Shown piece after piece: positions 1-40,395 of a DNA stretch of 40,395 nt. The stretch is from IMG/VR virus record IMGVR_UViG_3300045988_071833. The stretch is one strand, 5' to 3'. How positions within the stretch are numbered: position 1 is the stretch's first letter; every line of letters begins with the position of its first letter. The notes beneath the pieces were generated by a model. The model had not been told where the DNA came from. It was given only the letters and a program-made list of their open reading frames with translations, and did no database searches. The DNA comes from a virus. The translations under genes and the position numbers were made by a program.

Positions 1-51
1 CGTCTGCTACGGGCAACTTTGGCGCTGCGTCTGCTACGGGCTACCAGGGCG
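1..51. repeat. Terminal direct repeat identical to 40345-40395 (circular-assembly overlap or terminal redundancy)
   Basis: cgtctgctacgggcaactttggcgctgcgtctgctacgggctaccagggcg is present at both window ends. Confidence 0.85.
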
Positions 52-95
52 CTGCGTCTGCTACGGGCGACCATGGCGCTGCGTCTGCTACGGGC
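1..95. repeat. 27-bp in-frame tandem repeat (continuation of 40102-40395)
   Basis: Unit gcgtctgctacgggcNNNNNNggcgct encodes ASATGxxGA. Confidence 0.9.
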
Positions 96-296
96 AAAGC
101 GGGAGTCGCACTTGCGGCAGGGTTTTGCTGCAAGGCAAAGGGAGCGCTTGGGTGTGCAATCTGTGTGGTAGAGCGCGGTGCGTGGGACGGGGAGACGTAT
201 CCTATCATCAACATCAAAGCAGCGGTTGTAGACGGGGAGACCATTAAGGCAGATACATATTATACTCTGCTTGACGGAGAGCTGGTCGAGGGATAA
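1..296 (+). CDS. C-terminal part of nonapeptide-repeat (beta-helix-like) protein, continuing 39783..40395 across the circular junction
   Basis: Open at the window start (codons from nt 3). Reads ASATGNFGA/ASATGYQGA/ASATGDHGA repeats, then GVALAAGFCCKAKGALGCAICVVERGAWDGETYPIINIKAAVVDGETIKADTYYTLLDGELVEG, with TAA at 294-296. Confidence 0.8.
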   Translation, partial: SATGNFGAASATGYQGAASATGDHGAASATGKAGVALAAGFCCKAKGALGCAICVVERGAWDGETYPIINIKAAVVDGETIKADTYYTLLDGELVEG

Positions 297-320
297 AAGC
301 GCCGCCTCAAGATTGGCTAA

Positions 321-413
321 GCCCTGACGGCGTACAATGAGGGCCACGACACTGGAGACCGGGAGTATGCGGAGACGGTGATCGAGGCGGCTGAGAAATG
401 GAGGAGCGCATAA
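321..413 (+). pseudogene. Remnant of the 3' end of a lytic transglycosylase gene (paralogous to the end of 39184..39786)
   Basis: The frame opens after TAA at 318 and reads ALTAYNEGHDTGDREYAETVIEAAEKWRSA*. The intact gene ends AALTAYRWGQDNGTRTYAATVFEAAEKWRGK*. A 21-nt stretch gaggcggctgagaaatggagg is identical at 384-404 and 39757-39777. Confidence 0.65.
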
Positions 414-1126
414 TGACCGGGGATTTTAGGATAACTTTGGCCTATCTAAAAGAGCTTGGGGCGTGTCGAGACGGGCAACGTGAGTTTCGCAAGGCGTTTC
501 CTGACGGCGCAGGATACCAGGAGACGCTTGACAAGTGCGCTGATGCGGGGCGTGTTGATTTTGGCAAATGGCTATTGGATAAGCTGGGCCCTACAGACGA
601 TGTGCGCATCTACCAAGAGCCGATTGAGGACCGCAATAAAGTTATTATTTTTGCAGGCAGAATCGAGTTTGAGGCAGATATTAATGTAAAACATATTTTT
701 GCTGGTTGTGGCATCGAGGCTGGCTGGGGCATCAAGGCTGGCTGTGGCATCAAGGCTGGCTGTGGCATCGAGGCTGGCTGTGGCATCGAGGCTGGCTTGG
801 GCATCGAGGCTGGCTTGGGCATCAAGGCTGGCTGTGGCATCAAGGCTGGCTGTGACATCGAGGCTGGCCGGGGCATCGAGGCTGGCTGGGGCATCGAGGC
901 TGGCTGGGGCATCGAGGCTGGCTATGACATCGAGGCTGGCTGGGGATACGGGATTTTCGCCGGGATTCGCGTCAAAATCGAGCTATGGTCTAGCCTTGCG
1001 ATTGTTGAGGCAAACACTAAGCCAACAAATCTTATTTCTGGGCATTGGGTGGAACCAAATGCCCAGAAAAATGGGGGATCATATGTCGAAACGAATTACA
1101 CAACAAACCCGAAAAGAAGGGTATAA
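413..1126 (+). CDS. Hexapeptide-repeat (left-handed beta-helix-like) protein with a unique N-terminal domain
   Basis: GGAGGAG RBS 6 nt upstream of ATG 413 (alternative ATG at 398). About 14 consecutive hexads AGxGI[EK] (GIEAGW GIKAGC ...). N-terminus ITLAYLKELGACRDGQREFRKAFPDG. Confidence 0.75.
   Translation: MTGDFRITLAYLKELGACRDGQREFRKAFPDGAGYQETLDKCADAGRVDFGKWLLDKLGPTDDVRIYQEPIEDRNKVIIFAGRIEFEADINVKHIFAGCGIEAGWGIKAGCGIKAGCGIEAGCGIEAGLGIEAGLGIKAGCGIKAGCDIEAGRGIEAGWGIEAGWGIEAGYDIEAGWGYGIFAGIRVKIELWSSLAIVEANTKPTNLISGHWVEPNAQKNGGSYVETNYTTNPKRRV
701..952. repeat. 18-bp in-frame tandem repeat, about 14 copies
   Basis: Unit gctggctgtggcatcgag with third-position and Cys/Trp/Leu-codon variation; it encodes the hexapeptide repeats. 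Confidence 0.9.
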
Positions 1127-1376
1127 TCGAGCGCTGTCCACGATCACGCCGCGCCAAGCTCTAATTATATCGGCACTCAGGACGGGACCGATGACTGCGG
1201 CTGAGGTGGCGGACAAGCTAGGGTTTGGAGACCTCAATGCGGTTAGGCCACGACTCAATGAGTTGGAAAAGATGGACATTGTACGTGTAATAGATAAGCG
1301 GATCAACCCGCACAGCGGCATAAACAATGCGGTGTATGAGCTTAAAAGGGAGGCCGAAGAATGCTGCATCCAATAA
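1083..1376 (+). CDS. Winged-helix (MarR/wHTH-like) DNA-binding protein
   Basis: GGGGGA RBS then ATG 1083. Sequence ITPRQALIISALRTGPMTAAEVADKLGFGDLNAVRPRLNELEKMDIVRV. The upstream part of ORF 699..1376 is a repeat-frame artefact. Confidence 0.7.
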   Translation: MSKRITQQTRKEGYNRALSTITPRQALIISALRTGPMTAAEVADKLGFGDLNAVRPRLNELEKMDIVRVIDKRINPHSGINNAVYELKREAEECCIQ

Positions 1377-1633
1377 TGGACGATCCGCAAGACCGCAGCG
1401 CAGAGGCTTATTGCCAACATTGTGGAGCAGAGCTTTGGGGCAGCGACGCGGAGCCAGATTGCGGAGGTAAAACCTTATGCCCGCAATGTCGGGAAGATTT
1501 AGCCGAAACGGAGCACCGGAAAGAGATGATCACAGCAGTTTTGGAGGCAGCAGACCAAGAAAACAAAAAGTATTTGTCTGATGATGTGTGCAACATCATC
1601 TGGAACAGGCTGGTTTCTAAATTTGGAATATAG
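1361..1633 (+). CDS. Small zinc-ribbon protein
   Basis: CQHCG...CPQC motif; overlaps the upstream gene end; RBS GGGAGG. Confidence 0.6.
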   Translation: MLHPIMDDPQDRSAEAYCQHCGAELWGSDAEPDCGGKTLCPQCREDLAETEHRKEMITAVLEAADQENKKYLSDDVCNIIWNRLVSKFGI

Positions 1634-1642
1634 GAGGCCAAA

Positions 1643-2239
1643 TTGAATATTTACGAAAAAATTGCCTCCATTATGGGGGATATCCAGTACCTTGCAAAGG
1701 ACGATAGGGTAGAGTTTAACAAAACCAGTTATCGTGCCCTGTCAGAAGAAAAAGTCACCTCTATCATGCGGGCGGAGCTGTTAAAGCACAAATTGATTGT
1801 GTACCCAGTGGCCCAGGCCACGAATCGTGCAGGCACGATTACCCACGTGGATGTGACATATCGGATGGTCAATGTGGAAGACCCCAAGGAATACATAGAG
1901 ATCGCATCTTGCGGAGACGGCGCGGACACGCAGGATAAGGGGAGCGGCAAGGCGATGACGTATGCATTTAAGTACATGTGGCTCAGGACATTTGCTTTGC
2001 CGACCGGAGAGGACCCTGACAAGATTTCCAGCGCGGAATTAGATGCGAAACAGGCAAATATACAGCCTCCAGGGCCTCCTTGCGCGGACTGTGGGAAAGA
2101 GATTATGCCATACAACGATGGTAAGAGAGCCATCACCGCCGCAGAAATGGCAGCTCGATCCACGGAGATGTTTGGGCGAGCGCTATGTGCTAAGTGCTCC
2201 AAGGCGGAGGGCCGAAGAAGGGCGGATGCTGGCGCATGA
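1643..2239 (+). CDS. erf: Erf-family single-strand annealing recombinase with C-terminal CxxC...CxxC zinc ribbon
   Basis: AGGAGG plus TTG start. MNIYEKIASIMGDIQYLAKD...YRALSEEKVTSIMRAELLKHKLIVYP...GSGKAMTYAFKYMWLRTFALPTGEDPD is typical of the ERF superfamily. Confidence 0.85.
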   Translation: MNIYEKIASIMGDIQYLAKDDRVEFNKTSYRALSEEKVTSIMRAELLKHKLIVYPVAQATNRAGTITHVDVTYRMVNVEDPKEYIEIASCGDGADTQDKGSGKAMTYAFKYMWLRTFALPTGEDPDKISSAELDAKQANIQPPGPPCADCGKEIMPYNDGKRAITAAEMAARSTEMFGRALCAKCSKAEGRRRADAGA

Positions 2240-2766
2240 TACTGACCTGTGACAAGGCCCGTTGGTATGAGGACAGTGAGGGGTTTTGGGCGGCGTTCCG
2301 CACACGGGACCGGGCATCAGCCGCCAAGATTGCTGAGCAGATGGACGGCGCTTGGGTGGTGGAGGCCAGGGAACAGCCCCGTAGGCGAAGCCTGGACGCT
2401 AACGCCTACCTGTGGGTACTGCTGGACAAACTTGCGGCGGCACTGGGACAGACCAAGGAGGAGATGTACCGGGGCTTTATCCGGGAGATTGGTGTCTTCC
2501 GGGATTTCCACCTTGCGCCGGAAGAGGCGGCAACCTTTGAGGTGGCATGGTCCCGGCTGGGAACCGGGTGGGTCACGGAGCATGTGGACTACACCCGCGA
2601 TGGGGAGCAGGTGGTGATCCGGGCCTATTACGGCAGCAGTCAATACAACACCAAGCAGATGGCCCGCCTTATCCGCAGCGTGGTAGAGGAGTGCAAAGCA
2701 CAAGGGATAGAGACTATGACACCGGAGGAGCTGGCCGGTCTGATGGACCGCTGGCAGGCTGTTTGA
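2236..2766 (+). CDS. ninB: NinB/Orf-like recombination mediator
   Basis: ATGA overlap with erf. RRRSLDANAYLWVLLDKLAAAL resembles lambda NinB RNRSLDQNRKLWACLGDVSRQV. Confidence 0.7.
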   Translation: MILTCDKARWYEDSEGFWAAFRTRDRASAAKIAEQMDGAWVVEAREQPRRRSLDANAYLWVLLDKLAAALGQTKEEMYRGFIREIGVFRDFHLAPEEAATFEVAWSRLGTGWVTEHVDYTRDGEQVVIRAYYGSSQYNTKQMARLIRSVVEECKAQGIETMTPEELAGLMDRWQAV

Positions 2767-3047
2767 TGGATAGCATTTTACAGGGCGATACGCGAGAGTG
2801 CTACCTCACAGGGGCAACAGATGGGCTCCATAGACATCATATTTATTTCGGCAATCCTAACCGCAAAATCAGCGAGGCAAACGGGTTCTGGGTATGGCTC
2901 CGCTGGGACTGGCACAATGGTGCCGAGTATGGAGTGCATTTTAACAGAGACCTGGACTTAAAGCTTAAGCGGGAGTGCCAAGAGAAATACGAGGAGACAC
3001 ACAGTCGGGAAGAATTTCGAAAACTGATCGGGAAAAGTTACTTATAG
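2766..3047 (+). CDS. Small HNH-motif (His-Me finger-like) protein
   Basis: ATG overlaps the upstream TGA. Sequence LHRHHIYFGNPNRKISEANGFWVWLRWDWHNGAEYGVHFN. Confidence 0.55.
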   Translation: MDSILQGDTRECYLTGATDGLHRHHIYFGNPNRKISEANGFWVWLRWDWHNGAEYGVHFNRDLDLKLKRECQEKYEETHSREEFRKLIGKSYL

Positions 3048-3058
3048 GAGGGCGAAGC

Positions 3059-3472
3059 ATGCTCAACAAAATTTTTATCATGGGGCGGCTCACCAGAGAC
3101 CCGGAACTACGTCAGACGCAAACCGGGACCGCAGTGGCATCATTTACTCTAGCCGTGGACCGGGACTTCAAGGACAAGGAGACCGGGGAGAAGAAGGCGG
3201 ACTTCATCAATGTGGTTGCCTGGCGCTCCACCGCCGAGTTTGTCTCCCGGTATTTCACCAAGGGCCGTATGGCCGTCGTGGAAGGCCGTCTCCAGATCCG
3301 GGATTACACGGACCGGAACGGCAATAAGCGCACCGCCGCAGAGGTAGTGGCCGACAACGTCTATTTTGGTGACTCCAAGCGGGACGCCGATGGCGGCGGC
3401 TATGCCGCGCCTCAACAGCCTGGAGACGGATTCGCTGAGCTTGAGGACGATGACGGCGATCTCCCCTTTTAA
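3059..3472 (+). CDS. ssb: Single-stranded DNA-binding protein
   Basis: AGGAGGG RBS. MLNKIFIMGRLTRDPELRQTQTGTAVASFTLAV...INVVAWRSTAEFVSRYFTKGRMAVVEGRLQIRDY; acidic tip DDDGDLPF. Confidence 0.95.
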   Translation: MLNKIFIMGRLTRDPELRQTQTGTAVASFTLAVDRDFKDKETGEKKADFINVVAWRSTAEFVSRYFTKGRMAVVEGRLQIRDYTDRNGNKRTAAEVVADNVYFGDSKRDADGGGYAAPQQPGDGFAELEDDDGDLPF

Positions 3473-3487
3473 GGGGGTACCGAGATC

Positions 3488-4387
3488 ATGGCGGGAAAAC
3501 CGAAGACCGGGCTTGACTATGCCGGGTGGTCGGTGAATCTCTTTGACGGCGACACAAAGATCGACAAGCTCCTGGACGCACAGGGCTGGACCGGGTTCGG
3601 CATTTATTTTTACCTGTGCCAGATGGCTTACAAATTTGACGGATACTTCTACCGTTGGGCTTATGACGATTCTGCATCCACCGCAAGGCGGATGGGGGGC
3701 GGCATTGGGTCCGGGACCGTTGAGGAGACGGTGAGATACTGCTTGCAAATTGGTCTCTTTGATCAGGGGCTGTTTGACGGGTGGGGCATCTTAACGAGTA
3801 GAGGTATACAGAGGCGATTCTACGCCGCGATCCAGGAGCGGCGCAGAAAAGCCGTCATATCAGATTACTGGCTCCTGAACGATGAAGAATCGAGGGGTCT
3901 GGAAAAGTGCGCCTCATATGAGAATGCTCCACCTGCAAATGAGCATTTGCCACCGGCAGATGGTCATTTGCCCCAGGCAAATGCCTATAAAAGTAAAGTA
4001 AAGGAAAGTAAAGGAGAGGAGGTACGCGCGTGCGCGCGTAAGGACCCTGATATCGCTCATGTGTTTGGTTACTATTTTGACCACATCTGCCCCCAGATGA
4101 CCCAAAGGGCAGCGGATGAGTTGAAGGCATATATCAGCGCTATGGGGCCTGAATGCTGCATTCGCGGGATGGACGAGGCCATCGAGGGCGGTGTATTGAC
4201 TTGGAAATATGTAAAAGGCGTACTGGACGCCAAGCGGAAGCAGGGTGTGAAGAGCATGGAGGACTGGGACGAGCTGGAGAAGCGGAGAAATCAGACAGAA
4301 CCGCCCACAGCTCCGCCGCGCCCTGCAAAGAGATATCAGACGGTGGAGATCGATGGGAAGCTGGTAGATGTAGAGGTGAAAGCATGA
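3488..4387 (+). CDS. Phage replisome organiser / DnaD-domain replication initiation protein
   Basis: The N-terminus (YAGWSVNLFDGDTKIDKLLDAQGWTGFGIYFYLCQMAY) resembles Lin1244/DUF4373. The C-terminus (TWKYVKGVLDAKRKQG) resembles a DnaD domain. The central linker is repetitive. Confidence 0.75.
   Translation: MAGKPKTGLDYAGWSVNLFDGDTKIDKLLDAQGWTGFGIYFYLCQMAYKFDGYFYRWAYDDSASTARRMGGGIGSGTVEETVRYCLQIGLFDQGLFDGWGILTSRGIQRRFYAAIQERRRKAVISDYWLLNDEESRGLEKCASYENAPPANEHLPPADGHLPQANAYKSKVKESKGEEVRACARKDPDIAHVFGYYFDHICPQMTQRAADELKAYISAMGPECCIRGMDEAIEGGVLTWKYVKGVLDAKRKQGVKSMEDWDELEKRRNQTEPPTAPPRPAKRYQTVEIDGKLVDVEVKA
3931..4020. other. Candidate origin-of-replication repeats inside the replisome-organiser gene
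   Basis: Inverted and direct copies of GGCAAATG/CATTTGCC (3935-3951, 3955-3972, 3976-3985), followed by an AT-rich direct repeat agtaaagtaaaggaaagtaaagg. Confidence 0.35.
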
Positions 4388-5649
4388 AACAGGGCATATC
4401 GCCCGACGTATCGCTTGCCGGGTCCATCCTGATCGACCCCAGGTGTCTGGATGAGGTGCGGCGGACGATTACGCCGGAGATGTTCGGGGACCGGCGGTGC
4501 CGGGCCATCTACGAGGCCGCCTGCGAGCTTTCCGACGAGGGAGCGACGGTAGACCCCGTGACGATCCGGAGCCGGGCGGCGGAGTGGGACGACGCCTTCT
4601 CGCAGCAGGCCATGGAGATCACGTTGACGGCGGCCAATGTGGGGGCATACTGTGAGGCGCTGCATACGGAGTTTCTGCGCCGGGAGCTGCTGGCGGGCAT
4701 ACAGGAGCGGGCGGACGCCCTGCTGGCGGGCCATGACCCGCTGGGAGAGGCGACGGAGCTGCTGACGCTGACGGAGCGCATCGCAGAGGGCAGCTACGAC
4801 GCCGGAGTGGTATCGGCGCGGGAGGCGGCTGCGGAACTTCTGGAGGACCTGGACCGTGTAGATGAGGGGTATCGGGCCTTCGTGGAGACCGGAATTTCGG
4901 ATCTTGACCGCATCCTGGGGGGCGGTCTGATCCGGGAGGGACTGTATATCCTGGCCGCCCGGCCTGGCTGCGGAAAAACCACGCTGGCCGCAGCGCTGGC
5001 GGAACGGATGCTGGAAAGGGGGAGGCGAATCCTTTTTATCAGCCTGGAGATGTCAAGAAAGCAGCTCATGGCCCGCAGGGTGGCGGCGGATGTGGGGCGT
5101 GCCACGGCGGCCCAGATCCTGCGGGGAGAACTGTCGGAGGAGGAGCGGAAAGCCGTGGGGGAAAGCCTCGTGAAGCTCGCCAAACGGCCATTGTTTTTTA
5201 ACAGAAGGGCCTCCCTGAACACCTCTGAAATTCAGTTCCTCGCCAAACAGAACCGGGCGGATGTGGTGATCATCGACTACCTGGGACTGATGAAGCACGA
5301 CGCAGGTAAGAGTCTTTATGAGCGAGTCACTGGCACAAGTAATCAGCTCAAGCGGATGGCGCGGGGCCTGGAGACGCCAGTTCTATGTCTGGCACAGCTC
5401 AATCGGGGAGTAGAGGGGCGGCAAAACCAGGAGCCGCGACTTTCCGATTTGCGGGACAGCGGAGCCATAGAGCAGGATGCGGACGGTGTACTGCTCATAC
5501 ACAGGCCGGCGATAGAGGATGCGGACGAATATGGTCCCACACCCATGGAGGTCACAGTGGCAAAGAACCGCCACGGTAGGACGGGGAAAATTGAGCTCAA
5601 CTGGTACATGAGGAGCGGACGAATACTGGAGGTGCGCCACCGTGGATAG
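4384..5649 (+). CDS. dnaB: DnaB-type replicative DNA helicase
   Basis: ATGA overlap. DnaB N-domain (AGSILIDPRCLDEV). Walker A ARPGCGKTT. RecA-like C-terminus (LSDLRDSGAIEQDADGVLLIHRP). Confidence 0.9.
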   Translation: MKQGISPDVSLAGSILIDPRCLDEVRRTITPEMFGDRRCRAIYEAACELSDEGATVDPVTIRSRAAEWDDAFSQQAMEITLTAANVGAYCEALHTEFLRRELLAGIQERADALLAGHDPLGEATELLTLTERIAEGSYDAGVVSAREAAAELLEDLDRVDEGYRAFVETGISDLDRILGGGLIREGLYILAARPGCGKTTLAAALAERMLERGRRILFISLEMSRKQLMARRVAADVGRATAAQILRGELSEEERKAVGESLVKLAKRPLFFNRRASLNTSEIQFLAKQNRADVVIIDYLGLMKHDAGKSLYERVTGTSNQLKRMARGLETPVLCLAQLNRGVEGRQNQEPRLSDLRDSGAIEQDADGVLLIHRPAIEDADEYGPTPMEVTVAKNRHGRTGKIELNWYMRSGRILEVRHRG

Positions 5650-5677
5650 GAGAAGGGCAAGGGCGATCCTGAAAGGG

Positions 5678-5788
5678 ATGGAGATGAAATATCGGGCCAT
5701 GATCGGCATTGGGTCTGATTTTGACGAGATATATGCGCAGTTTGTGGAGGCGCTGGAAATGGCGGGAAGGGCTCTGGACCATGATTAA
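5678..5788 (+). CDS. Possible small ORF (36 aa; 48 aa if GTG 5642 is used)
   Basis: MEMKYRAMIGIGSDFDEIYAQFVEALEMAGRALDHD fills the dnaB-rusA gap and overlaps the rusA start; below the ORF-track cutoff. Confidence 0.3.
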   Translation: MEMKYRAMIGIGSDFDEIYAQFVEALEMAGRALDHD

Positions 5789-6179
5789 ATTTATGATCCC
5801 ATATCCGCCCACCAAAGCGGGTAAGACAGCGTGGAACAAGCGGTACGGGCTGAATGCCTACTACGCCGGGAAACACCATCAGGTGAGAAAAAAAGACGCG
5901 CAGGAGCTGCACACCATCGCCTGGGCGGCAATGAAACAGGCGAAGGTCAGAAAGAAAATGGTGACGGGACCGGTGGAAGTCAGATTTTGCTGGGACGATA
6001 ACCTGGACATTGATAACCACGCCGTCATTGGGAAAGCCGTGGTAGACGCCATGAAGGGCTATTTGCTCCCGGATGATAACCGAAAGTGGGTGCGTAAAGT
6101 ATCCCACGAGTTTTGGGACGGAGGCGCTATCCTGGTTGAGGTACGGAAATATGAGAAAAATACTGATTTATACCTGTGA
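5781..6179 (+). CDS. rusA: RusA-family Holliday junction resolvase
   Basis: DDNLDIDNHAVIGKAVVDAMKGYLLPDDNRKWV matches the RusA D-x-D-N...K...DA...DD catalytic signature. Confidence 0.75.
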   Translation: MIKFMIPYPPTKAGKTAWNKRYGLNAYYAGKHHQVRKKDAQELHTIAWAAMKQAKVRKKMVTGPVEVRFCWDDNLDIDNHAVIGKAVVDAMKGYLLPDDNRKWVRKVSHEFWDGGAILVEVRKYEKNTDLYL

Positions 6180-6393
6180 GCGATGCGGGATTGAGTTTTC
6201 GGGGCGGAACAAACGGAAAGGCCGCATCCTGTGCTCAAAGTGTATGGATATTGAGTGGGAGGCCAGGCGGAGAGAACGGAAACGGACGAAATCAAGACCA
6301 CAGGGGCAAAGCCTGGCCCAAGTGGCAGCGGAGGCCCGGGCCCATGGGATGACGTATGGGCAGTGGGTGGCGCGGGCAGGAGGAGGAACATAG
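6151..6393 (+). CDS. Small basic zinc-ribbon protein
   Basis: MRKILIYTCERCGIEFSG...CSKC followed by an Arg/Lys-rich tail. Confidence 0.55.
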   Translation: MRKILIYTCERCGIEFSGRNKRKGRILCSKCMDIEWEARRRERKRTKSRPQGQSLAQVAAEARAHGMTYGQWVARAGGGT

Positions 6394-6752
6394 TGGATAT
6401 TGATAAGCTGATTGAGGCCATAAGGCTGTGCGGGAGTCAGCCGAACGTCCGGCAGTGCAGAAATTACGCTTACTATGCGGGCGGGGATATGAGCAGATGC
6501 ATCCCGCGCATGACGGCGGATGCCTCCGCCGCGCTCTCCGCGCTCCGGGCCGAGCTGGAGCAAGTGAAGCGTGAGAGGGATGCGGCGTATAAACTACTTG
6601 GTGGAGAGCCCCCAAAGACCTGTAAGACCTGTGTCCTTTGGGGTGGAAACGGATGGGGACAGTACCAAATTGGGTACTGTGACGGAGATGACAACCCGCA
6701 TGGGCCGAATGATTTTTGTTCCAGGCATCACGGGCCGCAGAAGGAGCTATGA
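6393..6752 (+). CDS. Hypothetical Cys-rich protein with a central coiled coil
   Basis: AGGAGGAGG RBS plus GTG 6393 overlapping the upstream TAG. Sequence ALSALRAELEQVKRERDAAYKLL...CKTCVLWGG. Confidence 0.55.
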   Translation: MDIDKLIEAIRLCGSQPNVRQCRNYAYYAGGDMSRCIPRMTADASAALSALRAELEQVKRERDAAYKLLGGEPPKTCKTCVLWGGNGWGQYQIGYCDGDDNPHGPNDFCSRHHGPQKEL

Positions 6753-7624
6753 AAATCGGACTCATTGATGTGGATGGGCATAGTGGGTTCCCAAATTTGG
6801 CGTTGATGCGCTTGTCGGCATGGCATAAAGCAAGAGGCGACGCCGTGGAGTGGTGGGATGGGTTCAAAGTCTACGACCGGGTATATATGAGCAAGGTCTT
6901 TACGTTTTCGCCGGACGTGGAGACCATCATCCGGGCGGATGAGGTGATCCGCGGTGGTACTGGTTACAAAGACTACGGCAGCCTCCCGCGAGAGATAGAG
7001 GCCACCTTGCCGGATTACAGCATCTATCCGCAGGTCAAGCACGCGATCGGCTTTTTGACCCGTGGATGTATCCGCAACTGCCCGTGGTGCATCGTCCCGC
7101 GCAAGGAGGGGGCAATACGCCCGGACTTTACATGGGAGAAAATAAAGCGATCGGACAGCCGTGATTTGGTGCTCTTGGACAACAATGTGCTGGCACACCC
7201 GCATGGGATAGAGCAAATCGACTCAATGGGTCATGCGCAGGTACGGGTGGACTTTAATCAGGGGTTGGATGCCAGACTAATTACAACGGACGTAGCCCGA
7301 ATGCTGTCAAAGCTGCGCTGGATACGGTTTGTGCGCCTGAGCTGCGACACAGCGTCAATGCTCCCGGTGATCGAGCAGGCGGTAGCCTATATGAGAGAGG
7401 CGGGAATCGCGCCGTTCCGATTTTGGTGTTACATGCTGGTACAGGATGTGGAGGAGGCTCACCGGCGCGCACTGGCACTGGACAAGCTGGATATTATCCC
7501 ATTTGCTCAGCCGTACAGAGATTATGACGGCGGTGAGCCAACTAAAGAGCAGCGCAGGTTTGCAAGATGGGTTAATATGCGAGCCGCATTTAAATCGTGC
7601 AAATGGGAGGACTTCTCGGGATGA
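6749..7624 (+). CDS. Phage radical SAM enzyme (substrate unknown)
   Basis: ATGA overlap and AAGGAG RBS. CIRNCPWC is a CxxxCxxC 4Fe-4S/SAM motif. N-terminus MKIGLIDVDGHSGFPNLALMRLSAWHK is Rossmann/B12-binding-like. Confidence 0.8.
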   Translation: MKIGLIDVDGHSGFPNLALMRLSAWHKARGDAVEWWDGFKVYDRVYMSKVFTFSPDVETIIRADEVIRGGTGYKDYGSLPREIEATLPDYSIYPQVKHAIGFLTRGCIRNCPWCIVPRKEGAIRPDFTWEKIKRSDSRDLVLLDNNVLAHPHGIEQIDSMGHAQVRVDFNQGLDARLITTDVARMLSKLRWIRFVRLSCDTASMLPVIEQAVAYMREAGIAPFRFWCYMLVQDVEEAHRRALALDKLDIIPFAQPYRDYDGGEPTKEQRRFARWVNMRAAFKSCKWEDFSG

Positions 7625-7648
7625 TTTGGAGATGGGAGGCAATGACCG

Positions 7649-8191
7649 ATGGCAAGGGCGATTGATGGAGAGTTGCTCGAACTGGAGATTGCAAATATTG
7701 CAAATAAACTGGCAAAATCCGATGCACAAAAGGCATTGATGGGACGGGTAATGTACTGCGTTGAGCATATGCCCACCCTCACCCCGCCGAACGAGTGGGT
7801 GAATCGAGTGAGAGAGCTTGACGAGCTGTACACAAAGCTCCAGATCGTAACAGGTTTTACAGCGGGGCAACTACTGGAAATTTTTGCTGCTGGGTATACG
7901 CTGGAAAAACCAGACTACTCAAAGAAATTTGCGGAAATGGAAAATCTGGCGGAAGCTGCCCAGCCGAACGAGCCGCTGACGCTGGAGGAACTGCGGGAGA
8001 TGGACGGTGTAAATGCGCTATGGGTACACAATCTTGCATGGGGATTACACAAGCCCCGTTTCATGCTGGTCCACAGTGTTTCGGAAGATTGGTGGACGTG
8101 CTGTGATTTTGATGGATTTGAAACCTTCTGTGCGGATGACTATGGGGGAAGATATTTATTATACCGCCGCCCGCCGGAGGTATCGCCATGA
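7649..8191 (+). CDS. Hypothetical protein
   Basis: 180-aa ORF in the plus-strand gene train; no recognisable motif. Confidence 0.55.
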   Translation: MARAIDGELLELEIANIANKLAKSDAQKALMGRVMYCVEHMPTLTPPNEWVNRVRELDELYTKLQIVTGFTAGQLLEIFAAGYTLEKPDYSKKFAEMENLAEAAQPNEPLTLEELREMDGVNALWVHNLAWGLHKPRFMLVHSVSEDWWTCCDFDGFETFCADDYGGRYLLYRRPPEVSP

Positions 8192-8391
8192 GACACCAAT
8201 ACACCCGCGCAGAGCTGGAATCCATCACCCAGGAGACCGCAATCTACATTGAGGGAGCAGGGATAGCCCAGCTCCAATGGGGCGGCCTGGAGATTGCAGA
8301 AGGAGTCAGAGACGGGTATCTATACTGCAAGCACATCAAGCCGTTTAGCCTGGAACTGTACGGCCAATACTGGACGGCCTGGCAAGGATGA
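8188..8391 (+). CDS. Hypothetical protein
   Basis: ATGA-coupled 67-aa ORF. Confidence 0.5.
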   Translation: MRHQYTRAELESITQETAIYIEGAGIAQLQWGGLEIAEGVRDGYLYCKHIKPFSLELYGQYWTAWQG

Positions 8392-8411
8392 GGCCCTTGG
8401 AGGTGGCATGG

Positions 8412-8639
8412 ATGACTGAACGAAAAATTTTTGGTTTCCCCAGTTACAACGTATCTCTTTCGGATGCAATTGAAATTGTGAAGTTTCGGCTGGATGACCC
8501 AGACATTGCCATGCAGTCAAAGGTTATGGCGATTGAGCAGGTGGCCGATATGGAAACACACAACAGTATCTCGAAGGATGGCCTTGTTGGTGCGCTTAAA
8601 TGGATTTATAAACACTATGACCTTCTGTGGGTTTTGTGA
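8412..8639 (+). CDS. Hypothetical protein (alternative start 8388)
   Basis: GGAGGTGG RBS 5 nt upstream of ATG 8412. The ATG at 8388 would be ATGA-coupled but has no RBS. Confidence 0.5.
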   Translation: MTERKIFGFPSYNVSLSDAIEIVKFRLDDPDIAMQSKVMAIEQVADMETHNSISKDGLVGALKWIYKHYDLLWVL

Positions 8640-8649
8640 GGTGGCGGGG

Positions 8650-8943
8650 ATGGCTATGCGAAGAATGCACTGCTGCCTGGACATTGAGGGCGGTATCCGC
8701 AACGCAAAGGACATTAAGGGGTGCATAACCATGTGGAGGATGACAGTGAATAACCTGTTTTTTGCCGACGCTGAGTGCCCCAACTGTGGTGGAAACTGTG
8801 GAAACGGAGGGCGTGGGGATACTTTTTATTGCCCCTCCTGCGGCTGGAAGGGGAAAATCGATGGAGCCGAAAATGATATGAAATTTATCGAGGAGTATAT
8901 CCGGTTTTGCATGGAACGGGATAAGGAGGACGAGCATGGATAG
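8650..8943 (+). CDS. Zinc-ribbon protein
   Basis: CPNCGGNCG...YCPSCGWKG; GAGGTGG RBS. Confidence 0.5.
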   Translation: MAMRRMHCCLDIEGGIRNAKDIKGCITMWRMTVNNLFFADAECPNCGGNCGNGGRGDTFYCPSCGWKGKIDGAENDMKFIEEYIRFCMERDKEDEHG

Positions 8944-9274
8944 CCTGGTTGTTGCTGAGGCTGTGTCCCCTAACCGTGGGCCGAGAGGGATCGGAGCAGA
9001 TGCCAAAGCCGACGCCGGAAAGCCGCGGCCCACGCTGGTACCGGTCTCGCTGATCGAGGCCGTGGCAGCGGTACGCATGTTTGGGTGCGCCAAGTACCAC
9101 GATCCGGACAACTGGCGTCAGGTTGAGCCGCAGCGCTACAGGGATGCTTTGTACCGGCACTGGCTGGAATATCTCAAAGGCGAGCAGTACGATCAGGAGA
9201 GCGGCTTGCCTCATTTGTGGCATTTGGCCTGCAATGCGGCGTTTTTGATTGAAATGGAGGGTGGGGAAACGTGA
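8936..9274 (+). CDS. DUF5664-like protein (dATP/dGTP diphosphohydrolase N-terminal-like domain)
   Basis: FGCAKYHDPDNWRQV...YRDALYRHWLEYLKGEQYDQESGLPHLWHLACNAAFLIE resembles the KYG..NW...RH....D.ESG..HL.H signature. Confidence 0.5.
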   Translation: MDSLVVAEAVSPNRGPRGIGADAKADAGKPRPTLVPVSLIEAVAAVRMFGCAKYHDPDNWRQVEPQRYRDALYRHWLEYLKGEQYDQESGLPHLWHLACNAAFLIEMEGGET

Positions 9275-9492
9275 GCGAGTGGATCAGCGTGAAGGACAGG
9301 CTGCCGGAACCCGGGGAAAAAGTAATTACTTTTTTGAGGCTGGCCGGAAGCCCGATGATAGAAACAGGATATTTTATGGGCGATGACGGTTGGTATTACA
9401 TAGGGATTGAAGCGCCACATCACGATGTTGTCACCCACTGGATGCCGCTGCCGGAACCGCCCGGCGGAGAAACAAAAAAGCCGCCCCTGTGA
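9271..9492 (+). CDS. DUF551 domain protein
   Basis: GTG start. WISVKDRLPEPGEKV....VTHWMPLPEPP is the classic DUF551 pattern. Confidence 0.7.
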   Translation: MSEWISVKDRLPEPGEKVITFLRLAGSPMIETGYFMGDDGWYYIGIEAPHHDVVTHWMPLPEPPGGETKKPPL

Positions 9493-9502
9493 TGGGGCGG
9501 CT
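9479..9502 (-). terminator. Rho-independent terminator of the minus-strand operon, between convergent genes
   Basis: agccgcccc-tgtgat-ggggcggct. On the minus strand it is followed by a T-run (complement of aaaaaa at 9473-9479). Confidence 0.7.
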
Positions 9503-9536
9503 TGGTGCGGGGGGGGGATGCGCGGTAGAGCGCACA

Positions 9537-9818
9537 TTACAGCAGCTCCCTCACATCCACGTCCAGCGCGTCCGCCAGAGCCAGAGCATTGGTGAGGGTG
9601 ACGTTGCCCATCTTACCCTCGCCCTGCTCGATGCGCTGGATCTGTCTTTTATTGACGCCGGACCGCGCTGATAGCTCGTCGAGGCTCATGTGCTCACGGC
9701 GGCGGGCCCACTCCAGATTTGTGATTGGCTTATTGCGGCAGTCGCGTCCGTAAGACACCAGGGAGCAGACGGTACAGTCGCCGTCTGCCCGGATGCAGTC
9801 TCCGTATTTTCGCCTCAT
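9537..9818 (-). CDS. XRE-family HTH regulator with N-terminal Cys4 cluster (aca-like position at the operon end)
   Basis: C-terminus MSLDELSARSGVNKRQIQRIEQGEGKMGNVTLTNALALADAL is an HTH_3 fold. N-terminus has CIRADGDCTVC...C. ATGA-coupled to the upstream gene. Confidence 0.8.
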   Translation of the reverse strand: MRRKYGDCIRADGDCTVCSLVSYGRDCRNKPITNLEWARRREHMSLDELSARSGVNKRQIQRIEQGEGKMGNVTLTNALALADALDVDVRELL

Positions 9819-10153
9819 TTGATCACCTGGTTGTAGTATCCGTGCTCACCGTCGTTACCGAGCCGCTCCACGTCATCCAGACTATATCCCCTAAAATACT
9901 TGATTTGAGGTGGAACTCCCAGGCCGGGGAGGTCATGGTGATGCTTGTACAGGTAACGCATAAGCTGTATTTTGACAGGCTCGGTTAAGTCATCCGGGAT
10001 GCCGCCAGGCGCGGAAGCGGCCAAGTGGAGATATCCATCTTGGGCTTTGCGGTCATCGGACACGACATCCCATCCGTCCTCAGAAAACTTGACTACTGCT
10101 TTCCCGCCGAAGTAGGACATAGCGATAAGAGTGATTTCATTGGCTTTTTCCAT
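9815..10153 (-). CDS. Hypothetical 112-aa protein
   Basis: AAGGAGGATG RBS; no recognisable motif. Confidence 0.6.
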   Translation of the reverse strand: MEKANEITLIAMSYFGGKAVVKFSEDGWDVVSDDRKAQDGYLHLAASAPGGIPDDLTEPVKIQLMRYLYKHHHDLPGLGVPPQIKYFRGYSLDDVERLGNDGEHGYYNQVIK

Positions 10154-10207
10154 TTTACATCCTCCTTTTTTGTTGCCATCGTGAGTTTCGGGGTGAGATT
10201 TCTGTTT

Positions 10208-10459
10208 TTAGATTTCGCTTTGCCATGCTTCAAATTTTGCGATCATCGTATCATCTGATACTCTGTGATATTCCGCGACAATCCTCAAGTCCCCGGTCCC
10301 AGTGGCGGGCTCAACTTTCTCCCACCAGTCCCAGCCAAAGTCTCCTTGTACGTCCTCCTCGGCGGCTACGTCTACAAGCTTGTCGCTGTATGTCTCCTCA
10401 TAGTTGTACCCGCTCCCGTCAACCCACTCTTTAATCTTGATAACTTCTCTTACTTTCAT
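10208..10459 (-). CDS. Small, very acidic Trp-rich protein (83 aa)
   Basis: AAGGAGAAAG RBS before ATG 10459. Sequence MKVREVIKIKEWVDGSGYNYEETYSDKLVDVAAEEDVQGDFGWDWWEKVE. Confidence 0.65.
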   Translation of the reverse strand: MKVREVIKIKEWVDGSGYNYEETYSDKLVDVAAEEDVQGDFGWDWWEKVEPATGTGDLRIVAEYHRVSDDTMIAKFEAWQSEI

Positions 10460-10509
10460 TTTCTTTCTCCTTCTGCCCTCGTGACCTCCGGGGCGGGACG
10501 TTTCCTGCG

Positions 10510-10740
10510 TTAATATTGCCAAGTGATTTTTTGCTCGTTATCCATATCGACCCAAGCAAGTTTATATGTCTTTTTGAGGCTGCTGCCGTAGTAGCCGCCA
10601 ACCGTGACATATACACGGTGCTTTCCGTAGTTTTCCCACTCTCGTGCGTTCAGCTTGTAGCTATCATACGCGCTCATAATTTTTTCCGCTTTTTCCGTTA
10701 TGGTTTCGATGGTTTCTTTTGTTAATCCGTAATTTTCCAT
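10510..10740 (-). CDS. Hypothetical 76-aa protein
   Basis: CAGGAGGAAC RBS; first gene downstream of the consensus promoter. Confidence 0.6.
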   Translation of the reverse strand: MENYGLTKETIETITEKAEKIMSAYDSYKLNAREWENYGKHRVYVTVGGYYGSSLKKTYKLAWVDMDNEQKITWQY

Positions 10741-10787
10741 TTTTGTTCCTCCTGATTTTGATCTGCCAGATCCCTTGCTGTGATTAT

Positions 10788-10816
10788 ATTATACGCCAAT
10801 ATTGCCGGATTGTCAA
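10788..10816 (-). promoter_or_regulatory. Perfect consensus sigma-A/sigma-70 promoter (TTGACA-17-TATAAT)
   Basis: Minus strand reads gtaTTGACAatccggcaatattggcgTATAATataat. Palindromes caatattg (10797-10804, in the spacer) and gatctgccagatc (10760-10772, in the 5' UTR). Confidence 0.75.
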
Positions 10817-10862
10817 TACAAAATGCTAAAATTATCTGATATTTTTTAGGGAGGGATAACGG

Positions 10863-11090
10863 TTGAATGAGTTCCCGGAGCGGTTGAGGAAACTGAGGGA
10901 GAGCAGGCGTCCGGTGCGGAGTATGGCGGTGACATCCGAACTGATGGGGCTAAGCCACGATGCGCTAAGGCGGTATGAGCGCGGGGAGCGAGAGCCAGGA
11001 TTGACGGAGCTAAAACTGATAGCCAATTATTACTACGTCAGTTTGGACGATCTTTGTTGGGATGATGGAGAGCAGGAACACAATCTTTAA
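10863..11090 (+). CDS. XRE/Cro-type HTH transcriptional regulator
   Basis: GGGAGGG RBS plus TTG start. FPERLRKLRESRRPVRSMAVTSELMGLSHDALRRYERGEREPGLTELKLIANYYYVSLDDL. Extended -10 TGcTAAAAT at 10824-10832. Confidence 0.75.
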   Translation: MNEFPERLRKLRESRRPVRSMAVTSELMGLSHDALRRYERGEREPGLTELKLIANYYYVSLDDLCWDDGEQEHNL

Positions 11091-11672
11091 ACATATCGCA
11101 AAAATATTTTGTACATGCCTCCATTTGGAGGCATAATAACCGGGTCATATGCGACAATGGGAGCGTGGAGGCGAATGCCTCCCGCTCCCTTCCATTTCCT
11201 CCTCCTTTCCCATCGCCGGGCCTCCCTCCCGGCAACGGCCCGCAGGCAAAGCCGTAAACCTGCAACATAGCCCGTAAGGGCTATATGTCCTTGTAGCTTA
11301 TGAGGTAAGAGCGGCCCCATGATCGGGGCAGAGGCCGGTTCGAGCCCGGTCGAGGGCACAGAAAACCACGCCTGCCCTGGTCTCGGGGCGGAAGCGGGGA
11401 GATGAGAGACTATCCCCGGCGCGCTTGCCAGCTGAAAACTGCCGCAGTCGAGTGGCACGGGCGGAAAGCGCCGTGTCCGGAGACTAACCCAATTATCCGG
11501 GGCGGTGTGACAATCTAAGCGGGGCAGCGCATATATGCCGCGCCTATCCGCATGAGGATATGGACGGCCCTATGGATGTGCCCCGAGCTGCGGCGGGTGG
11601 CCCGCAACAAATCAGGAGAGGGCGGGGAGCGGGGGCCGCTCTCTCCTCCGAAAAAACGAAACCATATGAGAG
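11091..11672 (+). ncRNA. Candidate large structured non-coding RNA (ROOL/GOLLD-like class or novel)
   Basis: About 580 nt with no plus-strand ORF >=60 aa. Multiple GC-rich hairpins, some capped by plus-strand GNRA loops (11267-11284 GTAA; 11456-11475 GAAA). A tRNA-like cloverleaf is embedded. Confidence 0.45.
11287..11358 (+). tRNA. tRNA-like cloverleaf with an aberrant 6-nt anticodon loop (not a canonical decoder; no encoded CCA)
   Basis: 7-bp acceptor stem gtccttg/cgagggc. U8, D-stem gctt/gagc, A14, G18G19, A21. Anticodon stem gcccc/ggggc with loop atgatc. 4-nt variable loop. T-arm gccgg-TTCGAGC-ccggt. Discriminator A. Confidence 0.5.
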
Positions 11673-11681
11673 GTGGCGATC

Positions 11682-12104
11682 ATGGCTGCGCGTTTGACGG
11701 ATAAGCAGAAAAAGAAAATAGTGGCTGATTATCTGGAATGTGAAAGCTATAACGCCACGGCAAAGAAAAACGGCGTTTGCGGGCAGACCGTGCGCCGTGT
11801 TGTCGAAGAATCTCAAGGATTCACTGAAAATCTCAAACGAAAAAAAGACGAAAACACCGCTGATATTATCGCTTACATGGAAAGCAAGCGTGGAATCGTG
11901 TGTGAGATATTGGGAAAAGGGCTTGAAGCGCTGAACAGCCCGGACAAACTGAGAGAAGCAACTCCGGCGCAGATCACGACGGCAATGGGGACGCTGATAG
12001 ACAAGTGGACAGCCATAAGCGGTGGGCCTGCCGATACCGCCAAAGAGGACGATTTGAGTAAGAGCCTGAAGGAAATGGCGGAAGGGCTGGAAAGCGATGA
12101 ATGA
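11682..12104 (+). CDS. terS: Terminase small subunit (alternative GTG start at 11673)
   Basis: AGGTGG RBS 5 nt upstream. N-terminal HTH (LTDKQKKKIVADYLECESYNATAKKNGVCGQTVRRVV). Lies upstream of terL. Confidence 0.75.
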   Translation: MAARLTDKQKKKIVADYLECESYNATAKKNGVCGQTVRRVVEESQGFTENLKRKKDENTADIIAYMESKRGIVCEILGKGLEALNSPDKLREATPAQITTAMGTLIDKWTAISGGPADTAKEDDLSKSLKEMAEGLESDE

Positions 12105-12216
12105 TAGATTTGCAAACATACGCGCAATTATCAAGCAAACCAAAAATCCGAGTAAAAAGACGAAACAGCTCATCGAGAAGTTTGAAGCTCTTTATCGTGA
12201 ATTGGGAAGCAAATGA
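12097..12216 (+). CDS. Possible 39-aa ORF bridging terS and terL
   Basis: MNDRFANIRAIIKQTKNPSKKTKQLIEKFEALYRELGSK; overlaps the terS stop and the terL start. Confidence 0.35.
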   Translation: MNDRFANIRAIIKQTKNPSKKTKQLIEKFEALYRELGSK

Positions 12217-13439
12217 TTAGCCCAAAGCAAAAGAAAATCCTCGCTTTTTCATATAGCCGCTATGACGCGCTGATCTGCGATGGAGCCGTTCGAAGCGGCA
12301 AAACCTCCATCATGATATGGGCGTTTGTTGACTGGGCCATGCGCGAGTTTAACGGCCAGAAATTCGGGATTTGCGGTAAGACCGTGGATTCAGCCACAAA
12401 GAACATCATCATCCCGTTTATCTCCATGAGCCTTGCAAAAGAACGCTACACCATGCGCTGGCGGCGCTCTGACAAGCTGCTGGAAGTCCGGCGGGGATTT
12501 ACCACGAATTACTTTGAGGTGTTCGGCGGCAAAGACGAGGCGTCTTTTATGCTCATCCAGGGCCGGACGCTGGCCGGGGTGCTGCTGGATGAGGTGGCGC
12601 TGATGCCGGAGAGTTTCGTCAACCAGGCGCTGGCCCGGTGTTCAGTCGCCGGGGCGCGGCTGTGGTTCAGTTGTAACCCGGACAATCCCAATCACTGGTT
12701 TTACAAGGAGTGGATACAGAGACGTGAAGCACACAACGCACTGTATCTGCACTTCTCCATGGATGACAACCCATCACTGTCCGAGGAAACAAAGGCCCGG
12801 TATCACAGCATGTATTCCGGCGTGTTTTACGAGCGGTATGTGCTGGGGCGGTGGGTGCTGGCCGAGGGATTGATTTACCCGATGTTCGGACCAAATTGCA
12901 TTACAGAAGAGACACCGGAGAGCGGCGTGTATTATATCTCCATCGACTATGGCACACTGAATCCGTTTTCCGCTGGCCTGTGGTGCGTGACGGACAAAGA
13001 GGCAGTGCGCATCCGGGAATATTATTACTCCGGGCGGGATACGCAGCAGTCCAAGACAGACGAGGAATATTACACGGATTTGGAACAGCTGGCCGGGGAG
13101 CTTCTGATAGAAACAGTGGTTATTGACCCGTCGGCGGCGTCTTTCATCGAAACCATCCGACGGCATGGCCGGTTTTCGGTGCGAAAGGCCAAAAACGATG
13201 TGGTCAACGGGATTGTGACCACTTCCCGCTATCTGAAAAACGGGAAGATCAAAATCCATTCCTCCTGCAAGGACGCCATCCGGGAGTTTGGCCTTTACCG
13301 CTGGGACGAAAAGGCCAAGGAGGACAAGCCGATCAAGGAGAATGACCACGCCTTAGACGAAATAAGGTATTTTGCCGAGACAGTTTTAAGATATAAATTC
13401 GCGGCCGACGATGGAGCAAGGCCGATACTGCCGCTGTAA
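12213..13439 (+). CDS. terL: Terminase large subunit (PBSX/Terminase_3-like)
   Basis: Walker A CDGAVRSGKTS; Walker B-like VLLDEVA; C-terminal nuclease region IDPSAASFIETIRR...NDHALDEIRYF. Confidence 0.9.
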   Translation: MISPKQKKILAFSYSRYDALICDGAVRSGKTSIMIWAFVDWAMREFNGQKFGICGKTVDSATKNIIIPFISMSLAKERYTMRWRRSDKLLEVRRGFTTNYFEVFGGKDEASFMLIQGRTLAGVLLDEVALMPESFVNQALARCSVAGARLWFSCNPDNPNHWFYKEWIQRREAHNALYLHFSMDDNPSLSEETKARYHSMYSGVFYERYVLGRWVLAEGLIYPMFGPNCITEETPESGVYYISIDYGTLNPFSAGLWCVTDKEAVRIREYYYSGRDTQQSKTDEEYYTDLEQLAGELLIETVVIDPSAASFIETIRRHGRFSVRKAKNDVVNGIVTTSRYLKNGKIKIHSSCKDAIREFGLYRWDEKAKEDKPIKENDHALDEIRYFAETVLRYKFAADDGARPILPL

Positions 13440-13450
13440 GGTGGGTAGAG

Positions 13451-14854
13451 ATGCTGACATACCAGAATTTTTTAGAAATCAAAGATGACGCCAAACGGCG
13501 GACAGACTTTGTGCTGAACGTCATCAACGAGCACAGGTCGAATCGGATGTACAAGACAGCTGTGGCCGCCGATGAATACGACGCCGAGCGGAATGTAACG
13601 ATTTTGGAGTTTGTGCGGACGCTGTTTTCTGCAAACGGGCAGAAGCTGACGGACGAGACGGCGTCCAATATGAAGTTGACCAGCAACTATTTTGCCCGGC
13701 TGAATACTCAACGGTGTACCTACAGCCTGGGCAATGGGCTGACCTTTCAGGAATCGTCTGTGGGAAAGAAGCTGGGCCCGGATCCGGACAAAAAGCTTAA
13801 GGACGCCGGGTATTATGGCATGATTCACGGGGTTTCATTTCTGTATTGGGCCTATGACCACATCCACACATTCAAGCTGACGGAATTTGCCCCATTGTGG
13901 GATGAACAGACCAGCGACCTGGGCGCGGGCGTCCGGTTCTGGCAGATAAGCCCGGACAAGCCCATACATGCGGTGCTGTACTCGCCGGATGGGTATATCG
14001 AGTATGAGAGCGAAACCGGCGGATCCACGAATCTGGCCCCCAAGACGGGCAACTTTATCCCATACCGCATGACAGTGCAGACAACCCCGGCGGTGGGCGG
14101 GGACGTGGAAACGGCCCACAATTACGCTTCTCTCCCGATTATTCCACTGTGGGGAAGCCGCTTACATCAAAGCACGCTTGTCGGTATGCGGTCAAAAATC
14201 GACGCTTATGACAGCGTGCTGAGCGGATTCGCAAACGATATGACCGACTGCGCACAAATCTACTGGATTGTCAATAACGCCGGCGGCATGACGGAAAACG
14301 ACCTGGCAAAATTCCGTGAGCGGCTGCTATACCGTCACATCGCCAATGTGAACGGGGACGACGGAGTCAGCATCACGCCGTACACCCAGGAGATTCCATA
14401 CAATGCCCGAAAAGCGCTGTTAGAGCAACTGCATGGACAGATCTACAGCGATTTCGGGGCGTTGGACACCAAGAGCATTTCTGCGGCGGCAAAAACGGCC
14501 ACAGAAATCAACGCCGCCTATCAGCCGCTGGATGAGAACGCAGACGATTTTGAGTATCAGGTCATCGACGCGGTGCAGAAGCTGCTGGCCCTCCAGGGCG
14601 TGGACGCTGAAAAAGCGACGCCGCAGTTCAAGCGCAACCGGGTGGCCAACCAGCTGGAACAGACCCAGATGGTGATGACGGCGGCCAACTATCTGGACGA
14701 TGAGGCGGTGTTGAATCATCTGCCCTGGCTGACGCCGGAAGAAGTGGACGAGCTGCTGAAGCGCAAGGCGGCGGAGGAACTGGACAGAAGTATTGTGGAG
14801 CAAGATGCGCTTGAGGATGGTGTGACCGATGGCGACGAGGAACCGGGAGCCTGA
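13451..14854 (+). CDS. Portal protein (SPP1 gp6-like)
   Basis: 467 aa immediately after terL, with an acidic C-terminus; typical size and position. Confidence 0.85.
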   Translation: MLTYQNFLEIKDDAKRRTDFVLNVINEHRSNRMYKTAVAADEYDAERNVTILEFVRTLFSANGQKLTDETASNMKLTSNYFARLNTQRCTYSLGNGLTFQESSVGKKLGPDPDKKLKDAGYYGMIHGVSFLYWAYDHIHTFKLTEFAPLWDEQTSDLGAGVRFWQISPDKPIHAVLYSPDGYIEYESETGGSTNLAPKTGNFIPYRMTVQTTPAVGGDVETAHNYASLPIIPLWGSRLHQSTLVGMRSKIDAYDSVLSGFANDMTDCAQIYWIVNNAGGMTENDLAKFRERLLYRHIANVNGDDGVSITPYTQEIPYNARKALLEQLHGQIYSDFGALDTKSISAAAKTATEINAAYQPLDENADDFEYQVIDAVQKLLALQGVDAEKATPQFKRNRVANQLEQTQMVMTAANYLDDEAVLNHLPWLTPEEVDELLKRKAAEELDRSIVEQDALEDGVTDGDEEPGA

Positions 14855-15863
14855 CGAAGGCCACCGCCTGACCGATATAGAGCTTGCCAAGCTGGAACGG
14901 CGCATTTCTTCTGTCTATGGAGATGCCGCGAAGGAACTGCAAAAGACCATTGACGATTACTTTGAAAGCTTTGCCAAGCGGGATAAAGAGATGCAAGACC
15001 TCATTGGCACTATCCAGAATGGCAAGGAATGGACGGAGGCCGACTACAAGCAGTGGCGGATGGCTCAGATAGGCCGTGGGAAGCGTTTTGAAGCCCTCCG
15101 AGACAAGGTGGCCCAGCGATATACCCAAGCCAATAAAACGGCTGTGAGCTACGTCAACGACGCTACGCCGGGGATTTACAGTCTGAACCGCAACTATGCC
15201 GCCTATACCATTGAGCAGGTATCTGGGAGCGCTGATTTTACCCTGTGGGATGAGCAGACGGTGAAGCGGCTGATTGTGGAACAACCTGATCTGATGCCTT
15301 ACTACCCGCCGAAGCGGGCGGTAAAGCGGGGTATTGACCTGGCATATGGCAAAAAGCAGATCACGGCCAGTGTAACCAGTTCTATTCTCCAGGGCGAGAG
15401 CATTAAGCACATGGCGGACGATTTGCAAAGCCGTATCTCCACCATGAGCCGTGACAGCGCTATCCGGACGGCCCGGACAGCAGTCACCGGAGCGCAGAAC
15501 GCCGGGAGAATGGACAGCTATGTTGCCGCCGCAAAAATGGGAATTAAAGTCCAAAAAAAGTGGGTTGCGACGAAAGATTTTAGGACAAGGCACGATCATG
15601 GGATGGCAGATGGACAAATTGTAGAATATGACAAGCCATTTATTATTGGCGGTTATAAAATGATGTTTCCAGGGGACAGTTCCATGGGCGCATCTGGACA
15701 CGAAATCTATAATTGCAGATGCAGAATGGTTTCCGGCACAGATTTGGACCTTGAAGCAGAGCCGCGCCAAATGCGAGTTAGAGATGCAAACGGCAGGAAC
15801 GTTTTGGTTAATGAGATGACGTTTGCAGAATGGCAGGAATGGGTGAAAAGCCGTGGAAATTGA
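14829..15863 (+). CDS. Head morphogenesis / minor capsid protein (SPP1 gp7 / Mu F-like)
   Basis: Follows the portal gene. Sequence RTARTAVTGAQNAGRMDSY...TRHDHGMADGQIV...YNCRCRMV. Confidence 0.8.
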   Translation: MATRNREPDEGHRLTDIELAKLERRISSVYGDAAKELQKTIDDYFESFAKRDKEMQDLIGTIQNGKEWTEADYKQWRMAQIGRGKRFEALRDKVAQRYTQANKTAVSYVNDATPGIYSLNRNYAAYTIEQVSGSADFTLWDEQTVKRLIVEQPDLMPYYPPKRAVKRGIDLAYGKKQITASVTSSILQGESIKHMADDLQSRISTMSRDSAIRTARTAVTGAQNAGRMDSYVAAAKMGIKVQKKWVATKDFRTRHDHGMADGQIVEYDKPFIIGGYKMMFPGDSSMGASGHEIYNCRCRMVSGTDLDLEAEPRQMRVRDANGRNVLVNEMTFAEWQEWVKSRGN

Positions 15864-16251
15864 GTTTACAGACAATAGCGGGAAAGCCCTAGAAGAATTT
15901 AAAGAGGCTTGTCTGCGCGCTCTGGAACGATGTGGAATGAAAGCGGAAAGCTATGCGGTTGATCTTGCCCCGGTTGATACTGGTAATTTGCAACAGCATA
16001 TTACCCACAAAGTTGATGAGAGCGAACCAGCTGTATACATAGGAACGAATGTTGAGTACGCCGCCTACGTTGAATTAGGCACTGGCGAACATTACCCCGG
16101 AGGACGGCCCACGCCCTGGGTGTACCAGGACACAAATGGAAACTGGCATTGGACAAAAGGCAATCCGGCCCAGCCGTTTATCAAGCCCGCTGTGGCAGAC
16201 CACGGGCAGACATACCAGAAAATTATTGAGGACGAGCTAAAAGACGGATAA
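15853..16251 (+). CDS. HK97 gp10-family head-tail component
   Basis: GTG start. Sequence APVDTGNLQQHITHKVD...AVYIGTNVEYAAYVELGTG...AQPFIKPAV. Confidence 0.7.
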   Translation: MEIEFTDNSGKALEEFKEACLRALERCGMKAESYAVDLAPVDTGNLQQHITHKVDESEPAVYIGTNVEYAAYVELGTGEHYPGGRPTPWVYQDTNGNWHWTKGNPAQPFIKPAVADHGQTYQKIIEDELKDG

Positions 16252-16255
16252 AAAT

Positions 16256-16273
16256 CCGCCCCCGAAGGGGCGG
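16256..16273 (-). terminator. Terminator hairpin for the hicAB operon
   Basis: ccgcccc-cgaa-ggggcgg, followed by a T-run on the minus strand (complement of aaaaat at 16251-16255). Confidence 0.6.
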
Positions 16274-16279
16274 CGGGAA

Positions 16280-16678
16280 TCATCCGACACTCAACCTGGA
16301 CAGCAGGCCTTCTTGCAATACCTGGGAACAGTTGATGCCCCGTTTATCCGCAAGGTCTGCCATCCAGGACGGAAGAGATACATTTTTTCGGACGGCCCTT
16401 GTGTCGGTGGCGGCGCGGTATGCAAGTGTGTCAACCTGGATGAGAGACAGCACATCGGTTGGTTCATGCTCCAACGCGGCCTGTGGAGTGGCACTTGGAA
16501 TGGGAAGAGATTTATCTTCCGCCACTACAAGCCAACCGGAGGCGGCATCGGTGATTTGCTCAATAGCGTCTTCGATGCTGTCTCCTGTGGTGACGCAGCC
16601 GGGAAGGTCGGGAATACGGGCGTACAGTTCGGTTCCATCCTCTGTGGGGGTAAAGATCGCGGTATAGGTATATTTCAT
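16280..16678 (-). CDS. hicB: HicB-family antitoxin with C-terminal RHH-like DNA-binding tail
   Basis: GGAGG RBS. MKYTYTAIFTPTEDGTELYARIPDLPGCVTTGDSIEDAIEQITDAASGWL. C-terminus RKNVSLPSWMADLADKRGINCSQVLQEGL. Confidence 0.85.
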   Translation of the reverse strand: MKYTYTAIFTPTEDGTELYARIPDLPGCVTTGDSIEDAIEQITDAASGWLVVAEDKSLPIPSATPQAALEHEPTDVLSLIQVDTLAYRAATDTRAVRKNVSLPSWMADLADKRGINCSQVLQEGLLSRLSVG

Positions 16679-16716
16679 AATAGCCTCCATGATAGCAAGG
16701 AGGTCAAGGGGCTTTA

Positions 16717-16911
16717 TTAGCCCCTATCCCTCCGGTTTTGTTTGATTTCCTTGCGTATGTATCGGAGCGTATTTTCGGTGAACTTGTGGCGCTTGACGGG
16801 GATGGAGCATTTCAATCCTGGATTGTAGTAGATGTCGTGGTTGGTTCCGTGCCGCTCGAATCTGTATCCGCCTTTGTCAAGCTCTTGAATCGCCTGATCT
16901 CTTGGAGTCAT
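16717..16911 (-). CDS. hicA: HicA-family mRNA interferase toxin
   Basis: LDKGGYRFERHGTNHDIYYNPGLKCSIPVKRHKFTENTLRYIRKEI; 64 aa; GGGAGG RBS. Confidence 0.85.
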   Translation of the reverse strand: MTPRDQAIQELDKGGYRFERHGTNHDIYYNPGLKCSIPVKRHKFTENTLRYIRKEIKQNRRDRG

Positions 16912-16933
16912 AGCGCACCTCCCCTATGATTTT

Positions 16934-16961
16934 ATTATACACAGTTTTACACAAAAGTCAA
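16934..16961 (-). promoter_or_regulatory. Promoter for hicAB (TTGACT-16-TATAAT)
   Basis: Minus strand reads TTGACTtttgtgtaaaactgtgTATAATaaaatcatagGGGAGGtgcgctATG. Confidence 0.65.
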
Positions 16962-17076
16962 CAGAAAATACTCAAAAATACACAATATTTTATTTTGGTA
17001 AACACCGCAGAGAACAGCGGTTTTTATACAACGTTCGCCCCCAAAGAACCGGGGCCAAAGAAAAGGAGAACGATAT

Positions 17077-17682
17077 ATGGCACTCACACGCAAGCTTTTG
17101 AAGGGCATGGGTCTGACGGATGAACAGGTCGACACCATCATTGAAGCCCATACCGACACCGTGGACGGCCTGAAAGCCGATGTGGAAAAGTACAAGGGCG
17201 ACGCGGAAAAGCTGCCCACCGTCCAGAAGGAATTGGACGATTTGAAAGCCGCAGGGGACGGCGGCTACAAAGAGAAGTACGAAAAGGAGCACAAGGCCTT
17301 TGAGGACTTCAGGAAGGAGCGTGAAGCCAAAGATACCCGGGCGGCCAAGGAACAGGCGGTCATGGAGTATTTGAAAAGCAAGAACGTACAGGACACCAAT
17401 CTGAAACTTGCCCTTCGGAGCCTGTCGGCGGAAATCGACGGGGCCGAACTGGAAAACGGCAAGCTGAAGGACAGCAAGGCCTTTGACGACCTGCTGAGCG
17501 GCGAACTGAGCGGTCTGGTGACCACGACCACGGAAAAAGGCACCAGCAATCCGGCAACCCCGCCCGCAAACAACGGAAAGGTCATGACAAAGGCGGATAT
17601 TTACAAAAAGGACGACAAGGGCCGCTATGTAATGTCCGCCGCCGAGCGCCAGAAGGCGCTGATGGAAAATCAAATTACCTGA
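17077..17682 (+). CDS. Scaffolding protein (Phage_GP20-like)
   Basis: MALTRKLLKGMGLTDEQVDTIIEAHTDTVDGLKADVEKYK...; coiled-coil, charged; lies directly upstream of the capsid gene. Confidence 0.8.
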   Translation: MALTRKLLKGMGLTDEQVDTIIEAHTDTVDGLKADVEKYKGDAEKLPTVQKELDDLKAAGDGGYKEKYEKEHKAFEDFRKEREAKDTRAAKEQAVMEYLKSKNVQDTNLKLALRSLSAEIDGAELENGKLKDSKAFDDLLSGELSGLVTTTTEKGTSNPATPPANNGKVMTKADIYKKDDKGRYVMSAAERQKALMENQIT

Positions 17683-17699
17683 AAGGAATGAACTAAAAA

Positions 17700-18629
17700 A
17701 TGGCTGCAACGAAAGTTGAGACCCTTACCAACCCCCGCGATTCCCTGCCCAACGTTTATACCAATGTGACGGCCCGGGAAGTGGATTTTGTCACCCGGTT
17801 CAACGACAACTGGGACGCCCTGCGGAACATCCTGGGCATTATGCGCCCCATCCGCAAGGCCCCCGGCTCTCAGCTGATCTCTTACACCGCCGACGTGACC
17901 CTGGAGGACGGCGACGTTGACCCCGGCAATGTGATCCCCTACAGCAAGGCCACCATTACCCAGGTGACCAAAGCGAACCTAGCCATCAAGAAGTACGCCA
18001 AGGCCGTCCCCATTGAAGATGTGGACAAGTACGGTGCGGAGATCGCTGTGGAGAAGAGCGATGACGCCTTCCTGACCAAACTGCAGAACGTGGTGCTGGG
18101 TGACTTCTACACCTTCCTGAATACCGGCTCCCTGACCGGCACTGCCGCCACTTGGCAGGCCGCGCTTGCAAAGGCCCAGGGCGAAGTGCTGAACAAGTTC
18201 GCCGCTATGGCGAAGGATGTCACCTCTGTGGTGGGCTTTGCCAACATCTTGGACGCCTACGACTATCTGGGTTCTGCGGATATTACCGTGCAGACCCAAT
18301 TCGGCATCAACTACATCAAGGACTTCATGGGCTACTTCACTCTGTTTCTGCTGCCTGCCAGCGTCTCCGGCAACACTGGTATTGCCCGGAACAAGGTGCT
18401 GGCAACTCCGGTGGAGAACATCGACCTGTACTACGCGGACCCCGGCGACAGCGAGTTTGCCCGGCTTGGTCTGAACTACACCGTGCAGGGCGAGACCAAC
18501 CTGATCGGCTTCCACGCCCAGGGCAACTACAGCACCGCCGTTGGCGAGACTTACGCCATCATGGGCATGAAGCTGTGGGCCGAGTACCTGGACGGCATTG
18601 CCAATATCACGGTATCCTCGGGAAACTGA
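17700..18629 (+). CDS. Major capsid protein (zero-frame product)
   Basis: 309 aa after the scaffold gene, with the expected composition and position. Ends ...ANITVSSGN, TGA at 18627. Confidence 0.85.
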   Translation: MAATKVETLTNPRDSLPNVYTNVTAREVDFVTRFNDNWDALRNILGIMRPIRKAPGSQLISYTADVTLEDGDVDPGNVIPYSKATITQVTKANLAIKKYAKAVPIEDVDKYGAEIAVEKSDDAFLTKLQNVVLGDFYTFLNTGSLTGTAATWQAALAKAQGEVLNKFAAMAKDVTSVVGFANILDAYDYLGSADITVQTQFGINYIKDFMGYFTLFLLPASVSGNTGIARNKVLATPVENIDLYYADPGDSEFARLGLNYTVQGETNLIGFHAQGNYSTAVGETYAIMGMKLWAEYLDGIANITVSSGN

Positions 18630-18662
18630 GCGCGCGCCTTTCGGGGCTGACGATTGGCGCGC
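18620..18662 (+). promoter_or_regulatory. -1 programmed ribosomal frameshift signal (slippery heptamer plus stem-loop)
   Basis: G_GGA_AAC at 18620-18626 in the capsid frame, one codon before the stop. A 5-nt spacer, then 7-bp GC stem gcgcgcc (18632-18638) / ggcgcgc (18656-18662). Confidence 0.65.
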
Positions 18663-18904
18663 TGGCATTGACGCCAGCGTTTGACAGTGACACGGCGTCC
18701 TATACAGCCACTACCAGCAACGCCACCAACACGGTTACGGCCACGCCGGAGGACGAAAACGCAGAAGTTACCATCCTGAACGGTGAAACGGAAGTGGAGA
18801 ACGGTACGGCGGCGACTTGGGCGACTGGTGAAAACACATTGACAATCAATGTGAAGAACGGCAGCACGGGAAAGACCTATACCGTGGTTGTCACGAAGTC
18901 TTAA
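18626..18904 (+). CDS. -1 frame C-terminal extension of the major capsid protein: cadherin-like/Ig-like beta-sandwich domain
   Basis: No ATG or RBS of its own. LSARLSGLTIGALALTPAFDSDTASYTATTSNATNTVTATPEDENAEVTILNG...GENTLTINVKNGSTGKTYTVVVTKS matches the cadherin-like L..L.....L.P.F......Y...V...V.V.A...tYt..V pattern. Confidence 0.7.
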   Translation: MSARLSGLTIGALALTPAFDSDTASYTATTSNATNTVTATPEDENAEVTILNGETEVENGTAATWATGENTLTINVKNGSTGKTYTVVVTKS

Positions 18905-18920
18905 ATAGGAGGGCAGCGTA

Positions 18921-19346
18921 ATGCTTGAACAGGTTTTGCGGCATCTGAATAACTGGTTTTTAGCGCCGGGTGGTATCCACGAGGATACCTATACCATACA
19001 GGACGGCGGCGTTGCGCTTCCCTTCCTGAAAAATGGTCAGTATTTCCGCATCTGTGGCAGCGTGTTCAATGAAGGGTTGCACCAGTATCCGGCGTATGCG
19101 CTGACGGATGAGACCTTTGCGGGCGCCGTGTGGGCGCTGGCGGTGCCCAAAGCGGTGGTGGAGCTGGCCGGAGAGATCGCGGAGTGGGAAAAGAAGAATG
19201 GGGCGGCGGCAAAAAGTCCGTACCAGTCGGAGAGCTTCGGAGGGTACAGCTATTCAAAGTCAGCCTCCGTGTCCAGCGCGTCCGGCGGAATAAACGGCTG
19301 GCAAGACGCATTCAGAAGCCGCCTGAACGATTGGAGGAAGCTATGA
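18921..19346 (+). CDS. Head-tail connector/adaptor protein (putative)
   Basis: Call is by position after the capsid gene; 141 aa; AGGAGGG RBS. Confidence 0.55.
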   Translation: MLEQVLRHLNNWFLAPGGIHEDTYTIQDGGVALPFLKNGQYFRICGSVFNEGLHQYPAYALTDETFAGAVWALAVPKAVVELAGEIAEWEKKNGAAAKSPYQSESFGGYSYSKSASVSSASGGINGWQDAFRSRLNDWRKL

Positions 19347-19693
19347 GCCTGTTAGACGATTTTGCACGGCCCTGCGTGCTGCTGGAAAAGACGAGGCAGC
19401 CAGACGGCGAGGGCGGATATACCGTCGAATGGACGGACGGCGCGGGGTTCCAGAACTATCAGGCGCTGGACACCACCATGGAGGCCCGGATCGCGGAAAA
19501 GCAGGGCGTCACCAGCGTGTATTCCGCCCTGGTGGACAAGGCGGTTCCAATTGAGTACAACGACTATTTCCGGGATACCTCCACGGGGCAGACCTACCGG
19601 GTAACCTCCAACCCCAGTGAAAAAGAGGCCCCCAAGTCCGCCACGTTCTCCCTGAAGTTCTTCACTTCGGAGAGAAAGGAGCTGCCCACATGA
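19343..19693 (+). CDS. Head closure / head-tail joining protein (putative)
   Basis: ATGA-coupled; 116 aa; call is by position in the connector module. Confidence 0.55.
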   Translation: MSLLDDFARPCVLLEKTRQPDGEGGYTVEWTDGAGFQNYQALDTTMEARIAEKQGVTSVYSALVDKAVPIEYNDYFRDTSTGQTYRVTSNPSEKEAPKSATFSLKFFTSERKELPT

Positions 19694-20028
19694 AAGTAAA
19701 TGTTTTGGGCGCTGAATATAGCGTGACTGTGACGAATGAAGTAAAAGAACCACGCCTGACAAATAAAGATGGGTTCTGCGACGAAACAACCCATGAGATA
19801 TTTGCGGAGGACTACACCGGAACAAAAGTTACAGACGACCTGGACAGCAAGAGGCTTCTGAAAGAGCAGACCAAAAAAGTTTTGCGTCACGAAATCACTC
19901 ACGCATATCTCTTTGAAAGCGGACTGGCCGAAAACAGCGAATGGGCGAAAAACGAGGAAATTGTTGACTGGATTGCAATACAGGGGCCAAAACTGTACAA
20001 GGCATGGCAGGAGGCAGATGCGCTATGA
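19690..20028 (+). CDS. Small HExxH-motif protein within the head-tail joining module
   Basis: VLRHEITHAYLFESGL contains HEITH; ATGA-coupled on both sides. Confidence 0.55.
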   Translation: MKVNVLGAEYSVTVTNEVKEPRLTNKDGFCDETTHEIFAEDYTGTKVTDDLDSKRLLKEQTKKVLRHEITHAYLFESGLAENSEWAKNEEIVDWIAIQGPKLYKAWQEADAL

Positions 20029-20393
20029 CCAAAGGCGCGGCTTTGCAGGCTTTTTTTGAGCGTTTCCTGCCGTCCTATGCGGCGTCTGCCGTTCCGAATG
20101 ATGTGACATTCCCCTATCTCACCTATGAGCTTATCACAGACGCCTGGGACGGCGGAGAGGTTGGTATAACGGTCAACCTGCGGGATTACACCACCAAAGA
20201 AGCGCCGCTCAATGCAAAAGCGCAGGAGTTGTCTAATGCTATTGGCTTGGGCGGCGTGACGCTTCCTTGTGATGATGGCTTTATCTGGATGAAACGCGGC
20301 TCCCCCTGGTGCCAGAGCCTGTACGACGCCAGCGACAGCCACATCAAGCGGCGGTATTTGAACGTGACCGCCGAATACATGACTTTGAATTGA
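20025..20393 (+). CDS. Tail completion/terminator-like protein (putative)
   Basis: Lies immediately before the major tail protein gene; 122 aa. Confidence 0.5.
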   Translation: MTKGAALQAFFERFLPSYAASAVPNDVTFPYLTYELITDAWDGGEVGITVNLRDYTTKEAPLNAKAQELSNAIGLGGVTLPCDDGFIWMKRGSPWCQSLYDASDSHIKRRYLNVTAEYMTLN

Positions 20394-20408
20394 AAGGACT
20401 GAAAAGAA

Positions 20409-20999
20409 TTGAAATTTACACGTATTCCCGAGACTGCATTTCAGAAACTGCAGCTGAACGCGGGCATTCTGCTCTCTGACTTTGACCCGGCCACCGGCGA
20501 AGTGACGGAGGCCGACCTGATGGGCGCCACCAGCGGCGGCGTGAACTTCACCGCTACGCCCTCCTTCTCTGACTTCGGCGAGGATATTGACAACTGCCCG
20601 GTCAACGTTCTGGAACTGAAAAAGCTGGACAGTTGGGAAGTAAAGATGTCCGGCACCTTTATCACTGTGGACACGGCCAGCGCAAAGACCCTAATCGGCG
20701 CGGCGGATATCGGAACCACTGACACCACCAAAATCGTCCCTCGCAACGACATTCTGACCGCCGATTTCAAGGACATCTGGTGGGTGGGCGACTACTCCGA
20801 CAAGAACGGCGACACCAACGGCGGCTTTGTGGCCATCCACATGCTGAACGGTTTGTCCACCGGCGGCTTCCAGCTTCAGAGCGGCAACCGGGAAAAGGGC
20901 CAGTTTGCCTTTGAGTTTACCGGCCACTATTCCATGGAAGCGCAGGACACCGTACCCTTTGAGGTCTATGTGAAGGCCGGAACGGCGGAAGGTGCTTAA
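20409..20999 (+). CDS. Major tail (tube) protein
   Basis: TTG start. 196 aa, beta-rich, directly upstream of the chaperone pair and tape measure gene. Confidence 0.75.
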   Translation: MKFTRIPETAFQKLQLNAGILLSDFDPATGEVTEADLMGATSGGVNFTATPSFSDFGEDIDNCPVNVLELKKLDSWEVKMSGTFITVDTASAKTLIGAADIGTTDTTKIVPRNDILTADFKDIWWVGDYSDKNGDTNGGFVAIHMLNGLSTGGFQLQSGNREKGQFAFEFTGHYSMEAQDTVPFEVYVKAGTAEGA

Positions 21000-21394
21000 T
21001 GAAGCTATCTGATATCAAGGGAGACCGCACGCTGGAAGTCATCGCCGAAATTATCGACCCCATCGCCAATATAGTGGAGGACGATACAGCGTCTGCCATG
21101 TTCCGCCGGGAGAAGCTTCCGGAGGGAGTGACGGCAAAAAAATTCTTACTGCAAAGGGCAAGAAAGTCCCTTCCTGTGCTGCTGAAGGGGCACAAGGCGG
21201 ATATTATCTCCATTTTGTCCAGCATCGAGGGCGTGCCCCCGGAGGAATACGCCGGGGCTTTGAATCTAGTCAAGCTGCTGAAGGATTGCACAGACCTTTT
21301 GACCGATGAAACGTTCAGCGCACTTTTTATCTCAGCGCAGAGCGAGAAACAATCTGGCTCTGCGCCGGAGAATACCGAGGCCCCAGAACAGTAA
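20999..21394 (+). CDS. Tail assembly chaperone (gpG-like)
   Basis: 131-aa acidic protein between the tube and tape measure genes. Confidence 0.7.
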   Translation: MKLSDIKGDRTLEVIAEIIDPIANIVEDDTASAMFRREKLPEGVTAKKFLLQRARKSLPVLLKGHKADIISILSSIEGVPPEEYAGALNLVKLLKDCTDLLTDETFSALFISAQSEKQSGSAPENTEAPEQ

Positions 21395-21636
21395 AGGCGT
21401 TTGCCCGGTACGCGGCCGCAAGGCTAGACCGGCAGTTGAAAGAGGGCGCGTACTGGGTCTATGTGACCGATGCGCTGAGAATTATCAGCGAGAACACGGC
21501 CAAATATACCGATGGAAATTATCTAAAGGCCAGATATGCAGATATGATTCATCCAAAGCCGCAGGATAACAGAACGGGAGATGAGATCGTAGAGGACATT
21601 ATCAAGCGGGCTGGATTGGTGGTGAAAACGGAATGA
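21310..21636 (+). CDS. Tail assembly chaperone -1 frame extension (gpT-like part; putative G-T fusion)
   Basis: The -1 frame is open from 21310 and overlaps the G 3' end by 85 nt. It has no ATG or good RBS (only TTG 21436). It ends in an ATGA overlap with the tape measure start. Confidence 0.5.
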   Translation, partial: NVQRTFYLSAERETIWLCAGEYRGPRTVKAFARYAAARLDRQLKEGAYWVYVTDALRIISENTAKYTDGNYLKARYADMIHPKPQDNRTGDEIVEDIIKRAGLVVKTE

Positions 21637-23549
21637 ATGTATTTGACTTATATGCAAAAATCGCGCTGGACACCGGAGGCTATGAAAAGGGCCTTGAAGA
21701 TGCCAGCGGGAAAACCTCTGATTTTGCGGACAAGCTGAAATCCGGACTTGCCACGGCGGCAAAAGTCGGAGCGGCGGCATTGACAGCCGCAAGCACAGCG
21801 TTAGGCGCTCTCACGAAACAATCTATCGAAGGATATGCGGAGTATGAGCAGCTTGTCGGCGGCGTGGAAACGCTGTTTAAAACAAGTGCCGACGTGGTGC
21901 AGGAGTATGCTGCCAACGCTTATAAGACTGCCGGCCTCTCTGCCAATGAGTACATGGAGACCGTCACCAGTTTTTCCGCGTCCTTGCTGCAAAGCCTGGA
22001 TAATGATACGGCGGCGGCAGCCGAAAAAGCTGACCTTGCCATTACGGATATGTCGGATAATGCTAATAAAATGGGTACTAGCATGGAGTCCATCCAAAAC
22101 GCCTATCAAGGGTTTGCCAAGCAAAACTATACCATGTTGGACAACCTAAAATTAGGATATGGTGGAACAAAAGAAGAAATGGGTCGGCTGTTGAAAGACG
22201 CCGAAAAACTTGCTGGGCTTGACCCATTCAGCCTTAATATCAATTCTTTTGATGACATTGTGACTGCCATTCATATTGTTCAAACAGAAATGGGAATCAC
22301 TGGAACCACGGCGCTGGAGGCCAGCACCACCATTCAGGGCAGCGTTTCAGCGATGAAATCCGCATGGTCAAACCTTGTTGCCGGAATCGCAGACGAAAAC
22401 GCAGACCTTGATACGCTGATCGGGAATGTTGTAACCAGTGCGGAGACGGCGGCGGAGAACATCATCCCCCGCATTACGCAGATCTTGTCCGGCATGGGAG
22501 CAGCCATCCAGCAATTAGCGCCTATCCTTGCGGCGGAAGTCCCTGCTCTCATTGCTTCCGTGTTGCCGTCTCTGGTGAGCGCCGGTGCTCAACTTCTGGT
22601 TGGCATTACTACGGGCCTGATTGGTGCGCTCCCACAGTTGGCGGCATCAGTCCCGCAGATTGTCACGGAAGTGTACAACAGCCTTGTGGCGGCTGGCCCA
22701 CAGTTAGTCACAGCGGGGGATGAGCTCCTAACCATGCTGGGAGACGGGATCATTACATACGTTCCCGAACTGATTGCCCGGCTCCCGGAGGTTATTACGG
22801 AAATCTACAACTTCATGGCGGAGAACGCCCCAAAGTTTATTGAATCCGGGCTTGAATTTGTTGGGCAGTTGGCACTTGGAATTATAAACGCAATTCCTGA
22901 TATGGTGGCAAAGCTCCCGGATGTGATAAACGCCATTGTCAACTACATTACTTCTGTCCTTCCAGTTATCGTAAAAAAGGGCTCTGAACTTCTGGGGAAA
23001 TTGACTGTCGGAATCCTCTCTGCAATCCCTGACCTTGTCGCAGCATTACCCCAAATCATTGCGGCTATTGTCGAAGGGATTGGGGCACTGATGGGGAGTA
23101 TTGTGGACATTGGGAAGAATGTTGTAAAAGGCATATGGGAAGGCATTACTAGCATGGGTAGTTGGCTGGGAGGCAAAGTAAGCGGATTCTTCGGTGGAAT
23201 AGTTGATGGCGCAAAAAATGTGCTTGGGATACATTCGCCATCTAAGGTATTTGCACAAATTGGCAACAATATGGCTAAAGGATTGTGGGAAGGATGGAAT
23301 ACTGAGTACATAGGCATAAATAAGGCAATAGAAAATGGTTTTGATTTTGAAAGAGCGAGTGTTCTGGGGACATCTAACCCCAATGCTGTAGGTAAGGGGA
23401 CTGGAATGATTAGCAGCCAATTTTCCACAATCGGAGACATTGTGCTTAATATAACGAGCGAGATTGATGGCGCAGTTTTGTCGCATAAAATGTACAGATA
23501 CAACATCCGAGAGGGGAAAAACAGGGGGAGTTCCCTGGTGAATGTATGA
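21633..23549 (+). CDS. Tape measure protein
   Basis: 638 aa, Ala/Gly-rich helical, repeated IP(D/E)LVA...LP motifs; canonical position. Confidence 0.85.
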   Translation: MNVFDLYAKIALDTGGYEKGLEDASGKTSDFADKLKSGLATAAKVGAAALTAASTALGALTKQSIEGYAEYEQLVGGVETLFKTSADVVQEYAANAYKTAGLSANEYMETVTSFSASLLQSLDNDTAAAAEKADLAITDMSDNANKMGTSMESIQNAYQGFAKQNYTMLDNLKLGYGGTKEEMGRLLKDAEKLAGLDPFSLNINSFDDIVTAIHIVQTEMGITGTTALEASTTIQGSVSAMKSAWSNLVAGIADENADLDTLIGNVVTSAETAAENIIPRITQILSGMGAAIQQLAPILAAEVPALIASVLPSLVSAGAQLLVGITTGLIGALPQLAASVPQIVTEVYNSLVAAGPQLVTAGDELLTMLGDGIITYVPELIARLPEVITEIYNFMAENAPKFIESGLEFVGQLALGIINAIPDMVAKLPDVINAIVNYITSVLPVIVKKGSELLGKLTVGILSAIPDLVAALPQIIAAIVEGIGALMGSIVDIGKNVVKGIWEGITSMGSWLGGKVSGFFGGIVDGAKNVLGIHSPSKVFAQIGNNMAKGLWEGWNTEYIGINKAIENGFDFERASVLGTSNPNAVGKGTGMISSQFSTIGDIVLNITSEIDGAVLSHKMYRYNIREGKNRGSSLVNV

Positions 23550-23920
23550 GTAAGACCTTAAAAATAAATGGGACAGATTTTACAAAAACATTTACTCCAT
23601 CTGGATATACAGTAGCATATATTAAAAGGCTCGGAAGCAATGGCGGACAAATGAAGGACGGGTCATATAGCGAAGATGTATTAGCACTTAAGGCAAAAAT
23701 TACGGCCACATGTATGCCATTAACGGATAACGCACAAAGCGAATTGCTACAAGCGATACTTCAGACGCAATACCCGACGTTGTACTATTTTGACCCCAAA
23801 GAAGGCGATTACAAGTATATAGAAACTATGGCTGAATTAGGAGAGCAAAAGTACAGGGGGCTTGGATCGGACCAAAAAGAATATTGGACAGGGTTGGTTA
23901 TAACATTTGAGGAACGATAA
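23546..23920 (+). CDS. Short distal tail (Dit-position) protein
   Basis: ATGA-coupled after the tape measure gene; only 124 aa. Confidence 0.4.
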   Translation: MSKTLKINGTDFTKTFTPSGYTVAYIKRLGSNGGQMKDGSYSEDVLALKAKITATCMPLTDNAQSELLQAILQTQYPTLYYFDPKEGDYKYIETMAELGEQKYRGLGSDQKEYWTGLVITFEER

Positions 23921-26043
23921 TGAGCTACAAAATTGTATATGGGGACCGGACCTTCACAGCCAAGGATATCAAGGAGGGACATTGTTTCATCGGAAATTCC
24001 ATTGCCGGGGACGAGCTCACAATTGATACATTGGATGTGACGGTCAAAAGCTTTGACACGCAGTTCTTCCCGCTGACGGACTCGGACGGATATCTCCTGT
24101 GTGATTCAAACGGACACTTCCTTGTAGCCAGGCCCAGACTGGATGATCTGACACAGTATGTCTATGGCGAGCCAGTATATTACTACCATGACGATGTGCT
24201 GATCGGTAAGTTTTTCTTGTCATCTGTGATGCGGGTGGGGCTAATCCATTATAAGCTCTCCTGCATTTCAGGGGTCGGTCTGCTGGATAATACCCAGCAT
24301 TACGGCGGCATGTACACGGGACAAGCCCTGTCCGATGTAGTCGCAGATATTATTTCCGGCACGGTAGAGTACAGCATAGACGAGGCATATCAAAGCATCC
24401 CCGTCTATAACTGGCTGCCCATCGGGACGCGGAGAGAAAACCTCCACCAGCTTTTGTTTGTGATGGGGCTCGCACTGAAAAAAGACGCGAACGGAATGAT
24501 ACGGATCACAGCTCTCACGGACAGCGACCCAGCAGAGATCGAAGAGAGTCGTTTGTTTTCGGGCGGCAGCATTGATTACAACACACCGTCCACGGCGGTT
24601 TCGGTCGCGGAACACACATATATAGCATTTGCATCAGACGAAACGGTTACGTTGTTCTCGGGTGAAGCGGCGGCGGAAGATATTATTACGCCGAATGGAG
24701 CCAAGGTGTCTGGTGTGCTTGTGCCGTTTGATAACCCGATACACGATCTCCAAATCGACAATGGGGAGATTTTAGAGAGCGGCGTAAACTACGCCGTACT
24801 GGCACAGAGCTCAGATTGCCTCCTCACTGGTCAAAAGTATACGCACATTGTACGGGAAATTTTACGCGGCGAGGCTGGGGCCAGCAAGGACAACACCGCT
24901 ACTGTTACGGACGCGACGCTTGTAAATCTGGCAAATTCCGAAAATGTGGCCGAGCGCGTACTTGCTTACTACAGCAAAGCACGCACTGTCTCCAATGATC
25001 TCGTGGTCGGTACAGAGCGCCCAGGCGACCCAATAAGCATGGATGACCCGTTTGGAGACCCCATGACGGGCATTATAAAATCCATGGATATCAATATATC
25101 CAATTTGCTCAGAGCGCAAACCGAATTTGTGGAGGGGTACACACCCACCGGAATTGGCAATTATTATGAGCACCTCCTTATCATCACCGAAGATGGGACG
25201 GTCACAATCCCGGCAGAAGCAAAAGGCAGGGTGCGCCTTGTCCTCATCTCAGGCGGTCAAGGCGGCGCATCCGGCGAAAAAGGCGCAGACGGCACCAATG
25301 ACAGCCAAAGCGACGGAAACGGCGGTAAGCCTGGTGCGGGTGGTAAGGCTGGTAAGGGCGGTTCCGGAGGCCGCATTTACATTGCCACGATCCCGGTAAC
25401 TCCGGGACAAACCTTTGCGGTAAAAATTGGGCGAGGCGGAGTCTACGGCTTTTATTCGGAGGACGGATCGGAAGAAGGCTCGTTTGGAAGAGACACCACT
25501 TTTGGGGAATACTCCACCGCGAATGGCCGTGCGTCTGAGACCGGATTTGTCGAAATGTTCAGCGGGGTCGCATACGGGCTGCCCGGTGATGACGGTGTGA
25601 ACGGCGGCAGCGGCAGTGGAGAAGACGGCGCGGGAGAAAGCGTCATATATAATGGCGTTACATACACACCCGGCGCACAGGGAGAAACCGCGAGATACGA
25701 AAGCAGCAAAATGACCGTAGTAGGCATTGGCGGCTATGGCGGCGGTGCAGCAGCAGGCCACAACGGGAAAGACGGCGACTCAGGCTCCGCAGCTTATAAT
25801 GGCGGAGATGGATACGGCACTGGCGGTGACGGCGGTGCGGGCGCGGACGCGGATGCTCCGGCCACTACTCAGTATCGTGGCAGAGGCGGAACGGGTGGCA
25901 ACGGCGGCGGCGGTGGCGGTGCAGCAGGCGGCGCGTCGAATAACAATGTGGCAACCAATAAATGGGATGGCGAGAACGGTATCGGCGGTGCGGGAAGCCA
26001 TGGCGGTACAGGCGGCCTGGGAATTGCTTTTTTGTACTATTGA
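23920..26043 (+). CDS. Tail tip/baseplate protein (Tal position) with Gly-rich C-terminal domain
   Basis: 707 aa. C-terminus GGQGGASGEKGADGTNDSQSDGNGGKPGAGGKAGKGGSGGRIYIA...GGTGGNGGGGGGAAGG. Confidence 0.65.
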   Translation: MSYKIVYGDRTFTAKDIKEGHCFIGNSIAGDELTIDTLDVTVKSFDTQFFPLTDSDGYLLCDSNGHFLVARPRLDDLTQYVYGEPVYYYHDDVLIGKFFLSSVMRVGLIHYKLSCISGVGLLDNTQHYGGMYTGQALSDVVADIISGTVEYSIDEAYQSIPVYNWLPIGTRRENLHQLLFVMGLALKKDANGMIRITALTDSDPAEIEESRLFSGGSIDYNTPSTAVSVAEHTYIAFASDETVTLFSGEAAAEDIITPNGAKVSGVLVPFDNPIHDLQIDNGEILESGVNYAVLAQSSDCLLTGQKYTHIVREILRGEAGASKDNTATVTDATLVNLANSENVAERVLAYYSKARTVSNDLVVGTERPGDPISMDDPFGDPMTGIIKSMDINISNLLRAQTEFVEGYTPTGIGNYYEHLLIITEDGTVTIPAEAKGRVRLVLISGGQGGASGEKGADGTNDSQSDGNGGKPGAGGKAGKGGSGGRIYIATIPVTPGQTFAVKIGRGGVYGFYSEDGSEEGSFGRDTTFGEYSTANGRASETGFVEMFSGVAYGLPGDDGVNGGSGSGEDGAGESVIYNGVTYTPGAQGETARYESSKMTVVGIGGYGGGAAAGHNGKDGDSGSAAYNGGDGYGTGGDGGAGADADAPATTQYRGRGGTGGNGGGGGGAAGGASNNNVATNKWDGENGIGGAGSHGGTGGLGIAFLYY

Positions 26044-26052
26044 GGTGGTAGC

Positions 26053-26817
26053 GTGGCAAGTATTATAAAAAAACTGATCAACGGGATTTTGGGCGACGTG
26101 GTACAGCTTGATCACTCCGCCCAAGATATTGACGACACCATCACAAAAACGTCCCAACTCACCGGGCGTAATCTGCTGGATAACTGGTATTTTGTGAATC
26201 CTATTAACCAACGTGGTCTGGATAGCTATGCAAATAGTAGTGGACTCTATGGTATTGATAGGTGGAAGATACTTTCAGGGCTTTCAAATTTTTGCTACGT
26301 TGAAGTTAATGATGGTTATGTGGCTATTGTGAATGCGAATACAACGCCAGGTAATTATATCTATATCGCCCAATATTTTGAGTATGAAATCACGCCAGCT
26401 GGCGTTTCACGGACAGTAAGCATTATGGACAAAGACGGGGTTGTGAGGTCCAGCACAAACTCCAATGGTATTAACTGGGTATATGGCGATGGGATTTATA
26501 TTTATCAGGGCGACGCTAAGAGTCTGAACATCAGATTGGATGCTGGCAAGCGGTTGAATATGAAAGCAATCAAGCTTGAACTTGGTTCAAGTCAAACCAT
26601 TGCCCATCAGGACATAGCAGGAAATTGGATGCTGAACGAAATCCCGGATTACGGGGAGCAACTGGCACGGTGTCAGAGGTACTATCAAATTTTCGCGACT
26701 CAGTCGGTTAGACCGACAAACAAGGACGATTTTAGGCCTGTAATGAGGACAACCCCTGCGCTTAGCACAATTACAATCGGCAGCACAACGTATTATACAG
26801 CTAGTGCAGAACTTTGA
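26053..26817 (+). CDS. Tail fibre / receptor-binding protein (putative)
   Basis: GTG start with GAGGTGG RBS. KLELGSSQTIAH...EIPDYGEQLARCQRYY resembles a motif common in phage fibre proteins. Locally AT-richer. Confidence 0.55.
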   Translation: MASIIKKLINGILGDVVQLDHSAQDIDDTITKTSQLTGRNLLDNWYFVNPINQRGLDSYANSSGLYGIDRWKILSGLSNFCYVEVNDGYVAIVNANTTPGNYIYIAQYFEYEITPAGVSRTVSIMDKDGVVRSSTNSNGINWVYGDGIYIYQGDAKSLNIRLDAGKRLNMKAIKLELGSSQTIAHQDIAGNWMLNEIPDYGEQLARCQRYYQIFATQSVRPTNKDDFRPVMRTTPALSTITIGSTTYYTASAEL

Positions 26818-26827
26818 GGAGGCCAAA

Positions 26828-27190
26828 ATGGACAATACATCAAGAGCCTATATCAAAACAGATGACCAGGGCCGGATTATCCGATGCGAGGGCGAATACA
26901 CCCTGCCAAGCAATTTGGACGGGTGGGTGCTTATCGAGGAGGGACCGCCCTGTGACCGTCTCAATTTAGCCCAGACGCACTATTTTGACGGAGGGCTTTG
27001 CACAGACGATGGTATACCAAGGTATAAGCTGGAGGACGGACAGACGGCAGCACGTACTGATGAGGAGATCGAGGCGGACCGTGCGGCGCTTACTGATCCG
27101 GGCCAAATCTCGCCCACAGAGGCGGAACGGCTATCCGCTCTGGAGGCGGCTATGCTTGAGCTGATGACGGGAGGTACGGGCGATGTTTGA
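26828..27190 (+). CDS. Hypothetical tail-fibre-associated protein
   Basis: GGAGG RBS; 120 aa; lies between the fibre and XkdX-like genes. Confidence 0.5.
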   Translation: MDNTSRAYIKTDDQGRIIRCEGEYTLPSNLDGWVLIEEGPPCDRLNLAQTHYFDGGLCTDDGIPRYKLEDGQTAARTDEEIEADRAALTDPGQISPTEAERLSALEAAMLELMTGGTGDV

Positions 27191-27299
27191 TTTTATCCGC
27201 GTCCAGTATCGTCTTGGCCGTCTGACGGCGGAGCAGGTGCGCTCCATGGCCCCGAAGTGGATCACTGCCGATCAGGCGGAAGAGATTATCCATATGTGA
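27183..27299 (+). CDS. xkdX: XkdX-family small protein (38 aa)
   Basis: MFDFIRVQYRLGRLTAEQVRSMAPKWITADQAEEIIHM matches the XkdX pattern (..y..g.it.eqv...v.k.wIT.eeyeeI); below the ORF-track cutoff. Confidence 0.6.
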   Translation: MFDFIRVQYRLGRLTAEQVRSMAPKWITADQAEEIIHM

Positions 27300-27329
27300 C
27301 GGCCCGAAACGGCGGAAAGGAAGTCAGCT

Positions 27330-27668
27330 ATGAAACACCTGTACGAGTACATCAACGAGATCATGGACATCGCCTCCGTCAACCACGCGGAGCCACAGAA
27401 CGCAAAGGATATGTTTTTGGCCAACGCCAGGAACGCGGGGGACCCCACGCTTCCCCACTACAGGGGAGCGGGGAATGTGGACTACGCCGCGCTGGCGGAG
27501 GACCTGCCCAGACTAACCAATGAGGGAGCGGCCCTCACTCAGGCGTTATTTGACCACTACAAGGCGCTGGTGGAGCTCCGCAGGGCGGGGCGGTACGCCG
27601 AGGCGGTGGAGCTGATGCGCGGGGCTGTGGAGGCAGAGTCAAACGGACTTTGCGACGACGATGAGTAA
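27330..27668 (+). CDS. Hypothetical protein
   Basis: 112-aa ORF with GGAAAGGAAG RBS, upstream of the endolysin gene. Confidence 0.5.
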   Translation: MKHLYEYINEIMDIASVNHAEPQNAKDMFLANARNAGDPTLPHYRGAGNVDYAALAEDLPRLTNEGAALTQALFDHYKALVELRRAGRYAEAVELMRGAVEAESNGLCDDDE

Positions 27669-29004
27669 GTACATCACATCTATCCCACTGGGGGAGATCG
27701 AGCGCATCCAGATATACATCAACAAGTCGGCCAAGACCCTGGCCGAGATCAAGGCGGAGACCGGGGCCGACTATCTGGTCAACGGCGGACTGTACCAGGG
27801 GGCCCAGGCGGTATGCCACCTCCGGGCGGACGGGCGGACCTATGCTAAGGACCCGTATACCTACTTTGGCTATGCCTGGGACACAGGGCCGGACATCGCC
27901 CTGCGCTCTGTCCCTGCGACGGAGCGGCGAAATTACATCTGCTGCGTGTGCCTGTTGCGGGGCGGAAAGGCGGAAGCCCTCATCTACAACCGGGACGTGG
28001 GTGGCAGCAGGCCACGGACGGCCATGGGGCTCAAGGACGGGGCGCTGTGCCTCTACTGCACCGACAGAGGGCGGACTCCGGAGGAGCTCCAAGCCGAGCT
28101 ACTGGCCTTGGGGTGGGAGAGCGCCGTCATGCTGGACGGCGGCGGATCCTCTCAGTGCGATCTGATGGGGGAGCGGATTGTCAGCACCCGGAAGGTGCAT
28201 AACCTCATCTTGGTCTACAAACGCAATGGGGTATCCAAGCCTGACGACAGCGATAAGGAGCACAATCCTATGAGCACAAAATACACCGTATGTCTCGACC
28301 CCGGACACGGGCCGGGCACGGTCAACGGCTCCCCGGACGGGAGCTACAAGGAGAAAGAATTTACCTGGAATATGTACGAGCGTATCCGCCCGTTACTGGA
28401 ACGGCATGGCGTCAATGTGATCTGCACCAGGGCGGAGGACACCAAGCCCAGTCTGACCGCCCGTTGCGAGGTGAGCAACAAGGCGGGAGCGGACCTGTTT
28501 GTCTCTCTGCACTCCAACGCCGATGGCGGCTCCGGCTGGGGGACGGCGCGGGGGCTGCTGGTCTATACCTCCAGCGGGCCCATGACGGCCAAGCGCAATG
28601 TGGCTGCCACTGCCATTGTCAACCGGGCCCACGAGGCCGGGGTACGGCTCCACGGAAGCGGCGTCGCCCACCAGATCGAGTACACGGTGTTGGCAAAGAC
28701 CGACGCACCCGCCGTGCTCATCGAGTATGGATTCCACACCAACCAGGAGGACATTGGTCTGCTGAAAGACATCTCCTACCGGGACAAGCTGGCGGAGGCC
28801 ACGGCAATGGGCGTGTGCGATTTCCTGGGCGTCACCTGGACGGCGGAGAGCGGCGGGGATGGCACAGATCCCCCGGCCGCCGATCGGGCCGCTGAGGCGT
28901 GGCAGAAGGCGAAGGACAAGGGCGTCCTGGACGGCACACGGCCCACAGACCCGGTCACCCGGCAGGAATTGGCCGTGGTTTTAGATAGATTAAACTTGAT
29001 TTGA
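27661..29004 (+). CDS. Multidomain endolysin: NAGPA/DUF2233-like phosphodiester glycosidase domain, Amidase_3 (MurNAc-L-Ala amidase) and an SLH-like C-terminal tail
   Basis: N-terminus ADYLVNGGLY...RTAMGL...AVMLDGGGSS. Middle VCLDPGHGPG...DLFVSLHSNA...VLIEYGFHTN. C-terminus VLDGTRPTDPVTRQELAVVLDRL. Confidence 0.85.
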   Translation: MSKYITSIPLGEIERIQIYINKSAKTLAEIKAETGADYLVNGGLYQGAQAVCHLRADGRTYAKDPYTYFGYAWDTGPDIALRSVPATERRNYICCVCLLRGGKAEALIYNRDVGGSRPRTAMGLKDGALCLYCTDRGRTPEELQAELLALGWESAVMLDGGGSSQCDLMGERIVSTRKVHNLILVYKRNGVSKPDDSDKEHNPMSTKYTVCLDPGHGPGTVNGSPDGSYKEKEFTWNMYERIRPLLERHGVNVICTRAEDTKPSLTARCEVSNKAGADLFVSLHSNADGGSGWGTARGLLVYTSSGPMTAKRNVAATAIVNRAHEAGVRLHGSGVAHQIEYTVLAKTDAPAVLIEYGFHTNQEDIGLLKDISYRDKLAEATAMGVCDFLGVTWTAESGGDGTDPPAADRAAEAWQKAKDKGVLDGTRPTDPVTRQELAVVLDRLNLI

Positions 29005-29018
29005 CGGAGGTACTTATT

Positions 29019-29297
29019 ATGGATATCACTGAGCTTGGCATTGCGGCACTGCCCGCGATCACTGTCATCTGTCTGCTGGTGGCCCAGGCTGCCAAGGCTA
29101 CGGCGCTGGACAACAAATGGCTCCCGGTCATCTGCGGTGCGGTGGGCGGTGTGCTGGGTGCGCTGGCGATGCGCATCATGCCGGACTACCCGGCGCAGGA
29201 TTACATCACCGCCGTGGCCGTGGGCATCGTCTCCGGTCTCGCGGCAACCGGCGTCAATCAAGTCTATAAGCAGCTCACCGGAGGTAAGGAGGGCTAA
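29019..29297 (+). CDS. Holin
   Basis: GGAGG RBS. MDITELGIAALPAITVICLLVAQAAKATALDNKWLPVICGAVGGVLGALAM...AVAVGIVSGLAATG gives 2-3 TM helices; adjacent to the endolysin gene. Confidence 0.75.
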   Translation: MDITELGIAALPAITVICLLVAQAAKATALDNKWLPVICGAVGGVLGALAMRIMPDYPAQDYITAVAVGIVSGLAATGVNQVYKQLTGGKEG

Positions 29298-29300
29298 GCG

Positions 29301-29552
29301 ATGGAGTGGACCACAGTAACAGTGATTATCGCCCTTGTGGGCCTTGGGGCGGCAATTATTAAGCCGATTGTATCACTCACGAGGTCCATTACTGAGCTGA
29401 CAATCCAAGTCAAGGGGCTGCGTACCGATATGGATAAGCAGACCGAGCACAACCGAGAGATCCACAAACGCTTGTGGGACCACAATGATGAGCAGGATGA
29501 TCGGCTGGACGACCACGAGCGGCGGATCGGCTCCCTGGAACACAAAGTATAA
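29301..29552 (+). CDS. N-terminally membrane-anchored coiled-coil protein (lysis-cassette accessory)
   Basis: TM helix WTTVTVIIALVGLGAAII followed by a charged coiled coil; AAGGAGGG RBS. Confidence 0.6.
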   Translation: MEWTTVTVIIALVGLGAAIIKPIVSLTRSITELTIQVKGLRTDMDKQTEHNREIHKRLWDHNDEQDDRLDDHERRIGSLEHKV

Positions 29553-29605
29553 GATAATCCCTGACCTGGCATTTAATTTGATATCTTTGAAGAGGGAGTG
29601 TAAAT

Positions 29606-29851
29606 GTGGGAGCGCACGTTAACATGCCCGAAACCCTGAAAAATTTATTGCGGTCGGAGATTGAACAGGCAATTTATCAGGCAAATCTCGGTAAAATAGA
29701 CACCGGGATAGCGCAAAGGTATTTGATAGAGCAAATACCTCAAATTGATATCGCAGCGGAATACGGGTGTGAGCGCTCCACAATATCAAGGCGGCTTCCG
29801 CGCATCATTGATAAGGTAGAATCGACTGCCCAAAGGCTAAATTACACATAA
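29606..29851 (+). CDS. Sigma-70 region-4-like HTH protein
   Basis: GTG start after AGAGGGAG. IAQRYLIEQIPQIDIAAEYGCERSTISRRLPRIIDKV. Confidence 0.6.
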   Translation: MGAHVNMPETLKNLLRSEIEQAIYQANLGKIDTGIAQRYLIEQIPQIDIAAEYGCERSTISRRLPRIIDKVESTAQRLNYT

Positions 29852-29870
29852 TTTCACAAAACACGCACAC

Positions 29871-29909
29871 GCCTTCACTGGATTGCCACCCAGTGGAGGC
29901 GATTTTTTT
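29871..29909 (+). terminator. Strong rho-independent terminator ending the late operon
   Basis: gccttcactgg-attgccac-ccagtggaggc followed by gattttttt. Confidence 0.85.
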
Positions 29910-29935
29910 GTATAGTAAAGGCAGAGGTGATCCTT

Positions 29936-30166
29936 ATGGGAAACGAGATGATAACACGGCTTATCAACTGCGGATTCTCCGAGCCAAATGCCAGAGATAT
30001 CTATTACCGGTATTATATTTGCGGAGATTTTGATGGACTCGAATCCTTTTTGTGCGCAAATGAGAGCATAAAAATAAAAGCAAATGCTCAAATCTCAACT
30101 GCGGAGAAAAATGGAGAATGGGAAGATATATCAAATACAATGCAAACCCAGACGGAAAAAATGTAG
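29936..30166 (+). CDS. Hypothetical protein (76 aa)
   Basis: AGAGGTGA RBS; AT-richer cargo region. Confidence 0.45.
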   Translation: MGNEMITRLINCGFSEPNARDIYYRYYICGDFDGLESFLCANESIKIKANAQISTAEKNGEWEDISNTMQTQTEKM

Positions 30167-30510
30167 GGGACTGCACAGTCAGAGCAATTTCTACAGCACT
30201 GGACCAAAGCTGGGAGGAAACTTACATTGGATTAGCTCTCCAGGGGTTTTTGATGGGCGATCTTCCCTCAGCAAATTCTGTATGGGGTGCCTATCTCAGG
30301 TCTAAAGGCTTTGTACGCCGTATTGTGCCGGATACTTGCCCAGACTGTTACAACGTGTCTGATTTTGCAGAGGAACATCCGGATGGTACATATATTTTAG
30401 CTCTGTCAGGCCATGTGGTATGTGTCAGTGGCGGGAACTGGATCGATACATGGGATTCTGGTGGTGGAGTCCCGTTATATTACTGGTGCGAAAGAAAGGA
30501 TGAATCTTAA
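30118..30510 (+). CDS. Hypothetical protein with a possible Cys-His-Asp (papain-fold-like) triad
   Basis: NVGDCTVRAIS...LSGHVVCVSGGNWIDTWDSG. Confidence 0.5.
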   Translation: MGRYIKYNANPDGKNVGDCTVRAISTALDQSWEETYIGLALQGFLMGDLPSANSVWGAYLRSKGFVRRIVPDTCPDCYNVSDFAEEHPDGTYILALSGHVVCVSGGNWIDTWDSGGGVPLYYWCERKDES

Positions 30511-31005
30511 ATGGCATTTGCTCAACCCTATTTTGGCGGCTATCAGCCTGGGTATTATCAACCACCTATGCCGGATCAGCTTGCGCAACTGCGGCAGAAT
30601 CAGTTCCAGCCAATCGCGCAGCCCGTAGTACAGCCGCCCCAGATGCAGCAGCCGCAGCAAAATCAGCCCACATCCAACGGGATTATCTGGTGCCAGGGTG
30701 AAGAAGGCGCAAAAGGATTTTTGGTTGCGGCGGGCAATAGCGTGATGTTGATGGACAGCGAGTCCAGCACGTTTTATATCAAGAGCACCGATGCGTCCGG
30801 CATGCCACAACCGCTGAGGATCTTCGACTATACCGAGCGCACAGCTACACCTAAAATTGCGACTCCGGCCAATATGCCCCCCAATGTAGAGTTTGCTACA
30901 AAAGCGGAGGTTGAGGCCCTGGCGGCTCGTTTAGACGCTCTGACAATCAAAGATACTGCCAAGCCCGCGAGAAAATCTGCGAAGGAGGATACAGATAATG
31001 CCTAA
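30511..31005 (+). CDS. Gln/Pro/Tyr-rich N-terminal low-complexity protein with a conserved-looking beta core
   Basis: MAFAQPYFGGYQPGYYQPPMPDQLAQLRQNQFQPIAQPVVQPPQMQQPQQNQ, then GIIWCQGEEGAKGFLVAAGNSVMLMDSESSTFYIKSTDASGMPQPLRIFDY. Confidence 0.6.
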   Translation: MAFAQPYFGGYQPGYYQPPMPDQLAQLRQNQFQPIAQPVVQPPQMQQPQQNQPTSNGIIWCQGEEGAKGFLVAAGNSVMLMDSESSTFYIKSTDASGMPQPLRIFDYTERTATPKIATPANMPPNVEFATKAEVEALAARLDALTIKDTAKPARKSAKEDTDNA

Positions 31006-31225
31006 TCCGCTCTTTTCTATGCTCGGAGGCAATATGCCCTCTATGTCTGGACCAATGGGTAATTTTGCACAGATGATGCAGCAGTTTCAGCAATTCCGGG
31101 CGAATTTCCAGGGGGACCCGAAAGCAGAGGTGGAAAAACTGCTGCAATCCGGAAAAATGAATCAGAGTCAGCTCAACCAATTGCAGAATATGGCGAGACA
31201 ATTCCAGCAGCTTATGCCCAAATAA
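30998..31225 (+). CDS. Small Met/Gln-rich protein
   Basis: MPNPLFSMLGGNMPSMSGPMGNFAQMMQQFQQFRANFQG...; overlaps the upstream stop. Confidence 0.5.
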   Translation: MPNPLFSMLGGNMPSMSGPMGNFAQMMQQFQQFRANFQGDPKAEVEKLLQSGKMNQSQLNQLQNMARQFQQLMPK

Positions 31226-31296
31226 GGCTATAATCGTGGCCACGATTTAATATAGCAACCTTAAAATTATTTTGTAAATGCGAAAGGAGACTACAT

Positions 31297-32040
31297 ATGT
31301 CTTTGAGTTCTGATGGTACTGTGATGACTATGCCTGTTGCACCCACCAATATGGGCGGAAACGGCTTCGGCGGCTTTGGCGGAGATGGTGCGTGGTGGAT
31401 TATTATCCTGTTTTTGTTTGTTTTCTGCGGCTGGGGCAACAACGGCTGGGGAGGAGATGGTGGCGGCATGAACGGCGGCGTCGGTTCTGAGGTCCAGCGC
31501 GGATTTGACCACTCCTCCGTTGTAACCAAGCTGGACGGCATCACCCAGGGTATTTGTGACAGCACCTATTCCCTCAACAACGCCATCAATACCGGCTTCT
31601 CCAATGCGGAACTGTCCCGGTGCAATCAGCAGTCGGCCCTGATGCAGCAGCTCAACAATATGGCTATGCAGGCTCAGAACTGCTGCTGCGAGACCCAGCG
31701 GGCGATTGACGGCGTGAATTACAACATGGCAACCAATACATGCGCCCTCCAGAACACCATGAACAACAACACCAGGGACATTATTGACAATGCCAATGCC
31801 AATTCCAGGGCCATCCTCGATTATCTGTGCCAGGATAAGATTTCTACTCTCCAGGCCGAAAATCAGAGTCTCCGGCTGGCTGCGTCTCAGGCGAACCAGA
31901 ACGCGGTACTCCAGGCGGCTATGGATGCGAATACTGCGGAGATTCTTCGCCGCACCGCACCTCTGCCCGTCCCGGCTTATCAGGTGGCAAACCCCTATAC
32001 AGGTGTTTATGGAAGCTGCTGCAATCCCTGCGGCTGCTAA
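31297..32040 (+). CDS. Single-pass membrane protein, Gly/Trp-rich around the TM helix, with an Asn/Gln-rich Cys-studded ectodomain
   Basis: AAAGGAGA RBS. GGNGFGGFGGDGAWWIIILFLFVFCGWGNNGWGGDGGG; AQNCCCETQ; C-terminus GSCCNPCGC. Confidence 0.65.
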   Translation: MSLSSDGTVMTMPVAPTNMGGNGFGGFGGDGAWWIIILFLFVFCGWGNNGWGGDGGGMNGGVGSEVQRGFDHSSVVTKLDGITQGICDSTYSLNNAINTGFSNAELSRCNQQSALMQQLNNMAMQAQNCCCETQRAIDGVNYNMATNTCALQNTMNNNTRDIIDNANANSRAILDYLCQDKISTLQAENQSLRLAASQANQNAVLQAAMDANTAEILRRTAPLPVPAYQVANPYTGVYGSCCNPCGC

Positions 32041-32105
32041 ACTGCATAACTGCATCTATTTCGTGACATCACGAAATTGTTCGGCCCCGTGCCGATTTTG
32101 AACAT

Positions 32106-32138
32106 AGCGGCGGGGCAATGGCCTCGCCGCTTATTTTA
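32106..32138 (+). terminator. Rho-independent terminator (a second hairpin lies at 32142-32157)
   Basis: agcggcgggg-caatgg-cctcgccgct followed by tatttta. Confidence 0.7.
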
Positions 32139-32177
32139 ACCGCCTCGAAATCGAGGCATTTAGAAAGGATTGATTTT

Positions 32178-32600
32178 ATGGCTGAGTATACGAATATTGG
32201 CCCTGTGACTGTAGCCGCTGGGCAGAATGTGCCCCTTACCGAAACTGCCGTATCTGGGGGAAGCTGTATCGTCCATCGTGAAGGAGCTGGCATTGTGACC
32301 CTGCGGGGCCAGACTAACCAGTGCCGGGCACGGTACAAAGTGAGCTTTGGCGGAAACATTGCAATCCCCACCGGCGGGGCCGTGTCTCCGATCTCCATTG
32401 CTTTGTCTGTGAGCGGTGAGCCGCTTGCCAGCGCAACTGCAATTGTAACGCCCGCTGCGGTGGAAGACTATTTCAACGTGTTCACGGTAGTCTTTATCGA
32501 GGTGCCGCGTGGATGCTGTGTGACGGTAGCAGTCGAAAATACCAGCACTCAGGCGATCAATGTTGCAAACAGCAATCTGATTGCCGAGCGTGTATGCTAA
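32178..32600 (+). CDS. All-beta protein resembling the BclA C-terminal (C1q/TNF-like) domain, without a collagen-like region
   Basis: GAAAGGA RBS. The ORF-track start at 32118 lies inside the terminator hairpin. Sequence TNIGPVTVAAGQNVPLTETAVSGGSCIVHREGAGIVTLRG...YKVSFGGNIAIP...VAVENTSTQAINVANSNLIAERV. Confidence 0.55.
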   Translation: MAEYTNIGPVTVAAGQNVPLTETAVSGGSCIVHREGAGIVTLRGQTNQCRARYKVSFGGNIAIPTGGAVSPISIALSVSGEPLASATAIVTPAAVEDYFNVFTVVFIEVPRGCCVTVAVENTSTQAINVANSNLIAERVC

Positions 32601-32617
32601 TGGAGAGGAGAGATATT

Positions 32618-33055
32618 ATGAGCATGAGAGCCTTAGAGGACCTACGCGAAATGCTCTGCGACGAGCTGGACGAAATCGCAAAAAAGCAGGAAATGTCCGC
32701 AGGCGACCTCGAAACTATCCATAAACTCACAGACACCATTAAAAACATTGATAAAATCATTATCATGGATGAGGATGGTGGCTATAGCCAGGCCGGAGAC
32801 TGGGAGATGGAGGGCCGTGGCAATTATGGGCGCGGAAGCAGCTACGCAAGCCGTGGCAAGCATTATGTAAGAGGCCACTACAGCAGAGACGGCGGAGACT
32901 ATAGCGAGCGCCGCCGCGACAGCATGGGCCGTTATAGCCGAGATGGGGCAAAAGAGCACATGATGACGCAGCTGGAAGAGATGGAGCGTAACGCCAGTAA
33001 TGACAAAGAGCGAGATGCAATCCGCCGTTGTATCAACCAGCTAGAGTCCACCTAA
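32618..33055 (+). CDS. Protein with helical ends and an Arg/Gly/Tyr/Ser-rich disordered centre
   Basis: GGAGAGGAG RBS. Sequence GRGNYGRGSSYASRGKHYVRGHYSRDGGDYSERRRDSMGRYSRDG. Confidence 0.6.
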   Translation: MSMRALEDLREMLCDELDEIAKKQEMSAGDLETIHKLTDTIKNIDKIIIMDEDGGYSQAGDWEMEGRGNYGRGSSYASRGKHYVRGHYSRDGGDYSERRRDSMGRYSRDGAKEHMMTQLEEMERNASNDKERDAIRRCINQLEST

Positions 33056-33070
33056 AAAGGAGGCGGCCAT

Positions 33071-39786: not shown

Positions 39787-40395
39787 ATTACAAAGGTATG
39801 GACGCAAACATGCGGTGCAGAGGCGCCCAGTATGAGGTCGGGAAAGAATATGAGACAGATAAAGCTGTAGCGTGCGAAAGAGGATTTCACGCGTGCGAAT
39901 ATCCGCTCGATGTTTTTAACTATTATCCCCCGGCGACAAGCCGATATTTTATCGTCGAGCAAGGAGGGGCGCTCAGCAAATCTGGTGGTGATACAAAAGT
40001 TGCATCGACAAAGATTAAGATTGCGGCAGAAATAGGCATTGCAGAATTGGTAAAAGCATCCGTTAAATATACAAAGGCACGTGCCAAAGAAGAGCCCGGA
40101 GGCCACGCTACGGGCAAACGGGGCGCTGCGTCTGCTACGGGCGACTTTGGCGCTGCGTCTGCTACGGGAGACCAGGGCGCTGCATCTGCTACGGGAGACC
40201 AGGGCGCTGCATCTGCTACGGGAGACCAGGGCGCTGCGTCTGCTACGGGCGACTTTGGCGCTGCGTCTGCTACGGGCGACTTTGGCGCTGCGTCTGCTAC
40301 GGGCTACCAGGGCGCTGCATCTGCTACGGGCGACTTTGGCGCTGCGTCTGCTACGGGCAACTTTGGCGCTGCGTCTGCTACGGGCTACCAGGGCG
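39783..40395 (+). CDS. N-terminal part of the nonapeptide-repeat (beta-helix-like) protein; runs off the window end and continues at 1..296
   Basis: ATGA overlap with the SLT gene. [50 protein letters not shown], then (G)AASATGxxG x ~11. Confidence 0.8.
   Translation, partial: [204 protein letters not shown]
40102..40395. repeat. 27-bp in-frame tandem repeat, ~11 copies here (about 12-13 in the closed circle)
   Basis: gcgtctgctacgggcgactttggcgct and variants (gaccag, taccag, aacttt). Confidence 0.9.

Follow-up and report, generated by a model that had tools for sequence, protein, structure and literature searches.

Most finds of anti-CRISPR and other anti-defence genes go back to guilt by association with roughly a dozen Aca regulators, which come largely from Proteobacteria and in a few cases from Firmicutes. 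In the operons of Aca1 (Pseudomonas phage JBD30) and Aca2 (Pectobacterium phage ZF40), a short run of same-strand genes for small proteins ends in the gene for a small helix-turn-helix (HTH) protein, a layout that recurs at the locus described here. The AcaFinder rules for such short-gene operons ask for intergenic distances below 250 bp, proteins of less than 200 aa, an HTH protein of less than 150 aa with a Pfam HTH match, at least one homologue of a known or catalogued Acr, and location in a phage, prophage or mobile element (PMC9765179). Promoters of the Aca1-10 operons combine consensus -35 and -10 elements with one or two inverted repeats, one of which always lies within the core promoter (PMC9410906). 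The ribbon-helix-helix regulator Aca14 indicates that the DNA-binding domain can be exchanged with the cassette logic kept, and zinc-finger regulators have been raised only as an open question (PMC13551039).

Self-limiting operons of related design are known outside the acr-aca group. In the Firmicutes cassettes of AcrIIA1 (Listeria prophages) and AcrIIA15, an XRE-type HTH autorepresses the strong promoter of small inhibitor genes, as we propose for the present locus; there the HTH is joined to an inhibitor domain and is encoded either in first place or as part of the Acr, whereas the regulator described below is stand-alone, terminal and equipped with a Cys4 module. In Listeria prophages the acr cassettes are found towards the lysis/integrase end, as are several sister cassettes of the present one. 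The controller proteins C.AhdI, C.BclI and C.Esp1396I autoregulate via paired palindromic operators at their own promoter, which is the likeness to our locus; they lack a Cys4 module, and their genes stand ahead of the methyltransferase and endonuclease genes that they control. In the immI region of Salmonella phage P22 (mnt/arc-ant), a strong promoter of the late region is shut off soon after infection by a small repressor of the same operon, and a second repressor is encoded divergently.

The cassette described here resembles acr-aca operons in its strong, consensus-like promoter, in an inverted repeat within the core promoter with a second repeat nearby in several families, in variable cargo upstream of a conserved regulator, and in its phage or prophage location. 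It differs from them in the N-terminal Cys4 module of its regulator, which no described Aca has, in cargo proteins none of which is a known Acr, in a zinc-ribbon gene that often trails the regulator gene, and in its hosts, which are strictly anaerobic gut Clostridia. Judged from the sequences, the cassette logic matches that of acr-aca operons.

Anatomy and setting of the cassette

The window (the whole 40.4-kb stretch of viral DNA analysed) encodes an amidase and a serine integrase beside terminase and portal, and we propose that its source is a temperate siphovirus of gut Oscillospiraceae with a Flavonifractor-like host. As the initial annotation had stated, a minus-strand block of four genes is placed between the early genes and the packaging module. 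Plus-strand genes for a dATP/dGTP diphosphohydrolase and a DUF551 protein flank it on one side, and terS, terL and portal on the other. A further antisense insert of the same genome, HicA/HicB, lies in the structural module. The features of the locus are as follows.

9478-9503, minus strand: intrinsic terminator at the operon end, 10-bp stem with 8 GC pairs, then a T-run (TTTTTTGTTT)
9537-9818, minus strand: gene D, 93 aa, Cys4 module and XRE helix-turn-helix
9815-10153, minus strand: gene C, 112 aa, pI 5.4
10208-10459, minus strand: gene B, 83 aa, ATG start, GGAG ribosome-binding site
10510-10740, minus strand: gene A, 76 aa, neutral pI, motif W-x-N-Y-G-K-H-R-x-Y
10760-10772, minus strand: 5'-UTR palindrome GATCTGGCAGATC, the earlier operator candidate
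10788-10816, minus strand: sigma-70/sigma-A promoter, -35 TTGACA at 10811-10816, 17-bp spacer, -10 TATAAT at 10788-10793
10794-10807, minus strand: operator Op2, predicted D site, palindrome CGGCAAT.ATTGGCG at spacer positions 4-17, flush with the -10
10825-10836, minus strand: predicted operator Op1, GATAATTTTAGC, a degenerate operator copy upstream of the -35, 30 bp from Op2 (centre to centre)
10863-11090, plus strand: gene E, 75-aa XRE-HTH protein, divergent from the cassette promoter (HTH_3, E 8.5e-9)

The three small proteins of 76, 83 and 112 aa that had been called from the sequence are all present as ORFs A, B and C, and the claimed terminator follows the operon at 9503..9478. The gaps between A and B and between B and C measure 50 and 54 bp, and the C stop and the D start overlap by 4 bp as ATGA, just as had been noted for the last gene. 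Every cassette gene is preceded by a ribosome-binding site. Among relatives, substitutions in A-D are enriched at third codon positions, which argues that all four are real genes. Gene E was missing from the earlier description of the locus. No Rfam element was found in the promoter region or in the gap before terS.

Set against the AcaFinder rules, A-D all lie on the minus strand of a phage with gaps below 250 bp, their products measure 76, 83, 112 and 93 aa, and residues 35-92 of D match Pfam HTH_3 (E 9.4e-10). The promoter layout is likewise that of Aca operons (PMC9410906), with an exact promoter, Op2 in the spacer and Op1 in several lineages.

Promoter, operators and regulator

The exact TTGACA-17-TATAAT promoter (predicted transcription start ~10781) was confirmed at 12 of 12 positions and is the sole exact match in the window; allowing up to one mismatch, the window holds 2 matches against 0.05 expected from shuffles. 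We found the same arrangement in all 84 loci with a D homologue (52-100% identity), each of which has a TTGAC[AT]-17-TATAAT-like promoter with at most two mismatches and a 17-bp spacer. The spacer palindrome caatattg reported earlier is real, but it is only the core of the longer operator CGGCAAT.ATTGGCG at 10794-10807. A palindrome occupies spacer positions 4-17 in nearly all 84 loci (the exception is L111), with the consensus CGCTAATATTAGCG. When the window was searched with a degenerate operator pattern, Op2 was the only exact match, and D therefore looks dedicated to the cassette promoter.

The palindrome co-varies with the recognition helix of D. The helix NIRQIQRVE pairs with the operator CGCTAATATTAGCG, helices ending QK[VI]E pair with CGCC[AG]ATATTGGCG, NVRLIQNVE with ATGATAATATTATCG, and HPAQLQKIE with AGTCAATTGAGT. 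Both this co-variation and the conservation of promoter and spacer palindrome across the 84 loci indirectly support repression by D, and we infer that D would bind Op2 and Op1 and repress its own promoter.

Two palindromes, one in the spacer and one in the 5' UTR, had been suggested as autorepression operators. The 5'-UTR palindrome exists, but its conservation does not fit an operator: it reads GACCGGGCAGATC in L002 and L004, is missing from L007 and from L011-L015, and is lost even in phages with a 99% identical D, and we dropped it. The true second operator is probably the site upstream of the -35. At the Op1 position L021 and L119 carry a perfect palindrome, ATGCTAATATTAGCAT, and Op1 and Op2 change together in L026 and L088; Op1 is confined to some lineages. 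An operator-like site within terS (11858-11871, CGCTGATATTATCG), which has 13 nt in common with the operator of L075, was also discarded, as it is missing from terS in 16 of 16 loci of the window lineage.

The D family comprises about 375 protein clusters, all of ~93 aa. The predicted D structure is a five-helix HTH whose best structural matches are C.AhdI, C.BclI, SinR and 434 Cro, the two controller proteins being the top Foldseek matches, as expected of a C-protein-like HTH fold. For C.AhdI the agreement extends to sequence (profile E 5e-3; Foldseek E 5e-4, rmsd 1.3 A, 35% identity), and a profile of 27 D homologues compared with all PDB sequences retrieved only 434 Cro and C.AhdI at E <=0.01. 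The same PDB profile search revealed no detectable sequence relationship between D and solved Aca proteins, and Foldseek ranked generic XRE repressors first; solved Aca proteins are no closer to D than these generic repressors. The HTH of AcrIIA15 is only the 49th structural neighbour, and among NCBIfam models D matches antitoxin-type HTH models weakly.

The N-terminal Cys4 cluster pointed out in the initial annotation proved genuine: C8-x6-C15-x2-C18-x8-C27 is invariant in 118 homologues, and within the D family the N-terminal Cys4 part is better conserved than the HTH. In D the module takes up residues 1-37 (nt 9708-9818), and it can be described as ~30 residues of the form (D)YC-x-Q/R-x-DG-x-C-x2-CSLV[NS]YGRDC-x-N-x-P. 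No Pfam or NCBIfam model corresponds to it, and a full-text literature search for the motif gave nothing. We found the module fused to XRE-HTH, RHH-like, excisionase-like HTH and zinc-ribbon partners at the ends of similar short operons, in bacterial viruses and in a Methanosarcina virus. This joining of one module to varied DNA-binding tails is reminiscent of Aca14, which we compared by description only and for which no Cys4 module is described.

Cargo proteins and sister cassettes

Guilt by association through the HTH homologues, which had been recommended as a check, showed that the same predicted switch stands before at least 15 small-protein families. Across the 84 loci, at least 15 unrelated cargo families of 57-133 aa, mostly with a pI of 4.1-4.9, occur between promoter and D, and a search for membrane segments in the cargo proteins found none. 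The clearest case of exchange is the pair L008 and L075, in which D is 97% identical and the cargo entirely different. The commonest sister cargo, F2, gave a confident model (pLDDT 94) whose fold is absent from the PDB by Foldseek, and a Foldseek comparison with BFVD yielded no function; in Blautia phage Montmirail F2 follows another kind of promoter, one with two palindromes. Non-gut phages carry F11-like and F22-like cargo genes ahead of genes for Cys4 proteins whose tails are RHH-like. Roughly half of the related loci encode, after D and translationally coupled to it, a basic zinc-ribbon protein, F1; acr-aca operons as described have no counterpart to this gene. Methyltransferase or endonuclease genes were found neither in the window cassette nor in any cassette surveyed.

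The cassette is mobile. It occupies the early/terS junction in the window and in L019, and the lysis/integrase junction in L125, L058, L024 and L100, and its relatives all reside on viral contigs. We propose that it is a self-contained, horizontally mobile accessory unit. Gene E was considered as an obligate partner and dropped, as it adjoins the cassette only in the 16 loci of the window lineage; it lies on the opposite side of the cassette in the L097 type and is absent elsewhere within flanks of ~4-6 kb.

In agreement with the description of the window's small proteins as unrecognisable, A, B and C have no function-bearing match in Pfam, PHROGs, PADLOC or PDB sequences. When they were searched together with 20 sister cargo proteins against Pfam, PHROGs, NCBIfam and PADLOC, only PHROGs of unknown function were returned, for A and F2. 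No match to the cargo was found among PDB chains including solved Acrs (E up to 10), no annotated homologue in 50,697 phage records or by tblastn against annotated phages and plasmids, and no match of window or sister cargo among 5027 defence-system models.

The match of A is to phrog_5091 (E 1.5e-5). A has one true distant homologue, P0134, and is 39% identical to a 62-aa cargo protein of L024; matches to the large FG-GAP/VCBS-type repeat proteins P0132 and P0133 were judged spurious, reflecting similarity in the repeat AWGDMDGDGD. The middle protein, B, is acidic and rich in tryptophan, as had been claimed (pI 4.28, net charge -11, 5 Trp in 83 residues), and carries the conserved motif F-x-WDWW. 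No other gene of the operon evolves as fast: B shows 338 nonsynonymous against 229 synonymous codon differences, and a 37% identical homologue is part of an HTH-led operon of Dulem virus 39. Homology of B to the 124-aa cargo of L024, with which it has a DF-x-WW motif in common, was not significant and was rejected. C is a lineage-restricted orphan, with only 7 protein clusters among 5.8 billion, all at least 80% identical.

Function and significance of the cassette

As far as sequence comparison can tell, the architecture of a strong promoter, small proteins and a terminal HTH protein that would repress its own operon is strongly supported. The acr-aca-like layout assumed at the outset has stood up in the 84 loci, in the exchange of cargo and in the Aca-type promoter; the operator pair stood only in part, since the 5'-UTR palindrome is not conserved. 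An anti-CRISPR or other anti-defence role of A, B and C is an assignment that we infer, as no cargo protein matches a known inhibitor in the databases searched and D belongs to no solved Aca family. It is weakened by the neutral pI of A and the only mildly acidic character of C, by an HTH in D that is closest to restriction-modification controllers, SinR and 434 Cro, and by the zinc-ribbon gene that often comes after D.

Several other readings have to be weighed. The cassette could be a lysogenic-conversion moron that is expressed steadily from the prophage under autoregulation and whose proteins A-C benefit the lysogen, for example through superinfection exclusion or effects on host physiology. 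It runs antisense to the flanking lytic genes with its own promoter and terminator, sister cassettes sit between lysis module and integrase, the classical moron site, and the same genome carries the antisense HicA/HicB insert elsewhere. Negative autoregulation would moreover hold expression at a constant set-point suited to a prophage, and antisense orientation, an own terminator and integrase-side sites are equally typical of morons expressed in lysogeny. A promoter of maximal strength with tight shut-off would, however, be a costly way to a low constant level, and very small, acidic, rapidly replaced cargo suits inhibitors more than effectors. Exclusion proteins are usually membrane proteins, whereas the cargo has no membrane segment, and neither A-C nor the sister cargo gave a single match to the 5027 defence-system models. 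We consider this reading rather unlikely.

A secondary immunity or developmental switch like P22 immI appears improbable. D would then play the part of Arc and E that of Mnt, and the cargo would be antirepressors or other modulators of lysis-lysogeny or late genes. In the window lineage E does take the place of the divergent second repressor, facing away from the same 122-bp region, the packaging genes begin a short way downstream of the cassette, and the divergent neighbour in the L019 type resembles, judged by eye, a Bro-N/antirepressor-type protein. Yet E is adjacent in the window lineage only and displaced or absent elsewhere, and the exchange of unrelated cargo behind a near-constant D within one lineage (L008 and L075), like the presence of F2 in phages of different host genera behind different regulators, would be unexpected for partners of one repressor. 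P22 differs further in that Arc and Mnt are ribbon-helix-helix proteins and the arc gene comes first. In the present cassettes the cargo varies, and E has no conserved place beside them. Still further from our expectation, and very hard to reconcile with cargo exchange, is a toxin-antitoxin or addiction module in which D is HTH antitoxin and autorepressor and one upstream protein is the toxin. HTH antitoxins do repress their own operons, the structural neighbours of D include antitoxin HTH domains such as that of HipB, and the weak NCBIfam matches point the same way. Such pairs, however, keep a fixed partner, and here at least 15 unrelated families stand behind one regulator; the cargo is acidic and no toxin domain was found in it, and D has no obvious toxin-neutralising domain unless it is the Cys4 module, and that module stays invariant through all changes of cargo.

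Our preferred reading, to which we assign a probability of roughly 0.55, is a mobile autorepressed cassette whose cargo most likely consists of inhibitors of host immunity. Since its consensus promoter needs no phage activator, it would fire early, upon entry of the DNA into the cell, and yield the three small soluble proteins A, B and C and lastly the Cys4-HTH protein D. Accumulating D would then settle as a dimer on the spacer palindrome Op2 and on the weaker Op1, three helical turns upstream, excluding RNA polymerase and bringing the operon down to a low set-point. Shut-off would also spare phage transcription towards the packaging genes from collision with a strong antisense promoter. The cargo would most probably act as anti-CRISPR or other anti-defence proteins, and B looks the likeliest of them to serve as a nucleic-acid mimic or decoy.

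The Cys4 module is a component of phage regulators that has so far gone uncharacterised and may add signal sensing to the Aca paradigm; for it we can offer a speculative idea that we would not bet on. Rather than serving purely as a structural zinc knuckle, it might act as a sensor or timer that binds a cofactor and that phages of anaerobes join to varied DNA-binding domains controlling burst-then-silence cassettes. By analogy, the candidate cofactor may be an oxygen- or redox-labile Fe-S cluster; labile Fe-S clusters are found in regulators of the FNR and WhiB types. If this were true, repression of anti-defence cassettes would respond to a cellular signal, and the module would mark out a phage regulator class that is both new and widespread, through which many new anti-defence genes could readily be traced in the viromes of gut and sediment.

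The locus defines a candidate new regulator family in phages of the abundant, hard-to-study gut Oscillospiraceae. Its operator/promoter signature is sharp enough to serve as a direct search query and has already picked out at least 15 small-protein families. If their members are immunity inhibitors, they would add both tools and biology that are new to the field of gut phage-host dynamics.

The cassette and its surroundings

The window appears to hold the complete genome of a temperate siphovirus, with short DNA matches to phages of Flavonifractor plautii, a species that is also the annotated source of one homologue of the terminal cassette protein D. The cassette is an antisense insert at the junction of early and packaging genes, as the initial annotation had placed it, because it is flanked immediately upstream by a dATP/dGTP diphosphohydrolase and a DUF551 protein, and immediately downstream by terS, terL and an SPP1-type portal. 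Farther along, the phage encodes an amidase, a large serine integrase and HTH repressors. The proposed four-gene minus-strand layout was likewise recovered as described, including ORFs, ATGA coupling, promoter and terminator.

Features of the cassette and its divergent neighbour
10863-11090, plus strand: gene E, 75-aa XRE-HTH protein, divergent from the cassette promoter and absent from the initial annotation
10825-10836, minus strand: upstream operator copy GATAATTTTAGC
10816..10788, minus strand: promoter TTGACA-17-TATAAT, matching the consensus at 12/12 positions
10794-10807, minus strand: spacer operator CGGCAAT.ATTGGCG
10510-10740, minus strand: gene A, 76 aa, with Shine-Dalgarno sequence
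10208-10459, minus strand: gene B, 83 aa, with Shine-Dalgarno sequence
9815-10153, minus strand: gene C, 112 aa, with Shine-Dalgarno sequence
9537-9818, minus strand: gene D, 93 aa, with Shine-Dalgarno sequence; its start overlaps the stop of C (ATGA)
9503..9478, minus strand: terminator closing the operon, a GC-rich hairpin (10 bp) followed by a T-run

Compared with their relatives, all four genes showed the third-codon-position excess of real coding sequence, and none of the products has a membrane-like segment. Protein B is strongly acidic (pI 4.28, net charge -11) and contains five tryptophans, while residues 35-92 of D match Pfam HTH_3 (E 9.4e-10). The promoter is the sole exact TTGACA-17-TATAAT in the 40,395-bp window, where two matches with at most one mismatch were observed against a mean of 0.05 in shuffles. 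The only other near-consensus promoter (37912-37940, plus strand, TTGACA-17-TATCAT, one mismatch) adjoins HTH repressor genes close to the integrase, where it presumably serves the lysis-lysogeny switch.

The GC-rich, hairpin-rich and non-coding gap of ~580 bp between E and terS (11091-11672) holds a tRNA-like gene (11287-11359, plus strand), reported by ARAGORN as 'tRNA-???', with a good acceptor stem, the T-loop GGTTCGAGCCC and an abnormal anticodon loop; neither gene nor gap had an Rfam match. A second antisense insert, a HicA/HicB toxin-antitoxin pair (16280-16911, minus strand), lies within the head/structural module (HicB_lk_antitox, E 2e-12; HicA_toxin, E 2.5e-4, below the Pfam cut-off).

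Operator conservation and the predicted regulator D

DNA flanking D homologues was taken from IMG/VR and GTDB genomes and the upstream regions were inspected. A TTGAC[AT]-17-TATAAT-like promoter was present in all 84 D-homologue loci examined, always with a 17-bp spacer and with at most one mismatch in 73 and two in the other 11. In nearly all of them a 14-bp palindrome (consensus CGCTAATATTAGCG) occupies spacer positions 4-17 and abuts the -10 element; the exception is L111, whose closest promoter, 1.4 kb upstream, has another palindrome. The caatattg motif that had been suggested as an autorepression operator is contained in this longer palindrome. The other suggestion, a 5'-UTR palindrome at 10760-10772, was not borne out, as it is not kept even where D is 99% identical between phages. 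The spacer palindrome varies in step with the recognition helix of D.

Recognition helices of D and the corresponding spacer operators
NIRQIQRVE: CGCTAATATTAGCG
Helices ending QK[VI]E (RLVQKVE, RLIQKIE, YIRQIQKVE): CGCC[AG]ATATTGGCG-like sites
NVRLIQNVE (L088): ATGATAATATTATCG
HPAQLQKIE (L026, D only 52% identical): AGTCAATTGAGT

Several lineages, including that of the window, carry a second operator copy just upstream of -35, which in the window is centred 30 bp from the spacer site; in L026 and L088 the two copies are altered together. Nowhere else in the window is the operator pattern matched exactly, and near matches are no commoner than chance. Taken together, the conservation of promoter and palindrome, the co-variation with the helix and the lack of a further exact site in the window are strong indirect evidence that D would bind its own promoter and serve it alone.

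Other operator-like sequences were seen. A site in terS (11858-11871, plus strand, CGCTGATATTATCG) agrees in 13 nt with the L075 operator, which belongs to a closely related cassette, but is probably due to chance, since it is not kept in terS of the 16 loci of the window's lineage. The minus-strand sequence TGGCAATATTAACG (two mismatches) at 10508-10521 runs across the gene A stop codon and may simply reflect a conserved C-terminal peptide, TWQY. In cassettes with cargo family F2 (L019-L027) the 5' UTR has a 3-4-bp GC hairpin directly before the ribosome-binding site (GGGG..CCCC, GGGA..TCCC or GGGT..ACCC), of which the fourth pair varies among loci in a way that looks compensatory; in its place the window has the non-conserved palindrome GATCTGGCAGATC.

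The D family comprises 375 protein clusters from gut metagenomes, nearly all 93 aa long. In alignments of 27 and 118 homologues C8, C15, C18 and C27 were invariant, and residues 1-37 were better conserved than the HTH. AlphaFold modelled the five-helix XRE domain confidently and the Cys4 part poorly. The nearest solved structures were two restriction-modification controllers, C.AhdI and C.BclI, followed by SinR and 434 Cro, with the AcrIIA15 HTH at rank 49; D is therefore outside every structurally solved Aca family, yet apparently Aca-like in behaviour. Roughly half of the related cassettes (L019 6282-6692 and 37 other D loci) have a further gene, F1, after D. It encodes a basic protein (pI ~9.3, 136-196 aa) that contains several CxxC zinc ribbons and has a tail rich in Lys and Arg, and its start overlaps the D stop; F1 is absent from the window, where the terminator directly follows D.

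The Cys4 module of D ((D)YCTQN.GDC.TCSLVNYGRDC.NNP, ~30 residues; motif YC-x-QN-x-G-x-C-x-TCSLVNYGRDC-x-N-x-P) also occurs without an XRE domain, in small proteins. Such proteins were found in MAGs of Spirochaetales, Desulfobacterota, Planctomycetota, Chitinivibrionales and others, in Methanosarcina virus MetMV (L067, 2471-2692) and in many non-gut viral contigs; together these are loci L059-L065, L067, L146-L148, L167, L177, L186, L199, L201, L206, L216 and L220-L224. The module is N-terminal in every case, joined to RHH-like tails (RPGAG...KRRTFLLTD.EH.KVKE), excisionase-like HTHs, zinc ribbons or other sequences, and is better conserved than the accompanying DNA-binding domains. Several of the non-gut phages likewise encode their Cys4 protein at the very end of a short operon, behind a near-consensus promoter with repeats in the spacer. 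Neither Pfam nor NCBIfam has a model for the module, and a full-text literature search did not find the motif. We speculate that it may bind a cofactor such as an Fe-S cluster, which would be compatible with the identifiable Cys4-bearing organisms being anaerobes; the idea comes from the cysteine spacing and from FNR and WhiB-type regulators.

Interchangeable cargo

BLASTP clustering revealed at least 15 unrelated protein families between promoter and D across the related loci. The A-B-C set of the window was present in 16 surveyed loci, F2 (107-109 aa) in 30, and families of 86-91, 72, 128, ~61 and ~128 aa in 3-10 each, besides several singletons. Cargo proteins measure 57-133 aa, mostly with a pI of 4.1-4.9. 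The D protein of L008/L075 is 97% identical to that of the window while the cargo is entirely different, and the L024 cargo includes a 39%-identical relative of A. The location varies too: the window and L019 have the cassette at the early/terS junction, whereas L125, L058, L024 and L100 have it between lysis genes and integrase. In non-gut phages, Cys4 proteins with RHH-like tails are preceded by relatives of two gut cargo families.

Cargo also occurs apart from D. In Blautia phage Montmirail (L066, ON453898.1, 2835-3300) an F2 homologue (50% identical) stands alone and antisense at the genome end, with neither D nor any other regulator gene in its operon, behind a different promoter (TTGAAT...TATAAT-like) with the palindrome ATTCGTACGAAT in the spacer and ~58 bp upstream. 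Dulem virus 39 (L226, PP511791.1, 2189-4453) encodes a full-length B homologue (37% identity, F.WDWW conserved) as third gene of an operon that starts with a small Cro/C1-type HTH and further encodes a zinc-ribbon protein of 159 aa along with two other uncharacterised proteins.

A, B and C match no Pfam family. Together with 20 sister cargo proteins they gave no functional match in Pfam, PHROGs, NCBIfam or PADLOC defence models, apart from one singleton with a weak ParB-N-like signal, nor against PDB sequences, solved anti-CRISPRs included. A search of 5.8 billion proteins yielded only seven clusters for C, all near-identical, and for A a search of 1.84 billion representatives yielded one genuine distant homologue; matches of A to FG-GAP repeat proteins were spurious. 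F2 (83 clusters, all hypothetical) was modelled as an alpha/beta fold (pLDDT 94, pTM 0.85) without a match in the PDB (best E 1.3, TM <0.35) and with matches solely to uncharacterised phage proteins in BFVD. Anti-defence proteins are typically small, acidic orphans with novel folds and a rapid turnover, but sharing these traits is no proof of such a role.

A probable Aca-type cassette

The promoters of Aca1-10 have consensus -35 and -10 elements and always one inverted repeat in the core promoter; several families have a second one, and the cognate Aca represses the promoter (PMC9410906). AcaFinder demands a known Acr homologue as well as genes on the same strand, gaps <250 bp, proteins <200 aa and an HTH protein <150 aa (PMC9765179), and the cassette agrees with it in strand, gaps, protein size and HTH size. 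Given this layout, the locus appears to work like an acr-aca operon, but it could not be assigned to a known Aca or Acr family. A 2026 survey that catalogues Aca1-14 asks whether zinc-finger regulators also control acr operons (PMC13551039). The original acr-aca reading is partly supported: its regulatory side essentially holds, as judged from operator conservation and helix co-variation, and its anti-defence side is putative.

In the mechanism that we propose, with a probability of roughly 0.55 for the whole, the consensus promoter would fire upon DNA entry without phage factors, yielding A, B, C and then D. Dimers of D on the spacer operator, aided by the upstream copy, would exclude RNA polymerase and bring expression down to a low set-point. 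The promoter faces the rightward transcription of the phage and, if unrepressed at this strength, would collide with transcription into terS, which may have selected for the tight and universally conserved operator. The cargo would most likely neutralise host immunity. The probability of the whole combines two parts: autorepression by D is very probable, and for anti-defence cargo the odds are about even.

A moron, expressed in lysogeny to the benefit of the host, is an unlikely reading of the same genes. The divergent HTH gene E could be the second repressor of a secondary switch like P22 immI, which we consider doubtful and rank lower still; it is weakened because E adjoins the cassette in the window's lineage only. 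A toxin-antitoxin module is very improbable, being contradicted by the interchangeable partners of D. Relative to these, the autorepressed anti-defence cassette is preferred.

We read the locus as a new form of autoregulated accessory cassette of the Aca type. With it come a new regulator family, a promoter/operator signature that can be searched for and, from phages of gut Clostridia, many candidates for anti-defence proteins.

Follow-up and report, generated by a model that had tools for sequence, protein, structure and literature searches.

Results

A gene-free, structured region between an HTH gene and terS

The window is the whole stretch of viral DNA that we analyzed, 40,395 nt of the IMG/VR record IMGVR_UViG_3300045988_071833; it is a circular assembly whose 52-nt terminal overlap is located elsewhere in the genome. 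A region free of genes (11091-11681) lies in it between a small gene for an HTH protein and terS, and the gene after terS encodes TerL (Pfam Terminase_6N/6C). The features that we located in and around this region are as follows.

10863..11090, plus strand: gene for an XRE-family HTH protein, 75 aa (Pfam HTH_3, 8.5e-09, and HTH_31; PHROG transcriptional regulator)
11110..11137, plus strand: promoter-like site TGTACA-16-CATAAT with a palindrome in its spacer (consensus scan, 9/12 matches)
11115..11134, no strand: perfect palindrome ATGCCTCC-ATTT-GGAGGCAT, an inverted repeat in the promoter-like spacer
11149..11158, plus strand: 5' box AUGCGA(C/A)AAU, invariant bar the C/A position in 41 distinct 5' elements
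11159..11189, plus strand: hairpin P1, GGGAGCG-U-GGAGGC / GAAU / GCCUCC-CGCUCCC (MFE fold)
11190..11214, plus strand: pyrimidine tract UUCCAUUUCCUCCUCCUUUCCCAUC, G-free, 25 nt, unpaired in both the MFE and the centroid fold of the 138-nt module
11215..11233, plus strand: hairpin P2, GCCGGG-CCUCCCU-CCCGGC (MFE fold)
11235..11263, plus strand: H-type pseudoknot with A-rich loops (pair counts, 45 distinct sequences)
11267..11284, plus strand: GNRA hairpin AUAGCCC-GUAA-GGGCUAU, 7 bp, 2 nt upstream of the tRNA-like 5' end
11287..11535, plus strand: cargo cassette of tRNA-like element, spacer hairpins, and internal-loop motif, with TATATG at both junctions
11287..11359, plus strand: degenerate tRNA-like element (ARAGORN cloverleaf, present also in the MFE fold)
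11421..11530, plus strand: internal-loop motif GCGC..CCAG-CUGAAAAC-(variable hairpin insert)-GU-GACAAUCUAAG-CGGG..GCGC (RNAalifold consensus)
11537..11568, plus strand: hairpin starting from GCCG, with the conserved hexaloop GCAUGA (11550-11555), after the linker AUAU (centroid fold)
11614..11647, plus strand: hairpin AGGAGAGGGCGG / CCGCUCUCUCCU with a variable loop (inverted repeat; centroid fold)
11668..12104, plus strand: ribosome-binding site GAGAGGUGG (11668-11676) and terS, ATG at 11682 (ORF list)

The initial annotation had reported no plus-strand ORF of 60 aa or more between the HTH stop codon and terS, and this held: the longest plus-strand ORFs listed within 11091-11681 were 53, 50, 45, 42, and 38 aa. 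In six near-identical contigs encoding an identical TerL, gene calling left the interval from the HTH gene to terS empty. On the minus strand there were ORFs of 123 aa (11087-11458) and 209 aa (antisense to terS); neither had a Pfam match, and they cannot be conserved, because relatives differ by indels of 5, 29, and 250 nt. A 181-aa ORF across the L050-type leader was also rejected as coding, since it runs through a tRNA gene; indels of 1 nt and 29 nt in relatives are further evidence against it.

The region is G+C-rich, carries many inverted repeats, and had been described as heavily structured, a view that its fold energy bears out (MFE of the whole region, -269 kcal/mol; z = -4.55 against dinucleotide shuffles). 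The 5' part, 11149-11286, reached z = -5.05, and the last 146 nt folded no better than shuffles (z = -0.23). All five hairpins that had been picked out by eye exist where they were placed, except that the one at 11456-11475, which has a bulged stem and sits within a lineage-specific insert, is capped by a GGAAA-type loop and not by a clean GNRA tetraloop. The tRNA-like cloverleaf noticed at the same time was called by ARAGORN on the plus strand (11287-11359). The accompanying claim of strand polarity survived only in part. The two strands fold similarly well (z = -4.41 for the reverse strand), so that energy alone gives no polarity; the plus-strand polarity of the RNA is instead supported by G.U pairs, which would be A.C on the opposite strand, by the GNRA loops, and by the orientation of the relatives' tRNAs.

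A blastn search of the region against 50,697 GenBank phage records returned no match, and a 15-mer, TGCGACAATGGGAGC, gave chance matches only in 596 Gb of genome contigs, the pattern being too short for a collection of that size. The closest host-assigned (cultured) phages shared 55% (an Eggerthella phage) and 48-49% (Lactobacillales phages) of TerL identity, and one uncultured virus record shared 69%; the Firmicute location cited as a hallmark in the initial annotation is therefore weak here. The assembly collection has 217 blocks indexed for a TerL identical to that of the window, and IMG/VR holds 558 relatives of the small terminase.

The region is assembled from separable modules

The initial annotation took the region for one giant RNA of ~580 nt, a reading that the relatives contradict. 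Behind an identical TerL, the gap between the HTH gene and terS was 340, 563, 591, or 750 nt, with clean junctions: one phage backbone occurs in versions that have the central ~250 nt, lack it, or carry an extra ~190 nt. Because the gaps vary behind an identical terminase, the 580 nt are not one unit. Across the wider family, wherever a terS start codon was found it lay 261 to 1463 nt from the 5' box, ORFs were sometimes inserted between the two, and minimal forms of the region were seen in the relatives L104, L133, and L158. The first gene after the 5' module also differed (three terS types, HNH, small ORFs, a methylase), which indicates that the module serves the late transcript rather than terS itself.

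A conserved 5' RNA module

Comparison of the relatives established 11149-11286 as a conserved RNA module of ~138 nt with helices that, as judged from the aligned sequences, are maintained by compensatory changes; this covariation rests on only about four deep lineages. The module runs, in order, 5' box, P1, pyrimidine tract, P2, H-type pseudoknot, and GNRA hairpin, and the 5' box likely lies close to the 5' end of the transcript. P1 consists of 7 bp, a bulged U, and 6 bp under a GAAU loop. RNAalifold found double changes from G-C to A-U in it, as well as C-G to U.G changes, and by eye the stem was retained in the divergent forms GGAGCAUG/CAUGCUCC and GAGGCGUGA/UCACGCCUC.

The pyrimidine tract is predicted to be single-stranded and holds the anti-Shine-Dalgarno core CCUCC/CUCCUU; CCUCC or CUCCUU was present in the tract of all variants inspected by eye. 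Set by eye against the terS ribosome site, CCUCC and GAGAGGUGG leave a U.U mismatch, and with complementarity this poor, a cis anti-Shine-Dalgarno role on that site looks weak. Long-range pairing of the tract with 11614-11633, which appears in the MFE fold and as an inverted repeat, was set aside as having no covariation support. A hairpin always comes after the tract, and the sequence of P2 is unrelated in other lineages, where its place is taken by CCCGGCAG..CUGCCGGG, CCCCGG..CCGGGG, or GCCCGCCC-UUCG-GGGCGGGC.

In the pseudoknot, stem S1 pairs ACGGC (11235-39) with GCCGU (11251-55), and stem S2 pairs GCAGG (11242-46) with CCUGC (11259-63). In an alignment of 45 distinct sequences registered by hand (N padding) to the proposed structure, the MAFFT registration of the loops being wrong, changes on both sides were found at 5/5 pairs of S2 and 2/5 pairs of S1, and 94% of the cells were paired, versus 22-38% with the partners slid. 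S2 occurred in four lineages (GCGG/CCGC, GCAGG/CCUGC, GUGAG/CUCAC, and UCGGG/CCCGA). The GNRA hairpin was paired in 100% of cells, with G-C to C-G swaps at one pair and a loop that was always GNRA. The pseudoknot pattern matched >116 IMG/VR stretches, and the combined pseudoknot/GNRA motif occurs once in the window (0.02 expected by chance). A tRNA or tRNA-like 5' end lay 1-4 nt after the GNRA hairpin in about 69 of 140 instances; otherwise, 'UAU/GCC' hairpins come next (the slash marking the junction). nhmmer had pointed to another copy of the pseudoknot upstream of terS (11587-11608), which we rejected: it is absent within 3 mismatches, and a G-to-A change in L335/L336 at that place is uncompensated.

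Optional cargo and a tRNA-like element

Positions 11287-11535 are optional cargo, present, absent, or replaced among phages with an identical terminase. The cassette is missing from L335, whose TerL is identical and which joins GGGCT directly to ATATGCC, as well as from L133 and L158, and other versions of it were found in L336-L340. The short repeat AUAUGCC is common to the module borders. In relatives, the same slot is filled by genuine tRNA-Met genes, by other tRNAs, or, in L071, by a drum RNA; the downstream tRNAs there have their CCA encoded, and one 'GCC...GGC-ACCA' mini-helix is an acceptor-stem mimic. We considered and rejected a T-box-like sensing of the embedded NCCA ends, for which there are only 5 nt of complementarity and no T-box model match.

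Like phage tRNAs (RF00005), the element at 11287-11359 is a cloverleaf, with acceptor, D, and T arms and a canonical UUCGAGC T-loop. Unlike them, the window copy did not reach the Rfam tRNA threshold, and ARAGORN gave it an anticodon loop of 6 nt with a 2-base 'anticodon'; the 7-nt loop, U33, purine 37, and Rfam score of a functional tRNA are thus missing, and CCA is not encoded. Elements of the relatives pass the tRNA model at 30-47 bits (30.5-46.9), and their loops are also irregular. The anticodon arm varies between otherwise near-identical phages in which the acceptor, D, and T arms are intact, and the 6-nt-loop version was seen again in about 10 sampled motif instances (duplicate loci possible). 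The element does have the makings of a tRNA-like processing signal (acceptor and T arms, U-1, G+1), namely a 7-pair acceptor stem, a T stem with the UUCGAGC loop, and the junction ...UAU/G, at which cleavage is predicted. The same U/G junction precedes tRNA-Met genes and 'GCC' hairpins.

The internal-loop motif was found in 33 distinct instances from many phage lineages (subsets of 17 and 28 of them were analyzed), some of which do not adjoin a tRNA-like element. It keeps two invariant strands across distant lineages; by eye its flanking helices covary (CCCG/CGGG, UUCA/UGAA, UUCU/AGAA, and GCCG/CGGC), and compensatory changes separate L336 from L337 in its capping hairpin.

A 3' module before terS

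Positions 11537-11647 make up a 3' module, in which the GCAUGA-loop hairpin comes first and a 12-bp hairpin second, the latter close ahead of the ribosome site of terS. The GCAUGA loop sits on different stems elsewhere (CGCC/GGCG, UAUCC/GGAUA, and GUC/GAC), and wherever the tRNA is missing its hairpin comes directly after the GNRA hairpin. The 12-nt arms of the second hairpin (11614-11647) form 11 Watson-Crick pairs and one G.U, and G.U to G-C changes occurred at two positions among L003, L004, and the window. This hairpin was not called as a terminator and does not have the form of an intrinsic terminator or attenuator, CCGAAAAAAC coming next with no U tract; the plus strand of 11091-11681 has no terminator-like site. 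The late operon of ~18 kb is closed by a strong terminator at 29870-29901.

The palindrome changes with the HTH protein

HTH type and palindrome covaried one-to-one among the relatives, with the downstream RNA element common to all types. Among the 21 protein/palindrome combinations, 6 of 7 HTH protein types had their own palindrome; for the seventh, a palindrome is visible by eye that is not the one chosen by the script. Types B and B' have one common core, GCCTCC..GGAGGC. The arms were fully Watson-Crick in all HTH types compared, and invariance among relatives starts only at 11148/11149, downstream of the palindrome. A TTGNNN box precedes the palindrome at the same position in relatives. 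The promoter match is weak at 9/12 and the -10 box is poor in relatives, and we infer that 11110..11137 may act as a promoter. The palindrome is perfect, lies near this site, and changes with its protein, as is expected of an XRE-family operator; 11115-11134 is thus probably a DNA operator of the adjacent HTH protein, outside the conserved RNA, and the protein itself is a candidate late-promoter regulator. A palindrome non-cognate to the window's HTH protein reads, as an example, CTCATAAA-GT-TTTATGAG.

Comparison with Rfam families and known systems

No Rfam 15 family matched the window at gathering thresholds or 10900-11900 at E<=10; the modules are RNA motifs new relative to Rfam 15, and the initial suggestion of an undescribed RNA stands to that extent. 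The covariation that had been asked of homologues was found by pair counts (pseudoknot, GNRA hairpin) and by RNAalifold (P1, internal-loop motif). The preference for RNA over protein-binding DNA was right for the several helices with compensatory changes and wrong for the first hairpin, which behaves as a DNA operator.

The proposed kinship with ROOL and GOLLD, which are located in phages next to tRNAs (PMC5737381, PMC12286853), did not survive. The ROOL, GOLLD, HEARO, and raiA models had no match at gathering thresholds in the window and 18 related loci, none in the related leaders at E<=1 or E<=5, and none in the region even at E<=10, and the only Rfam matches in relatives were tRNAs and one drum RNA. 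The region shares with ROOL and GOLLD a non-coding, highly structured character, pseudoknots, GNRA loops, a phage or prophage setting, and adjoining tRNAs (PMC5737381, PMC12286853), and the average length of ROOL equals the window's ~580 nt by coincidence. That size, once cited as a hallmark, is not conserved (340-750 nt), and the tRNA-like neighbor, another cited hallmark, is present but belongs to the optional insert. Only one pseudoknot was supported and no conserved multistem junction was found; unlike ROOL and GOLLD, the region is built from independently occurring modules of 50-140 nt and gives no sign of closing into one multi-junction fold. HEARO, raiA, drum, T-box, self-cleaving ribozyme, and group I-II intron models likewise had no match at E<=10, which places the region in none of these classes; HEARO would need an adjacent IscB/HNH ORF, and the window's only HNH gene is about 26 kb away on the opposite strand.

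Among elements that head transcription units, conAn comprises a small gene and a structured non-coding region of 260-600 nt at the head of a long Gram-positive mobile-element operon, with some ConAn1 proteins fused to an HTH_3 domain (PMC8191782), and the put RNA of HK022 is a two-hairpin nascent RNA (PMC9378689). The region resembles both in its promoter-proximal position, its cis orientation, the small protein gene upstream, and the poor sequence conservation between systems. It differs from put, which we take to be about 70 nt and to have no long single-stranded linker. It differs from conAn in that the upstream protein has HTH_3/HTH_31 only, with no ConAn1 domain (PF17362), in having no evident internal terminators, and in its long flanking inverted repeat (20 nt, 11181-11200 / 11614-11633, 80% match), which is not maintained in L337-type phages; by domain and repeat, the region does not qualify as conAn-type. 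Many tRNA-like and cis-regulatory candidates of 30-151 nt have been listed in IMG/VR phages by Fremin et al. 2023 (PMC10690425), a list that may include some of our modules.

Discussion

We read the region as the non-coding mosaic head of the late transcription unit. Its architecture alone (palindrome paired with the HTH protein, 5' module, optional cargo, 3' module) we hold with high confidence. The processing and regulatory mechanism set out below is, by itself, a tentative proposal drawn from sequence patterns, and to the whole statement, architecture and mechanism together, we give even chances.

In this mechanism, the HTH protein at the palindrome would control the late promoter, with transcription starting near 11145, and the long leader would be cut at tRNA-type junctions. 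At the junctions inspected, U comes before the proposed cut and nearly always G after it, with an A-starting hairpin in a minority; the pattern holds for the tRNA, the tRNA-like element, and the 'GCC...' hairpin alike and fits RNase P. The window's own tRNA-like element is degenerate and without CCA, and the 'GCC' hairpins are only putative RNase P substrates. Cutting would free a stable RNA of ~138 nt, its 3' end capped by the pseudoknot and the GNRA hairpin, together with cargo RNAs and a late mRNA that has a protective hairpin at its start. Through the CCUCC tract, which is exposed between two hairpins, the 5' RNA would bind Shine-Dalgarno-like sequences and thereby regulate translation; alternatively, the tract may be a C-rich protein or Rho loading site, and the 25-nt G-free tract could equally serve as such a site.

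C-rich-seed regulators are known in Gram-positive bacteria in the form of RsaE/RoxS-type RNAs. Like these, the 5' module has a single-stranded C/U-rich tract complementary to the Shine-Dalgarno sequence between two stable hairpins; unlike them, it has no 3' terminator, and there is no sequence or model similarity. Maturation by RNase P is known from the phage P1 C4 and P4 CI RNAs. In MALAT1/mascRNA, an RNase P cut at a tRNA-like element sets the 3' end of an upstream RNA that ends in a protective structure (PMC8457004, PMC4824109). As in MALAT1 and MEN-beta, a tRNA or tRNA-like 5' end comes 1-4 nt after a compact structure, here pseudoknot and hairpin, and as in mascRNA, the tRNA-like element keeps acceptor and T arms and has no working anticodon loop. 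The differences from MALAT1 are that the candidate protective element is an H-type pseudoknot and not a U-rich/A-rich triple helix, that cleavage here is a prediction, that the setting is bacterial and phage, and that the motif also precedes non-tRNA hairpins. By analogy, one may imagine that in gut phages RNase P cuts the late-promoter transcript at a tRNA or a deliberately non-decoding tRNA-like element, that the ~138-nt RNA so freed has its 3' end sealed by a dedicated pseudoknot/GNRA cap, that its anti-Shine-Dalgarno tract shuts down host or early phage translation, and that the swappable tRNA-like cargo, with its fast-changing anticodon arm, is a decoy or countermeasure against host tRNA-targeting defenses; taken jointly, we consider this reading improbable.

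The leader could instead work in cis as an element of processive antitermination, like HK022 put, Bacillus EAR, or conAn2, with the 5' module, perhaps together with the small protein encoded directly upstream, modifying RNA polymerase for read-through of any cargo and terminators up to the end of the ~18-kb late operon. Such a role suits a module that is promoter-proximal, always co-oriented with the late genes, and indifferent to what follows it (RNA cargo, inserted ORFs, different terS families), as well as the strong terminator that ends the operon at 29870-29901. The conAn-like layout and the fusion of some ConAn1 proteins to HTH_3 (PMC8191782), and the two hairpins of put (PMC9378689), point the same way. 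We nevertheless regard it as unlikely: within the late operon, plus-strand terminator-like sites are no more frequent than in shuffles and include no strong one, the stretch from the leader to terS is free of terminators, the HTH protein has no ConAn1 domain, the conAn2-like inverted repeat has a changed 3' arm and an unchanged 5' arm in L337-type phages, and there was no Rfam similarity, including to any put or EAR models that Rfam contains.

The gain, loss, and swapping of cargo among isogenic phages, in a slot also filled by tRNA-Met genes, other tRNAs, and a drum RNA, would be expected if the central part were a functionless, decaying tRNA gene island or recombination hot spot, with only the flanking promoter and ribosome-site elements of importance. 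The 6-nt anticodon loop of the tRNA-like element, its failure on the Rfam model, and the AUAUGCC border repeats, which would favor recombination, fit this too. Decay would not, however, confine change to the anticodon arm or return the 6-nt loop in about 10 instances, nor would it leave two invariant strands and covarying flanking helices in the internal-loop motif of distant lineages, and structure clearly constrains the 5' module and the pseudoknot; we find this account improbable.

It is very unlikely that 11149-11650 forms a single large, ornate RNA that acts in trans and represents a new class functionally comparable to ROOL/GOLLD (for example, a multimeric cage), with its variable parts peripheral. 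Some 500 nt do pack a pseudoknot, GNRA loops, and a tRNA-like domain, T-loop hairpins occur in relatives, the self-complementary CAUG loop could form kissing contacts, the whole region folds at z = -4.55, and phage location adjoining tRNAs is that of ROOL/GOLLD (PMC5737381, PMC12286853). Yet half of it is dispensable in an otherwise identical phage (L335), relatives place protein-coding genes between the 5' and 3' modules, no covariation-supported long-range helix joins the ends, the conserved units of 50-140 nt occur independently, and the ROOL/GOLLD models had no match at every threshold tried. A DNA-level cos/pac site for the small terminase or other protein-binding array, with RNA structure incidental, deserves hardly any credence: the position immediately upstream of terS is common for pac and cos sites, the G+C-rich inverted repeats and strand-neutral fold energy would suit it, and the palindrome does behave as a DNA site, but compensatory changes keep several helices paired, the pseudoknot included, with G.U pairs valid on the plus strand only, the GNRA loops and the direction of the tRNAs single out one strand, the 5' module is found before at least 3 unrelated terS families and non-terminase genes, as a recognition site for terminase would not be expected to be, and relatives have contig ends at anything from 184 to 2571 nt from terS without a fixed end. 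A conserved RNA and not a plain cos/pac site is what the compensatory changes indicate.

With the region read as the mosaic head of the late transcription unit, and with ROOL/GOLLD kinship removed as a false lead, what emerges is a family of structured RNA modules, absent from Rfam, that is common in metagenome-derived phage contigs and stands at the start of late gene expression. The matched HTH/palindrome pairs offer a ready handle on late-promoter control in uncultured phages. The pseudoknot/GNRA 'cap' abutting tRNA 5' ends suggests tRNA-punctuated processing of phage late transcripts. This processing could be general, as could the display of an anti-Shine-Dalgarno tract between two hairpins and the slot at which otherwise identical phages swap tRNAs, tRNA-like elements, and other small RNAs, the orphan drum RNA among them.

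Results

The window is a complete temperate phage genome, assembled as a circle with a 52-nt terminal overlap and encoding a serine integrase and a replication module. The region between its HTH and small terminase (terS) genes, 11091-11681, is a modular, structured, noncoding stretch that heads the late operon and optionally holds a tRNA-like cargo.

Features of the region and its flanks
10863-11090, plus strand: XRE-type HTH gene (75 aa, Pfam HTH_3); its stop codon is the left edge of the region
11115-11134: palindrome in the spacer of a promoter-like TGTACA-16-CATAAT (sequence scan)
5' module (11149-11286), plus strand: contains the 5' box AUGCGA(C/A)AAU, invariant but for the C/A position in 41 distinct variants
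11159-11189, plus strand: hairpin P1, with G-C to A-U and C-G to U.G changes and redesigned stems in distant variants
11190-11214, plus strand: G-free pyrimidine tract of 25 nt, predicted single-stranded
11215-11233, plus strand: hairpin P2, with unrelated hairpins in its place in other lineages
11235-11263, plus strand: H-type pseudoknot (helices S1 and S2), after P2
11267-11284, plus strand: GNRA hairpin of 7 bp, after the pseudoknot
11421-11530, plus strand: internal-loop motif, ...CUGAAAAC-(variable hairpin)-GU-GACAAUCUAAG..., closing the cargo
11537-11568, plus strand: hairpin starting GCCG, with a conserved GCAUGA loop
11614-11647, plus strand: 12-bp hairpin with G.U/G-C alternation among relatives
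11668-11676, plus strand: terS ribosome site
11682, plus strand: ATG of terS, at the right edge of the region
12213-13439, plus strand: large terminase (TerL) gene, after terS and followed by an SPP1-type portal

The region was indeed ORF poor, as initially described: its longest plus-strand ORF was 53 aa, and gene callers placed no gene between the HTH gene and terS in six contigs with identical TerL. Upstream of the late region, 6716-7624 encodes a radical SAM domain protein (PHROG 9298, 5.5e-94) and 8936-9274 a protein similar to dATP/dGTP pyrophosphohydrolase (PHROG 801). A sigma-70-type promoter on the minus strand (10788-10816, TTGACA-17-TATAAT, 12/12 consensus) is directed away from the HTH gene and heads a minus-strand block (10740-9211) that includes a second small HTH protein (9537-9818); this area looks like a divergent regulatory switch just 5' of the late genes. 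Within the plus-strand late operon, a minus-strand insert (16256-16961) with a strong promoter (16961-16934, 11/12), an ORF (16690-16280), and a terminator (16273-16256, 7-bp stem, all G+C) forms a moron-like cassette. The window also holds three tandem repeats: a 27-nt unit in ~14 copies across the circular junction (1-97 and 40107-40395), probably coding; an 18-nt unit in 13.6 copies (701-945); and a 95-nt unit in 1.8 copies in the lysogeny region close to the integrase (35075-35251).

We compared the upstream regions of 558 terS relatives in IMG/VR and ran three pattern scans, which showed that the region consists of separately conserved pieces. Behind identical TerL, the HTH-to-terS gap was 340, 563, and 750 nt in other contigs versus 591 nt in the window. 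The related locus L335 is an "empty" form in which the GNRA hairpin is joined straight to ...ATATGCCGCC (alignment A7); relative to it, the window carries ~250 nt extra (11287-11535), with TATATG at both borders. Three further loci (L337, L339, and L340) have cargo with another tRNA-like anticodon arm and a shorter insert, and L336 and L338 have the L337-type cargo plus an additional ~190-nt module. In the wider family, 261 to 1,463 nt separate the 5' box from the start codon of terS wherever one was found; longer leaders can hold inserted ORFs (methylase, antirepressor-like gene, HNH), and the first gene 3' of the leader can be any of at least three terS types. Because of this variation in length, cargo, and downstream gene, the ~580 nt that the initial annotation took for a single RNA are not one evolutionary or structural unit.

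All five hairpins named at the outset were present, with that at 11456-11475 being a bulged stem with a GGAAA-type loop and not a clean GNRA tetraloop. The minimum free energy of the region was -269 kcal/mol (z = -4.55 against dinucleotide shuffles); since the reverse strand scored nearly the same (z = -4.41), fold energy is uninformative on polarity. The G.U pairs, the GNRA loops, and the way all embedded tRNAs are oriented agree with the polarity first proposed, and they point to a region that acts as plus-strand RNA.

The hairpin at 11115-11134 had been counted as part of that RNA. Sequence invariance among relatives, however, starts only at 11148/11149, 3' of this palindrome, and the palindrome tracks the HTH type. 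Over 21 protein/palindrome combinations (from the window, L002, L032, L039, L082, L088, L102, L104, L113, L128, and other loci), six of seven HTH protein types had their own perfect palindrome; for the seventh, the script picked a repeat other than the palindrome seen by eye. Examples include GCCTCCA-TT-TGGAGGC, CTCATAAA-GT-TTTATGAG, TCCCAC-AAAA-GTGGGA, GATTCCCT..AGGGAATC, and ATTCCTC-CTTTTT-GAGGAAT, with types B and B' having the core GCCTCC..GGAGGC in common. The RNA element 3' of the palindrome is shared. The hairpin is best read as a putative operator of the HTH protein at the late promoter, outside the RNA.

The 5' module folded with z = -5.05, and in the variants inspected its pyrimidine tract contained the 16S anti-Shine-Dalgarno core as CCUCC or CUCCUU. 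For the pseudoknot and GNRA hairpin, 94% of cells were paired over 45 distinct sequences, compared with 22 to 38% with slid partners. The covariation sought among homologues was found: both sides had changed in 8 of 17 pairs, among them all five S2 pairs, in an alignment hand-registered to the proposed structure and holding few independent events. S2 occurred in four lineage versions (GCGG/CCGC, GCAGG/CCUGC, GUGAG/CUCAC, and UCGGG/CCCGA), and the pseudoknot/GNRA motif occurred once in the window versus 0.02 times expected by chance. A different but related conserved noncoding leader of 440 to 470 nt was seen in the L049-L069 family (20 loci, 91% identity; e.g., L050 2430-2900). This leader combines two pyrimidine tracts, one of which reproduces the 16S 3' end exactly (ACCUCCUUU), with a long A/U-rich hairpin in which GC/AG swaps are compensatory; the internal-loop motif and the pseudoknot are also present, and tRNA-Met follows.

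Within the cargo, ARAGORN placed the previously noted tRNA-like cloverleaf at 11287-11359, with a 6-nt anticodon loop; copies lie in L002 (2379-2451), L003 (542-619), L004 (2562-2639), L039 (2231-2304), and L336 (1916-1986). The element has retained acceptor, D, and T arms (T-loop UUCGAGC), and its Rfam tRNA score is subthreshold in the window and 30 to 47 bits in relatives. Its anticodon arm varies between near-identical phages, from the 6-nt loop of the window to irregular loops (7 or 8 nt by eye) elsewhere, and the stem-loop can be wholly different; ARAGORN read "ga" in a 6-nt loop, anticodons of 4 bases ("aata") in L003 and L004, and a noncanonical 7-nt loop, GAAGAUA, in L039. This turnover could reflect relaxed constraint on an element serving only as a processing signal or selection by tRNA-targeting host defenses. 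The helices flanking the internal loop covary by eye (CCCG/CGGG, UUCA/UGAA, UUCU/AGAA, and GCCG/CGGC), and L336 and L337 differ by compensatory changes in the hairpin that caps it. Lineages lacking the tRNA-like element can carry the motif too, e.g., just 5' of the pseudoknot in the L050 family. In L071 (terS at 3001), the pre-terS slot is occupied, at 1701-1770 and 2025-2130, by a tRNA plus a bona fide drum RNA (RF02958, 79.7 bits), with a copy of the CUGAAAAC/GACAAUCUAAG motif 3' of the drum RNA; this slot collects orphan structured RNAs. A further conserved cargo module with GCUCCAAAG(U/G)(A/C)CACGGAGCUGACUGUGGAAAGACACUAUAC (L336 ~1990-2180, L039 ~2310-2560, L003, and L083) had no Rfam match at E ≤ 5.

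Fold energy was unexceptional over the last 146 nt (z = -0.23). In the 3' module, the GCAUGA loop is carried on different stems in other lineages, and the 11614-11647 hairpin has no U tract. A recurring hairpin, AUAU-GCCUCUCCUCGCCGCAUGAGGCGGGCGGUGGCACCA (L104 ~508-547; also L102, L039, L083, and L091), begins with G-C pairs, has a GCAUGA loop, and ends in ACCA (-19 kcal/mol, z = -2.35); it resembles an acceptor-stem mini-helix with discriminator base and CCA. Shorter GCCGCCUCUCGGC-UCCA hairpins recur in relatives. The window contains neither the ACCA-ended nor the UCCA-ended form.

Rfam 15 gave no match in the window at gathering thresholds and only three chance-level matches in 10900-11900 at E ≤ 10; related leaders yielded tRNAs only, plus the one drum RNA of L071. 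The ROOL, GOLLD, HEARO, raiA, T-box, ribozyme, and intron models were thus all negative, and blastn against GenBank phages found no match to the region. A giant ROOL/GOLLD-like RNA is unsupported, given no model match and no single 580-nt unit; the initial annotation's other suggestion, an undescribed structured RNA, is supported in modular form.

Discussion

We propose that the HTH protein would control a late promoter at the palindrome, with transcription starting near 11145. The GNRA hairpin ends 1 to 4 nt 5' of a tRNA or tRNA-like element in ~69 of 140 sampled instances and otherwise before a "UAU-GCC..." hairpin. At the inspected junctions, U precedes the cut site and G nearly always follows it (a minority of hairpins begin with A). 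In true tRNAs at the slot the CCA is encoded, and the ...GGC-ACCA end of one hairpin type recalls an acceptor mini-helix. These properties suggest that the leader may be processed at tRNA-type junctions. A cut there would free an ~138-nt RNA whose 3' end is capped by the pseudoknot and GNRA hairpin and would leave the late mRNA with a hairpin at its start. RNase P-matured phage regulatory RNAs and 5' stem-loop stabilizers in Bacillus phages follow the same logic. So does MALAT1/mascRNA, in both the cut and the structured 3' cap (PMC8457004, PMC4824109). Through its exposed CCUCC, the pyrimidine tract may pair with Shine-Dalgarno sequences; since by eye it is poorly complementary to the terS ribosome site, a role in trans, or in protein or Rho loading, is equally likely.

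Processive antitermination, as by put, EAR, or conAn2 (PMC9378689, PMC8191782), is the leading rival explanation. The layout, with a small gene and a long leader heading a long operon, resembles conAn, but the upstream HTH protein has no ConAn1 domain, the operon shows no excess of internal terminators, and the long inverted repeat is not preserved. A cos/pac site is not favored, as the contig ends of relatives have no fixed terminus and the 5' module also precedes differing terS families and nonterminase genes.

The structured leader of the late operon belongs to no curated RNA family and works like a phage leader plus small-RNA island. New RNA motifs stand here in a familiar setting: the pseudoknot/GNRA tRNA-leader cap, the module of 5' box, P1, CU tract, and P2, and the CUGAAAAC/GACAAUCUAAG internal loop. 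Some modules may be among the candidate structured RNAs of 30 to 151 nt cataloged from IMG/VR by Fremin et al. (PMC10690425). The most exciting reading, if true, would be an RNase P-matured anti-Shine-Dalgarno regulatory RNA with decoy tRNA-like cargo, which we offer as conjecture. The HTH/palindrome set provides natural matched regulator/operator pairs at a late promoter, and the RNA modules form a widespread family under clear constraint that lends itself to experiments.
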